Assembly: GCA_029262535.1 (NCBI GenBank)
Contig: JAJCZF010000073.1
Location: 3,870 to 67,869, forward strand
Direction: 5' to 3'
Origin: Deltaproteobacteria bacterium
GTDB lineage: Bacteria > Desulfobacterota > GWC2-55-46 > JAJCZF01
Length of the DNA stretch: 64,000 nt
The number at the start of each line of letters is the position of its first letter. The stretch's first letter is position 1. Made by a program: the position numbers and the translations under genes. Under the pieces are notes generated by a model. That model had not been told where the DNA came from. It saw only the letters and a program-made list of their open reading frames with translations, and ran no database searches. This document shows positions 1 through 64,000 of the stretch, in pieces.

Positions 1-278
1 AGCATGATTACGCCGATACCCTTCATGACCCTTAAAAAGAGGTCCTGGCTTCCGTCGACCGTGATCTGCATAGAGCCGGCCTCGCTAAATAGCGAACCCG
101 TGACATCCTTCAGGTTGTCGATGATATAACCGTTAAAGAAGTAAAAGATACCGAGCGCGCCGAGAAGTATCGCGACACTTGTGACATCCTTACTCTTGGC
201 TACCTGCCCCTTTTCTCTCGCTTGACTTAGTTTTCGGGGTGTAGCCTGTTCAGTTTTATCGTACTTATCTTCAGCCAA
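1..278 (-). CDS. flhB: Flagellar export switch protein FlhB, N-terminal part (runs off window)
   Basis: Manual translation from TTG at 278: MAEDKYDKTEQATPRKLSQAREKGQVAKSKDV, the canonical FlhB N-terminus (KTE.AT..KL..AR.KGQV.KS); lies directly after fliR, with a GGAG RBS. Confidence 0.93.
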   Translation of the reverse strand, partial: MAEDKYDKTEQATPRKLSQAREKGQVAKSKDVTSVAILLGALGIFYFFNGYIIDNLKDVTGSLFSEAGSMQITVDGSQDLFLRVMKGIGVIM

Positions 279-289
279 CGCCTTATCTC

Positions 290-1063
290 CTAGTGCGCGC
301 CGGTTCGCAGGAGGTCGAATATATCATTCGACATACCCCCGTACGAACTCGTTATGGTTGATACGACATAGGGCATGGCGAAAAATAACATCACGAGCCC
401 AAGCGTTATCGTTACCGGAAAACCTACTACGAAAATATTTAACTGCGGCACGGTCCTGGCCAGAATACCCATGGCGAGGTTGGCAAGCAGTATGGATATC
501 GATATCGGCGCGGCAAGCTTGAGGGCTATCTTAAAGATATCAAAGCCCATCTGAAGTATGCCGCTGTAAAGTGTCTCGTTAAGAGAAAAACCAAAGGGCG
601 GCACTACAAGAAAACACTCTTTAATGGCGCCGATGAAGATAAGATGTACGTTCAGCGCGAAGAATATAAAGATGCCGACCATATTATATACCTGAGCGAC
701 GACCGAGAGCTGACCGCTCGTGTGCGGGTCAACGACATTGGCCATTGCGAAACCCATCTGAATGCCTCCGAGCTGTCCGGCGAGCTCAAAACCGGCGATA
801 ACCATACGGGCCGCAAGGCCGAGCGTTAGACCTATAAGGATCTCCCTGAAAACAGAGAAGACGATACCTGGAAGCGTCTCAGGGATCGGCACCGGGGTCG
901 TAATGGTCGGAACGATCAGGATTGCGAGCATTATCGTGACCCCCATCTTGAGCGGCATCGGCACCGAGCGTCCGCCGAGAAAGGGTATGGCCGAGAGTAT
1001 GGCCAGCACCCTGACGAAGACGAAGAAGAATGTCTCGGTATTTGAAAATATCGTGTTCAGCAT
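290..1063 (-). CDS. fliR: Flagellar export gate protein FliR
   Basis: Hydrophobic 257 aa with AGQLGGIQMGFAMANVVDP and RTVPQLNIFVVGFP motifs; fliPQR synteny. Confidence 0.96.
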   Translation of the reverse strand: MLNTIFSNTETFFFVFVRVLAILSAIPFLGGRSVPMPLKMGVTIMLAILIVPTITTPVPIPETLPGIVFSVFREILIGLTLGLAARMVIAGFELAGQLGGIQMGFAMANVVDPHTSGQLSVVAQVYNMVGIFIFFALNVHLIFIGAIKECFLVVPPFGFSLNETLYSGILQMGFDIFKIALKLAAPISISILLANLAMGILARTVPQLNIFVVGFPVTITLGLVMLFFAMPYVVSTITSSYGGMSNDIFDLLRTGAH

Positions 1064-1066
1064 CTC

Positions 1067-1336
1067 TTAACCCACATAGTTTGGAAGGCTTGTCAGTAGC
1101 TCGCGCGTATAGTCGAGCATCATATTAAGCATCCAGGGTAAAAGTAAAAGAAGCACGGCGAACATTGCCAGTATCTTCGGGATGAAGGTAAGCGTCATCT
1201 CCTGCAACTGCGTAACGGCCTGAAAGAGGCTGACGGCAAGCCCGACGACAAGCGCCACGGAGAGTACCGGCAGGCTGATCATCAGAAGGACAAAGATAGC
1301 GTCCTGTGCGAGCGTTATTACGAGTTCGGGTGTCAT
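1067..1336 (-). CDS. fliQ: Flagellar export gate protein FliQ
   Basis: 89 aa, VSLFQAVTQLQEMTLTFIPK motif. Confidence 0.97.
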   Translation of the reverse strand: MTPELVITLAQDAIFVLLMISLPVLSVALVVGLAVSLFQAVTQLQEMTLTFIPKILAMFAVLLLLLPWMLNMMLDYTRELLTSLPNYVG

Positions 1337-2088
1337 AGATGAAAGCTCTCCACCATGGAGCCGATAAGAAGGCCCCAGCCGTCCACGAGGACGAATATCA
1401 TAAGTTTAAAAGGCAGCGATATCATTACGGGCGGCAACATGAACATACCCATACTCATAAGGATACTTGCTACGACCATATCTATAATCAGGAAGGGTAT
1501 GAAGATGACAAAACCTACCTGAAAGGCGTTCTTGAGTTCACTGGTGATAAATGCCGGTATAAGCACACTCGTCGGAACCCCTTCGTAATCTTCTACGTCC
1601 TTGACGTCGCCCATATCCATAAAGAGCTCTAGCGAGCTATCGGATACCTGTGAAAGCATAAATTTTCTAAATGGCACGATCCCCTTTTCAAAGGCCTGCT
1701 GTTCGCTCACCTCTTCATCGAGGTAAGGCACAACCGCGTCGTTATAAACTTCGGTAAGGACCGGTGACATAATAAAGAAGGTCATAAATAGAGCGATGCC
1801 AAGAAGTACCTGGTTAGGCGGGGTCTGCTGCAGACCCATTGCGTGGCGAAGCAGGGAAAATACTATTACAAACCTCGTAAATGAGGTCATCATAAGAATA
1901 ATAGCCGGAAGCAGCGTCAGGACCGTAAGCATTATTACGATCTTAATCGTCGTTGAGAAGCCCTCGCCCTCGGCAACCTTGAGGCTCATCTCCGGTAGCG
2001 ATATCGGCTCGTTCGCCGCCAGCCCGAAGGCCGGAAGCATTAAGACGATAAGCGCTATAAGCGGTAATATTTTAAAAAGAATCTTCAT
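1333..2088 (-). CDS. fliP: Flagellar export gate protein FliR-partner FliP
   Basis: MMTSFTRFVIVFSLLR, QTPPNQVL, MGMFMLPPVMISLPFKL motifs. Confidence 0.97.
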   Translation of the reverse strand: MKILFKILPLIALIVLMLPAFGLAANEPISLPEMSLKVAEGEGFSTTIKIVIMLTVLTLLPAIILMMTSFTRFVIVFSLLRHAMGLQQTPPNQVLLGIALFMTFFIMSPVLTEVYNDAVVPYLDEEVSEQQAFEKGIVPFRKFMLSQVSDSSLELFMDMGDVKDVEDYEGVPTSVLIPAFITSELKNAFQVGFVIFIPFLIIDMVVASILMSMGMFMLPPVMISLPFKLMIFVLVDGWGLLIGSMVESFHL

Positions 2089-2096
2089 AATAGTCT

Positions 2097-2696
2097 CTAT
2101 GCGTGCTCACTAAGGGCCGGGCCGGAAGCGGCCTTCTTTTTTTCTGTCATGGCCTTGCCGGTGTTGCGAAGAAGCGCTTTTACGCCCTCTACTTCGCTCT
2201 TCTTCACCGCCTGTGCCGGGTCTCTTTTTACTTTAGGAGCAGGAGCCTTGGCTGAGGCCTCTTTGGCCTCTTTCTTCTTCAAGTTAAGCGCGGCAAAGGG
2301 GTTTAATATATTTGAAAAGCTCTTCTTCAGGCCGCTACTTTTCAGAGAGCCCTTATTGGTCAGGAGCTTTTTAAAACCGTTCCCAACGCTATCGTTATCT
2401 GTGAATGCGTCTTCAAGCCTGTCGACGGTATCGGGATTATCTATCTTCGTAAGGTATGAGACCTGATCGCTTGAAACTCCGAGGACCAGATACTCTCCGG
2501 CGATATTAACGACCGAGACCGACTTCTTCGGGCCAAGCGGCAGATTATTCATGACGCGCATAACGCCCCTCTTCTTGCCTTTTATACCTCTAAGGCCGGT
2601 GCCGCCGCTCTGCTTCGAGTAGATCCAGATCACGAACCAGATGAGCGGTATTACCAAAAAGAGCGCTCCGATAAATTTTTGTGCCATCTCCGCCAT
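2097..2696 (-). CDS. fliO: Flagellar protein FliO/FliZ family with Lys-rich C-terminal extension
   Basis: Single N-terminal TM followed by LPLGPKKSVSVVNIAGEYLVLGVS (FliO signature); lies between fliN and fliP. Confidence 0.88.
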   Translation of the reverse strand: MAEMAQKFIGALFLVIPLIWFVIWIYSKQSGGTGLRGIKGKKRGVMRVMNNLPLGPKKSVSVVNIAGEYLVLGVSSDQVSYLTKIDNPDTVDRLEDAFTDNDSVGNGFKKLLTNKGSLKSSGLKKSFSNILNPFAALNLKKKEAKEASAKAPAPKVKRDPAQAVKKSEVEGVKALLRNTGKAMTEKKKAASGPALSEHA

Positions 2697-2707
2697 CGTC
2701 TTATCCT

Positions 2708-3061
2708 TTACTTCCTGAGCTGCTTGATGCGCTCGACCGGGCTTATGATATCGGTAAGCCTTACGCCGAACTTTTCATTTACCGCCACTACCTCGCCCTT
2801 TGCGACCAGGCGGTCGTTTACCAGAACTTCCATCGGCTCTCCTGCCGCCTTGTCAAGCTCTATCACCGAGCCGTGGCCGAGTTGAAGCAGATCGTTAATG
2901 AGCATCCTGACCCTGCCGACCTCGACCGAGACCGTGATCGGGATATCGAGTATCCTCGAAATATTGTCGTTTACATCCGAGGGCTCTTCGTTGATTATCT
3001 CGTCAAAGTCGGCCGGAGCCGCCTCCGTGTCGCCTGCTGTCAGATCTATCTCTTCTACCAT
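2708..3061 (-). CDS. fliN: Flagellar motor switch protein FliN
   Basis: ILDIPITVSVEVGR...GEVVAVNEKFGVR SpoA domain; ATG at 3061 follows GAAGGGGAG RBS (ORF track start 3085 is probably too long). Confidence 0.96.
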   Translation of the reverse strand: MVEEIDLTAGDTEAAPADFDEIINEEPSDVNDNISRILDIPITVSVEVGRVRMLINDLLQLGHGSVIELDKAAGEPMEVLVNDRLVAKGEVVAVNEKFGVRLTDIISPVERIKQLRK

Positions 3062-3065
3062 TTGA

Positions 3066-4055
3066 TTACTCCCCTTCCTGTTCAATAAATTCCAAAAGCT
3101 TTATAGCGTACTGCCCGTCGCTTATACCGGGTTTGCCTGTAAACTTAAGCACCTTCTCTACATGTACCCTCGCCGGTTCGGTCATCTTTTGATCGAGCAT
3201 AATGACGTCTCCGGTATTCAAGGTCAAGAGATCTTCTATCTTTATCTCGGTCGTTCCTATCTCTGCCGATATCTCGACGTCGGTGCGCCTCATCTCCTCT
3301 TCGATCATCTCGGCCCAGCGGTTATCTACATCCATCTGGTCGCTCTGGTAGGTGGCGTAGAGTTTGTCCTTGATCGGCTCCATCGACGAGTAAGGTATGC
3401 ACATCGACATATTGCAAGAGCGCCCTTCTATCTCAATCTGGAAGTGAGATACGATTACTATCTCGGTCGGCACGACTACATTCACAAACTGCGGAGACAA
3501 TTCAGAGCGGTTGTATATGAACTCCAGCGGGAAGACCGGCTTCCACGAGGTCTGCATATCGATGAATACGCGGTCGGTAATCTTTCGAATAACGCGTTGC
3601 TCAAATGTCGTAAACTCCCTGCCCTCTACCCTTGTAAGGTCTCTGCCCGAACCGCCGAAGTAGTTATCGAGTACGATAAAGATCAGGTTCGCTTCGAATA
3701 CCATCAGCGAAAGCCCCCTGAGCGGCGATATCTGAAAGACATTAAAAGAGGCGGGAAGAGCAATCTTTGAGATATACTCCGCATACTTCATCATTGAGAC
3801 ACCCTCGACCGTAACATCCGCAATCTTACGAATAAGGTTGAAGAGAGAGAGACGAAAGTGTCTGCAAAATTGCTCGTTGATGATCTCAAGGGTCGGCAGT
3901 TTGCCTCGAACGACTCGCTCCTTACTGGTTATAAGGTTATACTCGTCTGAGGGTAGATTCTCCGCACTCTGGTCGCCCTCTGTTCCAACGGCTCCAGCGC
4001 TAACACCCTTCATCAGGGCGTCGACTTCTTGCTGACTTAAGACCTTTTCAGCCAT
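3066..4055 (-). CDS. fliM: Flagellar motor switch protein FliM
   Basis: N-terminal CheY-binding LSQQEVDALM, LPTLEIINEQF, C-terminal SpoA domain. Confidence 0.97.
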   Translation of the reverse strand: MAEKVLSQQEVDALMKGVSAGAVGTEGDQSAENLPSDEYNLITSKERVVRGKLPTLEIINEQFCRHFRLSLFNLIRKIADVTVEGVSMMKYAEYISKIALPASFNVFQISPLRGLSLMVFEANLIFIVLDNYFGGSGRDLTRVEGREFTTFEQRVIRKITDRVFIDMQTSWKPVFPLEFIYNRSELSPQFVNVVVPTEIVIVSHFQIEIEGRSCNMSMCIPYSSMEPIKDKLYATYQSDQMDVDNRWAEMIEEEMRRTDVEISAEIGTTEIKIEDLLTLNTGDVIMLDQKMTEPARVHVEKVLKFTGKPGISDGQYAIKLLEFIEQEGE

Positions 4056-4102
4056 AACATTCTCATTTTCTAAGGTTTAGGGGCTCTTTCGACCCCGGAC
4101 GT

Positions 4103-4612
4103 CTACTGGATCACGAATTCCGTAAAGTAAACACTCTTTATCTTGCCCTTGGAGATAATCATATTTACGCGGGCGGCTATCTCGTCTCTTAACTGGTACT
4201 TGCCCGCAACCGATATGATATCGCCATGCTCTTTACTACTAAGAAGTATGATGACAGAGTCTCTGATCTGGGCAGTCTTTGCCTCGACCTCTTCCTTCAT
4301 AGACTCGTCTACCTCCATATTGATCGTGATCTTAAGGTATCTGTTGCCGCCCGAGGCCAGAAGATTCACAACAAATGGCTCAAAAGCGACAACTGTCGCC
4401 GTCGACTCGGCCTCTTCGAGCGCTGCGGCCGCTTCAGCCGCCTCTTCCTCGGTCAACTCGACCGGTTTTTCCTTTAAAAAGAGAAAATAACCGGCTCCGC
4501 CGCCTCCGAGTATGATAATGAGAGCGGCTATTATGATAATTAATTTCTTTTTTGACTTTTTAGCGGGTTTGTCTTCCGCTTTTTCGTCTTTTGCTGCTTC
4601 TTCGTCGGCCAT
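4103..4612 (-). CDS. fliL: Flagellar basal body-associated protein FliL
   Basis: KKKLIII TM, PFVVNL...RYLK, IRDSVIILLSSK, VYFTEFVIQ; ATG at 4612 follows AAGGGGAG RBS. Confidence 0.95.
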   Translation of the reverse strand: MADEEAAKDEKAEDKPAKKSKKKLIIIIAALIIILGGGGAGYFLFLKEKPVELTEEEAAEAAAALEEAESTATVVAFEPFVVNLLASGGNRYLKITINMEVDESMKEEVEAKTAQIRDSVIILLSSKEHGDIISVAGKYQLRDEIAARVNMIISKGKIKSVYFTEFVIQ

Positions 4613-4758
4613 CTTATTGCTCCCCTTTCGGTTTATAATTACAAAAACTTTTAAAAACACTTTCAGGCGCGGATTAAAAGACCGTCAACCGTCGAAAAAA
4701 TTGCCTCGCGAAAATTGGTTGCTGGCGCTGTCCGCTTATTATACTAGTCCTGATAATC

Positions 4759-4773
4759 GCAACAAGCGTGCCA
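4759..4773 (-). promoter_or_regulatory. Sigma54 -24/-12 promoter for fliL-flhB operon
   Basis: Minus strand reads TGGCAC-GCTTG-TTGC, matching consensus TGGCAC-N5-TTGC. Confidence 0.85.
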
Positions 4774-4839
4774 AGGTTTATAAAGGCTGGATTTTAAAGA
4801 GTTTTAAGACGCAGGTGTAGAAAAGAAGGGTTTATCTAA

Positions 4840-4896
4840 TGTCGTAATTGTGACGGATTATTGTCGTAAGGGCCCCGGGCGTCAAGAAACTGACGC
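4840..4896. promoter_or_regulatory. Putative enhancer boxes for a FleQ/FlrA-type bEBP
   Basis: GTC-gtaattgt-GAC (4841-4854) and perfect palindrome GCGTCA-agaaac-TGACGC (4879-4896), about 70-120 bp upstream of the sigma54 site; same GTC-N8-GAC form as upstream of flgB. Confidence 0.6.
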
Positions 4897-5008
4897 GACA
4901 AAGGGGATTAGTGCGAGAACTGCCGGCCTATTGAGCGCGGACAGGGAATTGACCGGTCACCTCGAAGAGCGGCGCGAAATTGGCCCCGCACACTGTGCGG
5001 AAAAATGT

Positions 5009-5042
5009 CCTGCAAGAGGGGCCACCACGCCCCTCTTGCAGG
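5009..5042 (-). terminator. Intrinsic terminator after flgE
   Basis: 14-bp perfect stem CCTGCAAGAGGGGC/GCCCCTCTTGCAGG followed on minus strand by acATTTTT. Confidence 0.7.
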
Positions 5043-5120
5043 TTCTAATATCCTCGGAGAAATTACTATGGGAGTAGATTTTATTTCTACACAAAGGATA
5101 TTTAGGTGAAACGCCTTATA

Positions 5121-6779
5121 TTAACGCTTGAGGTTTACCAGTTCGTTCAGTATCTCGTCGGTCGTGGTGATGACCCTTGAGTTTGCCTGAAAACCTCGTT
5201 GCGCAGTTATCATCTTTACGAACTCTTCGGCGATATCTACTGTGGATAGCTCCAAAGAGCTTGAATGAATAAGTCCTAATCCGCCGGTTGAAGCGGTGCC
5301 CACAAGTGCGGTGCCGGAGCTATTGGACTCTGCGAAAAGATTGCCCCCGACCTTTTCGAGCCCCTGGGCATTTGTGAAGTCGGCCATAGCGACCTGTGCG
5401 AGCGCCCTACTTATACCATTACTATATATTCCCATAACTACACCATCTTTGTCAACAAAAGTACGTTGCAAGGTGCCTACCGGATAGCCGTCCTGGTTCT
5501 GCTGGAAGACGAATGAATCTTCGCTATACTGGGTCACTCCCGTCAGGCCGTCCGAGCCTTCGGTTATGGAATTACCGAAATCAAATGAGATTACCTGACC
5601 CTGCGTCGGGCCTCCGGCAAATTCGAAACCGCCACTGGTCGTATTGTATGTAATGGCGCTCTCCGAATTAAGCGCGCCGCCGGTCGAAAAGTCGAGCGTG
5701 CCCTGCGCCTGTATTTCGGTCACCGCGTTTGTGCTGTCTTCGCCCTCTACAACCGCGAACCATTCCCATGTATTACCGGTTGCCGCGATGTCGGACTTTC
5801 TAAAGTAGACCGAGACCTGGTGCGGGTTTCCAAGGGAATCGTAGACCGTTACGGCTGTTGAGAAATTTGATGTCTGGACCGGGTTTCCAACGTCGAAATT
5901 ACCGGCTGTTACGTCCGAGCTGTCCATCACCCCGCCGGCTATCAGACCTGAATCGACGGCGGTAAAACCCAGTGTATCGGCGATATTCGAAGTGGACCAG
6001 TTGAGTTCCAGATCGACATTGGTCGTATCCGATGTAATATTAAATGTTCCGGTAATAGGGGTATAGGCTACCGAGAATTTCGTGCCGGGGGCCTTGGCCT
6101 CAAGCGCGGTCTTTATGGCTGCGGCTACCTCTTCACCGGTATATGCCTGCCCTTCTACAAGTCCGTCGTCCGTTATAAGGCTCGCACTATACTGAGTCGC
6201 CGCGCCGAGCGGGTCTAGCGTTATATCGATGGTGTCGTTTACGCCCAACTCAAAGACAAAACCTGAGACGTCGCTATTGGAATCAAGGTTAGCGACCATA
6301 TCTATGGCCGTGCTTGATCTCGGCTGTACCGGGGCGAAGTCGAGCTGTATGTCGCTCGTTGCGCTGCCGATATTACCGGCGCTATCGGCCAGGTAACCCT
6401 GAAGCACATTTTGACTCGGATCGACCAGAAGGCCGCTCTTATCAAAGCTGAATTGGCCGGCGCGAGTATAATAGGTCGAACCCGCGCCGTTTTTCACTAC
6501 AAAGAAGCCGTCGCCTTCGATGGCCATGTCCGTCGCGCTCGAAGTGCTTTCCACTCCGCCCTGTGAGAAGACCGGATCTATCGAACCGGTCATGACGCCG
6601 AGCCCAAGCTGGTTGGACCCGCTAAGCGAGCTGAGATTTTGACTCATAAGATCGTTAAAGCTTACCCGGCTTCCCTTGAAACCTATCGTATTCATATTGG
6701 ATAAATTATTGCCGATTACCGACATTGAATTCATATTGGCCTTTACGCCGCTCGTCCCTGAGAATAGTGATGATAACAT
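5121..6779 (-). CDS. flgE: Flagellar hook protein FlgE (long form)
   Basis: SLFSGTSG...VIGNNLSNMNTIGFK, YYTRAGQF, LELSTVDIAEEFVKMITAQRGFQANSRVITTTD; ATG at 6779 follows AAGGAG. Confidence 0.96.
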   Translation of the reverse strand: MLSSLFSGTSGVKANMNSMSVIGNNLSNMNTIGFKGSRVSFNDLMSQNLSSLSGSNQLGLGVMTGSIDPVFSQGGVESTSSATDMAIEGDGFFVVKNGAGSTYYTRAGQFSFDKSGLLVDPSQNVLQGYLADSAGNIGSATSDIQLDFAPVQPRSSTAIDMVANLDSNSDVSGFVFELGVNDTIDITLDPLGAATQYSASLITDDGLVEGQAYTGEEVAAAIKTALEAKAPGTKFSVAYTPITGTFNITSDTTNVDLELNWSTSNIADTLGFTAVDSGLIAGGVMDSSDVTAGNFDVGNPVQTSNFSTAVTVYDSLGNPHQVSVYFRKSDIAATGNTWEWFAVVEGEDSTNAVTEIQAQGTLDFSTGGALNSESAITYNTTSGGFEFAGGPTQGQVISFDFGNSITEGSDGLTGVTQYSEDSFVFQQNQDGYPVGTLQRTFVDKDGVVMGIYSNGISRALAQVAMADFTNAQGLEKVGGNLFAESNSSGTALVGTASTGGLGLIHSSSLELSTVDIAEEFVKMITAQRGFQANSRVITTTDEILNELVNLKR

Positions 6780-6830
6780 TTTATGGCTCCTTTCAATTGA
6801 GCACTGGGGTAGACGTCCCTTTCTACCCAT

Positions 6831-7508
6831 TTATAGCGAACTCTCCCGAATCTCGTTTATGCTGTTATAATTAACCTTCTGTCCATTTATCAAGAGGAAA
6901 GGCGTATCGTTCTCAAATACAACGCCCTCGACCGTGTCTATCATATAGCTATCGGCTCCAACTCTGGAACCGTCTCTATTCGTGCCCATTACGGCATAGC
7001 TGTAGTTGCCTGCCGGAAGTTGGTTTCCGTCATTGTCCATGCCGTCCCATGTGAGACTTGCGGGGCCTATACCCATATGGCCCGCTTCGATGGCGCGAAC
7101 CGGAGTGCCTAGATGGTTGTATATATTTACGCTGACCGAATCGGCCCTGTCGCTCATAACAAAGTCCATCCGGGCCGTGCCGCCCTCGGCGAGTTCAAGG
7201 CCGCTTCCGGGAAGTTTTACTTCCTTACCGATCAGCCCGGCGACATTGAGATTTTTCATATTAACAAGAGACGAACTCATCGTCTCCATATTGCTACTCA
7301 TATTCGTAATGCCCTCAAGCGTGCTGAACTGTGCCATCTGCGCGATAAAGTCGGTATTCTTCAATGGATCGAGCGGGTCCTGATACTCAAGCTGGACCGC
7401 GAGTAGTTTGAGAAACTCGTCCTTGCCGAGGTCATCGGCCTTTGTTGCCGCCTCAATCGAAGCAGGATTCTGCCCGCTCATAAATGAATTTATTGATGAT
7501 GTATCCAT
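6831..7508 (-). CDS. flgD: Flagellar hook capping protein FlgD
   Basis: LGKDEFLKLLAVQLEYQDPLDP..NTDFIAQMAQFS, WDGMDNDG. Confidence 0.96.
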   Translation of the reverse strand: MDTSSINSFMSGQNPASIEAATKADDLGKDEFLKLLAVQLEYQDPLDPLKNTDFIAQMAQFSTLEGITNMSSNMETMSSSLVNMKNLNVAGLIGKEVKLPGSGLELAEGGTARMDFVMSDRADSVSVNIYNHLGTPVRAIEAGHMGIGPASLTWDGMDNDGNQLPAGNYSYAVMGTNRDGSRVGADSYMIDTVEGVVFENDTPFLLINGQKVNYNSINEIRESSL

Positions 7509-7646
7509 AATCCTCTACCGCCTTCCATGGCATTCGTTAAGATTGATCTTTACTATAAAGCGCTTCATATCTCCGTCGCGGGCTACAAGTCCGCAGGCGG
7601 TTAAGAACTCTCTGCGCGAAAGAAGAGCACACCTGTGTGCTGTGCG

Positions 7647-8951
7647 CTAGATAAAGAGGTCTACTTCCGCGTCTCCGGTCGCCTGCGTAGCTGCTGGCGG
7701 CACTATATCACTCTCATCCTCTAACAGACCCCGGGTAGAGCGGCGTGATTCGGCTCCTTTGTCGCCACCTCCCAGTTCGCCGCCCGCGTTCTGTTGAGTT
7801 TTAGCGTCTATCTCTACTATAATCTCGTCCACCGAAAGGCCCTGTGCCTCAAGCGAGCTCTTTAAGGTAGCTATATTGGCTTCGAGCGTCTCCTTAACCA
7901 ACGGGTTCTCCGCCTTAAGTACGGCCTTTACGATATTATCTTTCATCTCAATATCGATCTTCATCTTGCCCAGTTCCGGCGGGGTCAAGGTGATGGTCGC
8001 CTTCTTAAGCCCTAACCTCATCAGTACGGTAAGGCGCGATGTCGCCGTCTTTACCAGTACGCGTTCAAGGGCTTCTTTCGTCATGGGAGCGCCTGCCCCT
8101 CTAGCGGCGGAGCTCTTTGAAGTCGAGGGCGCGCCCTTTATAGAAGTCAGATCGGTTGTGGCTCCGGCTCCGGCGCTATCTTTAATAGAAGCCGCAAGCA
8201 GTTCCTTTGTTGACGCCTGGCCAACCTTTAAAGACTCCGCCATCTCAATATCGGACGGGTTCAGGCCGGAGGCGCCGGTGCCCGCCGCGGCTGCCGCGAT
8301 CTTTGCCTCTAGATTTCCACTGCCGCTTCCCTCTTCGGGGTTATCCGAGCTGTCGGCACTATCTCCTGCAAAGGCCTCGGCTGCTGCCTCGGTCTCTGCT
8401 ACACTTACGGCCTCTTGGGCAGCGGCTTCTTTCGTTGCTTCTTTAGTTGCTTCCGCCGCCGCTTCCCTGGTGATATTTTGAGCGCTTTTTTGAGTCGTGC
8501 TATCTGACTTTGAATTTAGCGCGGCCTCGGTCGCTCCCTTTTCAGCCCTCTTAGATTCGGTCGCGGCCTGGCGAGACTCTTTCATATTCTCACTTGAATT
8601 ATTAATATCTTTATCAACTCCGGTCCTTGCTTTTGACTCGGCACCGGCTGTAAAATCTTTCGTTCCTGCCCCTGCTCCTACTTCGGCGGCGGTTTTTTCC
8701 GAGAAAGAGCTTGCGTTTGAAGTTGCCGCCTCGTGTACCGATGAGAAAGACGGCTCAAGCTTTGTATCGGAATGCAGCGCGAATCTATTTTCGGGCATCA
8801 CCTCCGGAGCGAGAAATGGATAGATACTCAGGAGAAATTCCTTCTCAAACTCTTTTGAGATGGGCCCGTCGTCATTTGGCCTGGAAAAAGAGTTCTTCTC
8901 TCTGCCTGCTGGTGTAGAGCTAATCAGTTCAAATCCGTTTGCCTGTGTCAT
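7647..8951 (-). CDS. fliK: Flagellar hook-length control protein FliK
   Basis: Low-complexity Ala/Ser/Glu N-terminus plus C-terminal T3S4 domain (ITLTPPELGKMKI...LKSSLEAQGL). Confidence 0.88.
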   Translation of the reverse strand: MTQANGFELISSTPAGREKNSFSRPNDDGPISKEFEKEFLLSIYPFLAPEVMPENRFALHSDTKLEPSFSSVHEAATSNASSFSEKTAAEVGAGAGTKDFTAGAESKARTGVDKDINNSSENMKESRQAATESKRAEKGATEAALNSKSDSTTQKSAQNITREAAAEATKEATKEAAAQEAVSVAETEAAAEAFAGDSADSSDNPEEGSGSGNLEAKIAAAAAGTGASGLNPSDIEMAESLKVGQASTKELLAASIKDSAGAGATTDLTSIKGAPSTSKSSAARGAGAPMTKEALERVLVKTATSRLTVLMRLGLKKATITLTPPELGKMKIDIEMKDNIVKAVLKAENPLVKETLEANIATLKSSLEAQGLSVDEIIVEIDAKTQQNAGGELGGGDKGAESRRSTRGLLEDESDIVPPAATQATGDAEVDLFI

Positions 8952-9508
8952 TTTGTCAGATCCTCTCCCGGTATTATACTTTGACCGAATCCCTCTGAAA
9001 GTATTGCAGCCCTGTCCGGCGCTACAAAGGCGAGCATCCTGCCCGACTTCCTGCTCTTCATCTTTTTAAGTATCCTTACGGCGAGCTCCGGCTCGACCTC
9101 GGTTATCCTCTTTGCGCCTTCCTCCGGCGGCATATTCTCATAGACCTTTGCAAGGTCGCTTATCTGCTTCTGGTCGAGCTTTCTCATATTCTCCAATATT
9201 TCATTGAGCTTGGCGTTAGCCGTCTCAACGGCCCTCAGCCGTTCCTCTATCTCTAACTTTAACTTTTCAAGATTGCTCTCTTCTTCACGTAATCTTTCTT
9301 CGCGTTCGTTCAGTTCATTATTTCTGCGCGTCATGGCATCGAAAAGATCCTTGGGGCCCTCGTCGGCTATCGGTATTTCGTTATAATTATACTGGCTCCT
9401 GTCGTCGGCGGAGGCGGCAAGCGCCGGCACGGAAGGGAGCGTGGCAGTTATAAAGGCCGCAAAGGTCACTGCCGATAGATAAGGTCTTATTTTTATAATA
9501 ATATTCAT
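8948..9508 (-). CDS. MotE/YlxF-like flagellar protein (coiled coil plus MgtE-N-like domain)
   Basis: Signal/TM, coiled coil, LAKVYENMPPEEGAK and ILKKMKSRKSGRML repeats; position between fliJ and fliK. Confidence 0.8.
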   Translation of the reverse strand: MNIIIKIRPYLSAVTFAAFITATLPSVPALAASADDRSQYNYNEIPIADEGPKDLFDAMTRRNNELNEREERLREEESNLEKLKLEIEERLRAVETANAKLNEILENMRKLDQKQISDLAKVYENMPPEEGAKRITEVEPELAVRILKKMKSRKSGRMLAFVAPDRAAILSEGFGQSIIPGEDLTK

Positions 9509-9957
9509 TACTTAGTCTCGTTTACCTGCTTTGCGAACTTCGTTACGCTATGCTCGTCAAGTATCTTTATATCAAACTTCTCAGAGGCCTCTTTATACTC
9601 CTTGTGGCGTTTTTCCTTGAGATTTTCAAGGACCTTCTTCTCCCTTGTGGCCTCGACCAGTTCAAGCCTCTTTGCCTCTGCCTTTTCCACGCACTCGGCA
9701 AGGATCAGGCGACACTCTGTGACCTGGGCCTTAACGCCGCTAAAGTAACCGTTATAGATGGCCAGTTGCGGCACTGTGAATTCGCCTTTTTCAACCATCA
9801 GGGCGCGCTCTCTTAATACACCGGCGTCGAGCTTCTCAAGGGCCTCTTCCTCCACCCTGACGGCGGCCTGAAGAACAGAAAATTCCTCTTTAAGCAAACC
9901 CTCGATCCTCTCGCGGTAGGTGAGTATCGACTCCAGATTAAATCTGTATTGTTTCAC
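9508..9957 (-). CDS. fliJ: Flagellar export protein FliJ
   Basis: YRFNLESILTYRERIE N-terminus, EKKVLENLKEK, LDE; follows fliI. Confidence 0.9.
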   Translation of the reverse strand: MKQYRFNLESILTYRERIEGLLKEEFSVLQAAVRVEEEALEKLDAGVLRERALMVEKGEFTVPQLAIYNGYFSGVKAQVTECRLILAECVEKAEAKRLELVEATREKKVLENLKEKRHKEYKEASEKFDIKILDEHSVTKFAKQVNETK

Positions 9958-11278
9958 CGGTTGCCCCGTCCTTTAGATTGAGTTCATTCATGGCTCGCAG
10001 CGACTCGGTATAATCAACCTCTTCGTCTATCCATTGCGTAAGGAAGTTGTTTATGGCCGGAGTAGTGGCGATCGCGTAATCTATCTCCTGATTAGCGCCG
10101 TCTTTATAGGCTCCGATATTGATAAGGTCTTCGTTCTGCTTATGCGTCGCCAGTATGGTCCTGGTCCTCTGGGCGAGCCTTGCGTGCGCCTCCGGTACGA
10201 TATCTATCATACAGCGGCTTGTCGAACCCATTATATCGATAGCCGGGAAGTGGCCCTTACCGGCAAGCTCTCTGGAAAGAACAATATGGCCGTCGAGTAT
10301 GGCCCTTGTCGTATCCGCTATCGGGTCGTTTATGTCGTCGCCCTCTACAAGTACCGTATAGAAGCCCGTTATGGCCCCGGCGCCTTCGCATGTGCCGGAA
10401 CGCTCAAGCAGCTTTGGCAGCATCCCGAAGACCGACGGCGGATATGCCCTCGTCGTCGGCGGCTCGCCTACGGCAAGACCTATCTCGCGTTGAGCCATTG
10501 CAAAACGTGTTAAAGAGTCCATAAGTAGAAGGACCTGTTCGTCCTGATCCATAAAATATTCCGCTATCGTCATGGCGAGAAATGCCCCGCGCACGCGAAG
10601 TAGCGGCGGCTGGTCCGAAGTAACTACTACTACGACCGAGTTCTTCAGCCCCTCTTTAAGGTCTTTATCTAAAAATTCGTTTACCTCGCGCCCTCTTTCG
10701 CCGATAAGCGCGATGACGTTGACATCGGCCGTTGTACTTCTGGCCATCATGCCCATGAGAACACTCTTACCAACGCCGGAGCCCGCGAATATTCCGAGCC
10801 TCTGGCCAGCGCCGACCGTCAGCAGGCCGTTTATGGCCTTTACGCCCACGTCGAGAGGTTTTTCGATCCTGCGTCTAAGTAGCGGGTTCGGGGCCTCGCG
10901 GTAGAGGTCGTAGTCGGCCTCCCTCTTAATCGGGCCGAGTCCGTCGATTGGATTGCCCAGCCCGTCGATAACGCGACCGAGAAACTCCTTGCTGAGACGA
11001 ACCCTCGCCCTGTGGCCGAGCCTCTCAATGCGTGAACCTGGGCCTAAACCGCGTGTATCTCCAAGCGGCATCATCAGGACCTTTCCCTCGGAAAAGCCTA
11101 CGACTTCGCAGACGACCGGCTTGCGGTCGCTCGGGAATACCCGGCATAACTCGCCGATATTCAGACCAACGCCAACGCCTTCGATTACCAAACCTATTAC
11201 TCTGGTAACCTTGCCCTGGACCTTTATCGGGTCTGCCTCGTTAACGGCATTTTTTAAGAGTTCAAGCTTCATTTCCAA
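9938..11278 (-). CDS. fliI: Flagellar export ATPase FliI
   Basis: Walker A FAGSGVGKS, LIGERGREV, DSLTRFAMAQREIGL. Confidence 0.97.
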   Translation of the reverse strand: MEMKLELLKNAVNEADPIKVQGKVTRVIGLVIEGVGVGLNIGELCRVFPSDRKPVVCEVVGFSEGKVLMMPLGDTRGLGPGSRIERLGHRARVRLSKEFLGRVIDGLGNPIDGLGPIKREADYDLYREAPNPLLRRRIEKPLDVGVKAINGLLTVGAGQRLGIFAGSGVGKSVLMGMMARSTTADVNVIALIGERGREVNEFLDKDLKEGLKNSVVVVVTSDQPPLLRVRGAFLAMTIAEYFMDQDEQVLLLMDSLTRFAMAQREIGLAVGEPPTTRAYPPSVFGMLPKLLERSGTCEGAGAITGFYTVLVEGDDINDPIADTTRAILDGHIVLSRELAGKGHFPAIDIMGSTSRCMIDIVPEAHARLAQRTRTILATHKQNEDLINIGAYKDGANQEIDYAIATTPAINNFLTQWIDEEVDYTESLRAMNELNLKDGATGETIQI

Positions 11279-11975
11279 CAGACTCCATCATTGTCTTCTC
11301 TATGGCCTTTAGTGATTTCTTTAGATTCACATGGACCTCGGCTTTATTATTCTCGATATTACAGCCGCCTCGGTCGAGCTCTTCGTTTGTTCTTAATTTA
11401 ATGCCCCTCGTCGTCTGCAGCTCTTCGACAAATTCAGGCCTGTGGAGCCTCAAGTGCTCAAGGTCCGAGGGATTTAGTTCTACCAGGAGGCACTCGGTCT
11501 CAACTATCGCCTCAATCGCCGAGTTCAGTACGTTATATATGACGTCGCGGTTCGTTTCCAGTTCGGCGCATACGACCCTTTCGGCAACGGAGCTTACGAT
11601 ATCGACAATCTCCGTCTCCTGCTCTTTATAGTAGTTGGCCTTATATGTCACAAGTTCTTCTATCATTGTCGAAAGCCTGCCCGTAAGTACGTCGATCGTT
11701 TCGGCTGCTGAACCAAGCCCCGCCTCTTCTCCCGCCCTAAAACCCTTTTCGTATGCCTCGCGCTCTATCGTTTCAAGCTTCGAGTGGTGTGTCTCGTCCT
11801 CAGTGCGTATCTGCTCCTGAAGCTCTTTTAATGCATCCTCTTCACGCTCTTTCTCTTCTTGAAGCTTCTTTAGACCCCGTAACATCTGATCCGAGAGCAC
11901 GGGTTTCATCTTCATCGCCTTTACGGACTTTATATTGTCCTTCTTATATACATTCGATTTAGACGAGAGCATCAT
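11262..11975 (-). CDS. fliH: Flagellar assembly protein FliH
   Basis: AYEKGFRAGEEAG GxxxG repeats, LNPSD, GGC; lies between fliG and fliI. Confidence 0.9.
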   Translation of the reverse strand: MMLSSKSNVYKKDNIKSVKAMKMKPVLSDQMLRGLKKLQEEKEREEDALKELQEQIRTEDETHHSKLETIEREAYEKGFRAGEEAGLGSAAETIDVLTGRLSTMIEELVTYKANYYKEQETEIVDIVSSVAERVVCAELETNRDVIYNVLNSAIEAIVETECLLVELNPSDLEHLRLHRPEFVEELQTTRGIKLRTNEELDRGGCNIENNKAEVHVNLKKSLKAIEKTMMESVGNEA

Positions 11976-12960
11976 CGGCTCCGTCTCCTACGGCCATGAC
12001 CTCGCCTTCGCTCATGAGCCTTCTTACGATCCTTACTATCTCAAGCTGCGCGTTGTTGACCTCCGAGAGCTTTACCGGTCCTCTCGTCTCCATGTCGTCG
12101 GTGAGCATCTCTCTTGCGCGTTCGCTCATATTCGAGAGGAACTTGTCGGAGAGATCTTCCTCAGCCGTCTTGAGTGCGAGGATGAGCTGATCGTTGGTGA
12201 TATCCTTGAGTATGCGCTGTATGCCTCTGTCGTCTACCTTGCCGATATCGACGAAGGTGAACATATTTTCCTGTATCTCGTTTGCCAGTTCCGCGTTCTT
12301 GCCCTCTATGGTAGAGAGTATCTCCGTCTCGGTCTGGCGATCTATCTGGTTAAGTATCTCCGCCGCCGCCTTTACGCCGCCAAGGGCCGTCGTCTGCGTG
12401 CCGATCGTTCCGGCGAGGTTCTGGCTAATAGCTTCTTCAAGCTCGTCGAGCGCGCCGGGGGCAAGGGTCTCCATCGTGGCTATCCTTGTAACGACATCGA
12501 CCCTCGTCCTGGGGTCGAAGAATGTCAGTATCTGCGCCGACTGGTCCGGCCCGAGGTTGGACATAATAACGGCTATGGTCTGCGGGTGTTCGTTCTTTAT
12601 AAAATCGGCGACTACACGCGAGTTCATCTGCTTAAGCGACTCTATGCCGCCCTGGTCGGACCTTCTGCCGATACGCTTGAGTATCTCGGCGGCCTTTTCA
12701 GGGCCGAGCGCCTTGAGGATAACCGACTTTATATAGTCGTCCACATCGACAGGGACATTTTCGAGAAGGGCCTCTTTTTCAAACTCTTCGGCTACCAACT
12801 CAAAGACTTCCTTTGAGGCGTCCACGACCTCGCCCATCTTTCTTCCGACGGCCTGTATATCTCCGGGGTCAAAATATTTTATGACCTCGGCCGCGGCTTC
12901 CTCGCCTATATAAGCCATAAAGATGGCTGCCTTTTCAGGTCCTTTGATCTCTTTTTCCAT
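11959..12960 (-). CDS. fliG: Flagellar motor switch protein FliG
   Basis: KAAIF, EHPQTIA, GGVKAAAEILN, MFTFVD, NMSERA. Confidence 0.97.
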   Translation of the reverse strand: MEKEIKGPEKAAIFMAYIGEEAAAEVIKYFDPGDIQAVGRKMGEVVDASKEVFELVAEEFEKEALLENVPVDVDDYIKSVILKALGPEKAAEILKRIGRRSDQGGIESLKQMNSRVVADFIKNEHPQTIAVIMSNLGPDQSAQILTFFDPRTRVDVVTRIATMETLAPGALDELEEAISQNLAGTIGTQTTALGGVKAAAEILNQIDRQTETEILSTIEGKNAELANEIQENMFTFVDIGKVDDRGIQRILKDITNDQLILALKTAEEDLSDKFLSNMSERAREMLTDDMETRGPVKLSEVNNAQLEIVRIVRRLMSEGEVMAVGDGADDALV

Positions 12961-14591
12961 TACATTAAGTCATCCCCTGACACCGGACCTTTGTCCTTAA
13001 GCCAGTTTTTGAGTATTGCAGACGATTGCTGCGGGTTAGCCATTACCATGGCCCTGATGCTCTTCTTCCTTCTCGCCTCCGGCGTCATGGGTCTGGAAAG
13101 GTCCTCTTCCTCTTCGCCTTCCATCTCCATAGCCATCTCCATCGCCTCAAGCTCTTCCGCGCTGATGGGCACACCGTCGGGCGTTACCATGATCTCGGTC
13201 GGAGGCGGAGGTGTCAGTAACTTCTTCATCGTCGGGCGGACAAAGAGCAGAAGTATCAGCAAGGCTATCAGCACTATTGAGCCGTACTTGATCATCATCG
13301 CAAGGTACTGATCGAGGAAGCTCAGTTCAATCTCTGCGAAATCCACGGTCTCCATCTCGCCAAAGCGTATATTTACGACCTCTACGGTGTCGCCGCGCGA
13401 ATCTACGATGCCTACCGCGCCCTTTACAAGATCCTTGAACTTCAAGATATCTTCATCGCTACGCGCTTCATAGTCGCGCGTTTCATTGCCCTCTTCGTCC
13501 TTATTATTTATATATGAACCGTCGACCAGTACGGCGACGCTAAGCCGTTTTATCACGCCGGTCGGGGCTATCTTCTTGCTTATGATCTTGCTTATCTCGT
13601 AGTTAATGGTCTCTTTCTGTTTTTCACTTCCGGAAGTAGCCGACCCGCCGCCGGGAATTTGCTCTCCGGGTACGTTCGAGACCACTCCGGGTACGCCGCC
13701 GAATGCGCCGCCGGTGGACTTTTCCTTGCTCGACTGCTCGCTCCTGACCACTGCGCCGTCGGGATCGAACTTCTCTTCGGTCATTTCAAGCTTGGTAAAG
13801 TCTACTTCAGCCGATACACGCGCTATGACCTTGCCGATGCCGAGGACCGGCTCAAGTATATATTCAACCCTCTTTACGAGGGCCTTTTCTACATTCGTCT
13901 GGTATTCAAACTGGGTGGCGGTAAGTACCGATGTACTCTCTTCGTCCTCGTCGCGGCTGAGCAGGTTGCCCATAACGTCAACTACCGTTACATTTGCCGT
14001 CTCAAGGCCGTCGATAGAGGCCGAGACCAGGTTAACGACACCCTTTACCTGCGCCCGAGTGAGCGTCCTGCCCTTGACTAACTTAAGTACTACGGATGCG
14101 CGCGCCAGATCGCCGCGTTTTGCAAAGAGTCTTTTTTCAGGGGTGACGATGTGAACGCGCGCGCTCTCGACCTCGTTAAGAGAGCTTATGGTGCGCGAAA
14201 GTTCGCCCTGAAGGGCGCGTTGATAGTTGACCTTCTGAACAAACTCGGTTACGCCGAAACCGGTACGGTCGAATATCTCAAAGCCTACGCCTCCGCCCTT
14301 TACAAGGCCGGCGCCGGCGACATCCATTCTCGCCTCGTAGAGCGCGTCTACCGGTACGGAGATCGCGCCTCTGTCGTCGAGTTGATAGGGTACGTTGGTA
14401 TCTTTTAAGCGTTCGACGATGAGAGCCGCGTCTTCCTGCGTAAGATCTTTATAGAGGACCTTGTACTCGGTCTGCATAGACCAGAGTAAGGCTACTATCG
14501 CAACGCTAAGGACTATGGCTGTGATGCCGCCCATGGCGACCTTTTGGGCCATTGTCCTTTCTTTTAACCAGTCGAGTATTTTATTTGGCAT
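12960..14591 (-). CDS. fliF: Flagellar MS-ring protein FliF
   Basis: GFEIFD..FGVTEFVQKVNYQRALQGELSRTI, ASVVL, two TM segments. Confidence 0.97.
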   Translation of the reverse strand: MPNKILDWLKERTMAQKVAMGGITAIVLSVAIVALLWSMQTEYKVLYKDLTQEDAALIVERLKDTNVPYQLDDRGAISVPVDALYEARMDVAGAGLVKGGGVGFEIFDRTGFGVTEFVQKVNYQRALQGELSRTISSLNEVESARVHIVTPEKRLFAKRGDLARASVVLKLVKGRTLTRAQVKGVVNLVSASIDGLETANVTVVDVMGNLLSRDEDEESTSVLTATQFEYQTNVEKALVKRVEYILEPVLGIGKVIARVSAEVDFTKLEMTEEKFDPDGAVVRSEQSSKEKSTGGAFGGVPGVVSNVPGEQIPGGGSATSGSEKQKETINYEISKIISKKIAPTGVIKRLSVAVLVDGSYINNKDEEGNETRDYEARSDEDILKFKDLVKGAVGIVDSRGDTVEVVNIRFGEMETVDFAEIELSFLDQYLAMMIKYGSIVLIALLILLLFVRPTMKKLLTPPPPTEIMVTPDGVPISAEELEAMEMAMEMEGEEEEDLSRPMTPEARRKKSIRAMVMANPQQSSAILKNWLKDKGPVSGDDLM

Positions 14592-14595
14592 CTTA

Positions 14596-14895
14596 TTATA
14601 CCTGCGTTCTCATTACTTCTTCGTAAGCGGAAACAATCTTATTCCTGACCTGAACCATAAGCTGAAAAGATACTCCTGCCTTTTCAATGGCTATCATCGT
14701 CTCGTGCAAAGAGGCCTCGCCCTCGGCAAGTTTTTCGACCGACTTGCCGGCGTCTTTCTGGGCCGTATTGACCTTATTGATCGTATCTTTTAGAAGCTTT
14801 GAAAAGTCTACCTTCTCTCCACCAGGTTTTTCACCGCCCGGCGGGGTTACTCCCGGCAGCCCGGCGCCGCCTAATCCTTTTATATTATCGATCAT
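14596..14895 (-). CDS. fliE: Flagellar hook-basal body protein FliE
   Basis: LHETMIAIEKA..FQLMVQVRNKIVSAYEEVMR. Confidence 0.96.
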   Translation of the reverse strand: MIDNIKGLGGAGLPGVTPPGGEKPGGEKVDFSKLLKDTINKVNTAQKDAGKSVEKLAEGEASLHETMIAIEKAGVSFQLMVQVRNKIVSAYEEVMRTQV

Positions 14896-14900
14896 CTTAA

Positions 14901-15320
14901 TTATCTCCCGAGATCCAGCGCTTTCATCTTCATATCTTTTGCGCTCTTAAAGGCCGTTACATTGGCCTCGTATGCGCGCATCGCGCTTATCATATTTACC
15001 ATCTCTTCAACGACATTCACATTAGGAAGCGTCAGGTAACCCTCTTCGTTAGAGTCGGGATGGCCCGGCTCATATACGACCTTCATCGGCCTTGGGTCTT
15101 CTATTATTCCATTAACCATTACCGGGACATTCGCCTCGGCGCCGGGAGTAAGCATATCCTTAAAGTTCGGGGCGGCGGCAAAGAGAACGTCGCGTCTTTT
15201 GTAGGCTTCTCCGTTCGGTCCGCGTGTCGTATTAACGTTGGCGATATTACTCGATATCGTATTGAGCCTTACTCTTTGGGCGGCCATTCCGGAAGCCGCA
15301 ACATCAAAATCCTTAAACAT
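14901..15320 (-). CDS. flgC: Flagellar basal-body rod protein FlgC
   Basis: ASGMAAQRVRLNTISSNIAN, YEPGHPD, PNVNVVEEMVNMISA.RAYEAN. Confidence 0.97.
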   Translation of the reverse strand: MFKDFDVAASGMAAQRVRLNTISSNIANVNTTRGPNGEAYKRRDVLFAAAPNFKDMLTPGAEANVPVMVNGIIEDPRPMKVVYEPGHPDSNEEGYLTLPNVNVVEEMVNMISAMRAYEANVTAFKSAKDMKMKALDLGR

Positions 15321-15322
15321 AA

Positions 15323-15727
15323 TTACCTCGTATCGTTAATGGCAGACTTAAGGCCAGCGAACTTTTTGGCCAGTATGGTCAGTGCCGTATCGTTCCAGAC
15401 CGAGTTCTGGCTCATCTTTACCATCTCTTTTTCGAGATTTACGGTATTTCCGTCGAGCCCCTCGCCGTCACCGAGCGTGTAGTTCACCTTGGGGGCGGTC
15501 TTAGCGCTGATATCGGTCGGCAGATGCGCTGCATGGGTCTTGTTCAGTTTGAGGCTGTCTTTGCTGATCTGCATGGTAAGTTCGCGCTGGAAGTCGATGT
15601 CCATGGACTTATAACCGGGAGTCTCCTCGTTGGCTATATTGGAACTTATAAGCTTGTGCCTCGTATTCGTAAGGTCAAGCGTTCTTTCCATTAAAGGCAT
15701 CGTGCCGCCGAACAACCCATTACCCAT
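15323..15727 (-). CDS. flgB: Flagellar basal-body rod protein FlgB
   Basis: RHKLISSNIANEETPGYK, DGNTVNLEKEM. Confidence 0.96.
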   Translation of the reverse strand: MGNGLFGGTMPLMERTLDLTNTRHKLISSNIANEETPGYKSMDIDFQRELTMQISKDSLKLNKTHAAHLPTDISAKTAPKVNYTLGDGEGLDGNTVNLEKEMVKMSQNSVWNDTALTILAKKFAGLKSAINDTR

Positions 15728-15792
15728 CTTGCTAAATCCTCGCTTCTAAAAGTTTATATCGTTTAAATAAAGTTTCTGTCGCTATATGTAAA

Positions 15793-15808
15793 TGCAATAG
15801 GTGTGCCA
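15793..15808 (-). promoter_or_regulatory. Sigma54 -24/-12 promoter for flgB operon
   Basis: Minus strand TGGCAC-ACCTA-TTGCA, a perfect consensus about 65 bp upstream of flgB. Confidence 0.9.
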
Positions 15809-15923
15809 AAGTTTTCGAGGGGTTTGGAAAGTGAATTAAAGAAGTATCATTATGGATAAAAACAGTATGTTTTTCAAATAGTTTCATGACAATAAATATC
15901 TCGCTAAACCGGCATTGCGGAGA

Positions 15924-15958
15924 GTCGAAGATAGGACATCCGCTGTCAAAAATCTGTC
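15924..15958. promoter_or_regulatory. Putative FleQ/FlrA-type enhancer boxes
   Basis: GTC-gaagatag-GAC (15924-15937) and near match GTC-aaaaatct-GTC (15945-15958), about 115-150 bp upstream of the sigma54 site. Confidence 0.5.
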
Positions 15959-15976
15959 TCAATAAGGAAAAAAGCG

Positions 15977-17287
15977 TCAGGCTTCGGCATCTTTTTCCTC
16001 CACTTCATACTCTTTCAGCTTATTTCTTAAGGTTCTTGCGCTTATGCCAAGGCTCTCGGAGGCGCGCGATCTGTTGCCGTCGGCCTCGTCTATGGCCTTG
16101 TAGATCATCTCGCGTTCCATATCCCTAAGTGTCTTTATGGTCGTTGACGGCGCGCTCGGCTCCGGGTCGCCGTAATAGAGATTATCGAGCGTTATCTCTT
16201 CACCGGACGAAAGAAGCACGGCGCGCTCCATCACATTCAAAAGTTCGCGTATATTGCCCTGCCAGGGGTTTCTCTTGAGAGAGGCCGTGGCGTCGGCGCT
16301 TATGGCGCTTGCCTTCTTTGCATACCTTTCACTAAATATCTTCAAAAAATGTTCGCTAAGCAGCTCTATCTCTCCCTGACGTTCGCGTAGCGGCGGCAGG
16401 GCGAAGGGAAATACATTAAGGCGATAAAAGAGGTCTTCTCTAAAGCGTTTCTCTCTGACCTCATGGCGCAGATCCCTGTTGGTCGTTGCGATTATGCGTA
16501 TATCGACCGGCACGGGCTTTTTGCCGCCTACGCGGTCTATCTCTTTCTCCTGAAGGACTCGAAGAAGCTTGGCCTGAAGCAGGATGCCCATCTCGCCGAC
16601 CTCGTCGAGCAGCAACGTGCCACCGTCGGACTGTTCGAACTTTCCTATGCGGCGTTCAAGAGCGCCCGTAAAAGAGCCCTTTTCGTGGCCGAATAGTTCG
16701 CTCTCTAAGAGCCCCTCCGGTATGGAGGCGCAGTTTACCGATACAAAGGGCTTATCGGAACGGTCGCTTGAGTTATGTATATAACGGGCGAGCATCTCCT
16801 TGCCGGTGCCGGACTCGCCCGTTATGAGGACCGTTGCCGTCGTAGCGGCAATAGACTTTGCGATAGAGAGTATTTCGAGCATCTTTGCGCTCTTTGCGAT
16901 TATGCCGCCCTCTAACTCGCTATGCTCCGGCGCGAGCGCCTTTGTTACGGCGCGTTCTATGACCTCGGTTGAGAAGGGTTTTAAGATATAATCGGAGGCC
17001 CCTTCCTTCATCGCCTCTATCGCGGACTCAATGGTGCCGTAGGCCGTCATCATGACTACAGGCATCTCCGGTTTTAGAACCTTGATTGAGCGCAGTAGTT
17101 CAACCCCGGTCATGCCTGGCATCTTCACGTCGCTTATTACGGCGTTAAAGTCGCCGCCCTTTAATAAAGATAGTGCGGCTATGCCGTCCGACGCCGTCTC
17201 GACCTCGTAGCCCTTACGTTTAAGGGCCGCGTCGAGCGCCTTTCGCATCTGGGCTTCGTCGTCTACTACTAAAAGTCTCTTTTGCAA
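15977..17287 (-). CDS. Sigma54-dependent response regulator (FleR/FlrC-like NtrC family)
   Basis: Receiver (VVDDE, SDVKMP, KPF), AAA+ GESGTGKE, GSFTGA variant of GAFTGA, C-terminal HTH. Confidence 0.92.
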   Translation of the reverse strand: MQKRLLVVDDEAQMRKALDAALKRKGYEVETASDGIAALSLLKGGDFNAVISDVKMPGMTGVELLRSIKVLKPEMPVVMMTAYGTIESAIEAMKEGASDYILKPFSTEVIERAVTKALAPEHSELEGGIIAKSAKMLEILSIAKSIAATTATVLITGESGTGKEMLARYIHNSSDRSDKPFVSVNCASIPEGLLESELFGHEKGSFTGALERRIGKFEQSDGGTLLLDEVGEMGILLQAKLLRVLQEKEIDRVGGKKPVPVDIRIIATTNRDLRHEVREKRFREDLFYRLNVFPFALPPLRERQGEIELLSEHFLKIFSERYAKKASAISADATASLKRNPWQGNIRELLNVMERAVLLSSGEEITLDNLYYGDPEPSAPSTTIKTLRDMEREMIYKAIDEADGNRSRASESLGISARTLRNKLKEYEVEEKDAEA

Positions 17288-17354
17288 TTTATAGAATCCT
17301 CTTGGAGGCCGTTATAGGCCCGTGCGTTTAATTTGCTATACCTAACTATCCATA

Positions 17355-17650
17355 ACCTGAGATTCTTTGCAATGCTCAGAATGACAAACGCGGATGAGAA
17401 ACTAGCAAAGGCTCAATAACCAAGTCCGCGAAATAATGGCACACCTGTGTGCTTCGCTACGCTCAGAATGACAGACGCGGGCATAGGACTTATAAGTATT
17501 AAAAACCAAGTCCGCAAAATAAAACCACACTTGTGTGGCGCGAAATAAAACCACACCTGTGTGGCACTACGTTCAGAATGACAGGCGCGGATGAGAAACG
17601 AACAAAAGCTCAATAACCAAGTCCGCGAAATAAGACCACACTAGTGTGGG
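17355..17650. repeat. Three tandem mosaic repeat units: REP-like CTCAGAATGACA segment plus the dispersed CGCG/CACAC element
   Basis: TCAGAATGACA at ~17376, ~17463 and ~17574, each followed by CGCGG...AACCAAGTCCGC(G/A)AAAT and SCACACnnGTGTGS hairpins. Confidence 0.85.
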
Positions 17651-17654
17651 TGTG

Positions 17655-18851
17655 CTAGAGTTCGCGTGGCAGGGTTACGGTAAAGGCCGTGCCGCTCTTT
17701 GCGTCGCTCTCTACATCCACAAAACCGCCGTGCGACTTTACAATGCTATTTACTACAGTAAGGCCAAGCCCCGTGCCCTTTGCCTTGGAGGTATAAAAGG
17801 GATCAAAGACCTTGTCGATATTATCGGGCTCAATGCCCGCGCCGTTATCGCTTACAACGAGCATTAAGGAGTCCTTGGGGCCGTCGTCTCCGTCATCTCC
17901 ATGGGCTACGCGAAGGCGCACTCGCGCGTCCTCCCTGCCGGAGGCCGCGTCGATTCCGTTTATAATGAGATTTACGAGCACCTGGCGTATCAGCTCGCGG
18001 TCGATTTCGGCGACCTCGCCCGGCGCGCCGTTCTCCATCTCAATGGCTACTCCACGGCTGGATGCGATATGTTCAACCACGCCGCGCAGGTCGCCGATCA
18101 GGTCCTCGGTATCGACCAGCGTCTTACGTGTCGTAGATGTATTTGCGAATAATAACATATTTGAAAGAGTATTATTTAGTGAGCGAACAGACTGTATAAT
18201 ATCTTGCGCATGCGCGCGGTTGTCGGCGTCGGCCTTAAGCTCGTCGTTTAATATCGAAGCGAAGAGTTCAATCGAACCTAGCGGATTTCTTATCTGATGG
18301 GCTATCGAAGCAGCCATCTCGCCCATTGCCATAAGCCTCCGGTCGCGGCGCGCGTTCTCTTCGAGCCTCTTTATATCGGAGACATCCTTAATGACGATAA
18401 GCCTGCCGCTATCAGCTCCCTGAAGATCGCTCAGCACCGTCGCGGTGACGGTAAGCGTCTTTTTCTTTTTGCCCTTTAATAGAGACTCGGCCTCTGGCGC
18501 GCCGCCGGGCGAAAGCACGCCAAGGGCGACCTCCGCAGAGAGACCGGACGATACCAGAAACTCGGAGAGTCCCCTGCCCTTTACCTCGCCTCCCGTAACG
18601 TCGAATATGGAGTAGGCAGGGTTATTCATCGACCTTATGATACCGTCCGTATCTGTAACTATAACGCCGACAGGCAGCCCTTCAAGCACGGAGGTCAGGA
18701 AGTTATTCTTCTCGGCAAGCTCAATGTCGAGCTCTTCGACCCGTAGTTCGAGATCATTATATGAACCCTCTAAAGTGGCGGAGGCCTCTTTAAATGTTTC
18801 AAAGGCGTCCATCAGAAGGTTTATTTCATTTATGTCCGGGCCGCGTCCCAT
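17655..18851 (-). CDS. PAS-domain sensor histidine kinase (FleS/FlrB-like)
   Basis: PAS (LEGLPVGVIVTD..G.I), H-box GEMAASIAHQIRNPL, N-box NLIING, DNGAGI, GTGLGL; no TM. Confidence 0.92.
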   Translation of the reverse strand: MGRGPDINEINLLMDAFETFKEASATLEGSYNDLELRVEELDIELAEKNNFLTSVLEGLPVGVIVTDTDGIIRSMNNPAYSIFDVTGGEVKGRGLSEFLVSSGLSAEVALGVLSPGGAPEAESLLKGKKKKTLTVTATVLSDLQGADSGRLIVIKDVSDIKRLEENARRDRRLMAMGEMAASIAHQIRNPLGSIELFASILNDELKADADNRAHAQDIIQSVRSLNNTLSNMLLFANTSTTRKTLVDTEDLIGDLRGVVEHIASSRGVAIEMENGAPGEVAEIDRELIRQVLVNLIINGIDAASGREDARVRLRVAHGDDGDDGPKDSLMLVVSDNGAGIEPDNIDKVFDPFYTSKAKGTGLGLTVVNSIVKSHGGFVDVESDAKSGTAFTVTLPREL

Positions 18852-20902
18852 GCCTTCATCTCCTTAATGCGTTCGGCTGAGAGCCTTCCGAGTTCGCTCT
18901 CCGAGTTAAGCTCAACGGCCCTCTGCCATGCATTTAAGGCCGGCTCGCGCCTGTCGAGTTTGTAGTTTGATTCGCCGATCAGGTATAGGGCCCTCTGCTT
19001 CTTAGAGAGCTCCGACTGCTCCACTAAGAGCGGCTCTGCCTTCTTCATTACCCTAAGCGTATTTTTATAATCCTTTAATTTAAAGTAAGACTCGCCGAGC
19101 GAGGTCATGGCGCGAAGGCGAATAGCTGCTTCCTCCAGCTCGTTATATAGTCCGATTATCTCGTTATATACCCTTACGCTGCCTTTGTCGTCGCCATAAA
19201 GGGACATCGTATCGGCCTCTTTAAAGTATATCTCCGGGTCCTTTAATACAGAGCCTGCCTGCTCGTAAAAGAAGGCGGCCTCGCGGTAACGCGCAAGCCT
19301 GTAATAGTAGTCGGCCATGAGGAGCTTGCTATCTGCCTCAAGCCTTTGCTCACGTTCGTTACGCGGTTTCATCTCCTTTAACCAGCGCTCGGCCTCTTCG
19401 ACCTCTCCGAGACCGATATGGGCTCGTATAAGGCCTGAAACAGCCTTTCGGTCGCTCTGGCGGCCTTCACCTATAACGAGCTTTTCAAATATCTTTTTCG
19501 ACTCGGACGGTAGGCCCGCATCCATAAAGGCCGTGGCTATCATGATATTTGCGCGCCGCTGCCGCACATATTTTTTAAATTTATAATAGGCGTTAAGCAC
19601 CCCCTCATAGTCATTCTTGGCATAAGGGTCGGCTATCGTTTTGTATATATAACGGTCTATGACGACCCAAATATCTTTAACCCAGGGGTTTTTCGGGTAA
19701 TATTGCAAAAAGTCCTCAATACGAGCAAATGCCTTCTCTCCCTGCCCGCTATGGTCGTATAGATATATAAAATATAGAGGTAGGGAGCGACTCATCTCAA
19801 GGCGGGGAGGAAAGATCTCGTCCTCAAGATCGAGAAGCAGGAGTATCGATTTTTCGTACTTATTTTCTAACATTCGCAGTTCGGCAAAGGCCAGGGTTCG
19901 CATGATGAAACCCTCGTCCGCAGTCGGCTCTTTTTTAGAGGGGTCGCTCCATCGATTAGAACGTATCTCATTATAGAGCAATTCCGCCTGCTTATAATCG
20001 CCGCGTTTAACCGCTATATCTCCAAGGCGCAAGTTGGCGTAAGAGAGGAGCTGAATATTCTCTTGCGCCGCAGCGTAGTCGTGGATCTTTCTAAAAATAA
20101 GTTCCGCCGATATCAGGCGGCCAAGATTCATGTGGTTTTCTGCGCGTACAAAGCTATAGGCCGGGTCGAGCAGGCCGTCCGCGTCAAGCTTTGAGAATAT
20201 CACCTCGGCGTAGGCGTGCTTGCCAAAGCCATAGAGCATGACTGCGTGTCCGGCCAGAGCCGTAGACCAGAGCTTTACCTCTTCACTCTCTGAAAAGACC
20301 TTATAAAAGCCCTTATCGGCCTTTACCATCTCAATAACCGAACCGTAGTTAATGGCGTCTATCGACTTTAGAAAAGAGCTTCTAAGAAGCGTCCTGAGTT
20401 GAAATTCGCTTAACGGCTTCTCCTTCGCAAGTCTTTCACTTAGCAAAGGTGGCGACGCCTCCTCAGTGACTTCGGGCTTATCTCCATAAGGGTCTTCTTC
20501 AATGCGCTTATAATATCCGAGTGCTTCGGGGGTAAGGCCGAAGCTCTCGTAGATAAGGGCAATAGCGAAATAGATCTCGTCGGTATCGGGCGGCCCCAAG
20601 TCCGTGGCCATATCCCTAAGCGTATTGACCGAGTCGCGCCAGTCCTCTTCGTAGCGAAGTTTGACGGCTTTTCTGACGTTATAGTCGTCAAATCTTATCT
20701 CTTCAAGATCCTTCTTGGCATTCATAATGTGCATATCATAGAAAAACTTGTCTCTATAATAGTTTCTCCAGACCGACTTTTTAGAGTCGAGCGCGTGTAC
20801 GACACTGGGCGTAAAGCCAGCGTGGACAAGGGCTGGCAGCGAGACCACCCCACAGGTAATGGCAAATATTATAAGAAAAATTTTAGAGAAACTCTTTGAC
20901 AC
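18830..20902 (-). CDS. Exported tetratricopeptide-repeat protein in flagellar regulatory operon
   Basis: N-terminal signal peptide, multiple TPR-like helices (ALYLIGESNYKL, LRLGDIAVKRGDYKQA); overlaps the kinase start. Confidence 0.8.
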   Translation of the reverse strand: MSKSFSKIFLIIFAITCGVVSLPALVHAGFTPSVVHALDSKKSVWRNYYRDKFFYDMHIMNAKKDLEEIRFDDYNVRKAVKLRYEEDWRDSVNTLRDMATDLGPPDTDEIYFAIALIYESFGLTPEALGYYKRIEEDPYGDKPEVTEEASPPLLSERLAKEKPLSEFQLRTLLRSSFLKSIDAINYGSVIEMVKADKGFYKVFSESEEVKLWSTALAGHAVMLYGFGKHAYAEVIFSKLDADGLLDPAYSFVRAENHMNLGRLISAELIFRKIHDYAAAQENIQLLSYANLRLGDIAVKRGDYKQAELLYNEIRSNRWSDPSKKEPTADEGFIMRTLAFAELRMLENKYEKSILLLLDLEDEIFPPRLEMSRSLPLYFIYLYDHSGQGEKAFARIEDFLQYYPKNPWVKDIWVVIDRYIYKTIADPYAKNDYEGVLNAYYKFKKYVRQRRANIMIATAFMDAGLPSESKKIFEKLVIGEGRQSDRKAVSGLIRAHIGLGEVEEAERWLKEMKPRNEREQRLEADSKLLMADYYYRLARYREAAFFYEQAGSVLKDPEIYFKEADTMSLYGDDKGSVRVYNEIIGLYNELEEAAIRLRAMTSLGESYFKLKDYKNTLRVMKKAEPLLVEQSELSKKQRALYLIGESNYKLDRREPALNAWQRAVELNSESELGRLSAERIKEMKAWDAART

Positions 20903-20948
20903 GCGTAACTATCCTCCTTATCCGGCAAATATGCATTTAAAGATAAAC

Positions 20949-20963
20949 GCAATTTACGTGCCA
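20949..20963 (-). promoter_or_regulatory. Sigma54 -24/-12 promoter for TPR-kinase-regulator operon
   Basis: Minus strand TGGCAC-GTAAA-TTGC about 45 bp upstream of the GTG start, with AAGGAGG RBS. Confidence 0.88.
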
Positions 20964-21182
20964 GGAACGCGCTATGAAGAAGCCCGGACTCTTATCGGGC
21001 CCTTAAAAGAGAGCAAAGACGATTTTTTTATTATACCAAATAACCGATTGAAAAAATAGCAGAGTAAGAAAGATGTAGAGAGGTTTCATTAGATGGCGCA
21101 CAAAATACAAAGGAAGCCTTTTACAACGTCGCTCTTTTTATAGGAGCTTTATCTGCCTGAGAGACATTTACGGCGCTCCCAA

Positions 21183-22067
21183 CTACTTACTCATCAACCA
21201 TAGTAGTAATAACGGCGTCGAGACGAGGCTTATCAGCGTGCTCATGGCTATGGCCGATGCGACCAGTTCGCTCTGAAGTTTATACTTGTGGCTCATGACA
21301 AAGTTTATCACCGCCGCGGGCATAGCGGAGGAGAGTATAATGACCTTTTGGCTAACGCCGCCAATGCCGAGTAGCTCCGTTATGAAATATGCCGCGACAA
21401 AACCGCCTATTATCCGTATGAGCGAAGAGATGATCGAGTCGCCAAGGTGTGTGATACGGGTCGAATAGAGCCTGTATCCGAGCGCGATCTGCATGAGCGG
21501 TATGGTCGCCGCCCCTAGCATCGTCGTAGCCGTTAGAGCCTCGTCGGGCAGCTCTATATCCAAAAGATTTAATGTGAGCGCAAAGGCGGCGGCATAGATG
21601 AGCGGCAGCTTAAAGATCTCTTTTATGCCGTCTGACCCCTTGCAGATATAAACACCAAGCGTATAGACCGAAAGCCCAACGGTGATATAATAGAGGACCG
21701 CAACGCTTAGCCCCTCTGCGCCAAAGGCAAGCAAGGCAAGCGGAAAGGCCATATTGCCCGAATTCATAAATATAGTCGGCAGGTAGAAGCCCCTAAGCTC
21801 ACGTTTACCAGTAAGGCGCAGATATATATAGGATATAATTGCCGTAATAGCTATAACAAAGATAACCGATATGGCGACATGCAAGAGCTCTGAAACGTAG
21901 AACTTCCTCTCCGACAGAGAAGATATAACAAGCGCCGGTATCGTTATATAGAGCAGTATCTCTATTATAGGCTCAAGGCTGATCTTCTTAAAGCGGGCAA
22001 AGAGAAACCCCACGCCTATGACGACGAAGACCGGAAAAACTACTGAAAATACATCTACTAAGGGCAT
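21183..22067 (-). CDS. AEC (auxin efflux carrier/malonate permease) family transporter
   Basis: ~10 TM, N.GNMAFPL and AMPAAV motifs. Confidence 0.88.
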   Translation of the reverse strand: MPLVDVFSVVFPVFVVIGVGFLFARFKKISLEPIIEILLYITIPALVISSLSERKFYVSELLHVAISVIFVIAITAIISYIYLRLTGKRELRGFYLPTIFMNSGNMAFPLALLAFGAEGLSVAVLYYITVGLSVYTLGVYICKGSDGIKEIFKLPLIYAAAFALTLNLLDIELPDEALTATTMLGAATIPLMQIALGYRLYSTRITHLGDSIISSLIRIIGGFVAAYFITELLGIGGVSQKVIILSSAMPAAVINFVMSHKYKLQSELVASAIAMSTLISLVSTPLLLLWLMSK

Positions 22068-22245
22068 CTCTCTCTTCTTTCTTAGAGTTTCTTCTCTATA
22101 TCATATGGTAACATGTGACACGGGCAGGGTAAAGCCGTCAGTATGAATTTACTACCCTCATGGCTACTGGCCAATAATGGATTGAATAAAAAGCCCCCCT
22201 GTGGTTGAATGGCATTCAACCCTAATCTTATTCGAGAGGCCTTTT

Positions 22246-23316
22246 ATGCGATACTTGACCGGACTATTTAAGACCATAAAACCCGTTACGACCCTTATAG
22301 CGCTTTCACTCCTAATCTTTACATACGGATGCAGTGATTATACGACCGCCGATAAGACCGGTTCTTCCAAGACCGAGCCCCAGGCCGAACTAACAAAGGT
22401 CATAGCGGTCGGTTCGCAGTGGTACGGGCATATCCCCACATTCGTAGGCATAGAAAAGGGTTTTTTTAAAGAGGCCGGTTTCGACCTTGAGTGGCGTTTT
22501 ATCGGAAAGTCAATGGACCGCCTGAACGCCATCTCTTCCGGTGAAGCTCAATTCGCCTCTCTAGGCGAGATCGCCATGCTTAGCGCAATGGCCCACGGCA
22601 ACAAGCGTTTTTACTGGGTAGGCAATCAGGATATCGCTCCGGGCTTCGAAGGGCTTGTGGGCGGACCGGGTATAAAGACTTTCGCAGACCTCAAGGGTAA
22701 AAAGATCGGCTTCCCCTTCGGCTCGTCCGTGGATATCACCGGCCGCACCCTGCTTAAGGCCAACGGCCTCGTGCCCGGACGCGATGTCGAGCTGGTCAAT
22801 CTCGAAGTCGGCGACGTACCGGCGGTGCTTCGCGCAGGTAACGTAGACGCCGCTCTCATATGGGAGCCGGGTTTTTCTCAACTAAAGGCCGTCGAAGGGA
22901 TGACCGTGCTCGGCATGGACACAGATACCGACATCTATAAAAAGTTCCATACAATGACAGGCCCCGACGTGCTCATACTGGGCAAAAAATGGACAGATAA
23001 CGACCCTGCGCGGGCAAAGAGATTTCTTACGGCATACTTTAAGGCCATAGACTTTGTAAAAAATAATCCAGAAAAGACCGCAGAGATAGTCCAGGGTAAA
23101 TATGTACAGCAAGACCTTGAACTATTAACAAAGAACCTGAAACGCTTCAAGTGGCTCGGCGCGGCCGATCAGGCAAAGGTCATGACCGAGAGCGGCATCT
23201 ACGGACAGGCCGACTATGTTACAGAGATTCTAAAGAACGACATAAAGGCGATACCCGAAAAACCCGACTTTAGAAAATGGGTCAATCTTGAGGTCATACC
23301 GTCTGGCTCGAACTGA
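22246..23316 (+). CDS. ABC transporter substrate-binding lipoprotein, SsuA/TauA/NMT1 family
   Basis: Lipobox TYGC, EKGFFKEAG, DLKGKKIG, GNVDAALIWEP; ATG at 22246 follows GAGAGG. Confidence 0.88.
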   Translation: MRYLTGLFKTIKPVTTLIALSLLIFTYGCSDYTTADKTGSSKTEPQAELTKVIAVGSQWYGHIPTFVGIEKGFFKEAGFDLEWRFIGKSMDRLNAISSGEAQFASLGEIAMLSAMAHGNKRFYWVGNQDIAPGFEGLVGGPGIKTFADLKGKKIGFPFGSSVDITGRTLLKANGLVPGRDVELVNLEVGDVPAVLRAGNVDAALIWEPGFSQLKAVEGMTVLGMDTDTDIYKKFHTMTGPDVLILGKKWTDNDPARAKRFLTAYFKAIDFVKNNPEKTAEIVQGKYVQQDLELLTKNLKRFKWLGAADQAKVMTESGIYGQADYVTEILKNDIKAIPEKPDFRKWVNLEVIPSGSN

Positions 23317-23325
23317 TAAACTTTT

Positions 23326-24117
23326 GTGAAGAATAAGAAAAATTTCGAACTCTGGCAGGTCGCCGTTATCGGTTCTGTCGGCCTGATAGTCTTTCTCACC
23401 GTATGGGAAGGTGCGGTCAGGTCTGGGCTGATCGACGCATTCTTTCTGCCACCGCCGTCGGCTGTCCTGAAGCGCATGATCCAGCTCTCTACCGGAACCG
23501 ACGCGGTCCTTCTGCGCGACATACGGGTCAGCGCCGTGCGCGTCCTTGTCGGCTTTGCGCTTAGCGCCCTTGTCGGCGTACCGGCGGGGCTACTTATGGG
23601 CATCAGCCCGACGATGCGCGCCTTCTTCAACCCCGTTATCTCAATTATCAGGCCTTTGCCGGCGCTTAGCTGGATTCCGCTCTCCATGCTCTGGCTCGGC
23701 ATCGGCGAAGAGCAAAAATACGCCATAGTATTTATGGGTTGCTTTGCATCGGTACTCGTCTATACGACAGACGCGACGATGCGTGTTGATCCGCTGCTCT
23801 CACTCGCCGCCCGTAACCTCGGAGCCAAAAGGCTTCAGGTCATACGCCACGTAATACTGCCCGGCGCGCTGCCCAATATACTTAGCGGCCTGAAGGTAGT
23901 GCTTGCAATCGCATGGACCTGCGTCATCTCGGCCGAGATGGTCGGGGCCAATGTCGGCCTTGGTTTTCGCATATGGACCGCAAAGGAATGGTCCGATACA
24001 GGGCAGGTGCTGGTCGGCATGATATCGATAAGCATTACCGTGCTTCTGCTCGACATACTCTTTCGCCTGGTTGAACGCGCCCTGCTTCCGTGGCAAAAAC
24101 ATGGAGTCCACAGGTGA
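23326..24117 (+). CDS. ABC transporter permease, SsuC/TauC family
   Basis: LPPPSAV, RPLPALSWIPL, EAA-like AARNLGA, AEMVG. Confidence 0.92.
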   Translation: MKNKKNFELWQVAVIGSVGLIVFLTVWEGAVRSGLIDAFFLPPPSAVLKRMIQLSTGTDAVLLRDIRVSAVRVLVGFALSALVGVPAGLLMGISPTMRAFFNPVISIIRPLPALSWIPLSMLWLGIGEEQKYAIVFMGCFASVLVYTTDATMRVDPLLSLAARNLGAKRLQVIRHVILPGALPNILSGLKVVLAIAWTCVISAEMVGANVGLGFRIWTAKEWSDTGQVLVGMISISITVLLLDILFRLVERALLPWQKHGVHR

Positions 24118-24902
24118 CGGAAACTCTTATCAAAATACAAAATGTCTCCATGACATTTGAAACGCGAAAAGGCCGTGTCGAGGCGGTCAGCGACTTTTCA
24201 CTCGACATCGAGCGCGGAGAGTTTGTCTGCATCGTCGGCGCGGCGGGTTGCGGAAAGTCCACGTTATTAAATATGCTCGCCGGGTTCGTCCAACCGACAG
24301 GCGGTTCGATCTCTCTCGACGGAGATATCATAAAGAGTGTCGAACCACGTTGCGGTATCATATTTCAAAACTACGCGCTTATGCCGTGGATGACGGTACT
24401 CGATAATGTCTCGTTCGGCCCTCGCCTCAAATATATATCTAAAAAAGAACGCCACGCGGCGGCTCGCCTCTGGATAGAGAAGGTCGGCCTAAAAGGTTTT
24501 GAAGATGCCTATCCGGGCGAGCTATCGGGCGGCATGCAACAGCGCGTCGCCCTATCGCGCGCCCTTGCAAACGAGCCGGACGTGCTGCTCTGCGACGAGC
24601 CATTCGCCGCGCTCGACGCCATGACGCGCCAGCTCATGCAAGAAGAACTCGTACGCATCCAGCGCGACACAGGCAAGACAGTCCTATTCATCACACACTC
24701 AATAGACGAGGCCCTCTTGCTTAGCGACCGTGTAGTCGTCATGAGCGCGCGACCGGGCCGCGTCAAGGCCGTATACAAAAATGATCTGCCTCATCCGCGA
24801 AAGATGGAGGTGCAGATCTCGGAACGTTTTCTGGAATTAAAGAGAGAAGTATGGGACCTGGTGCAGGAAGAGGTAATGAGATCGATCCGGGAGCGAGCGT
24901 GA
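24114..24902 (+). CDS. ABC transporter ATP-binding protein, SsuB/TauB family
   Basis: GAAGCGKST Walker A, LSGGMQQR, DEPFAALD, ITH; GTGA overlap with the permease stop. Confidence 0.93.
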   Translation: MTETLIKIQNVSMTFETRKGRVEAVSDFSLDIERGEFVCIVGAAGCGKSTLLNMLAGFVQPTGGSISLDGDIIKSVEPRCGIIFQNYALMPWMTVLDNVSFGPRLKYISKKERHAAARLWIEKVGLKGFEDAYPGELSGGMQQRVALSRALANEPDVLLCDEPFAALDAMTRQLMQEELVRIQRDTGKTVLFITHSIDEALLLSDRVVVMSARPGRVKAVYKNDLPHPRKMEVQISERFLELKREVWDLVQEEVMRSIRERA

Positions 24903-24979
24903 TCAAGTAACGCTGTAACGCGGACAAGAAAGCCGGGCTACTAAGAACTTACCGCGCGAAAGAAACATACGACTGTCTG

Positions 24980-25030
24980 TGGGACCTGGTGCAGGAAGAG
25001 GTAATGCGCTCAATCAGGGAACGCGCTTAA
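24980..25030 (+). repeat. Duplicated, synonymously recoded 3' end of the ABC ATPase gene
   Basis: 27 bp identical to 24852-24878, then different codons encoding the same RSIRERA-stop. Confidence 0.9.
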
Positions 25031-25267
25031 CCACAGAGGTGTGGCTTTTATCTCGCCCACACAGGTGTGGTTTTTATCTCGCGGAGCGAATTCTTTATGA
25101 AGCACTAATCTGTCGCCCGCGTCTTTAGTTGGTTGCGACTTGACAGGTAGTTTAGAGTGCTCTTAGTTCTCGCGCGGATTTGCCAGACACTACTCAACTT
25201 ACATTATTAGAATTTTCTTATCTCAATCGTGCCCTAGAGTTTTCGCTACGCTCAAAATGACAAGTTT

Positions 25268-26257
25268 TTATCTTATCTTGATTAGCGAGCGCGACCTGCG
25301 GGCCGACTCCATGGCCTGCCTTGTTGCTGCGGCGTAACCGTGCATCTCAAGCCGCTCGAATAGGACAAGCGCCTCTTCGTAGTAGCGAAGGGCCTTTGCA
25401 TACTGGCCGAGTTTTCTATAGGCCTCGCCCATATTTATCAGACAGGCCGATTCTATCTTCGGCTCTTCTATCGCCCTGGCTACGATGATCGCCTCTTCAT
25501 AACTTTCAACAGCACGCGCATAGTCGCCGAGCGCGTCGTATATAGAGCCTATATTATTCAGGCCGTGCGCCACCTCTCGCGGAGTACCAACCTCGCGTGA
25601 AATCTCCAAAGACTCTTCATAGTACTTCAGAGCCTCTTGATAGTTGCCAACCGAATCATATACCGCGCCGATATTATTCAGGCTAGCGCCGAGGTTTTCC
25701 CTTATATTAAGTTTGCGCGTAAGCTCAAGCGCCTCGCCGTGATAACGCAGGGCCTTTACATACTCGCCGAGCGCGTCGTAGACGAGGCCCAGGTTATTGA
25801 GGGTGATCGCAAGCGCCTCGGTATTATCAATCTTTCGAAGTATCTCAAGGGCGTCGTAGTAATATGGCAGCGACTTTTCAAGATTGCCGCGGTTACGGTA
25901 GACCTCTCCGATATTATTTAAGGAGGCGGCGATATTCTCCTGCTTGCCGTGTTCGCGTATAAGGGCGAGCGCCATATTATGATAATGAAGCGCCTCGTCA
26001 AAGCGTTTCATATATTCGTAGGAGAGGCCGATATTATTATAGTTGGCAGCGATATCGTCCGGGCTGCCGATCTCTTCGTAGATGACGATGGCCTCTTCGT
26101 AATGTTTGATCGCAGAGACATACCACCCCATAGCCCGCGCCTCGTCCCCAAGCTGATGACGCTCCACCGCCGCGACCTTCAACTGCAAACCGGCGCAGGA
26201 GAAGAGCAGGAGGGGGAGGATGAGAGTTACTAGGATTTTGGAGAGAGGTTGTTTCAT
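25268..26257 (-). CDS. Tetratricopeptide-repeat lipoprotein
   Basis: Lipobox LFSC; about six 40-aa TPR repeats (ASLNNIG.VY...G.Y.EAL.YY.EAL). Confidence 0.9.
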   Translation of the reverse strand: MKQPLSKILVTLILPLLLFSCAGLQLKVAAVERHQLGDEARAMGWYVSAIKHYEEAIVIYEEIGSPDDIAANYNNIGLSYEYMKRFDEALHYHNMALALIREHGKQENIAASLNNIGEVYRNRGNLEKSLPYYYDALEILRKIDNTEALAITLNNLGLVYDALGEYVKALRYHGEALELTRKLNIRENLGASLNNIGAVYDSVGNYQEALKYYEESLEISREVGTPREVAHGLNNIGSIYDALGDYARAVESYEEAIIVARAIEEPKIESACLINMGEAYRKLGQYAKALRYYEEALVLFERLEMHGYAAATRQAMESARRSRSLIKIR

Positions 26258-26412
26258 GAGGAGACTCTAGTTTACCTCGGCCTGCATGGACTTTTTAAAC
26301 GAGTCGATCAGCCCCATAGTAACGGGAACAGACTTCATATTTTCTCTTGATATAAGAAATGTTCTACGCACGGTGGCGTACTCCTTTATCTCTAATAATA
26401 AAAGAAACAAGA

Positions 26413-26443
26413 AACGCCGCCGGAGAGTTCCTCCGGCGGCGTT
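26413..26443 (-). terminator. Intrinsic terminator after pycB
   Basis: 13-bp stem AACGCCGCCGGAG/CTCCGGCGGCGTT followed on minus strand by TCTTGTTTCTTTT. Confidence 0.75.
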
Positions 26444-26477
26444 CTATTTAAAGAGTATATCGTTCTAACGCCGCCCG

Positions 26478-28379
26478 CTACGCAGGTTCGACCACTACCA
26501 GTGTCTCGTCGGGGTTTACCGCGTCGCCGACCTTTACTAGTATCTCTTTTACAGTGCCGGTGATGGGGGTGTGGACTTCGTTCTCCATCTTCATGGCTTC
26601 GACTATGAGGCAGGTGTCGCCCTCTTCTACCGCGTCGCCTTCGGCTACTTTTATAGAGGTTACCTTGCCCGGTACGGGGGTGGTGACGTCGCCCTCGCCC
26701 TTGGCCTTGGGACGGCTCGACTGCGGGGTCGACTCAGCCTCAATCTGTCCGGCTGTCGATGGTATCACCTCGGTAAGCGACTCTATGGTAAGCTCTTCGA
26801 GGCGGCCGTCTACCTTGAGGAAGAAGGGACGCTTTCCGGCTACGCGGTGGCCCGCTCCGGCTACCTTTATATGAAAGGTCTCGCCGTGCACGGTGATATT
26901 AAACTCGCTCGGCGCAAGATGCGGCGCGTGATGTTCAGGGGTGATTACGCCACTGGCCTCTGCGTCCATCTCAAGCGACTCCGGCTCAAGCGTGCCCGAC
27001 TCGCGCTGCTCGAAATACTCCATAGCAACGACAGGAAAGAGGGCGTATGAGAGCATATCTTCAGTAGTCTTTATATTTGGGTCGTTCTTTCTTCCTATCG
27101 CGTCAAGTTCCGGCTCCAAGAGATCGGCGGGGCGACAGGTGATCGGCTTCTCGTCGCCGATGGCGATCTTACGCGCCTCTTCATCGACCTCGCCCGGAGC
27201 CTTTCCGTATAACCCTTTAAAGTAATTACGCGTCTCGGTAGTTATGACCTTATAACGTTCGCCCATCAAGACGTTTAGTGTCGCCTGGGTGCCGACGACC
27301 TGGCTCGACGGGGTGACGAGCGGCGGATAACCCATATCTTTTCTAACGCGCGGTATCTCGTCAAAGACGTCGCGCATCTTGTCGAGCGCGCCCTGTTCCC
27401 TGAGTTGGTTGGCAAGATTAGAAATCATGCCGCCCGGAATCTGCACAACAAGCGTCTTTGTATTTACGCCGGTATATTCGCTCTCGAACTTTTTATATTT
27501 TTTACGAATGACATGCACGCGGTCGGCGATATCCGATATCAGGTCGAGGTCCAGCCCTGTCTCATGAGGCGTGCCCTTCAGGGCGGTAATGAGCGTCTCG
27601 GTCGGCGGCTGGGCCGTGCCTGTGGACATCGAAGATATTGCCGTATCAATAATATTAGCTCCGGCCTCTATGCCCTTAAAGTAACTCATCGCGGCGAGCC
27701 CCGAAGAGTCGTGAGAGTGAATATGGATAGGAAGGTCTATATTCTTCCTCAGTTTCGTTACAAGGTCGAACGAAGCCGGGGGCGTAAGCAGGCCGGCCAT
27801 ATCTTTTATACATATTGTATCGGCGCCCAGATCGCGAAGCTTCAGGGCCATCTCGACAAAACCCTCGTGTGTATGAAAAGGGCTGGTAGTATAACAGATA
27901 CATGCCTCTACTATGGCGCGGGCCTCTTTGGCGGCGCGTATTGAAACCTCCATATTGCGCGTGTCGTTTAAGGCGTCGAAGATACGAAAGACATCGATGC
28001 CGTTACGCGCGGAGCGTTCGACAAACTTCTTTACCACGTCGTCGGCATAGTGGCGGTAACCAACTAAGTTCTGACCGCGAAGCAGCATCTGAAGGCGTGT
28101 ATTCGGGATGGCCTCGCGTAGCGCCTTGAGCCTCTCCCACGGGTCTTCCTTAAGAAAGCGCAGACACGAATCGAATGTCGCCCCGCCCCATACCTCAAGC
28201 GACCAGTAACCAACCCGGTCGAGATCCGATGCTATCTCAAGCATATCGTCGGTCCTCATCCTCGTCGCCAGAAGCGACTGGTGCGCGTCCCGAAGCACGG
28301 TATCTGTGAGATAGGTCTTTCCCGTTAATACAGTATCTTTTACGCTTCTCAGATTTTTTTCCGTCATATTAAGCTCCAT
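26478..28379 (-). CDS. pycB: Pyruvate carboxylase subunit B (carboxyltransferase plus biotin carrier)
   Basis: LRDAHQSLLATRMRT, WGGATFD, IKDMAG, HSHD, PGGMISNL, VTPSSQVVG, biotinyl EAMKM. Confidence 0.88.
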   Translation of the reverse strand: MELNMTEKNLRSVKDTVLTGKTYLTDTVLRDAHQSLLATRMRTDDMLEIASDLDRVGYWSLEVWGGATFDSCLRFLKEDPWERLKALREAIPNTRLQMLLRGQNLVGYRHYADDVVKKFVERSARNGIDVFRIFDALNDTRNMEVSIRAAKEARAIVEACICYTTSPFHTHEGFVEMALKLRDLGADTICIKDMAGLLTPPASFDLVTKLRKNIDLPIHIHSHDSSGLAAMSYFKGIEAGANIIDTAISSMSTGTAQPPTETLITALKGTPHETGLDLDLISDIADRVHVIRKKYKKFESEYTGVNTKTLVVQIPGGMISNLANQLREQGALDKMRDVFDEIPRVRKDMGYPPLVTPSSQVVGTQATLNVLMGERYKVITTETRNYFKGLYGKAPGEVDEEARKIAIGDEKPITCRPADLLEPELDAIGRKNDPNIKTTEDMLSYALFPVVAMEYFEQRESGTLEPESLEMDAEASGVITPEHHAPHLAPSEFNITVHGETFHIKVAGAGHRVAGKRPFFLKVDGRLEELTIESLTEVIPSTAGQIEAESTPQSSRPKAKGEGDVTTPVPGKVTSIKVAEGDAVEEGDTCLIVEAMKMENEVHTPITGTVKEILVKVGDAVNPDETLVVVEPA

Positions 28380-28493
28380 TGCTTTACTAATAATGTCTTT
28401 ATTAAAATCCTTTATTGCCTAAAGGTTCGAGCGAAGATTCTAACTCGACCCTCACTTAAAATTACTTTGGGATCATTGCTCCACCGCAGGTGG

Positions 28494-29912
28494 TTAAAAG
28501 CCGTAGTGCGCCGCAATCGCCGCCGATACGGCCGCAACCAGGTCGGTGCGTTCTCCGTACTCGTAGTAATCCATAAGCTCGGGCTTGCGGTCTATATAAC
28601 CGGTATCAAAGTCGCCATTCTTGAAATCCTCGTCGCTCATTATGCGCTGATGGAACGGGATGGTCGTCTTTACGCCTCTTATTACGAACTCGTCGAGCGA
28701 GCGCTTCATACGGGCCACGGCCTCTTCCCATGTAGAGCCGTGTACGATCAGCTTTACGATAAGCGAGTCGTAGCAGTCCGGGATTACATAGTCTTTATAG
28801 ATAGAACCGTCAATACGCACCCCTATACCGCCGGGCGAATAATAGGCCGTAACGCGCCCCGAGTTGGGCATAAAATTATTCTTCGGATCTTCTGAACAGA
28901 TACGGCACTCGATTGAAAAACCCTGAAGCTTGACATCTTTTTGCTTTATATCAAGCACCTTACCGGCTGCGACCTCTATCTGTTTCTTAATAAGGTCTAT
29001 ACCCGTGACCTGCTCGGTTACCGGGTGCTCGACCTGAATCCTTGTATTCATCTCAAGGAAGTAAAAATTACGGTCGTCGTCAACGAGAAACTCTATGGTG
29101 CCGGCGTTGGTATAGTTAGCGGCCTTGGCAGCCTTTATAGCGGCCTTGCCCATGGTATCCTTAAGTTTATCGTCGAGTATCAACGAAGGCGCTATCTCTA
29201 CAAGCTTCTGGTGGCGGCGCTGTATGGAGCAGTCGCGGTCGCCGAGATGTATGATATTGCCGTGTTTATCGGCAAGGATCTGAAACTCTATATGGTGCGG
29301 CCTTACAAGATATTTTTCCAAAAATACGTCTGACGAGCCGAAAGCGGCCTTGGTCTCGCTCTTTGCGGTCTCATATGCGCCCTTCAGGGCCTTGGCGTCT
29401 TCGGCCATGCGAAGCCCCCTGCCCCCGCCGCCTCCGGCGGCCTTGACCATGATGGGATAGCCGATCTTTTCGGCCCACATAAGTGCGTCTTCGACCGTGT
29501 CGACCGGGTCTTCGGTGCCCGGCACGACAGGCACTCCGGCCTTCATCATCAGCTTACGCGCCTTGACCTTATCGCCCATCTCCATTATAGACTGGGCCGA
29601 AGGGCCGATGAATGTAATGCCCTTCTTCTCGCAAAGAAGCGGAAAGCGTACCTTTTCGGATAAGAAGCCGTAACCGGGATGTATCGCGTCAACGCCTATC
29701 TTCATGGCGAGATCGACAATCCGGTGGATATTCATATATCCTTCAATAGGCCCCGGCCCGACCATATAGGCCTCGTCGGCCTTCTTGACATAGAGGGCGT
29801 TCGAGTCCTCTTCCGAGTATATCGCCACAGAGGGGATGCCTAGCTCCTTACACGCCCTGATAATACGCGTGGCTATCTCTCCCCTATTGGCTATAAGTAT
29901 CTTCTTAAACAC
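28494..29912 (-). CDS. pycA: Pyruvate carboxylase subunit A (biotin carboxylase)
   Basis: ILIANRGEIA, HPGYGFLSE, GGGGRG, RDCSIQRRHQK, EMNTRIQVEH; C-terminal AAVSAAIAAHYGF typical of two-subunit PC. Confidence 0.88.
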   Translation of the reverse strand: MFKKILIANRGEIATRIIRACKELGIPSVAIYSEEDSNALYVKKADEAYMVGPGPIEGYMNIHRIVDLAMKIGVDAIHPGYGFLSEKVRFPLLCEKKGITFIGPSAQSIMEMGDKVKARKLMMKAGVPVVPGTEDPVDTVEDALMWAEKIGYPIMVKAAGGGGGRGLRMAEDAKALKGAYETAKSETKAAFGSSDVFLEKYLVRPHHIEFQILADKHGNIIHLGDRDCSIQRRHQKLVEIAPSLILDDKLKDTMGKAAIKAAKAANYTNAGTIEFLVDDDRNFYFLEMNTRIQVEHPVTEQVTGIDLIKKQIEVAAGKVLDIKQKDVKLQGFSIECRICSEDPKNNFMPNSGRVTAYYSPGGIGVRIDGSIYKDYVIPDCYDSLIVKLIVHGSTWEEAVARMKRSLDEFVIRGVKTTIPFHQRIMSDEDFKNGDFDTGYIDRKPELMDYYEYGERTDLVAAVSAAIAAHYGF

Positions 29913-30230
29913 GTAAAACTCCGTTTCCTTTACGTTTTATGATAAATGAGCCCTAAGCACAGTTATCCAATTCAACATATCTTGTAGCGCGAATCGATAT
30001 GAAAAGTCAAGGATTATCGGATTGTGGCCGAACGCGTTCAGGAAATTATGACAACCTGTGGTTTGAGCATTTGTAAATGGAGTTTTTCTCTAAGAAACTT
30101 CCTTAAGGATTAAGGAAGTCTTTTTTGCAAAGTAAAAATTGCAAGAAAAGAACTGAAAGGGGACCTGCATCGTCTCGGAGGCTATCAGAAGTGAAGCATC
30201 TCATGAGACGTTCCAAAGACACAACGCCCC

Positions 30231-30659
30231 CTACTCCGGCGGTGGCGTATCGCTATAACCCTTTTCTATAAGATATTTAGAGAGTTTTTTGTCCTCTCCG
30301 CAGATATGGATCGACAACCATTCGACCAGGGCGTTTCTGGCCTGTATGGTTAGGTAGTAACTTGCGCCACGGGCGTCGAGATCGCGTTTGAAGGACATGA
30401 TCATATTTCTAAAGGTAAGGTGCAAGGCCTTGTGCTCTACCGTGCCGGGGTATAACGTTTCTTGCATGGCGCGCTCTTCGCTTGCGAAATGATAAACGAC
30501 GTAGCGTTCGAGAAACTTTATGATCTTTATCGTCTCGACACCGCCCTCACCGGCATCCATAGCGGCAACCAGGCGAGAGAAGGCCTCGATAAGCTCGCTA
30601 TGTTGGGCGTCAAGCCAGCCTATTCCTGTTTTAAACTTCTCGCCCCACTCTACATTCAT
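30231..30659 (-). CDS. Bacteriohemerythrin
   Basis: W...TGI..LDAQH, HFASEE, HKALH, HICGED di-iron ligands. Confidence 0.92.
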   Translation of the reverse strand: MNVEWGEKFKTGIGWLDAQHSELIEAFSRLVAAMDAGEGGVETIKIIKFLERYVVYHFASEERAMQETLYPGTVEHKALHLTFRNMIMSFKRDLDARGASYYLTIQARNALVEWLSIHICGEDKKLSKYLIEKGYSDTPPPE

Positions 30660-30797
30660 ATCGGCTCCAGCTGGCAAGTGATTGGACCTATATAGACTTA
30701 ACTATGAGATAACAGACCCTTCTTCTTAATATTTGCCTTTAGGACATTTTATCAATAGAAGGGTTAGAGTAAAGCGTATTAAGAAAGAAGCCGGACT

Positions 30798-31223
30798 TTA
30801 GTGAAGATGCTCCTGCTTAAAAGCTTTTTCTTTAAGAAAGAGGGCCAACTCACGATCCGTACCCGCTATATGCGAGGAAAGCCACTCGACCAGGGCCTTT
30901 CTGGCCTTGAAGGTAAGGTGGTGGCTCGCCCCACTCGTGTCAAGCTCTACCTTGAAGGTAGTAAGCATCTGCTTAAAGTTCAGATGCTCTTCTTTATGCG
31001 CTGCTATGCCGGGATAAGAGTTCTCATCCATGGCAGTCTCTTCGTCACCAAAGTGAGTCACAACGTAACCGAGCAGGAACTTTATAATCTTTATCGTCTC
31101 AACGCCGCCCTCGCCCTGCTCCATCGCGCGCACCAGGCTAGCAACGTAATCGACAAGCTCCCTGTGCTGGCGGTCGGCCCAGTCAATACCCGACTCGTAC
31201 TTCTCTTCCCATTGTACGCTCAT
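30798..31223 (-). CDS. Bacteriohemerythrin (tandem paralog)
   Basis: DRQH, HFGDEE, HKEEH, HIAGTD; shares GEGGVETIKIIKFL with its neighbour. Confidence 0.92.
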   Translation of the reverse strand: MSVQWEEKYESGIDWADRQHRELVDYVASLVRAMEQGEGGVETIKIIKFLLGYVVTHFGDEETAMDENSYPGIAAHKEEHLNFKQMLTTFKVELDTSGASHHLTFKARKALVEWLSSHIAGTDRELALFLKEKAFKQEHLH

Positions 31224-31347
31224 AAGCTGGCTCCTCATGTTGAGTTAAACAAATATTATTATAACAGATATAAGGATTTTTGTCCTTCTCATTCAGCGTA
31301 TTAGTCAACACTTTACAAAAAGCCCTCTCAGGTGATAGATTGGCTCT

Positions 31348-32226
31348 ATGAGAAAGATCGCTAAAGAACGCAGAAAGGCATTAGGGGAGAGGCTCGACGC
31401 CCTCTACGAGACCTTTGACCTCAACTATCTCTCGCCAGACCCGCTGGAGTTTCTGCATAAGTTCAAGCGACCGGAAGATATCGAAATAACCGGCCTTCTG
31501 GCCTCGTCTCTCGCTTACGGCAGGGTTGCCGGCATACGAAAGTCGATTACGCGCATTCTTGACCTGATCGAATGGCACCCTTACGACTTTACCATATCCT
31601 TCGACCCGCTACGTGACAAGGCCCTATTTGACGGTTTCAGGCATCGCTTCAATACCGGCGACGACGTCGCGGCCCTATTTCTAATCGCCGGGAAGATGAT
31701 AGAGGATTCCGGCTCCATAGGCGCTTTTTTCTTAAAAGGCTATCACAAAGACGACGAGACGATCAGGCTACCTCTGGCCTCTTTCTGCGAGAGAGCGCTT
31801 GCGCTTAACCTTTCGTCCATATACGGCGACGGCCCGTTACCAAAGAAGGCCGGCATCAGGTATTTCTTCCCATCGCCTGCAAGCGGAAGCGCCTGTAAAC
31901 GCCTGAATCTATATCTAAGATGGATGATACGCCGTGGCGACACGCTAGACTTCGGCTTATGGAAGGGGGTGGACCCGGCTAAGCTAATCATACCGCTCGA
32001 CACCCATATAGCGCGCCTCTCACGTAATATCGGCCTAACGACGAGAAGATCTCCGGATTGGAAGATGGCCGAAGAGATCACCGCAGAGCTACACGCCCTC
32101 TCTCCCTCGGACCCGGTAAAGTACGACTTCGCGCTCTGCCGTCTGGGTATTTTGGAAAAATGCACTACGAGTTATGACGTAAAGAAATGCGAGGCATGCC
32201 TAATAAAAGAGATCTGCGTACTATAG
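31348..32226 (+). CDS. TIGR02757/DUF2400 family protein (HhH-GPD-like)
   Basis: DPL, LAYGRV, SACKRLNLYLRWMIR, IIPLDTHI, DPVKYDFAL, C-terminal Cys cluster. Confidence 0.87.
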   Translation: MRKIAKERRKALGERLDALYETFDLNYLSPDPLEFLHKFKRPEDIEITGLLASSLAYGRVAGIRKSITRILDLIEWHPYDFTISFDPLRDKALFDGFRHRFNTGDDVAALFLIAGKMIEDSGSIGAFFLKGYHKDDETIRLPLASFCERALALNLSSIYGDGPLPKKAGIRYFFPSPASGSACKRLNLYLRWMIRRGDTLDFGLWKGVDPAKLIIPLDTHIARLSRNIGLTTRRSPDWKMAEEITAELHALSPSDPVKYDFALCRLGILEKCTTSYDVKKCEACLIKEICVL

Positions 32227-32557
32227 GCACACAATGTGTGCTCTTATTTCGCGGCACACAAGTGTGCTCTTATTTCGCGGAAACAGTTCTCAGATGCTTG
32301 CTCAATTATCGTTCGCGACGAGGGTTTTAGGATTTCGGTTCAAGCTGCAACCTTGAACCGGCAAGGGCACACAGGTGTGCTTTAATTTCACGGCACACAG
32401 TGCGTGCAACCAGTTTCGCGGAAGGAGTGTCTGGATGCTTGATAAGTCCTCATCCGCGACGAGAGTTTTATCATTACACTTTAAATCAAGAATGCGGACG
32501 AGAAAGCAAGCGACACCTAAGAGTTCTCTGAGCGAAAGGAAGCAGGCGACTGCCTGT
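32227..32557. repeat. Cluster of dispersed CACAC/CGCG elements plus a GGTTCAAG-N-CTTGAACC hairpin
   Basis: GCACACnnGTGTGC-type hairpins at 32227, 32254 and 32367; TTTCGCGG-N32-YCGCG twice; one inverted copy at 32493-32557. Confidence 0.8.
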
Positions 32558-33272
32558 CGTGTAATACCACGATACTGGTCGCGCCGATCACCGCCGCGGG
32601 GATGACCATAAAGTTCAGAACCGGCACGAATAAGGCGAAATAAATACCGATACCAAAGCCTTCACTTCTGGATAAATTAGCCTTTAAAAACACCATCTTC
32701 TGGCCGAAACTTAATCCTTTCCTTTCAAGAGGATAACTCAAGAATTCAAAGGCCGCCACAAAGCCGGAAAAGAGCGCCCAGAGGATGGGAATGATCAAGT
32801 TAAGTCCCGGCACGAACGACAAGGCGATTGTAATAATAAGCAGTATGGCGGCGGCAATTATATAGACGATAAGCCGTTTTATCTCCGCCGCGAGGCTTGC
32901 GACTATCGAGAGCCCCTCGTCCGGCCTCTGCCCCGTCAGCAGCTCTTCGTAACGCGCGCTCAAGAGTTCATTAAAGGGGGACGAGATAACACAGGCCACG
33001 GAAAAGAATGTAAAAAAGGTCCCAATAACAATAACTACGGCCAGGACGACCCAGAGCAGGTAACGAAGCAGGCTATAATACCAGCCCTCGCCATCCGGCA
33101 GATAATAGCCCATAATATCGCTAAAAAAGTATATCCCCATACCGATGACGGCGATATAAACGACTATATTTATAATAAGCGGCACCAGCGCGTAAGGCCA
33201 CAGCTTAGGTGTCTTAATGATCGTCCGCGCCCCGGCAAGAAGGTCGCCGACACCGCGTACAAGTCCTGTCAT
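32517..33272 (-). CDS. EI24/CysZ-family membrane protein
   Basis: LWPYALVPLIIN, ISSPFNELLS, EFLSYPLER, VPVLN...PAAVIGAT. Confidence 0.82.
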   Translation of the reverse strand: MTGLVRGVGDLLAGARTIIKTPKLWPYALVPLIINIVVYIAVIGMGIYFFSDIMGYYLPDGEGWYYSLLRYLLWVVLAVVIVIGTFFTFFSVACVISSPFNELLSARYEELLTGQRPDEGLSIVASLAAEIKRLIVYIIAAAILLIITIALSFVPGLNLIIPILWALFSGFVAAFEFLSYPLERKGLSFGQKMVFLKANLSRSEGFGIGIYFALFVPVLNFMVIPAAVIGATSIVVLHDRQSPASFRSENS

Positions 33273-33360
33273 ATAGGAAATCTCCCAGAATTTATTTCTT
33301 TTAACTATACGATAGTTTTGCAATTTTATCAATCCGAATGGCGCATGGCGGTAAGAAACG

Positions 33361-34161
33361 CTAACAGGTAATGCGCCTGCGCCTGAGCAAGATCGCCGCC
33401 AGCATAAAAAAGAATAACGCCGCAGTTAGAGAGTATATGATGGAAAAGAAGAAATATCCGAAGGAAAGGTCGTAAAAGTCCATAGAGTTCATAAAAGCAG
33501 CCATTTCGCTATGAAAGAGAGTATATGTCGGAAGAATATAATATATAAGATCTATAAGTCTAGTTATCAGCGAATCGGCTGCCAGCTTCACACCGAGCAC
33601 ATCGGTAAAAAGGCTCTTGATTCCGTAAAGTGTCTCTTCGTTAAATAGAGTAAAAGCGATCAGCACCATCACCGGATGAAGCAACGAAGCGAAGATCGAC
33701 ACGACAGAGATAAATAGCACCGCGGTAAAGAAATTATATATAAGTGCATAAACCATAGCCCACGGCATCGTTATGCCATAGTGGGCAAAAGGTATCATAA
33801 TAACCAGAAAGAGCAGAATATGCAGCGCCAATAGAGCTGCAAATACGGTAAAAAGTGCCGAAGCTAACCACGTCTCGGGCTTACACGGGCGGGTAAATAC
33901 CATCTTTAACGACCTTGCCGATATATGATGATAAAGGATAGAGACTATCATAATAGCTCCAAGCAGGGAGACCATGTCGCAGAGCATATGAAAGCTTTGC
34001 AAAATAGCCTTGAATTCATTACCCGCTGTCAGGCCGGCAAGAGTGGCACGAAAATAGAGGCCGCAAAAGATGATCATCAAGACAAAAGCCGCTAAAAAGA
34101 GCCGGTTACGCCTGAGAAAGGTAAATGTGCTCTTCATATTGAGAAGAACAAGCTCCATCAT
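33361..34161 (-). CDS. ABC-2-type permease-like membrane protein
   Basis: Six TM segments, SARSLKMVFTRP motif, ends in LRRRRI; lies behind an ABC ATPase remnant. Confidence 0.65.
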   Translation of the reverse strand: MMELVLLNMKSTFTFLRRNRLFLAAFVLMIIFCGLYFRATLAGLTAGNEFKAILQSFHMLCDMVSLLGAIMIVSILYHHISARSLKMVFTRPCKPETWLASALFTVFAALLALHILLFLVIMIPFAHYGITMPWAMVYALIYNFFTAVLFISVVSIFASLLHPVMVLIAFTLFNEETLYGIKSLFTDVLGVKLAADSLITRLIDLIYYILPTYTLFHSEMAAFMNSMDFYDLSFGYFFFSIIYSLTAALFFFMLAAILLRRRRITC

Positions 34162-34394
34162 CCGCCCCCTTCCCGGTTTATAAGGTTGACAAAAGAGTCT
34201 TCCAGGGTGCTCTTCTTAAAAGAACAACTTCTGACAGTCGCACCGGCCCCCCTACAAAGGCGACAAAATCGCTCAACCTCGCGGCTGGTATCTCCCCCCT
34301 TAGAGGCCCGCTGCTCTCACCGTCGCGCACTATCTCTAAATTGAAATAGTCCGGCAGCCCCTGACAGTTATCAAACTCAACACTATAGGTCTCT
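34162..34394 (-). pseudogene. C-terminal remnant of an ABC exporter ATP-binding protein
   Basis: Manual translation ETYSVEF...LSDFVA / frameshift / GATVRSCSFKKSTLEDSFVNLITG; xLEDxFxxLT is the usual ABC-2 ATPase tail; the ATPase core is absent. Confidence 0.55.
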
Positions 34395-34918
34395 CTATCC
34401 TCGCTGATAAAGTTCCTTCATGTCGACCTTATAGAACTTTACCCTGCCGTCGGCGCCGATAAAGACCGTAGTCAGAAAGGCATTAGCCGCATAGAGTGAC
34501 ATGAGATCGCGGTCCTTATCTATGCCGACCGGATATTTAACCTTATACTTCTTTACAAATTTACTAACGACCTCCCTGTCCTCGTCGCCATCGATGCCGA
34601 GCATGATAAATGGTTCGTCCGCGTGTTCTTCATGAAAGGCGACAGGGTCGGGCATTTCTGCCTTGCACGTACCGCACCAGGTCGCAAAGAAGTTTATAAG
34701 AATCGGCTTCTTACCGATATTCTCAGAGAGGATAAATCTGCTTTCGTCGATCAGGTCGAGGGTAAAATCAGGCGCGAGACGTCCGAGCCACTTGGTGGAA
34801 CGAACGGAGTCATCCCTGCTACTGTCGCCAGACATCTCTCCGACAGACTTCTTGCGTAGAGATTAAAGATCAGGAGGAGGAGAAAGAGCAGTAGAGTCAG
34901 GACTGAAAACTTACGCAA
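34395..34918 (-). pseudogene. TlpA/ResA-like thiol-disulfide oxidoreductase, frameshifted N-terminus and probably truncated C-terminus
   Basis: APDFTL, INFFATWCGTCKAEMP, YPVGID; TTG at 34918 with GGAG RBS starts a signal-anchor that is out of frame with the catalytic domain. Confidence 0.65.
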
Positions 34919-35083
34919 TTAGAGATCTCCGGTCTTTTGTGGGATAAGAAAAAATCTCCGGCCCGGAGAGAGAAATGTCGAGGAAATCAAGTGGATGGTG
35001 AGGTAGTTACTTGTTTAATAATAACATGAAGTCGGACGGTCTCTCTATGTGAAAGCATAGCGCATGCAAAGCTCACAAAAAGG

Positions 35084-35554
35084 TCAAAAGTTTGGACGCG
35101 CCTCTTCCCTTGTCTCAATAAAGTCGCGATGTGAGACGTGCAGCAGCTCGGCGATCTTGCGCACGTAGTGTTCCTCGTGTTTCTCCATATACTCGTCGGA
35201 AAAGACGACCTGCCATAGGAGCGAGATTATCAATCTTTTACGTTCGTAGGAAAAACCTTTATTTATCAGGCTCGTAAACTCGTAAAAAGATACCGCGCCG
35301 TCTGCCTCCTCGGTGGCAAGCTCTATCAGCTCCGCAGTCTCTTGCGGCGCAAGCTCGAACTTTTTATCGAGAGCGCGGGCCACGGCCTCCAACTCGACCG
35401 CCTTAACCTCGCTATCGGCCCTCGTTATCTCTATCAAGAGCGCGGCGGTAGCGAGCCTTAACGCATGGTCGGTCGCCTTCTTATCGGTAATACCCGTCTC
35501 CGGTTTTGATAGCGCTATCTTCTTATCGTAAAAAGACTTTATCGAACGAAGCAT
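35084..35554 (-). CDS. TerB-family protein
   Basis: LATAALLIEITRAD, FYEFTSLIN, LWQVVFSD...HEEHYVRKIAELL. Confidence 0.85.
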   Translation of the reverse strand: MLRSIKSFYDKKIALSKPETGITDKKATDHALRLATAALLIEITRADSEVKAVELEAVARALDKKFELAPQETAELIELATEEADGAVSFYEFTSLINKGFSYERKRLIISLLWQVVFSDEYMEKHEEHYVRKIAELLHVSHRDFIETREEARPNF

Positions 35555-35803
35555 AAGTTTTTTTTGCCTTTCAAAATTAGTTCATATTACATGGGCCTCT
35601 ATGCCCTGCTACTGCCTACCGGACGGCTCTTCTTCATACCTAGAGTAACATAAAGATATATGTAGCTTCAATCTATAGAAGAGATCAAAGCAAAAGATCT
35701 CAGCATTCAATTAGGACGATAGATTATAGTAGGCATCTACCCAAAAGGCCCATCTTGTGATATAGTTTACAAAATCTTTACAAACGACAACCCGGAGGCT
35801 TAA

Positions 35804-36049
35804 ATGTCTTCAAATAGAAAATTCTTAATTGTCCCAGTCATGCTGCCGCTCTTACTCGCCCTTGGAGCCTGTACACAGACCGTACCGCTTCATGAGCGCC
35901 TTCTGGGCGAACCCGGCATGTATGTAATAGGGGGTAAGTACAACGGTCTCGACATATGGAAGGAGCTTGGGCTCTCAAACTACGACTTAAACGGACTCCG
36001 GACCGGAACGGTCCGCTCTGAAGCGATTGAGATAGAGATCGTCGAATAA
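35804..36049 (+). CDS. Small putative lipoprotein
   Basis: GGAGG RBS, signal peptide with lipobox LGAC. Confidence 0.65.
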   Translation: MSSNRKFLIVPVMLPLLLALGACTQTVPLHERLLGEPGMYVIGGKYNGLDIWKELGLSNYDLNGLRTGTVRSEAIEIEIVE

Positions 36050-36066
36050 GGTTGGCTTAAGCCTCC

Positions 36067-36773
36067 CTACTCCTTAAGCTTTAGACGCAAGAGACCCTCG
36101 CGCACCTCTATCTCGTCTACGCCGTCGGCAAAGGACTTCCATAGGCCGCGCCTGCCGCCGTACTCTCTTATCAGATCGACATTCTTGATGCCGCCTGTCC
36201 AGCTATTGGGGAGCGGCACGCCCATTACACTCACACCTGCGAGCGCGACCACCGGGCGGCCATCTTCGTATAATAACTCAAGCCCGGCGCGAAGGCGCAC
36301 CGTCTCGCCCGGCATGATCGGAAAGTCTTCTGGAATCTTTGTTAGTATCTTCGCGCTCACTAGGTCATCTGACAGGTCTATTGCGACCTTTTTGGCAAGC
36401 TCCGAGTTGCGGCTTATGAGGCCGTTCAGTTCGCGCTCGGTAAAGATTATCTCACGCGGGCTGTCTTCGTTATATTTTTCAGGTTTGAGCCTGCCCTCCG
36501 AGTCGAACTCCTCAGCCCCATTAGAGTTCGCAGAGCTCTTAACCTGCGGCTCCTTAACGGTACTCTCTATATGCACGCCGATACGCGCAAGCTTCATCAC
36601 GAGAGCGCCCTCTTCCTTAAGACTGAGCGCGACCGACCTGAACTCGGTACGAAAGATATATAACTTCGCAACGACGAGGATTGCGACGACGGTAATCAGA
36701 ATCAGCGCACAGAGTATAAGCGCGACCTTCAGAGCGCCGGGCCGGCGCGCCCTTTTTCAGGTGGAGCCGTCAT
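36067..36773 (-). pseudogene. Conserved hypothetical membrane-anchored protein with an N-terminal frameshift
   Basis: Body (TERELNGLI, AIDLSDDL, GVSVMGVPLPNSW, WKSFADGV) looks like a real conserved protein; its frame extends upstream through a TM helix to an in-frame TGA, while ATG 36773 is in another frame. Confidence 0.6.
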
Positions 36774-36907
36774 TAGCGGAGAGCACGCAAAAGGCGGCTA
36801 TCTCGATAAGAACTTTTCATGGGTCTATTATACACTATTTTGTGGGAAAGTGGGAAATGGGAGAGGAGCTTTGGGTGACAGAAAAAAGGCCTCGGCGAAG
36901 GCCCCTC

Positions 36908-36938
36908 GTAGGTTGGGTAGAGCAAAGCAAAACCCAAC
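36908..36938 (+). repeat. GTAG-type REP element
   Basis: GTAGGTTGGGTAGAGC-aaagc-AAAACCCAAC; inverted homolog at 43719-43759. Confidence 0.75.
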
Positions 36939-37051
36939 ATTCTGCCTTTTGCTCCTATGCTCTACAGGTTTCAGTTGAGGATACGTTCTTTTTAGGGTTC
37001 CGGTTCAGGTTACAAACCTGAACCGGCTAAGAAACCGCACTATAATAGCTA

Positions 37052-37080
37052 TTGACAATACTAGAGTTCGCAACTAATAT
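37052..37080 (+). promoter_or_regulatory. Sigma70 promoter
   Basis: TTGACA-17 bp-TAATAT upstream of ATG 37147. Confidence 0.65.
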
Positions 37081-37146
37081 GAGTAAGGTTACGAATAGAG
37101 CTCTAAACTCACAGAGCAATACAACATATCTTATATGGAGAAAACG

Positions 37147-37633
37147 ATGAAGAGAGATCATTCATTAATACAGTTAATTAAAAAATACGGGCATTTTTTT
37201 TTCATTTACCCTACTCTTACTCGCACTTACCCCAGCCGTAGGATGGAGTGAAAAAGTATCTGTAGCGGAAGTACACGACGAGACTGCGCCAATACTCATA
37301 AACAGGGTCGGCACACTCTACAGGACGGATGACACTGGTGGATGCAAAGGTAGGCCATGGAAGGATATTCTTTCCGATAACTCACTACAGGTTGGCTTGG
37401 CATCGACACATATCGGACTCTCATACGCCGTTATCACTGTTCGAAGAAAAACAGAAACCGGTTACTCAGGACATGCGAAGCTCATCATTAATAAGGATGA
37501 CGAGTCCGGTATTCTCTTTAAGGATAGAAATTTCCTGCTAAAGGTCAAGAAAGTGGAAAACTGCAAAATAACGATTGAAATGAGAGAAGCCCCAAGTAAG
37601 GCTCTTACTCTCTCAAAAAGATCTCATAAATAG
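37147..37633 (+). pseudogene. Secreted hypothetical protein frameshifted in a T9 tract
   Basis: GGAG RBS and ATG at 37147; removing one T from 37194-37202 gives one ~161-aa ORF with signal peptide FSFTLLLLALTPAVG that joins ORF 37397-37633. Confidence 0.75.
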
Positions 37634-37649
37634 AGATCTTTTTACCCCC

Positions 37650-40600
37650 CTACTTCCTATGCCGATACAAGCTCTTATCGACCGTAGCCGACATCTTTTC
37701 GGGATTTAGCTCTTTGCCGATGAAGGCGCGGAGATCTTCGGCTACCTTTGTCGGCTCTTCGAGGGCGGCGTGGTAGGGGACCCTCAGTAGCTTTATCTTG
37801 CGGTTCTTCAAAAGGCCGTCCACCTGCCTTAGCTGTTGTTCGAATGTGGAGCGCAGACGGGCCTCGGTCAGGGCCGCGCCGTCCTTTTCCATGCGTTCGA
37901 GCATGGTGCGCTGGGAGGCCATTATCTCGTCCATCGGACGCTCCATAAATATTATACGGTATTCGAAACCGCCGCGAAGGTAAGGCAGGAGCGGCGCGAC
38001 GATCTTTACGGCCTTGCCCTGCGCCTCGGGCAGCCACATGGGGTCGGTCCTCAACTTCTTGGCGCGTTCGAATTCAAAGTAACCCTTGGGGTTGTCCTCG
38101 TCGGCCTTGCGCTCGTGGTCTGTCAGGCACTCCAGACCGCCTGCGTCCAACATCTGCATCATCATCGAAGTGCCGGAACGAGGAAGGCCGGTGACGATAG
38201 TTATAAAGTCGTCGCCTATTGGCGTAACCATACGCACGCCCTTATTCGGCGTCTCCGCTGCGCCCTCTGTAAGCTCATTATCTTCTTCAGGCTCCGCTGC
38301 CGCCTTCTCAACCTTTTGGGCCTTGAGCTTCTTTGCCGCTTCGCGGGCGCGGGCGCGGGCCTCTCGGACGCGCACCTTGGCCTCCTTACGCTGGTCGCGG
38401 CGCAGGTCGCGTATCTCCCTTACCATATCCTTATGGTCGGCGGCGAGTTCGGTATTCTTTAGACGGTATTTATATATATAGGCGAGCCGCTTATGGGCCT
38501 CCTCAAAGTTCGGGTTCTGCGAGATGGCGACCTTAAGGGCCTCGATAGCCTTATCTACCTTGCCGATACGGTGCAGGGCGATACCGAGATAATAATGGGC
38601 GCGAGGAAAGCTATAGAGTAAGCCCACGGCGGTCAGGGCGCTGTCGGCGGCCTTCATATTCTCACGTTTAGCGAGCTGGCTCATGGCAAGCCCCAGATAT
38701 GACTGCGCATTTTCCGGGTCTATCTTTATAGCCTTTTTAAATGATCTTTCCGCATTCTTCGGTTTTTTCAGACGAAGGAAGTTATGTCCGAGCTGGTTAT
38801 GAAGATAGGGCAGGCGCGGTCTGGCCTTTTCAGCGCGTTTCAGGTGTTCGAGCGCGCTCTCGTACCTGCGCTCCGCCATCATGACAAAACCCAGCAAGTA
38901 GTCGGAGCCGTAACGCGGCGGATTGGCCAGGGCGCGCAGGCGCCTCAGGTCGCGCTGCTCCTTGGGGGTGAATTTCGGGATAGAGTCGTCTTCCTGCCCT
39001 TCCGGTACAGGCTCTCCTTCCTCCCTTTCTACTACGGCCTCTGCGACATCTTCGGATTCTTTGATGAGTTCTTCTATTTCATCAGGCGCGTCGTCTACAT
39101 TCTCTACATCCGGCTGCGCGGGCGGAGCCGGTTCGACAGCCGGTATCGATTCGTCACCATCGATATTTACAGGCAAGGCGGCCTTTACGGCGTCGGCGAT
39201 ATCGGACTTCGCATCAGCCATCGTCTTCTCTAGTTCAATCTCTTCCTTGCTCTTGCCTTCGTCGGCCTTCTTTTTGGCTTCCGCGGCCTCTCTCTTTGCC
39301 TTTGCCGCCTCGCGTATGAGTTTAAGCTTCGGAAGAAAGTCCTTCTTCAGGGTCTTTCTCGACTCTATGGCGAGCCGTTTTTGCGTCTTTAATAGCTCTT
39401 CTATAGTCTTACGACACTCGGTATTAAGGCCGAGCGAATAGTAACAACTCGCAAGCCTGTTGGCGAAGCGAAGCTCCTCGGGCCAGTCGTTCCAGAGTTC
39501 CAAAAGTATCGGCAAAGCCTCGCCGTTACGGTTATCGTCTATATAGTCCTGCGCAAGGTTATAACGAAGCTCGCGCACCGTCTGCCTTACGGCCTCGTCC
39601 TTATCCTGTCCCGGATCTTCGATATAACCGAGGGCGACGAGCTGTTTTACGGCTTCAGCGGCCTCGACCGGGTCCATCTGGGCGTCGGGCGGGTGCGCGC
39701 CGTCGTCGCCTTCGACATCGTTCCAGCTCGGTATGGTCGTTATCTCCGGCTTTTCGGCAAAGGCCTGTACGAGCGGTTTGCCCTGCATATCCTCACCGAC
39801 CGGCAGGCCGAATAAGGTCAGGATTGTAGGCGTGATATCAAGCAGTGTCGAGCCGTATATAAGCTCGTCCTTCTTTATGCCCGGCCCCCTCATGGCTACG
39901 ATGCCGTATGGGCTGTGTTCCGCAGCAGGTCCGGCCGGTTCGAGAGGGATCTGCTTGGGGCGCATATTATCGGGATAGAAGCCGTGATCAGATACGATAA
40001 TAATCGTCGTATCGTCCCCTGCCAGATGCATAAGCGTACCGAGCATCATATCGTGGAAGCGGTAACCGGACTCGACGACCTCGCTATAGAGGTCAAAATC
40101 CTTCTGCGAGACATGGTCCTGTTTAGGAGGATGGTACTTCATAAAACCATGGCCGAAGTGATCTATGGCGTCGTAGTAAACACCCATAAAGTCCCACTCT
40201 TCGAGCTGTATACAGGCCGTTGCGCAGGCGTGTATGGAGGAGCAATCGGCTATGATCTTGGCGACCGACTCAAGCCGCTTGTCCTTATCCTGATCAATAT
40301 CAGCGGCCTTGGGCACGAAGGGCAGTATCTGTTCGGCCTCAAGCTCGCCGGGATGTACGCGCAACTTGGCTATATCTTCGATTAGGCGCTCGGGGTGTAT
40401 GGTGCCGGGCATTACGGGCCAGGGTTTGTCAATCGGCGCACCGGCGCGCTGGTATCTATTGGAGACCATAACGCCGTTGATCGGCTCGGCCGGATGCGAG
40501 GGCCACCAGCCTATGACGTTCGACTTCATGCCGTTTTGGTTAAGTATATTCCAGATAGCCTTGACGCTACGCGAAGCGGTCGTGATGGGACGGATGCCTC

Positions 40601-40847
40601 CGGTATGCGGATCGGGCTCGGTAAAGCCGTGTATGCCATGGCGATAGGGACGAACACCGGTGGCTATCGAAGTCCATAACATGGGAGAGAGCATGGGCTG
40701 GAGCGTTGCCAGGTTGCCCATGACCCCTTCGTTAATGAACCTTTCGAGCGCGGGCATCTTGCCCTGATCTATCAGCGGGTTTATCGCCTTCCAGTCGGCC
40801 GCGTCCCAGCCGATAACGAGCACCCTTTTAGCTATTCTCTTTGGCAT
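37650..40847 (-). CDS. Fusion protein: alkaline phosphatase-superfamily (NPP/phosphodiesterase-like) domain, TPRs and C-terminal PAPS-dependent sulfotransferase domain
   Basis: VIGWDAAD, LSPMLWTSIATG, DHFGH, SDHG, LVALGY; TPR helices (AHYYLGIAL, SYLGLAM); GLPRSGTS 5'-PSB loop, NPKGYFE, IFMER; no signal peptide. Confidence 0.88.
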   Translation of the reverse strand: MPKRIAKRVLVIGWDAADWKAINPLIDQGKMPALERFINEGVMGNLATLQPMLSPMLWTSIATGVRPYRHGIHGFTEPDPHTGGIRPITTASRSVKAIWNILNQNGMKSNVIGWWPSHPAEPINGVMVSNRYQRAGAPIDKPWPVMPGTIHPERLIEDIAKLRVHPGELEAEQILPFVPKAADIDQDKDKRLESVAKIIADCSSIHACATACIQLEEWDFMGVYYDAIDHFGHGFMKYHPPKQDHVSQKDFDLYSEVVESGYRFHDMMLGTLMHLAGDDTTIIIVSDHGFYPDNMRPKQIPLEPAGPAAEHSPYGIVAMRGPGIKKDELIYGSTLLDITPTILTLFGLPVGEDMQGKPLVQAFAEKPEITTIPSWNDVEGDDGAHPPDAQMDPVEAAEAVKQLVALGYIEDPGQDKDEAVRQTVRELRYNLAQDYIDDNRNGEALPILLELWNDWPEELRFANRLASCYYSLGLNTECRKTIEELLKTQKRLAIESRKTLKKDFLPKLKLIREAAKAKREAAEAKKKADEGKSKEEIELEKTMADAKSDIADAVKAALPVNIDGDESIPAVEPAPPAQPDVENVDDAPDEIEELIKESEDVAEAVVEREEGEPVPEGQEDDSIPKFTPKEQRDLRRLRALANPPRYGSDYLLGFVMMAERRYESALEHLKRAEKARPRLPYLHNQLGHNFLRLKKPKNAERSFKKAIKIDPENAQSYLGLAMSQLAKRENMKAADSALTAVGLLYSFPRAHYYLGIALHRIGKVDKAIEALKVAISQNPNFEEAHKRLAYIYKYRLKNTELAADHKDMVREIRDLRRDQRKEAKVRVREARARAREAAKKLKAQKVEKAAAEPEEDNELTEGAAETPNKGVRMVTPIGDDFITIVTGLPRSGTSMMMQMLDAGGLECLTDHERKADEDNPKGYFEFERAKKLRTDPMWLPEAQGKAVKIVAPLLPYLRGGFEYRIIFMERPMDEIMASQRTMLERMEKDGAALTEARLRSTFEQQLRQVDGLLKNRKIKLLRVPYHAALEEPTKVAEDLRAFIGKELNPEKMSATVDKSLYRHRK

Positions 40848-40868
40848 CTCTTTTCCTTAAAATAAAAA

Positions 40869-40898
40869 AATGGCGCATCACAAAAGTAATGCGCCATT
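40869..40898 (-). terminator. Terminator-like hairpin between the PEP-CTERM gene and the fusion-enzyme gene
   Basis: AATGGCGCAT/ATGCGCCATT stem followed on minus strand by TTTTTTATTTT, just before the AAGGA RBS of the enzyme. Confidence 0.7.
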
Positions 40899-40940
40899 AT
40901 AGCTTATTTGCTAAAGTACTTAAAGGGTTAATCAGAGGGT

Positions 40941-41702
40941 TCAGGCATTATTTGCCTGTGCCTTCTTACGTCTCCTCCTCCAGGCCATCAGTCCGCCCGC
41001 GCCCATCGCAAGGAGCGCCAAAGAAGCCGGTTCGGGTGTAGCCGCCGGGAGATGGCCCGCGCCTATGGGCGCGTCTGGCACAGTCTCATAGGCCCACTTG
41101 TATACTATCGCATATGCATTGATGGAACTCGACGAGGCAAAGACATCAACCCAACCGTAATGTGTATTGCCGCCGCGGTCGAACTTTACGCCTATAAAAC
41201 CGCGTACCTGAGGGAACTGACCGGCACCGGTGGAAGACCATCCTTCCTTCAGAAGCGTACCTGTCGTTGCAAACTGTGCCGCGCTGATAGACGAGCTGTA
41301 ACTAAAACGCTCTGCCACCGTCTTGCTGTATGTAGCAGTATATACTCCCGCTATAAGGTTGGTGCCTACCCCTGAAACATAGGCCTTGTGATTGCCGCCA
41401 CCATAGGCCTTGAAGTAGAAGTCCGACCCGAAAGAGCCGTCTATATCTATCGTCATGGTCACGGTGCCCGTACCGGAGAGTGAAACAGACGCTGTAGCGC
41501 CGCCCGTGATGATAGCGGCAGAGGCAGGAGAGACCGAAAGCGATACCGCACCGGCCGCCAGCGCAAGCGCCCCGGCGCTGTATGCGAGAAAAGAACTCTT
41601 TCTCTTACCCGAAAGGCTTAGCGCCGCCACGGACGAAGCCGAATAACCTTCAAGCCGCTTCTCTAGCGATACTTTAGCTCTATCTTTTTTGGAGATCATC
41701 AT
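40941..41702 (-). CDS. PEP-CTERM sorting-domain surface protein A
   Basis: C-terminal TPEPASLALLAMGAGGLMAWRRRRKK; long N-terminal leader ending ASA; GFIGVKF...THYGW motif. Confidence 0.9.
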   Translation of the reverse strand: MMISKKDRAKVSLEKRLEGYSASSVAALSLSGKRKSSFLAYSAGALALAAGAVSLSVSPASAAIITGGATASVSLSGTGTVTMTIDIDGSFGSDFYFKAYGGGNHKAYVSGVGTNLIAGVYTATYSKTVAERFSYSSSISAAQFATTGTLLKEGWSSTGAGQFPQVRGFIGVKFDRGGNTHYGWVDVFASSSSINAYAIVYKWAYETVPDAPIGAGHLPAATPEPASLALLAMGAGGLMAWRRRRKKAQANNA

Positions 41703-41790
41703 AGTTTTTAATTAACTCCTTTAGGTTCAATCATAAGCCCGCGTTCATCTCAAATAAAGACAGAGAGGTTTATTCTTCCTACATTAAACA

Positions 41791-41806
41791 AGCAATAAAG
41801 GGACCA
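41791..41806 (-). promoter_or_regulatory. Sigma54 -24/-12 promoter for PEP-CTERM gene A
   Basis: Minus strand TGGTCC-CTTTA-TTGCT (GG-N10-GC), about 90 bp upstream of the start. Confidence 0.72.
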
Positions 41807-41878
41807 ACAAGCTAAGGTGCTATTTTTATTGACTTATTTACATAAAATAAGGAGAAGAGAAAAAAATGATATCAATAC

Positions 41879-42070
41879 TGTAAAGCAAGTCGACATGAGG
41901 CGGAGGCGAGATAAATATTTTTCCAGTAAAAACAGGCACTTAATGGGGGGAGTTAAATACAGGGGGCGAAATCTGAACACCAGAGAAACTAGATAAAAAA
42001 TAGCTAACTAAAACAAATGGTTAGAAGAGAGGAATAGACAGCCTATGACAAAGTGTAAAAGAATCGGACA
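41879..42070. promoter_or_regulatory. Two TGTAAA-N7-GACA boxes, putative PrsR-type (PEP-CTERM box) enhancer sites
   Basis: TGTAAAGCAAGTCGACA (41879-41895) and TGTAAAAGAATCGGACA (42054-42070), upstream of the sigma54 site. Confidence 0.5.
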
Positions 42071-42287
42071 GTCACGCGCAACGCGACTGGCCAAATAGGA
42101 CGTACTACAACTCTTATCGGTCAGTTTTACGGCTTTAATATAAACTATCAGGTGTAAAGAGTAGCATACTTCCAATAGAAAAAAGAGGAGCCACACTAAT
42201 TCAAAGTTAAATAGCCGGTTCTTTCTTCTGCGCCACGCAGACAGTCGTCTGTCTCTTTCGCGGACTTAGTTAAGTAAGGCTCATTCT

Positions 42288-43097
42288 CTAGGAGTTACGC
42301 GCCGGAGCTTTTTTACGCCTTTTACGCCATGCAACGACACCGCCCGCGCCCATCGCCAGAAGGGCCAAAGAGGCCGGTTCGGGAGTGGCCGCAAGGTTTG
42401 GGATATGGGACCCGCCGAGGCCGTCGTCCCAGCCCCAGGCATATATCGTTATGGTAGAGGCGTCGGCGCTGACCGCGAGATCTATCCAGCCGTAATGGGT
42501 ACTGGCCGCGAGCTTTTCGAACTGTACGCCCAAAAATCCGCGCGTGCCGCGGAAGCTGCCACCGCTGGTGCTGGTCGTACTGTATGCGAGCAACCGCCCG
42601 GTAGCGGGCCGGGTGGAGGTCGAGTACGAGGAGACCGTCGTGGATGAAAAGTAGCTTGGAACGATGGTATTGCTTGCTGAGAAACGCCTTGCGTAAATAT
42701 TATTCGGGAGACCGGTGCGCGAGGCGGTCCCGGCAATAACGTTGGTAGAGTAGTTGATACCAGAGACCCTCGCTATATAATAGCTTGAGGTAGTCGAGAA
42801 GACCCTGAATCTGAAGTCGGCCGCAGCCCATGAATCAATATTAAGGTTGTAAGAAGAGCCTGAGGTGACTGTTATGGGCGAAGTAGGCGTATAGGTCTGT
42901 GGCGCGGCAACGGCACCGTTAGGAACGAGCGACGTAAGGGCCAGCGCGGCAGCGGCCCCGGCGGCGGAATAACCGAGACGCCTTGCGGATCTGCTCTTGC
43001 TATCCAGTGAAAGGGTCGAAGCAGCCGCCTCGGAGTACCCGGAAAGGCGTTTACTAAGAAGACCTGTTTCTTTTATCCGTGCAGACTTCTTAGCCAT
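42288..43097 (-). CDS. PEP-CTERM sorting-domain surface protein B (paralog of A)
   Basis: TPEPASLALLAMGAGGVVAWRKRRKK; RGFLGVQF...THYGW; very Ser/Thr-rich. Confidence 0.9.
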   Translation of the reverse strand: MAKKSARIKETGLLSKRLSGYSEAAASTLSLDSKSRSARRLGYSAAGAAAALALTSLVPNGAVAAPQTYTPTSPITVTSGSSYNLNIDSWAAADFRFRVFSTTSSYYIARVSGINYSTNVIAGTASRTGLPNNIYARRFSASNTIVPSYFSSTTVSSYSTSTRPATGRLLAYSTTSTSGGSFRGTRGFLGVQFEKLAASTHYGWIDLAVSADASTITIYAWGWDDGLGGSHIPNLAATPEPASLALLAMGAGGVVAWRKRRKKAPARNS

Positions 43098-43155
43098 AAG
43101 AACCTCGTATATAAGATTTGGATTAAATATAAGCGACTGTCGAATTTATTAAAAA

Positions 43156-43183
43156 ATTCTAACATAAGAGGCTCTCATGTCAA
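43156..43183 (-). promoter_or_regulatory. Sigma70 promoter for PEP-CTERM gene B
   Basis: TTGACA-16 bp-TAGAAT with extended -10 TG. Confidence 0.65.
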
Positions 43184-43259
43184 GTCAAAAAGCTTGAAAA
43201 AAGATGTTCTAGTCATTTCCGTCCCGTTATTAGAGCAAAACTCGCTGATTACGTCAAAA

Positions 43260-43291
43260 AAAGGCCCCTTTTCAATAGAAAAGGAGCCTTT
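43260..43291 (-). terminator. Intrinsic terminator after 43324-43599
   Basis: AAGGCTCCTTTTC/GAAAAGGGGCCTT stem followed by a T run on the minus strand. Confidence 0.65.
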
Positions 43292-43323
43292 ATTAATTTT
43301 TGATTATGGGCTTAAAGAGCTGC

Positions 43324-43599
43324 CTAAGACTCGTCAAATCTGTCGCAGATATCACAGCTCTCGCCCTTGCCGTGTTTTGACAGCTCCTGCTCGAATACTA
43401 CCAAACCGTCGCCCGCGCCGGGCCTTCTAATAATATCCTTGGTCATATCGAAACCGGCGCGTTTGAGCTTACGAAGCCACGCCCCGCCGTAGTCGAGCAA
43501 CTCTCCGCTCGTCACCTCGATCTGAAGCACGGTCTGAAGGTTCTCCTCATCGTAGAGACCATCTTTGTCGAGTTCGCCTGTTTTGTCTTTAGTAGCCAT
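43324..43599 (-). CDS. Small hypothetical protein
   Basis: 91-aa ORF with host-like codon use, followed by a terminator; C-terminal CDIC. Confidence 0.6.
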   Translation of the reverse strand: MATKDKTGELDKDGLYDEENLQTVLQIEVTSGELLDYGGAWLRKLKRAGFDMTKDIIRRPGAGDGLVVFEQELSKHGKGESCDICDRFDES

Positions 43600-43718
43600 A
43601 TATACAGAATACTACCGCCACAAAGAAAGAAATATGACTTAAATCAAATAATGGGGTTTATATAGATTTTTTTATTGCCGCAATTAAGGGAAAGAGTTCA
43701 TATTACTTAACGGTACTT

Positions 43719-43810
43719 GTTGGCTTTCGCGCGATAAAGCCGCGCTCTACCCAACCTACACTCTTTAAATGGTCTTTATCTAATTTTGTAGGCTTGGTAG
43801 CGCGTAACGC
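43719..43810. repeat. GTAG-type REP pair
   Basis: GCTCTACCCAACCTAC (reverse complement of the 36908 REP start) and a degenerate GTAGGCTTGGTAGCGC copy at 43788. Confidence 0.65.
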
Positions 43811-43992
43811 AGATTTTCAGGAGAGAAAACAATTCAAAAGGCGGAGAGGAGACTATCAGGTTTCTTGAAATTTTATCTGCGAAATTGGCCAACCGCACAC
43901 TGTGCGGTTGGCTTCGGGCACTGCGCGGCGCGGCGACGAAGAGGACGATTCCGCAAAACTACAACCGCGAAAATAAATGCACACCTGTGTGC

Positions 43993-44901
43993 CTAGTAGC
44001 CCCTCATGCGGCGGAGGTTTACGAGACGTTTAAATATACGGGATTTTTCCTTGGCGCTCTTTGCCGTGCGGAAGGCCTGCTCAAGGCGCGCAAGCTCGGG
44101 ATCGAAGGAGCCCTCCTGCCCTTCGGCAGGTTCGGGGGTCTTCTTTTTGGTCTCTATTATCTTTTTAAAGATACGGGATTTTTCTTTAGAGCTCTTTGCG
44201 TCGCGGAACTCCTTTTCAAGACGCGCAAGTTCAGGGTCGAAGGACTTAAAGACCTCCTTATTTACCTCCTCGTACTTGCCGCGAAGAGCGGCCTCAAGCA
44301 TCGATACCTCGGCAGGGCCGAGACAGAAGGCGCTCTTGGGGTCGGCAAGTATCTGAAACTTAAGACAGCCGACAGGCGTCCTCTCCGGGCCGCGTTCTAT
44401 TATGGAATAGGCGGCCTCAAGCATTAAAGGGTCCGGCCCGCGCACAGCCCTCTTTACGATAAAGCGCGTCTGCACGGCATTCATGGTGCCGATATACTGC
44501 CCGTCTCCCCAGCCGGCCCACGATGGCCTGTCCTTTGGGTCGAAACGGTGCTGCATCGAACGAAAGCTTGAGATGAAGAAACCAAGCTCGTCACCGAACT
44601 CGTAGGAGGTGTGATAGATAAAGCTATTGGCCTCCGCGTCAAAGTTATCGCCGATATTCATGACATTATCAGCGCTTATGACGTACTCGGATAGATCGAT
44701 GATGACGCGGCCCGTGCTGGAACGGCCCGCGAGAAAGAACTTGGTAAGCTCGGTCTCTCCCTCATGATTGAGTTTATAGGCGTAGTGCGTGCCAAGCTCC
44801 CCGCCCCCTTCGGTCGTGTCGATGACATCGGGATCGACGGCAAAGGCCGAGCCGGATAACGTAAAAAAAAGCAGCGCGCTTATAAATAGAAAATATTTCA
44901 T
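43993..44901 (-). CDS. Exported hypothetical protein with a C-terminal tandem 30-aa repeat
   Basis: Signal peptide MKYFLF...AFA; SFDPELARLE..FR.AKS.KEKSRIFK occurs twice. Confidence 0.75.
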   Translation of the reverse strand: MKYFLFISALLFFTLSGSAFAVDPDVIDTTEGGGELGTHYAYKLNHEGETELTKFFLAGRSSTGRVIIDLSEYVISADNVMNIGDNFDAEANSFIYHTSYEFGDELGFFISSFRSMQHRFDPKDRPSWAGWGDGQYIGTMNAVQTRFIVKRAVRGPDPLMLEAAYSIIERGPERTPVGCLKFQILADPKSAFCLGPAEVSMLEAALRGKYEEVNKEVFKSFDPELARLEKEFRDAKSSKEKSRIFKKIIETKKKTPEPAEGQEGSFDPELARLEQAFRTAKSAKEKSRIFKRLVNLRRMRGY

Positions 44902-44975
44902 AGGTATGGACAAAGCCCTTTGATAAAGTTTTTTCTATATTTTACCCCATTTCGAGAAAAAAACCAAGGCGATTG

Positions 44976-46139
44976 CTAACGCCCTTCGGTCCACTTCGAA
45001 AGCACCTTTTTTCTGTAGTTCATGAACGGGCGCTCCACAACCCGGTTGAGCATGGCAGAGACAGCCAGTACAATCAGGAAATATATAACGAACAAGACGA
45101 TAAACTCGGCATGGCTCGATACCGTTACGATACCCTTCATAGCCTTTACGACCGGCACGACAAGGATATAATGATATAGATACATAGTATAGCTGTACCC
45201 GGCCACCGTGGAGAAGAACTTTTTTGGATAGATAAAACGCCCGGCCCGCGCAAAGATGAGAAAAAGTATGAGCGAAGAAAAGCCCAGTCCGCCAACCGTA
45301 AATTGCCAGCATGTATTGAAGTACCCCCCACTGTGAGCGCCATATAGAAATATGCACCCTATGCCTGCCACGGCTCCGGCCAGGAGCAGGGCGAGCACGA
45401 GCGGGCGTGCCTTGGAAGCCCCATCTTCGCCGGCCCCGAAGAACTTAAAGTATTTTATGAATAAGTAAGCGCTAAGCACTCCGAACAATAACGAATCAAA
45501 ACGCGTATGAAAGGGCAGTCTTACGCCATACATCCAGTCTATGTCAGGTCCGTACACGAGGTGTCTTACGGCAAGCCCGGCGGCTATCAAGAACGCCACC
45601 CACAGGCCGGTCAAGCGCCACGAACGGCCCGCAAGGAAGACGAGCAAGAGAGGGGCGAGTATATAAAACTGCTCCTCCACGGCTAGCGACCAGTAAAGGT
45701 CCCGCTGAAGCACGCTCACGAAATAATTTTGCAGGTAAACGAGGTGCAGGAAAAAGTCCTTGAAGAAGACCGAAACGGAATCGGTATCGGCTATGTTGCC
45801 GTCCGAAAGGCCGGTAAAAAAGAGCAAGCCGAGCACGACGAGCGAGAAATAGTAGGCCGGAAAGATCCTAAGAAGCCGTTTGAAGTAGAACTTCTTCAGG
45901 CTGAACTCACCGGAGCGCGCCTCCTCCAATATCTGCCCACCTATAAGAAAGCCGCTAAGCACGAAAAAGAGCCCCACGCCGTTCCAGCCCCAGGCAATGA
46001 GTTTTGTCAAGAACCCCGGAGGTGTGACGAAGCGCTCGCCGAAGTGCGCGAACATCACAATGGTGATAGCGACGGCCCTGACAAGGTCGAGCTCGGGATA
46101 ATGCCTCTTGAAAAGGACCCTGTTATTTGTTTCGACCAT
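44976..46139 (-). CDS. Acyltransferase-3 (OafA/OatA-N-like) membrane O-acyltransferase
   Basis: LDLVRAVAI..V...H, GV.LFFVLSGFLI, FYFKRLLRIFPAYY, WSLAVEEQFY, SYTMYLYH. Confidence 0.93.
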   Translation of the reverse strand: MVETNNRVLFKRHYPELDLVRAVAITIVMFAHFGERFVTPPGFLTKLIAWGWNGVGLFFVLSGFLIGGQILEEARSGEFSLKKFYFKRLLRIFPAYYFSLVVLGLLFFTGLSDGNIADTDSVSVFFKDFFLHLVYLQNYFVSVLQRDLYWSLAVEEQFYILAPLLLVFLAGRSWRLTGLWVAFLIAAGLAVRHLVYGPDIDWMYGVRLPFHTRFDSLLFGVLSAYLFIKYFKFFGAGEDGASKARPLVLALLLAGAVAGIGCIFLYGAHSGGYFNTCWQFTVGGLGFSSLILFLIFARAGRFIYPKKFFSTVAGYSYTMYLYHYILVVPVVKAMKGIVTVSSHAEFIVLFVIYFLIVLAVSAMLNRVVERPFMNYRKKVLSKWTEGR

Positions 46140-46327
46140 AGTCTACGCCTTCTTTGAAATATAAAATATTACCTAACTAGCCCGAATAATGAAAGAATTT
46201 TCTCCGCCCCGTGGGACGGGCCGTTACCGCCCAACGAGTAATTACGGTTGTAATGAGCCTTTGAGTTGCTCTATAATGGCCGGAGCCGCCTTGGCTCAAG
46301 GCTAAATGAATTAGATCCGGGAGTTTC

Positions 46328-47548
46328 ATGAATCGTCTAGCGCGTGACATAACGATAGTTTTCGGCATCACCCTGCTCCTACTCCTCTCGTTCGAGATAA
46401 TTTTAAGATTCTACTCGCCCGAAAGGCGCGTGGACGAGGCCACCATCGAGGCCGGTTTCGAACACAACGACAACTACATAGTAGACCTCAAGCCGAATGT
46501 CGAAAAGGTATTTACGCGCACCGACTTAAACGGCGGCGCGCGTATAACCTGGCGCACCAATAGCGACGGCTTTCGCGGCGAAGAGCTCAGGGCGGGAGCC
46601 CGCCCAAGGGTCATGATCTACGGTGACTCGAACCTCCAGGCCCGCTTCACGCCCAGCCAGGAGAACTTCCCAAGGAGGCTCGAAGAGGAGCTACGCCCCC
46701 GGTTTGCCGGGATAGAGGTTATTAATGCCGGTGTCGTAGGCTTCGGCCCGGACCAAATGCTCTTAAAGTTCAAGCAAGAAGCAGACATGTACAGCCCCGA
46801 CCTCGTTATCTTTCAGTTTTTTGCCGATAACGACTTTGGAGACCCGGTACGAAACAGGCTCTTTGAACTCAACCCGGAGGGCCGCCTCGTAAGGACCCGC
46901 CACGCCGTGCGCCCTGACGAGCGGCTTGTAGAAAAGCCCCGGCGCGGCCTCAAGGACTCGCTTCGCTTGGTGAGCTGGGCCGCGGGCATAAAGTCGAGGA
47001 TGAAGCTCCGGGAGGCCGTCTCCGGCGGGGCTGGCGGCTTTGCCGGGGCCATAGAGAAAGAGAATGCCATATATTCGCTAAATCTGCCAAGAGAGTACTC
47101 GAACTTCGACGATCACTACGACTTCGACGTAACTTTCTTTCCGACCAGGAAGATGACACGTACGAAGCTTGAGCTTGCACGCGAAATACTTAAAGAAGCG
47201 CGTGACTTCGCCCGCTCCAGAGAGATAAACTTCATGGTCGTCGTTCAGCCTTCGAGCCGCGACCTATCGGAAAACTCCTACCCCAACCACACACACTTTC
47301 GCCAGTACGACTCCTACAGGCCCGAAAATCTCTCGGACTTCGCATGGAATATCCTTGAAGAGGAGGCTATCCCCGGCCTGAACCTATTCCCCGTCTTTAA
47401 GAGGAATAACCCCTCGACACTTTTTCATCTCGGAATAAACGACCACTGGAATTCCAGGGGGCAAGCGCTCGGAGCGCGCGCTGCAGGGGCCTTTATAAAA
47501 GAGAACGGCCTATTGGAAAGACCGGCCAAACCTGGAATAAATCCTTGA
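46328..47548 (+). CDS. Membrane-anchored SGNH/GDSL hydrolase-family protein (AlgX/AlgJ-like)
   Basis: N-terminal TM, NSDGFRG, YGDS, NAGVVGFG, NDFGD, DHWN. Confidence 0.85.
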   Translation: MNRLARDITIVFGITLLLLLSFEIILRFYSPERRVDEATIEAGFEHNDNYIVDLKPNVEKVFTRTDLNGGARITWRTNSDGFRGEELRAGARPRVMIYGDSNLQARFTPSQENFPRRLEEELRPRFAGIEVINAGVVGFGPDQMLLKFKQEADMYSPDLVIFQFFADNDFGDPVRNRLFELNPEGRLVRTRHAVRPDERLVEKPRRGLKDSLRLVSWAAGIKSRMKLREAVSGGAGGFAGAIEKENAIYSLNLPREYSNFDDHYDFDVTFFPTRKMTRTKLELAREILKEARDFARSREINFMVVVQPSSRDLSENSYPNHTHFRQYDSYRPENLSDFAWNILEEEAIPGLNLFPVFKRNNPSTLFHLGINDHWNSRGQALGARAAGAFIKENGLLERPAKPGINP

Positions 47549-47567
47549 AATATGGTATATTATATTA

Positions 47568-47942
47568 ATGAAGTTTCTTTCAACGATAGTGCTCGGGCTT
47601 TCCCTCCTTCTGCTGACTGGCGCACCGTCCGAGGGCGCGCGCCGCTCAGGCGTCAAACTCGACAAGGAGACGAAGAAGTGCCTGCGCTGCCACAAGGGGG
47701 ACTCTTACCACCTTCGTAGCGAAGAGCACCTCCTCGGCATGAAGTACAAAACCGCGGCAAAGAAGAATCCGACACTTCGCCCTTATAAGGAACTCGACGA
47801 GCGCCTTACCTTCAAACGCGGACGCGTGGGATGCACAACCTGCCACACCGCCTTTATGGAAGAGAGGCACAAGGGCGTCGGGCCGATGCTTATTATGAAC
47901 AATCTCGGCAGCACCCTGTGCCTCGCCTGTCACTTAAAGTAG
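47568..47942 (+). CDS. Periplasmic triheme c-type cytochrome
   Basis: Signal peptide; CLRCH, CTTCH, CLACH. Confidence 0.9.
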   Translation: MKFLSTIVLGLSLLLLTGAPSEGARRSGVKLDKETKKCLRCHKGDSYHLRSEEHLLGMKYKTAAKKNPTLRPYKELDERLTFKRGRVGCTTCHTAFMEERHKGVGPMLIMNNLGSTLCLACHLK

Positions 47943-47988
47943 ACCTGCCGCGACCGCCTGCTTTCCTAATATAAAGCCAGGAAAAAGC

Positions 47989-48017
47989 TTGACTATCAGC
48001 ACCTATTCATATAGTAT
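47989..48017 (+). promoter_or_regulatory. Sigma70 promoter for ffh operon
   Basis: TTGACT-17 bp-TAGTAT. Confidence 0.55.
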
Positions 48018-48087
48018 GTTTTGATTACGCTGTAATAGTTATAGCGGGTAATAATTCTTTTACGACTATTTAGGGAAACGGCAACCT

Positions 48088-49428
48088 ATGTTCGACGGTT
48101 TATCAGATAAATTCAGAGGTGTCTTTAAGAATATTAAAGGACACGGCAAGCTAAGCGAGTCCAATATTCAGGAAGCCCTTAAAGAGGTCCGCATGGCCCT
48201 TCTTGAGGCCGATGTCAACTTTACGGTTGTAAAGAACTTCATCGCCACCCTGAAAGAGAAATCGCTCGGCACCGAGGTGCTTCAGTCCCTCACCCCCGGA
48301 CAGCAATTTACCAAGATCGTTCAGGACGAGCTGACCGAACTACTCGGCGGCACGGCGAGCGAACTGGTATTTAAAGGAAAGCCCGCAGTCATCATGCTCG
48401 TCGGCCTCCAGGGATCAGGTAAGACAACGACCACCGGTAAACTCGCAAAATACCTGAAAGCACGCGGAAGGAATCCGCTCATCGTTCCCGCCGACCTTCA
48501 AAGGCCCGCGGCCGTATTACAGCTTCAGAGGCTCGCCGAAGATATCAATGTAGACTTCTTTGATATAGAGGGCATGAAGAAGGATGTAAAGTCAATCGCC
48601 GCCGAAGCAAAACGTGTCGCGGGGATAAAGGGTTACGACACCCTGCTCGTCGATACCGCAGGTAGGCTTCATGTTGACGAAGCGCTCATGGGCGAACTCA
48701 AAGGCGTAAAAGACGTACTCTCGCCTTCCGAGGTCCTATTTGTCGCCGACGCCATGACCGGGCAGGACGCCGTCAATACGGCAAACGGTTTTAACGACTC
48801 CATCGGCATCACCGGCGTGATACTGACAAAACTCGACAGTGACGCCCGAGGCGGCGCGGCCCTATCCATGCGCATGACCACGGGTGTGCCCATTAAGTTT
48901 GCCGGAATGGGAGAAAAGCTCGACGCCATTGAGGTCTTCCACCCCGACCGTCTGGCCGGACGCATACTCGACATGGGTGACGTAATGACCCTTATCGAAA
49001 AGGCGCAGGATGTCGTCGATGAAAAGAAGGCGAAAGAGCTCGAAAAGAAGATTAAGAAGGACCAGTTCACGCTTCAGGACTTTAAAGACCAGATAAAACA
49101 GATAAAGCGCATGGGTTCGCTAGACAGTATTCTGTCGATGGTGCCGGGTTTCAGCGCGCTTCGCAGTAAGAATAAGGACGTAAACTTCGACGAGACCGAG
49201 CTGGTAAGGATCGAGGCGATCATAGATTCCATGACCGTTAAAGAGCGCGTTAATCCGTCCATGCTCAACGCGAAACGCCGCATCCGCATAGCAAAGGGAA
49301 GCGGTACGAAGGTTCAGGATATTAATAAACTCGTAAAGCAGTATAACGAGATGCGCAAGATGATGAAGAGATTCAAGAAGGGCGGCGCGGGCGCGTTGAA
49401 AGGCATGATGCGCTCCCGCGGCCTCTAG
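48088..49428 (+). CDS. ffh: Signal recognition particle protein Ffh
   Basis: ALLEADV, GLQGSGKTTT, DTAGR, TKLD, M-domain. Confidence 0.98.
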   Translation: MFDGLSDKFRGVFKNIKGHGKLSESNIQEALKEVRMALLEADVNFTVVKNFIATLKEKSLGTEVLQSLTPGQQFTKIVQDELTELLGGTASELVFKGKPAVIMLVGLQGSGKTTTTGKLAKYLKARGRNPLIVPADLQRPAAVLQLQRLAEDINVDFFDIEGMKKDVKSIAAEAKRVAGIKGYDTLLVDTAGRLHVDEALMGELKGVKDVLSPSEVLFVADAMTGQDAVNTANGFNDSIGITGVILTKLDSDARGGAALSMRMTTGVPIKFAGMGEKLDAIEVFHPDRLAGRILDMGDVMTLIEKAQDVVDEKKAKELEKKIKKDQFTLQDFKDQIKQIKRMGSLDSILSMVPGFSALRSKNKDVNFDETELVRIEAIIDSMTVKERVNPSMLNAKRRIRIAKGSGTKVQDINKLVKQYNEMRKMMKRFKKGGAGALKGMMRSRGL

Positions 49429-49551
49429 AAATTGATCTTTTCTCCTGGGCTCTGCGTTGTCACGTAAAATATAAAACTCGACGTACTTACGTACGACTCG
49501 CTTTCTATTCTACGCTCCGCCTTGATCCAGAAGAAAATCTCTAATTTCTAG
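49425..49551. mobile_element. MITE-like ~127-bp element with imperfect terminal inverted repeats
   Basis: CTAGAAATTgatcTTTTCTCCTGG ... CCAGAAGAAAAtctctAATTTCTAG; internal CGTAC-tta-CGTACG; the ffh stop TAG lies in the left end. Confidence 0.55.
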
Positions 49552-49613
49552 CCTGGTCTAAAATTAGATAAAGACAGAAACAGAAAAACAGAAAGAAAGA
49601 GGAAAACTAAAAA

Positions 49614-49880
49614 ATGGCAGTAAAGATCAGATTATCCAGACACGGATCCAAAAAGAGGCCTTTTTACCGCATCGTGGTAGCCGACATTCAGATGCCGCGC
49701 GACGGTCGCTTTATCGAGATAGTCGGCACATACGATCCCCTTCAGGATCCGCCGGCCATCACGCTTAAGAACGATTCCATAGACGCATGGATCGCCAAGG
49801 GCGCGCTCCCGACCGACACGGTACGGGCTATACTAAAGCAGTCCAAGGACGCCGCTCCTGCCCAAGAGGCCGTGGCTTAA
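49614..49880 (+). CDS. rpsP: 30S ribosomal protein S16
   Basis: [24 protein letters not shown]...RDGRFIE. Confidence 0.98.
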
Positions 49881-49884
49881 CTTT

Positions 49885-50439
49885 TTGGGACTCGTAGAGA
49901 TAGGCCATATCACCGGCGTACACGGCCTTCGCGGAGAGCTCAGGCTGCGCCTCGAAGGTGACTACGAACCACAACCCGGCGAAGAGATTACAATAGGCGC
50001 GCGTGAGTTTACAATCGGCGCAAGCAGGCCGCATAAAGAGTTTTTACTCATTACTCTTAAAGACGCGGTATCTGACCGCACCGAGGCCGAAACCCTTAAG
50101 GGTTTGCCTGTCTCTGTGGACGAAGATCAACTGCCTGAGCCCGAGCCTGGCGAGTATTACCAGCGCGATCTAATCGGCATGTCGGTTCTAACGACCGAAG
50201 GCCTTGCGCTTGGAGAGGTTACGGCCATCATTGAAACAGGCGCAAACGACGTATTCGAAATAGAGGGGCCGCTTGGCGAAGTGCTCATACCCTTTATAAA
50301 GGACGTTGTTATTGAGATAAACACGGCAAAGCGCCTTATTACGGTAGACCCGTTGGACGGCCTGCTTCCAGATGAAGAAGAGCAAGAAGAAAAACTGGCC
50401 GCTATTACGAAAACTACCAAGGGGACGGATGAAGGATGA
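49885..50439 (+). CDS. rimM: Ribosome maturation factor RimM
   Basis: [34 protein letters not shown]. Confidence 0.95.
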
Positions 50440-51128
50440 GGTTTACGGTACTGACCCTCTTTCCCGACTTTTTCGATAGCCCGCTTAAGCAGTCGATAAT
50501 CGGACGGGCCGCAAGCGAAGGCCTTATCGAGATAGAGACTCTTAATATAAGAGACTTTACGACCGATAAACATAATACCGTCGACAACTCACCCTACGGG
50601 GGCGGGCCGGGTATGGTCATGAAACCCGAACCGGTCGTCGCTGCGATAGAAGCCGTAGAGGATAAAGCCGCCAGAGAGGACGGGCGGGAGAAGGTAATAC
50701 TGCTCACCCCGCAGGGCGCGCCTTTTGATCAAAAGACGGCGAGAAGTTTTTCAACCGAACTTGAGTCGGTCATTCTCGTATGCGGACGTTACGAGGGTTT
50801 TGACGAACGCATACGCGACTACGTTGACATTGAACTTTCAATCGGCGACTACGTTCTAACCGGCGGCGAATACGCGGCCCTTATCATTATCGACGCGGTC
50901 GGGCGGCTCGTAACGGGTGTAATTAAAGAAGAGTCAACAGAGGAAGAATCCTTTTCACAAGGAGACGGCCTGCTCGAATACCCGCAATACACGAGGCCGG
51001 AACTATTTAGAGGAGAGAAGGTTCCCGACGTCTTACTATCGGGACACCATAAAGAGATAGAGAAATGGCGCGCCGGGCAGAGACTAAAAAGAACTACCGC
51101 CAGGCGGCCTGAACTTTTAAAAAAATAA
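50436..51128 (+). CDS. trmD: tRNA (guanine-N1)-methyltransferase TrmD
   Basis: [39 protein letters not shown]. Confidence 0.98.
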
Positions 51129-51150
51129 ATCTACATTCGGAGGATTTAAG

Positions 51151-51498
51151 ATGGGAACCATAGAAAATATCGAAAAAGACTTTTTAAGGACCGACCTGCC
51201 CGACTTCAGGCCAGGCGATACGATCACGGTCAATGTGCGCATAACAGAGGGAAACAAAGAGCGCATACAGGCCTACGAAGGCGCGGTAATGAGAGTCCGC
51301 GGCCGCGGCATTCAGAAGACCTTCACCGTCAGGAAGATCTCCTACGGCGTAGGCGTTGAGAGGGTCTTCTCGCTCAACTCCCCCATTATCGAATCGATCA
51401 AAATTGTAACCAAGGGACGAGCCCGCAGGGCAAGGCTCTACTACCTGAGAGAACTCAAAGGCAAGGCGATGAGACAGACACTTCGCAAAAGAAGCTAA
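51151..51498 (+). CDS. rplS: 50S ribosomal protein L19
   Basis: [35 protein letters not shown]. Confidence 0.98.
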
Positions 51499-51528
51499 AA
51501 AGCTCTCTTAATAGACTTTTCAACCTTC

Positions 51529-51556
51529 GGCCTCTCCCTTTCTAATGGGAGAGGCC
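51529..51556 (+). terminator. Hairpin/terminator after rplS
   Basis: GGCCTCTCCC/GGGAGAGGCC 10-bp stem followed by TTAGTTT. Confidence 0.55.
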
Positions 51557-51701
51557 TTAGTTTGGCCTTAATTTAGCCATAGTTTAAAAAGACGGATATA
51601 GGTTTTATAGAGAACTTCAAAGGCGGCGAGAATTCATTCGCCGCCTAAAATTTTCTGCGCGAAAGAAGAGCACACCTGTGTGCCGGTCATATGGAACACA
51701 T

Positions 51702-52379
51702 ATGGACAGTCGTGAAAGAGAAATTATCCGGGCCGGACACGCACTCGTAGCCGGCATTGACGAGGCGGGACGCGGCCCGCTTGCAGGCCCTGTCGTCTCG
51801 GCCGCCGTGGTGCTCTTTGCACCAAACTCCCCCAACTCCGCCAAATCTGTATCGTCTTCACCCTCTCCAGTTTTAGATATTTCAGGAATCAAAGACTCAA
51901 AACTACTGACCGCCGCGCGGCGCGAAGAACTTGCCTCCTATATATTTCAAAATGCCGTTGGCGTCGGCCTCGGTATCGCATGGCCCGAAGAGATAGACGA
52001 AATAAATATCTTGCAGGCGACGCTTCGCTCAATGGAGCGTGCGGCATCTTCCATTAAAGACTCTACGGGCAAAAAACTTTCTCCAAACTACTTGATGATC
52101 GACGGCAGAAATACCATTAAACTGCCTATCCCTATGGAGGCCATTATTAAAGGCGACCAGAGCTCCGCCTCCATCGCCGCCGCGTCGATAATCGCTAAGA
52201 CGACGCGAGACCGCATCATGGCCTCGTACCACTCGCTCTACCCCCATTACGGTTTCATAAAGAATCAAGGTTACGGCACCCGCGTCCACATGGAAGCCCT
52301 CCGTACGGAAGGTCCCAGCCCCATACATAGAAGAAGCTTTCGCTGGCCCGGTAATAGAGGTAAGAATGCTAAGAGGTAA
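51702..52379 (+). CDS. rnhB: Ribonuclease HII
   Basis: GIDEAGRGPLAGPV, DSK, INILQAT, KGD..S.SIAAASIIAK, GYGT..H. Confidence 0.96.
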   Translation: MDSREREIIRAGHALVAGIDEAGRGPLAGPVVSAAVVLFAPNSPNSAKSVSSSPSPVLDISGIKDSKLLTAARREELASYIFQNAVGVGLGIAWPEEIDEINILQATLRSMERAASSIKDSTGKKLSPNYLMIDGRNTIKLPIPMEAIIKGDQSSASIAAASIIAKTTRDRIMASYHSLYPHYGFIKNQGYGTRVHMEALRTEGPSPIHRRSFRWPGNRGKNAKR

Positions 52380-52743
52380 AAAGAAACTAACAACCGTGGC
52401 CCTTGGAAAAGAAGGAGAGGACGCCGCCGCCAAATATCTCCGGAAGAACGGATATAAGATAGTCGAGCGCAACTTCCGCACGCGTTACGCAGAGATAGAT
52501 ATTATCGCCACAGAGGGCAAGACCCTTGTATTTATTGAGGTAAAGACGCGCTCCGGCTCCGGCTTCGGCACGCCTGCCGAAGCCGTGGGAATCAGGAAGC
52601 AGGAAAAGATAATACAGGCGGCAATGGAGTACCTCTCAAAACTCAAAAAAGAACCTCTCGTAAGGTTCGATGTAATAGGCGTTTTACATCACAACGGTTC
52701 ATTCTCAGTCGATATCATAAAGAACGCCTTTGGCGTTTCTTGA
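52366..52743 (+). CDS. yraN: YraN/UPF0102 family protein
   Basis: GEDAAAKYL, NFR...EIDII, VFIEVKTR, RFDV. Confidence 0.92.
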   Translation: MLRGKKKLTTVALGKEGEDAAAKYLRKNGYKIVERNFRTRYAEIDIIATEGKTLVFIEVKTRSGSGFGTPAEAVGIRKQEKIIQAAMEYLSKLKKEPLVRFDVIGVLHHNGSFSVDIIKNAFGVS

Positions 52744-52807
52744 AGATTGATCTGTTTCAATACAAATTTCTCTTTTATTTCCCGTCATTTACCTATAAAA
52801 TATTCTG

Positions 52808-53479
52808 ATGTCTTCTATCTCTCAAAATAAGAATATTAAGAATGGCAATAGCAGGCAACTTGTGCCGCTCGTGCTCTTTCTCTTTTTCATTTCCGGCTTC
52901 TCGGCCCTGCTCTATCAAGTCGCTTGGCAGAGGATTTTGGCGGTATTTACCGGCGTTGATATATATTCGGTTACGATCATCGTCGCGGCCTTTATGGGCG
53001 GCATCGGTTTCGGCTCTCTGCTATCGGGCTACCTCGCCGACCGGACAACACGCAGAAGGCGTCTGCTCTTATTCGCCCTTTCGGAACTGGTCATCGGCGC
53101 CTTCGCCGCCATCAGCAAATGGCTATATTACGACTTTCTCTACATGAAGCATTTCTTGCTCGCTATGGACCCGGCGACCATGACGCTCGTCTTATTTCTT
53201 AGCCTGCTTATCCCGACTTTTTTCATGGGCATGACGCTGCCTCTCCTTTCACGGGCGTTATCCGATTCGGTCGACGGCGCTGCGCGCATGATAGGCGCGT
53301 TATACGGAATAAATACGCTCGGTTCGGCAGTTGGAGCATTTATTACGGGCTGGGTATTATTTCGCCTGATGGGTTTTGAAAATAGCCTCTACGTCGGCGC
53401 GGCACTTAACTTTCTCTGCGCAGCCGGGGCCTTATACGCGGTGAAACTCACAAGCTATAGTTCAGAGGACGTTCAATGA
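52808..53479 (+). CDS. N-terminal membrane part of a fused MFS/spermidine-synthase-like protein
   Basis: FFISGFSALLYQVAWQR, FMGGIGFGS, PTFFMGMTLPLL, LYGINTLGS. Confidence 0.8.
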   Translation: MSSISQNKNIKNGNSRQLVPLVLFLFFISGFSALLYQVAWQRILAVFTGVDIYSVTIIVAAFMGGIGFGSLLSGYLADRTTRRRRLLLFALSELVIGAFAAISKWLYYDFLYMKHFLLAMDPATMTLVLFLSLLIPTFFMGMTLPLLSRALSDSVDGAARMIGALYGINTLGSAVGAFITGWVLFRLMGFENSLYVGAALNFLCAAGALYAVKLTSYSSEDVQ

Positions 53480-55155
53480 GCAGGGCTGACAATAAAAATA
53501 TACTGCCCTTTCCAATATGGACACTCATTTACTGCCTCTCCGGTTTCATCGCTCTTTCGCTTGAGATCACCTGGTTCAGACTCTTGAATGTCATGCTCAA
53601 GGCGACAAGTTTTACCTTTCCGACGCTCTTGACGATCTTTCTCGGCGGCCTTGCGCTGGGCACTTTTGTGGGCATAGGCCTGGTCCGTAGAGTTAAAAGG
53701 CCGGACAGGTTATTCTTTCTCTTTCAAGGGCTTATACCGCTCTACTCCGGTCTTGCGCTCGCCCTCTTCGTAACGCTTGTCGGCAATATCGCCGCGCTCG
53801 ATATCTTTTGGGAACACCTCTCCGACTTCGAGCCCGTATCGATGTGGCCGGTGCTCGATGCGATATCCGGCATCATGCAGGGCTCATTTACGGAATTTAG
53901 CGATCAGTCGTCGCATATATGGACCTTTTCCGTTATTAACTTCGCCCTGCCGATATACCTGATCGCTCCGCCTACGATACTGATGGGTATCTCTTTCCCG
54001 CTCTTACAGAGGACCGTACAGCTCGATCTCGCGCAGATAGGCCGCCACGTCGGCTGGCTACAGGCCGCTAATATAGTCGGCTCCATGGCCGGGGCCTTTG
54101 TCGTCGGGCTGGCCTCGCTCCGCCTGATCGGAACGCCTTGGACGCTTCGCGTACTGATACTGCTTGGCGGCCTTTACCTTGTCGCATGGGCGTTGGTTAA
54201 ACGAGAGGGTTCCATTAAGTACGCCCGGCTCGTGATTGTTTCTATCATCACCATCGCGGTCGCATTTTCCATCCCTACCGGAAAGGTCTTGTGGAGTAAA
54301 TTAATCGGAGCCGCTCCTGCTGAGATCGTATTTGCCGAGAGTGGAGAAGCGCTATCGATTGCCCGCGCCGACTCGCCGGCTCCGGACGGCAAAGGTTTTG
54401 TCTATGTAAACGGAGACCCGGTGAGCCCCTTTCCCTACGGCGCGACACACACGCTACTAGGTTTCATACCTGCAATGCTCCACCCCAATCCGTCCGACGT
54501 CGCCATCATCGGCCTTGGCACAGGCGACACTCTATTTTCACTTGCAGGACGGCAGGAGATCGAATCGATACGCTGCATAGAATTGATTAAGAAACAACCG
54601 GACGTGCTCAAGGAATTTAACGATACGATATACCATTCGGAGGCCATCGACGCGATACTGACCGACCCGCGCATAGAGTTCGTCTTCACCGACGGCAAGG
54701 CATATATCAAACGCGGCGAAAGGCATTACGACATAATAGAGGCCGACGCTCATAACCCGGAGCAGGCCTTTTCAGGAAATCTCTATTCATATAACTACTT
54801 TCTATCGGCTCGCGCCAAGCTCAAACCGGGCGGTTACGCCGTCACCTGGGCCCCGACACTGCGCGTCCTGAAATCTTTCGTCAAGGCCTTTCCATTTGTC
54901 TTGCAGTTTGGCAACGTGCTCGTCGGAAGCGAGACGGATATCGCCTACGACCCGCGCCTTATATCCGAACGCATATCCGACCCGCGCGTAGTTGCCCACT
55001 ACCGCAAAGCCGCACTGGACGTAAACGAACTGGCCGCACGCGCCTTCTCCAAGGAGCCGACGGCCTACGGCCCGAATCTTGACCGCTCGCTCATAACCGA
55101 TATCAATACCGATCTATTTCCAAGAGATGAATTTATGGTGGAAGTGGTTAAGTAA
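53476..55155 (+). CDS. Second membrane repeat plus spermidine-synthase-like SAM-binding domain
   Basis: SGFIALSLEITWFR, PTILMGISFP, AIIGLGTGDT, DG..YI, YDII; ATGA overlap with the upstream gene. Confidence 0.82.
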   Translation: MSRADNKNILPFPIWTLIYCLSGFIALSLEITWFRLLNVMLKATSFTFPTLLTIFLGGLALGTFVGIGLVRRVKRPDRLFFLFQGLIPLYSGLALALFVTLVGNIAALDIFWEHLSDFEPVSMWPVLDAISGIMQGSFTEFSDQSSHIWTFSVINFALPIYLIAPPTILMGISFPLLQRTVQLDLAQIGRHVGWLQAANIVGSMAGAFVVGLASLRLIGTPWTLRVLILLGGLYLVAWALVKREGSIKYARLVIVSIITIAVAFSIPTGKVLWSKLIGAAPAEIVFAESGEALSIARADSPAPDGKGFVYVNGDPVSPFPYGATHTLLGFIPAMLHPNPSDVAIIGLGTGDTLFSLAGRQEIESIRCIELIKKQPDVLKEFNDTIYHSEAIDAILTDPRIEFVFTDGKAYIKRGERHYDIIEADAHNPEQAFSGNLYSYNYFLSARAKLKPGGYAVTWAPTLRVLKSFVKAFPFVLQFGNVLVGSETDIAYDPRLISERISDPRVVAHYRKAALDVNELAARAFSKEPTAYGPNLDRSLITDINTDLFPRDEFMVEVVK

Positions 55156-55209
55156 GAGGGTGGGGGCTTTTTTCAGAAAGTTTTCCCTGCGTTCTTGTTC
55201 TGAACTCTC

Positions 55210-56532
55210 TTACGCGCTCTTTCTATCTTCGACAGGTTCGGCTTTTACCTTTGATATGCGTTTGCCTTCCACATCTACGATGGTAAAGCGGTAACCTTCG
55301 TGCAAAACGAACTCGCCGCCTCGCGGCAGGCGTTGAAGGTTTGCGAGCATGAAGCCTGCCAGTGTCGTATACTCTTCGCTCTCTTTTATGGGCAGGCCGG
55401 TCTCTTCCAGGTCGCGGATGGTCGTCGAGGCGTCGATGATAAATACGCCGTCCTTGAGTTTTTCATAGACCTCTTCTTTATCGAAGTCGTACTCGTCTTC
55501 GATCTCTCCGACTATCTCTTCAAGGATATCTTCGATAGTGGCCACGCCGTCGACATTGCCGTGCTCGTCCACTACTATGGCCATATGCTGATGGCGTTTT
55601 TGCATCTCGCGCAGAAGTTTGCTTATCATAATCGAGTCGGGCACGAAGAAGGCCGGGCGCATTACCTCGGATAATACGATGGCTTCTTTCCTCTCCACCG
55701 CGCGAAAGACGTCTTTATTAAATAGTATGCCGACGACCTTTTCAATAGAGCCGCGGCATACGGGGTAACGTGAAAAGCCCTCGTCAACGACATGCTTCAA
55801 GACCTCCTCGGGCGCGGTATCGAGATCGATGACCGAGACACTAGGGCGCGCTACCATTACCTCTCTGACCGTGGTGTCGCCGAATTCGAATATCCCGTGC
55901 AGGAGCGAGGCCTCGCTCTCTTCGAGTATGCCCTTGTCGCGCCCTTCGGTGATGAAATATTTAAGCTCTTCTTCGGATACGAATGCGCTCTCGCCGTTCG
56001 ACTCTTTGATGCCGAGACGCCTTAGGACGAATGCCGTGGAGCCGGTAAGAAAACTTACAAATAGACCGGTAACTTTAGAGGTTATCTCAAGCGGCACAGC
56101 CGCAAAACAGGCGGCGCGGTCAGAATAACTTAGCCCTATGGACTTTGGAACCAGCTCGCCTATAACGAGCAGGCCATAAGATATCAGCATGACGATGAGC
56201 CCGACGCTTATAGGTTCGGCGTAACTCTGCACAAAACCGATCGGCACGGTCGCAAGCAGCGGTTTTAGGAATTCCATCGCAAGCATACCGCCGATAACGG
56301 AGGCGAGCGTACCGACGACGGTAACGCCTACCTGTACGGTCGCAAGAAAGCGGTCCGGGTCGGACTTCATCCGGCTGACGATCTTAGCCGAGCGGTTGCC
56401 CTGTTCGGCAAGGGTCTCTATAGAGCTTCTTTTGGAAGATATAATGGCAATTTCGGCCCCTGAAAAGAAGCCGTTTATAAGGATGAGGACTATTACGATT
56501 ATCGCCTCGATAACAAGGCTTTCTACTGACAC
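55210..56532 (-). CDS. CNNM (DUF21)-CBS-CorC/HlyC hemolysin-family transporter
   Basis: NGFFSGAEIA, GELVPKS, VREVM, FSRYPV, VVDEHG, EDILEEIVGEIEDEYD. Confidence 0.93.
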   Translation of the reverse strand: MSVESLVIEAIIVIVLILINGFFSGAEIAIISSKRSSIETLAEQGNRSAKIVSRMKSDPDRFLATVQVGVTVVGTLASVIGGMLAMEFLKPLLATVPIGFVQSYAEPISVGLIVMLISYGLLVIGELVPKSIGLSYSDRAACFAAVPLEITSKVTGLFVSFLTGSTAFVLRRLGIKESNGESAFVSEEELKYFITEGRDKGILEESEASLLHGIFEFGDTTVREVMVARPSVSVIDLDTAPEEVLKHVVDEGFSRYPVCRGSIEKVVGILFNKDVFRAVERKEAIVLSEVMRPAFFVPDSIMISKLLREMQKRHQHMAIVVDEHGNVDGVATIEDILEEIVGEIEDEYDFDKEEVYEKLKDGVFIIDASTTIRDLEETGLPIKESEEYTTLAGFMLANLQRLPRGGEFVLHEGYRFTIVDVEGKRISKVKAEPVEDRKSA

Positions 56533-56756
56533 TTAGACTCCGCATAGCAGGTTAATAACGAAACAAGGCCGGTGGCGGCCCGTAGGCCATAGGCCCATAT
56601 AAATACGATAGCATATAAAAGGTGCTTTAGCAACGGGACATGTGATAGGTAGCTATCAGCGCGCGCCGAGCGTAACGGAAAGGACATTGCAGGAATAATG
56701 CTCTACCGCCACAGGCCTCTTCTTGTAGAAGGCCCCGGATAGCGTCAGGAAAATAG

Positions 56757-57002
56757 CTATGCGGTCATTGCGCAGTTGGAGTCGTTGGAGGCACAACTAA
56801 GCACCTTGAAGCTACAACATTCCAGAGCGCACATTCCCATGAGTTCAAAGGTAACCGCTGGATAACTGACAGGAGCATCTGTCTTACCAATTCTGTGTAA
56901 AGCCGGTCTCTTTATTTGGTAAATATCGAGGGGTGGCGGCTGTAGGGGTAGCGCCGCCTGAGCCTGTGAGGCGGCCAGTATGAAAAGCGCCGCGAAGGCC
57001 AT
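56757..57002 (-). CDS. Small exported Cys-rich hypothetical protein
   Basis: Signal-like N-terminus ending AQA, five C-terminal Cys; GGAGGG RBS lies ~25 nt upstream of this ATG, so the start is uncertain. Confidence 0.45.
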   Translation of the reverse strand: MAFAALFILAASQAQAALPLQPPPLDIYQIKRPALHRIGKTDAPVSYPAVTFELMGMCALECCSFKVLSCASNDSNCAMTA

Positions 57003-57178
57003 TAAGATATACTTTAGAATATCTCCCTCCTGAATAGCGCGTTTCTACTAGCGGTTAACAGGTTCGACCTCGACTTCTTCCTCCACGTACTACGCACGTG
57101 CGGCTTCTAAAAACTTCTTCTTCCGCGAAATTGGCCCCACACATCGTGTGGCGCGAAATTGGCCGCGCATCCTATGCG

Positions 57179-57646
57179 CTAGCAGGTCAGGTGAAAGCCC
57201 GCCGCGGTTCTTACTCCGCCTGCGCGTTCGTTAAATATCTTTACCGCTTCGGGGGTCGGTACGGCTATAAGCTCAATGCCGGCCCTCTTAATTAGCGCCG
57301 TCGCGTCGGAGCGCACGCGGACGCGGTTCTTTTCGCCGGTGCCTATGATCAGGAGCTTTACATGAGCGCCTAGCGCTGCGGCTACGTCACTCGCCGTGAC
57401 TTCGTGACCCTTGGGACGCCACCACTTGGCAAGTACCTTATACTCCTGTCCCGATATGGCCGGGTCCGGGTCGGGCAAAATAACGAGATCGGAGCTATAT
57501 TCCTTACCCTGGATGACCATCTTGCCGAAAGAGAAGGAATCGATAAAGTTGATCGGCGGCGCGGGCGCGGCAGCGGCATCCGCAACCTCTCTCAAAAGCT
57601 CCGCAATCGGGTTATAGTTCGGATCGTTCGGCGTTAAGCCACTCAT
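57179..57646 (-). CDS. Mth938-like (DUF498/DUF598) protein
   Basis: IDSFSFGKMVIQG..Y..D, WWR..GH, LIIGTG, T.EAV..FN, FHLTC. Confidence 0.88.
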   Translation of the reverse strand: MSGLTPNDPNYNPIAELLREVADAAAAPAPPINFIDSFSFGKMVIQGKEYSSDLVILPDPDPAISGQEYKVLAKWWRPKGHEVTASDVAAALGAHVKLLIIGTGEKNRVRVRSDATALIKRAGIELIAVPTPEAVKIFNERAGGVRTAAGFHLTC

Positions 57647-57675
57647 CCCAAAGTTCCTTTCTATCTACAAAAGAG

Positions 57676-58992
<1,317 letters not shown>

Positions 58993-59229
58993 TTATAGCC
59001 CATGTCCGAAAGGAAATAAATGGAAATATTACGCGGATTTAGGAAAAAACTAGGGGTAAAAAAGGGTATTGAAAAAGGTTATTATATATGGAAAGTTAGG
59101 GCGATAAGTTCAAGTAAAATGGTGAGTGCAAAAGAGACTTCCGTCGAGGCTCGGCAAGAGAACAAGCGCTACTGCGACATTTACGCAGGGCCTTCTCTAC
59201 CATCTCCTTGAGTTCGTCGCCCAAATAGG

Positions 59230-59505
59230 GTTTTATAATAAAGTCTGTAAACTTCAAATGGCTTGCGCGTGAATAATATGTCGTTTAAGGCATGGGCTGA
59301 GACGAAGACCACCGGCATCTTAAGTCTATTTATAATCTTCCCGGCGGCTTAGATACCGTCCATCTCGCCCTTGAGCACGATATCCATTAGGACCATATCC
59401 GGCCTTAATTCTTCGGCTAAAGAGATCGGCTCTTAGGCGGTAACGGCAGTACCGGCAACTTCGTAGCCCATGGATTCAAGCTTGCTTCTAAGGGCCGTCC
59501 TGATT
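59230..59505 (-). pseudogene. Response-regulator receiver pseudogene
   Basis: LESMGYEVAGTAVTA*EPISLAEELRPDMVLMDIVLKGEMDGI*AAGKI...PVVFVSAH, with in-frame TAA at 59433 and 59349; N-terminus missing. Confidence 0.85.
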
Positions 59506-59606
59506 CGGAAAAAGCGCCTCCATACCGGACAAAGACAAAGAATATAAAGAGCGCTCCCTTTCCCTTTAGCTGACCCTTTTTTATCTGTCATTCGGCTTTG
59601 TGAAAA

Positions 59607-59643
59607 AAGAAGGCCCTGCGGATTAAATCCGCAGGGCCTTCTT
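59607..59643 (-). terminator. Strong intrinsic terminator
   Basis: 17-bp perfect stem AAGAAGGCCCTGCGGAT/ATCCGCAGGGCCTTCTT followed by a T run on the minus strand. Confidence 0.85.
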
Positions 59644-59743
59644 AAATTCCTTTCTCCCGACCGCATTCCCTCACCGGGTCGGGACCTTTATCTATCCCGG
59701 ACTTAACCTTGCTGTCCGGGTTTGGTAGTTTTGGTTTTAGCGT

Positions 59744-59902
59744 TTAGGGCTCGCATATATCGGTGCTGTTTGCAGAGTCCTCGTAGGTTGCGTCGTGTGC
59801 GCCGCTGCTTGACGTTCTTGCTTTCTCCGGGTGTCCGTCAAATTCGCCTACTACGTTCGGGATATCAATGTTGCGTTCGATGTCGAGATTACCTTTTGTC
59901 AT
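59744..59902 (-). CDS. Candidate 52-aa small protein inside a structured transcript
   Basis: Strong RBS GAGGTGG-aaaaa-ATG; MTKGNLDIERNIDIPNVVGEFDGHPEKARTSSSGAHDATYEDSANSTDICEP. Confidence 0.45.
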   Translation of the reverse strand: MTKGNLDIERNIDIPNVVGEFDGHPEKARTSSSGAHDATYEDSANSTDICEP

Positions 59903-60404
59903 TTTTTCCACCTCGCTAATTAGCTTCGGCGGCCTTGAGTAACAAGTTCTGTTGCGTTCCTCCCCAAGGCCCACCGAAGAGGTCTGGATCTTCTTCAATA
60001 TATTATCTTCGCCCCTCGGAGCGAAGTTTCTTATATCGTGCAAAAGACATTTCTGTCGGACTATGTAGGTCCGAACGGTATTGTTTGTCTTAAATTCATT
60101 ATACACCTCTTTTTCATCTTTGCATAGCCCCCTATGGTTTTATTTTCATCTGAGACAAGAAAAAGTCAAGCCATTTAGATATAAGCCGGTCGCTTCGCTT
60201 TATAATGTTTAGAAGCTTTTTTATGCTTATATTGCATACGGACCGATGGCGCGCTCTTTTCCGTTATCTTTAGCTATTTGAGAAAAACGATAAAAATCAT
60301 TGTTTTCATGACTTAAATGCTTGACTGTAATAGAAATATATGGCTAAATCTACTTTGATTGTAAAGTCTTACCCCTATACCCATAACGGAGTCTATTTTA
60401 ACGT

Positions 60405-62138
60405 ATGTTCCTGCCCAACACAAAGGTCCTGCTGGCCGAAACCGGCTCTTCACAGAGCGCCTCTATCAGAGGGCTGCTCGACATGCAGGAGATGACGGTC
60501 CTTACGTGCGGCGACGGCATCGAGACCGTTAAACGCGCCTACTCCGACAACCCGGACATCATAATCCTTGAGACCGGCATTTCGCGCCTCGACGGATTTC
60601 ATGTGGCGCGTATTCTAAAAAACGACCCCTTTCTACAAAAGATTCCTCTCATAGTCGTAGGCACAAAGACGGAACCAGCCGACAGGTTTTGGGCGAACGC
60701 CTCAGGCGCGGACTTTTACCTTGACCGCCCGGTAGACGCCGAAGAGCTTGCCGAAGCCTTTAAAGAGATCTTTGTAAAACGCGCCATTAGAGGCGACAGG
60801 TTAAAACCGGCCTCAATCACGCCTCTGCTCGACGATACCGCGGTGCTCGCAATGGCCGCCGGCATATTGGAAAAGAACCATTTCAAGGCGGTAGTCATAA
60901 ACGAACTCCACGCGATGGGGCAAGGGGCCGCCTCCGGCCCCGAACTCTTTAAGGGCGTTATGGGACTGCTCAGCTCTCTCTATAACTTCTCTGTCGGCGC
61001 GGTGCTCGTTAGCTGCCCCGCGGAAGGCGACATATACTATTATAAGAACCAGACACTAGACGAGACGCGCCTGAAGCAGATTCGCGCAAATATATTAAGG
61101 TCACTACAGGGGCGCGGTCATATCTACCCCGCTCATGCCGAACTGCTCGATATCGAATTCGACGCTGACGATCTCTCCTCCGAACTAGTCAGGGACTGTA
61201 ATCTCCATGTCCATAAAGGTCAAGCCGCTACACGCGCCGTGCTCGCTCTCGACAATCTCGACATAGAGAGCCTCGACGAAGATGGCAGGGCCACGCTCGA
61301 TTCCATTCTGGACGGCGCCGCTCTCGTCATGGACACATACTATACGCATGAAACGATAAAGAGGCTCTCCATAATAGATACTGTGACCGACTCAAGCGCA
61401 CGCGGCCTCTTCCTGCGAAGCTTAGGGCGCGAGATGACGCGGGCGCGAGCGGCGGGCCTGGGGCTTACGGCCTTTACCATAGCGGTCTCCAACAAGATAC
61501 CAAAAGAAAAAGAAGCAGCCCTCTCATATGTGCTGACGCACACGATAATGGGCTCTATCAGTAAATCAAATATAGTCGCGCGCACAGGCCCTGCCGAGTT
61601 CGCCTTTATTATGTCCGGTTCTCCGTACGATAAGGTCCTAACCTACCAAAAGGGCATTGCCAACCTCCTTAGCTCAAGGGCCGAGGCTGTTGTCGGGGCG
61701 CCTGTCGAAATATCAATAGGAAACGCCTCTTACGACGGATCCATGAAGCTCACACCCGAGAGTCTTCTCGACGAGGCCGCGCCAAAGGGGCTCTCTGAAC
61801 TAGCGGCGATATCACCCGCTGAGGATGGCCCGGTTGAAGAAATTGTAGCACAAGAGGCTCCGGCAGAAGAGATTCAGCCTGAAGAAGTTCAACCGGATGG
61901 ACCTCCTGTTGAAGCGCCTGTCGAACCTGAAAACTCTAGTGAACCGAAAGACGAAGCAGGCGACGAACTTGACCTCGGCGAGACGGCCGAAGAGGAGGGT
62001 GAAGAGGGGCTCTCCGAAGACTGGCTCGGCGAAGAGAATAACGACTCGGATGACGACTCGGATATCGGTGACGACATACTCTCCGGCCTCGAAGAACTCC
62101 TGGAAGGCGACGACACCAACGAAGACGAAAAAGAGTAG
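60405..62138 (+). CDS. Pseudo-receiver plus degenerate GGDEF-domain protein with acidic tail
   Basis: REC fold with the phospho-Asp replaced (PDIIILE) and KP changed to RP; SIIDTVT; ARTGPAEF instead of ARxGGDEF; D/E-rich C-terminus. Confidence 0.75.
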   Translation: MFLPNTKVLLAETGSSQSASIRGLLDMQEMTVLTCGDGIETVKRAYSDNPDIIILETGISRLDGFHVARILKNDPFLQKIPLIVVGTKTEPADRFWANASGADFYLDRPVDAEELAEAFKEIFVKRAIRGDRLKPASITPLLDDTAVLAMAAGILEKNHFKAVVINELHAMGQGAASGPELFKGVMGLLSSLYNFSVGAVLVSCPAEGDIYYYKNQTLDETRLKQIRANILRSLQGRGHIYPAHAELLDIEFDADDLSSELVRDCNLHVHKGQAATRAVLALDNLDIESLDEDGRATLDSILDGAALVMDTYYTHETIKRLSIIDTVTDSSARGLFLRSLGREMTRARAAGLGLTAFTIAVSNKIPKEKEAALSYVLTHTIMGSISKSNIVARTGPAEFAFIMSGSPYDKVLTYQKGIANLLSSRAEAVVGAPVEISIGNASYDGSMKLTPESLLDEAAPKGLSELAAISPAEDGPVEEIVAQEAPAEEIQPEEVQPDGPPVEAPVEPENSSEPKDEAGDELDLGETAEEEGEEGLSEDWLGEENNDSDDDSDIGDDILSGLEELLEGDDTNEDEKE

Positions 62139-62248
62139 AAATCACTTTAGTAAAATGCTATTATAGACTTGATTTTCATCCCAATTCAACTTGATTTAGT
62201 GACCGACTTTACAAACCGGTCTAACACATAATAAAGGGGCAAGGCAGG

Positions 62249-64000
62249 ATGGATAAACAGCCGAAGATCAAGATCGGAGACCTCTTCGTCAGAGAGGGGT
62301 ACATTACCGAAGAACAACTTGACGAAGCGCTCATAGCCCAGAAGGCCTACTCCGAGTATGTGCCTCTCGGCGAAGTTTGCGCCAGGCTAAAATTCCTTTC
62401 GAGGGTAGACCTCCGAAAGATCCTTCGCACCTTCCAAAAACATATCTTCCTCGGAGAACTGCTCGTCAACATGGGTCTGGTCACAGAGAACCAGATGGAG
62501 CAGGCCCTCAAGATTCAAAAAGAAGAGAAAAAGAAGATCGGCATCATACTGGTCGATAAGGGTTTTCTCTCCGCCCCGGAGCTTGTGGACACCCTCTCCA
62601 TCCAGCTCGGCATACCGAAGATAACGCCGGACATAAAACTCATAGACACACGCCTCATGAAGGATCTGAACCAGTCCTTCCTCTTTAAGAACGAATTCAT
62701 CCCGGCCTTTAAAGAAGGCAATACGCTGACCGTCATCATGGCAGACCCGCTCGACGACGACACGCTGCAGGTGCTTGGCAGCTTCTTTCACTGCAAGATA
62801 GAGCCCGCGATATCGACCAAGAGCGAGATCGTCAGCGCCATAAGCCAGTACTTTCACAAGATCGAACTCGGCGGCGGCGCAATCGTTGCGACAGACTCGG
62901 ATATAAAAGACCTTGTCATCGGCGGCACAGACCTGCGCGACCAGTCTGGCGACTCTATTGTCGAGATCGTCAACTTCCTCATATCGAGCGCCATATCCGA
63001 AGAAGCGAGCGACATCCATATCGAACCGCAAGAGGCCTCTCTACGTGTTCGCTACCGCATCGACGGCATACTACATCACAAAACCGACCTTCCAAGATCG
63101 ATCATAAGGCCGCTTATATCGCGTATCAAGGTCCTTTGCGGCCTCGACATATCCGAAAAGAGACGCCACCAGGACGGCAGGATCGAAGCGCGCGTCATGG
63201 GCAAAGAGATCGACCTTCGCGTATCGACCTACGCCTCCATGTGGGGCGAAAATGTCGTCATACGAATTCTGCACCGCCAGAGCGCACTGATCGACATCGA
63301 CGAGTTGGGTTTTTCTCCCGTCAATAGAGAGCGGTATATGAAGCTGCTCGACTACCCGTCCGGCATCATCCTCGCCACGGGTCCGACTGGCTCCGGTAAG
63401 ACCACTACGCTCTACGCATCGATTACATACCTGAACGGTATGGACAAGATGATAATCACGGTCGAAGACCCGGTCGAGTATACGATCGAAGGCGTTGTGC
63501 AGGGCAGGATCGACAGCAAGCTCGGCCTCTCCTACATGGACTTTCTCAAGTCGATGATGCGTCAGGACCCCGACGTGCTCATGATCGGCGAGATCCGCGA
63601 CCCTGTCGCTGCCGAGGCCGCCATTCAGGCCGCCCTTACCGGACATAAGGTCTTTAGCACATTCCATACAGACGACACCACGGGCGCGCTCTTGCGCCTT
63701 ATGGATATGGGTATAGACACATTCCTTATCTCATCGACCGTCGTATCGGTCCTTAGCCAGAGGCTCGTCAGGATATTATGTCCCAAGTGTAAAGAACGTT
63801 ACACGCCTGACAAGGCCATACTCGGCTCATTCTCCATCCACTCTATAGATGTGGATAGATATACTTTCTACAGGCCGAAGGGTTGCTCCTACTGCGGACA
63901 CTCCGGCTTCAAGGGGCGTACCGCCATACACGAACTACTGGTCGTAAACGACGCCATCAGGGACGCAATCCTTGCGCGTCAACCCTCAACCCATATTCGC
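62249..64000 (+). CDS. PilB/GspE/MshE-family secretion/pilus assembly ATPase, partial (runs off window)
   Basis: Manual translation: KIGDLFVREGYITEEQLDEALIAQ, FLGELLVNMGLVTENQMEQALKIQ (MshEN), ASDIHIEP, GPTGSGKTTT, RQDPDVLMIGEIRD, CPKC/CSYC. Confidence 0.93.
   Translation, partial: MDKQPKIKIGDLFVREGYITEEQLDEALIAQKAYSEYVPLGEVCARLKFLSRVDLRKILRTFQKHIFLGELLVNMGLVTENQMEQALKIQKEEKKKIGIILVDKGFLSAPELVDTLSIQLGIPKITPDIKLIDTRLMKDLNQSFLFKNEFIPAFKEGNTLTVIMADPLDDDTLQVLGSFFHCKIEPAISTKSEIVSAISQYFHKIELGGGAIVATDSDIKDLVIGGTDLRDQSGDSIVEIVNFLISSAISEEASDIHIEPQEASLRVRYRIDGILHHKTDLPRSIIRPLISRIKVLCGLDISEKRRHQDGRIEARVMGKEIDLRVSTYASMWGENVVIRILHRQSALIDIDELGFSPVNRERYMKLLDYPSGIILATGPTGSGKTTTLYASITYLNGMDKMIITVEDPVEYTIEGVVQGRIDSKLGLSYMDFLKSMMRQDPDVLMIGEIRDPVAAEAAIQAALTGHKVFSTFHTDDTTGALLRLMDMGIDTFLISSTVVSVLSQRLVRILCPKCKERYTPDKAILGSFSIHSIDVDRYTFYRPKGCSYCGHSGFKGRTAIHELLVVNDAIRDAILARQPSTHIR

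Follow-up and report, generated by a model that had tools for sequence, protein, structure and literature searches.

Conserved tyrosine motifs such as YSIRK-G/S and KxYKxGKxW are found in the signal peptides of sorted surface proteins of Gram-positive bacteria, where dedicated machinery presumably recognizes them. The YSIRK motif is mentioned in the excerpts used here of the paper on the PEP-CTERM/exosortase system (Haft et al. 2006, PMC1569441); these excerpts describe ordinary signal peptides only, and the word "sulfotransferase" does not occur in them. According to the excerpted part of PMC2805444, the ESPR of type V secretion proteins is an N-terminal extension of ~20-25 residues that precedes a normal Sec signal in large surface proteins, giving the order N1-H1-N2-H2-C. 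Tyrosine sulfation of a secreted peptide in bacteria is represented by RaxX/RaxST (PMC4646787 and PMC4892823, both in excerpt). A search of an open-access library found no paper that joins an extended signal peptide with PEP-CTERM, and a single one in which PEP-CTERM and sulfotransferase are both named, once each.

Results

Two PEP-CTERM proteins with doubled tyrosine boxes

The window analyzed is the whole stretch of 64,000 nucleotides, and all features given below by coordinates lie on its reverse strand. Gene A (40941..41702) encodes a PEP-CTERM protein of 253 aa, with 39% identity to the 269-aa PEP-CTERM protein of gene B (42288..43097). Both were identified from their ORFs and from profile matches, with TIGR02595 scores of 24.8 and 24.9 bits (cut-off 16) and PF07589 scores of 24.6 and 25.8 bits (cut-off 20.7) for A and B, respectively. 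The profile matches place the sorting tails at 40965..41042 in A and 42312..42389 in B, and each protein has a C-terminal PEP motif, a TM helix and a basic tail scoring above the model cut-off. The genome encodes one exosortase.

A sequence-only reading of this region had claimed leaders of ~62-64 aa with a doubled LxYS motif on both PEP-CTERM proteins, and the ORFs, coordinates and profiles revealed them as described. The A leader (41517..41702, residues 1-62) ends with ASA at -3/-1, and the B leader (42906..43097, residues 1-64) with AVA. Both have the same layout: two L-x-x-Y-S-type boxes, with L-x-Y in the second copies, then a hydrophobic stretch rich in Ala and Gly, and A-x-A. In A, the first box (41613..41666, residues 13-30) contains Tyr20, and the second box with Tyr41 is followed by the h- and c-regions (41517..41606, residues 33-62). 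In B, the first box (43005..43061, residues 13-31, with Tyr21) is polar and predicted to be helical, and the basic n2 segment, the second box with Tyr43, the Ala/Gly-rich h-region and the c-region occupy 42906..42998.

The AlphaFold model of B has helices at residues 10-30 and 40-54, a beta-sandwich at 67-224 and a TM helix at 243-262. The leader helices (pLDDT 54-72) precede a confidently predicted beta-sandwich; many 10-residue blocks of this mature domain of ~170 residues have pLDDT values of 83-97, and some interior blocks 54-71. No PDB match was found for the model by Foldseek at E ≤ 0.001, so the mature fold has no name, and the matches in the ESM Atlas were all hypothetical or PEP-CTERM clusters, most frequent in Planctomycetota.

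Translation starts and conservation within the genome

A long leader could be an annotation artefact if the true starts were downstream, and an in-frame GTG at codon 25 of A and GTG30/ATG36 in the paralog C23 would allow this. We consider it barely credible. In B and the paralog C68, codon 1 is the sole in-frame ATG, GTG or TTG among the first 70 codons, and the only other in-frame start of C34 in this range lies within the hydrophobic core. A GGAG/GAGG-type Shine-Dalgarno sequence precedes codon 1 in all five full-length paralogs, and the leader region is conserved at the protein level across phyla. True starts lying further downstream would have undone the earlier claim; this was not the case.

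The doubled leader is common to all six family paralogs of the genome, four of which are scattered among housekeeping genes, while the only unrelated PEP-CTERM protein, on contig C52, bears a short signal of the ordinary kind. The identity between A and B is 41% in the leader, 56% in the first box, 27% in the mature region and 88% in the PEP-CTERM tail. Averaged over every pair of paralogs, the values are 31, 41, 20 and 75%, respectively, which bears out the claim that the leader is better conserved than the mature part. A matrix built on the box reached ≥12 bits in only 4 of 7273 ORFs (≥60 aa) of the whole genome, and all four are family paralogs. A word search with residues 1-66 of B, a query of too little length to tell much, returned B alone among 2563 candidates at E ≤ 10.

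Conservation of the leader in relatives

The family is large and unannotated, with 16167 cluster representatives at E ≤ 0.001. To profile the leader, we used the 141 relatives shorter than 400 aa (151 proteins minus 10 long ones). The motif proved to be conserved in these homologs, with Tyr at the main-box column in 112 of them and Phe in 7. A 114-sequence alignment picked by eye from the 151 proteins gave Tyr in 106 sequences, a biased figure from which most box-less N-termini were excluded and which the count of 112/141 supersedes. The first-box Tyr column was filled by Tyr in 35 of the 141, which have the extended leader.

The statistics on the two copies come from the 33 extended rows of the 114-sequence alignment. 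In copy 1, L(-3) was found in 32 and Y in all 33, and the Y-Y spacing was 18-26 (median 23). The leaders had a median length of 55, vs. 39 without the extension. The 12 residues that follow copy 1 had a mean hydropathy of -0.21 and 2.6 charged residues on average, compared with a mean hydropathy of 1.40 and no charged residues after copy 2. The box tandem repeat is almost intact in one relative (P0126), and the single-box homologs can be aligned to either copy.

The helix-loop-helix of the predicted model could also be taken for an uncleaved leader, in which the two helices form a membrane-associated N-terminal hairpin and, with the C-terminal helix, serve as an anchor. This is highly improbable, as the A-x-A after the h-region is conserved in the 141 relatives (132 with Ala at -1, 122 with Ala at -3), the polarity of copy 1 would not permit a membrane span, and PEP-CTERM proteins are described with cleaved signal peptides in the excerpts of PMC1569441. 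The conservation of A-x-A, the sole basis for placing the site, suggests that the leader is cleaved there.

A proposed extended Sec-type signal from internal duplication

The leaders have a K/R-rich n-region, an uncharged hydrophobic h-region and Ala at -3/-1, as expected for the Sec type. We favor the reading that the leader of A and B is a cleavable Sec-type signal, extended at its N-terminus through internal duplication of the box (N1-H1-N2-H2-C), although we weigh it evenly for and against. In the usual signal peptide of the family, a conserved box of the form ~[KR][KR]-L-x-x-Y-[SAT]-x-A-A-G-A-x-L opens an Ala/Gly-rich hydrophobic core, and the signal ends with A-x-A. This box would have been duplicated internally in A, B and about one quarter of the nearest relatives. 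The upstream copy seems to have gained charged residues but retained one helix face, made up of L(-3), Y(0), A(+4) and L(+8), while the downstream copy would remain the start of the real h-region. Because the charged residues would bar copy 1 from the membrane, it should stay at the cytoplasmic side as an amphipathic helix; the extension would most likely act in cis on targeting or export timing. Both the cytoplasmic placement and any effect on export are inferred.

Several features count against the Sec-extension reading, among them the low pLDDT (54-72) of the leader helices. The h-regions are only weakly hydrophobic (Ala/Gly-rich), and an RR ahead of the second box of B (S-A-R-R-L-G-Y-S) is Tat-like. 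Together with the TatC encoded in the genome, these last two traits would fit a twin-arginine signal, which we still regard as even less probable than the uncleaved hairpin, since the basic positions before the box are interchangeable (K 46/R 17 and R 41/K 41 of 106) and no RR is present in A, C23 or C68. The Tat model TIGR01409 gave only 7.6 bits (cut-off 16.7), for B alone, and it matched the h-region rather than the RR.

The first copy might also be a functionless, neutral remnant of tandem duplication, with the neighboring enzyme acting on something else, e.g., a polysaccharide bound by the surface protein. Box duplications do arise, as in P0126, and the neighboring Acyl_transf_3 and SGNH/AlgX-like genes are typical of polysaccharide modification. 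We judge a neutral remnant improbable, given that L(-3), Y and the spacing are held in proteins that are ~30% identical overall and that, among the paralogs, copy 1 is second only to the sorting tail in conservation.

The neighboring fusion enzyme

The gene next to A (37650..40847) encodes a fusion enzyme of 1065 aa with an AlkP-type phosphodiesterase domain (residues 9-294), a TPR region (~650-850) and a sulfotransferase domain (~880-1065). It has no signal peptide and is taken to be cytoplasmic. The enzyme is uncharacterized but highly conserved: species genomes encode at least 594 relatives, and the identity across phyla is 49-62%. The phosphodiesterase domain had a sole, weak match among PDB sequences, a phosphonoacetate hydrolase (E = 0.0058).

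The C-terminal domain matched Sulfotransfer_3 of Pfam with 35.2 bits (cut-off 27) and, in 54 sequences, has invariant P29, R30, G32, T33, S34, R110 and S118, including a P-R-S-G-T-S loop. Nothing meaningful was found for it among PDB sequences (best E = 0.86). Its structural model matched sulfotransferase folds at Z 11-13.6. Tyrosylprotein sulfotransferases (TPSTs) are the nearest solved folds (ranks 1-7, Z 12.9-13.6, rmsd 2.7-3.7 over 162-177 residues) and also took Foldseek ranks 1-4, although 4gox (Z 12.7) and Teg12 (Z 12.3) count as tied with them (Z within 1). By family, loop and modeled fold, the domain is predicted to be a PAPS-dependent sulfotransferase, and an APS kinase in the genome makes a supply of PAPS plausible.

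Several candidate regulatory elements were found around these genes. A 13-bp hairpin with a T-run (40869..40898) lies between the A stop and the enzyme start and is terminator-like. A sigma-70-like promoter (TTGACA-16-TAGAAT, 11/12) was detected for B at 43156..43183, and a sigma-54-like TGG-N9-TGC (41792..41806) is located 104 nt upstream of A. The C23 and C51 paralogs have the TGG-N9-TGC pattern in their upstream regions as well, and its genome background is 0.19 per kb. An Rfam scan of 36000-48000 revealed nothing near any gathering score.

Coupling of the protein family and the enzyme

To reveal the relationship between the family and the enzyme, loci were profiled in both directions. Of the 61 enzyme-seeded loci that have both flanks of ≥900 nt, 30 have a family gene next to the enzyme and on its strand. 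Starting from the family, the enzyme was the neighbor at 14 of the 17 metagenome loci that could be assessed. This adjacency, conserved in both search directions, strongly supports a functional tie between proteins of the A/B type and the neighboring TPR enzyme. The two also co-occur: of the 5 Planctomycetota genomes that encode a near-full-length enzyme, 4 have the family, vs. 1 of 196 others, and in Verrucomicrobiota the family is present in 6 of 7 enzyme genomes vs. 12 of 194 others. In Bacteroidota partners, a T9SS tail replaces PEP-CTERM (6/6 above the TIGR04183 cut-off) and the N-terminal box is kept, indicating that the link to the enzyme does not go via the PEP-CTERM tail.

The box is not equally common where the enzyme is missing, and the earlier proposal that the enzyme reads the leader holds up on this point. 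Among the family-bearing genomes of unbiased phylum samples, box-bearing members were detected in 4 of 10 with the enzyme and in none of 13 without it (0/19 genes). Sec requires neither a Tyr that is nearly invariant nor conservation along a helix face, and with the box seen only in enzyme-bearing genomes this points to a specific reader and away from an extension that acts purely in cis.

The Tyr box, especially the cytoplasm-exposed first copy, could be a docking or substrate site. The helix face would be held by the TPR region, and modification of the pre-protein, possibly at the box Tyr, would fall to the TPST-like sulfotransferase or to the phosphodiesterase and take place before or during export. 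We regard this first rival of the Sec-extension reading as possible, if rather doubtful. The adjacency, the co-occurrence, the restriction of the box and its retention with a T9SS tail all favor it, as do the TPST-like fold and the APS kinase. Since the enzyme has no signal peptide, moreover, its contact with an exported protein is limited to the time before export or to segments that face the cytoplasm. Against it, Tyr is absent from the box in 11 of 33 assessable enzyme-adjacent family genes, a box-bearing member is present in only 1 of 6 enzyme-positive Verrucomicrobiota genomes, and the paralogs among housekeeping genes and the terminator-like hairpin between A and the enzyme gene do not fit well. 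The TPST matches are tied with small-molecule sulfotransferases, and a modification on a cleaved-off signal peptide has no obvious use. The enzyme-less members are also more distantly related, and hence the box and the enzyme may both be no more than markers of one subfamily.

The missing Tyr in these enzyme-adjacent genes also bears on the suggestion that the leader is "RiPP-like", which was not supported. What follows the leader is the predicted beta-sandwich domain rather than a core peptide, and the leader ends with a classical A-x-A signal-peptidase site. Of the features of a RiPP system, a modifying-type enzyme is encoded alongside, but a short precursor with a small core is lacking.

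Discussion

Signal peptides are usually seen as degenerate, and a near-invariant, repeatedly duplicated Tyr box indicates that this one carries extra information. In its fullest form, which we consider unlikely, our proposal is that the box is a handle by which the cytoplasmic TPR-sulfotransferase-phosphodiesterase fusion recognizes, and perhaps sulfates, its exported client ahead of translocation; in some lineages, the duplication would expose a soluble copy. If true, this would be a signal-peptide-directed system of pre-export modification that serves both PEP-CTERM and T9SS cargo in at least six phyla. The family and the enzyme are a testable pair for the pre-export handling of exosortase and T9SS cargo, and also bear on the question of whether bacteria outside Xanthomonas sulfate exported proteins.

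The RaxX/RaxST pair, as far as the excerpted papers describe it, resembles this locus in that a gene for a cytoplasmic PAPS-type sulfotransferase lies beside that of an exported partner, and TPSTs are the closest solved folds of the modeled C-terminal domain here. However, RaxX is a short RiPP-type peptide, whereas the partner here is a folded domain with a Sec signal, the sulfation is putative, and the enzyme is a three-domain fusion.

The PEP-CTERM/exosortase system is shared through the tails of A and B and the exosortase, and its PrsT, in the excerpts of PMC1569441, is a precedent for a TPR protein as a system partner. PrsT is a lipoprotein there, though, and the TPR region of the enzyme is far below the cut-off of the PrsT model (62 vs. 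312 bits). The coupled family here also bears T9SS tails.

As with YSIRK-G/S and KxYKxGKxW, a Tyr motif lies inside the signal peptide of sorted surface proteins. The leaders had no match to models of this type in Pfam or NCBIfam at E ≤ 10; the motif and its position are different, and the hosts here are diderm.

The likeness to the ESPR (PF13018), going by the excerpt of PMC2805444, is in layout only, with an N-terminal extension in front of a complete signal peptide in A and B. There is no sequence similarity, five leaders matching no Pfam family at E ≤ 10. The cargo here is sorted via PEP-CTERM/exosortase or T9SS and not an autotransporter barrel, and the extension can be recognized as a copy of the box at the n/h junction of the signal peptide itself.

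A doubled leader on six paralogous PEP-CTERM proteins

Genes A (40941-41702, minus strand; 253 aa) and B (42288-43097, minus strand; 269 aa) encode proteins with 39% identity, each terminated by a PEP-CTERM sorting tail scoring above the curated cut-offs of TIGR02595 and PF07589. Their leaders, N-terminal export signals with two copies of a Tyr box, are 62 (A) and 64 (B) residues long, and A-x-A closes each. The sequence-only reading had described a conserved, doubled leader on these two proteins, which we confirmed and extended: it recurs among relatives and is present in six paralogs of the genome (2.2 Mb, 87 contigs, 88% complete), two in the window, one each on contigs C23, C34, and C68, and one split across the ends of C51 and C86. 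The four paralogs outside the window stand singly amid housekeeping genes. The sole unrelated PEP-CTERM protein of the genome, on C52, has an ordinary, short signal, and a single exosortase was found. The eighth model match, on C84, was a false positive that falls within a 601-aa ORF.

In B and the C68 paralog, codon 1 is the sole ATG/GTG/TTG within the first 70 codons, and the C34 paralog has its next one within the hydrophobic core; later starts are possible in A (GTG25) and the C23 paralog (GTG30, ATG36). A GGAG/GAGG Shine-Dalgarno sequence precedes codon 1 in 5/5 full-length paralogs. Judging from sequence, the long leaders are real and translated. They are also, as had been proposed, better conserved than the mature part, with mean paralog identities of 31% and 20%, respectively (first box, 41%; tail, 75%). 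A box matrix (≥12 bits) picked 4 of the 7273 ORFs in the genome, all family members. In the AlphaFold model of B (mean pLDDT 76.6), a helix at residues 10-30 is followed by a loop, a second helix at 40-54, a beta-sandwich predicted with confidence at 67-224, and a C-terminal TM helix. The leaders had no Pfam or NCBIfam match at E up to 10 except in B, which gave a Tat score below the threshold.

A is preceded at 104 nt by a sigma-54-like TGG-N9-TGC element (41792-41806, minus strand), as are the C23 paralog at 91 nt and the C51 paralog at 68 nt (upstream regions of loci L001 and L014); the background for this pattern is 0.19 per kb. B has a sigma-70 promoter close to consensus in its place. 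A secreted-looking protein of 306 aa (43993-44913, minus strand) contains two copies of a ~35-residue lysine-rich repeat (F-D-P-E-L-A-R-L-E...K-S-R-I-F-K) and matched no Pfam or NCBIfam model. The cassette is adjoined by an Acyl_transf_3 membrane acyltransferase (44976-46139, minus strand) and an SGNH/AlgX-like protein (46328-47548, plus strand), a pairing typical of polysaccharide O-acetylation.

Conservation and duplication of the box across the family

A profile search showed the family to be very large, with 16167 cluster representatives at E up to 0.001, of which 8452 reached E up to 1e-10. We aligned 141 proteins of <400 aa out of 151, omitting 10 long multi-domain proteins. The main box, which starts the hydrophobic core, has Tyr at its key position in 112/141 proteins, Phe in 7/141, and neither in 22/141, four or five of which are N-terminally cut. 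Ala occupies -1 in 132/141 and -3 in 122/141. The Tyr column of the first, upstream box holds Tyr in 35/141, or 30/136 once the genome's own five proteins are removed. The consensus is approximately [EGD][KR][KR]-L-[AL]-[AG]-Y-[SAT]-[ALV]-A-A-G-A-[AV]-L in a 114-protein subset that was chosen by eye and over-represents box-bearing rows.

The two copies were compared in the 33 extended leaders within this subset, where the Tyr-to-Tyr distance is 18-26 residues (median 23). In copy 1, L(-3) is conserved in 32 of these leaders, Y in all 33, A(+4) in 24, and L(+8) in 23; residues at this spacing fall on one helix face. Over the 12 residues past the Tyr, copy 1 has a mean hydropathy of -0.21 with 2.6 charged residues, whereas copy 2 has 1.40 with none. 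The median leader length is 55 residues for extended and 39 for single-box leaders. Homologs with a single box align to either copy, and in the relative P0126 the box is repeated in tandem almost perfectly (two K-R-L-A-A-Y copies at a distance of 19 residues), which looks like a recent case of the duplication behind the extended leaders.

Based on the box conservation, the contrast between copies, the alignment to either copy, the tandem repeat, the model of B, and the lack of a Pfam or NCBIfam match, we interpret the leader as a Sec signal peptide in which the box at the n/h junction has been duplicated; of the two copies, the upstream one would now be a polar helix that is probably cytoplasmic. 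The earlier description of the leader as RiPP-like was unsupported. The doubled box is confirmed as a signal-peptide box that was duplicated internally and is conserved and recurrent within a large surface-protein family.

In a soil-metagenome subfamily (L157, L158, L160, L161, L163), as many as five family genes stand in tandem ahead of the fusion enzyme described below; here the N-terminal box is R-W-K-W-M-A-G-A-T-A-A, with Trp/Met at the usual Tyr site. In P0014, P0018, P0025, P0045-47, P0057, and P0109 (1284-3498 aa), the mature domain was matched in four or five separate stretches, indicating that the beta-sandwich is also a repeat module in giant proteins.

Linkage of the family to a fusion enzyme

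Directly downstream of A, the fusion enzyme gene (37650-40847, minus strand) encodes 1065 aa without a signal peptide, comprising a type I phosphodiesterase/AlkP-type domain (PF01663, E 2.7e-28, residues 9-294), TPR repeats (~650-850), and a C-terminal sulfotransferase domain. Between the two genes is a strong hairpin of terminator-like form, with 13 pairs and a T-run (40869-40898, minus strand), which suggests high expression of A and limited read-through into the enzyme gene. The enzyme is widespread and very conserved, with 4703 homologs at E up to 1e-10 (7999 scored candidates), at least 594 relatives among species genomes, and, among 14 aligned homologs, identities of 49-62% to the window's enzyme. 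By source names and locus titles, homologs occur in cyanobacteria, Verrucomicrobiota, Planctomycetota, Acidobacteriota, Gammaproteobacteria, and Bacteroidota.

We profiled 80 enzyme-seeded loci, counting as adjacent a same-strand family gene at E up to 1e-8 over ≥90 profile positions. One was adjacent in 30 of the 61 loci with both flanks ≥900 nt, upstream in 25 of 72 with such an upstream flank, and downstream in 6 of 67 with such a downstream flank; two tandem copies were found in 5 of all 80, whatever the flank. Some negative loci, e.g., L078 and L086, contain weaker or shorter box-bearing ORFs. The downstream genes are all from Bacteroidota (6/6), and in 6/6 a T9SS type A tail above the cut-off replaces PEP-CTERM, with the N-terminal box still present. 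Among 23 family-seeded loci on metagenome contigs, the enzyme adjoins in 14 and is absent in 3 with ≥250 nt downstream, while 6 end too soon downstream to assess.

In a Spartobacteria locus (L087:9027-9881, minus strand), a family gene with an extended-type N-terminus is divergent from the enzyme gene, not co-directional. In Bacteroidota loci, an ORF of 60-113 aa lies directly 5' of the enzyme (L039:9820-10035, L066:9814-9996, L068:9745-9996, L072:9715-10002, L081:9709-9960, L091:9689-9874, L092:828-1016, L095:9585-9812, L083:9584-9925). These ORFs lack a signal peptide and end like a PEP-CTERM tail without the PEP motif, in a G-S-L-G-L-L-A-L-G-Y...W-R type helix and a basic tail; they gave no family match except one weak tail match.

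Co-occurrence and possible reading of the leader by the enzyme

Each phylum sample comprised 201 genomes, including one seed genome picked for its enzyme. In Planctomycetota, a near-full-length enzyme was found in 5 genomes, and the family in 4/5 of those versus 1/196 others; in Verrucomicrobiota, the enzyme (E up to 1e-100) was found in 7, and the family in 6/7 versus 12/194. In Acidobacteriota, the seed has both, and neither occurred in any other genome (G597, with partial matches only, was excluded). Neither the mature-domain family nor the full fusion was found in 40 relatives of the window's genome (G001-G040; 37 ≥90% complete), and thus the cassette was probably acquired horizontally, after which the family would have grown to six copies. 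The proposed tie to the TPR enzyme finds support in gene linkage and co-occurrence, and this enzyme-cargo gene pair is well supported and apparently undescribed before.

That the neighboring TPR enzyme itself reads the leader is a putative step that we consider rather doubtful. In 13 family-bearing genomes without the enzyme, family signals are ordinary, Leu-rich, and short, and 0/19 genes reached the box threshold, whereas 4/10 family-bearing genomes with the enzyme (G181, G188, G232, G293) have box-bearing members (one-sided Fisher p ~0.02, worked out by hand, for 4/10 versus 0/13, with kin being non-independent and enzyme-less members more distant homologs). Direct reading would also fit the retention of the box despite the C-terminal sorting-signal swap, and for a cytoplasmic enzyme, contact with an exported protein is restricted to the time before export or to segments that face the cytoplasm. 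Also in its favor, the genome has an APS kinase, and the sulfotransferase domain model (pLDDT 87.9) is nearest to tyrosylprotein sulfotransferases (Z 12.9-13.6), but small-molecule sulfotransferases tie with these matches. Also against direct reading, 33 assessable enzyme-adjacent family genes comprised 11 with an extended leader, 11 with a single Tyr box, and 11 with no Tyr (our own assessment, with three partial or unclear and two non-adjacent genes dropped). The box is absent from most enzyme-linked Verrucomicrobiota members, and the terminator-like hairpin stands between A and the enzyme gene.

On our reading, with a duplicated box in a Sec signal peptide, the leader is laid out like the ESPR, the extended signal peptide region (PMC2805444), but has no sequence kinship with it. 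The doubled-box leader is a variation on known kinds, the extended or motif-bearing signal peptides.
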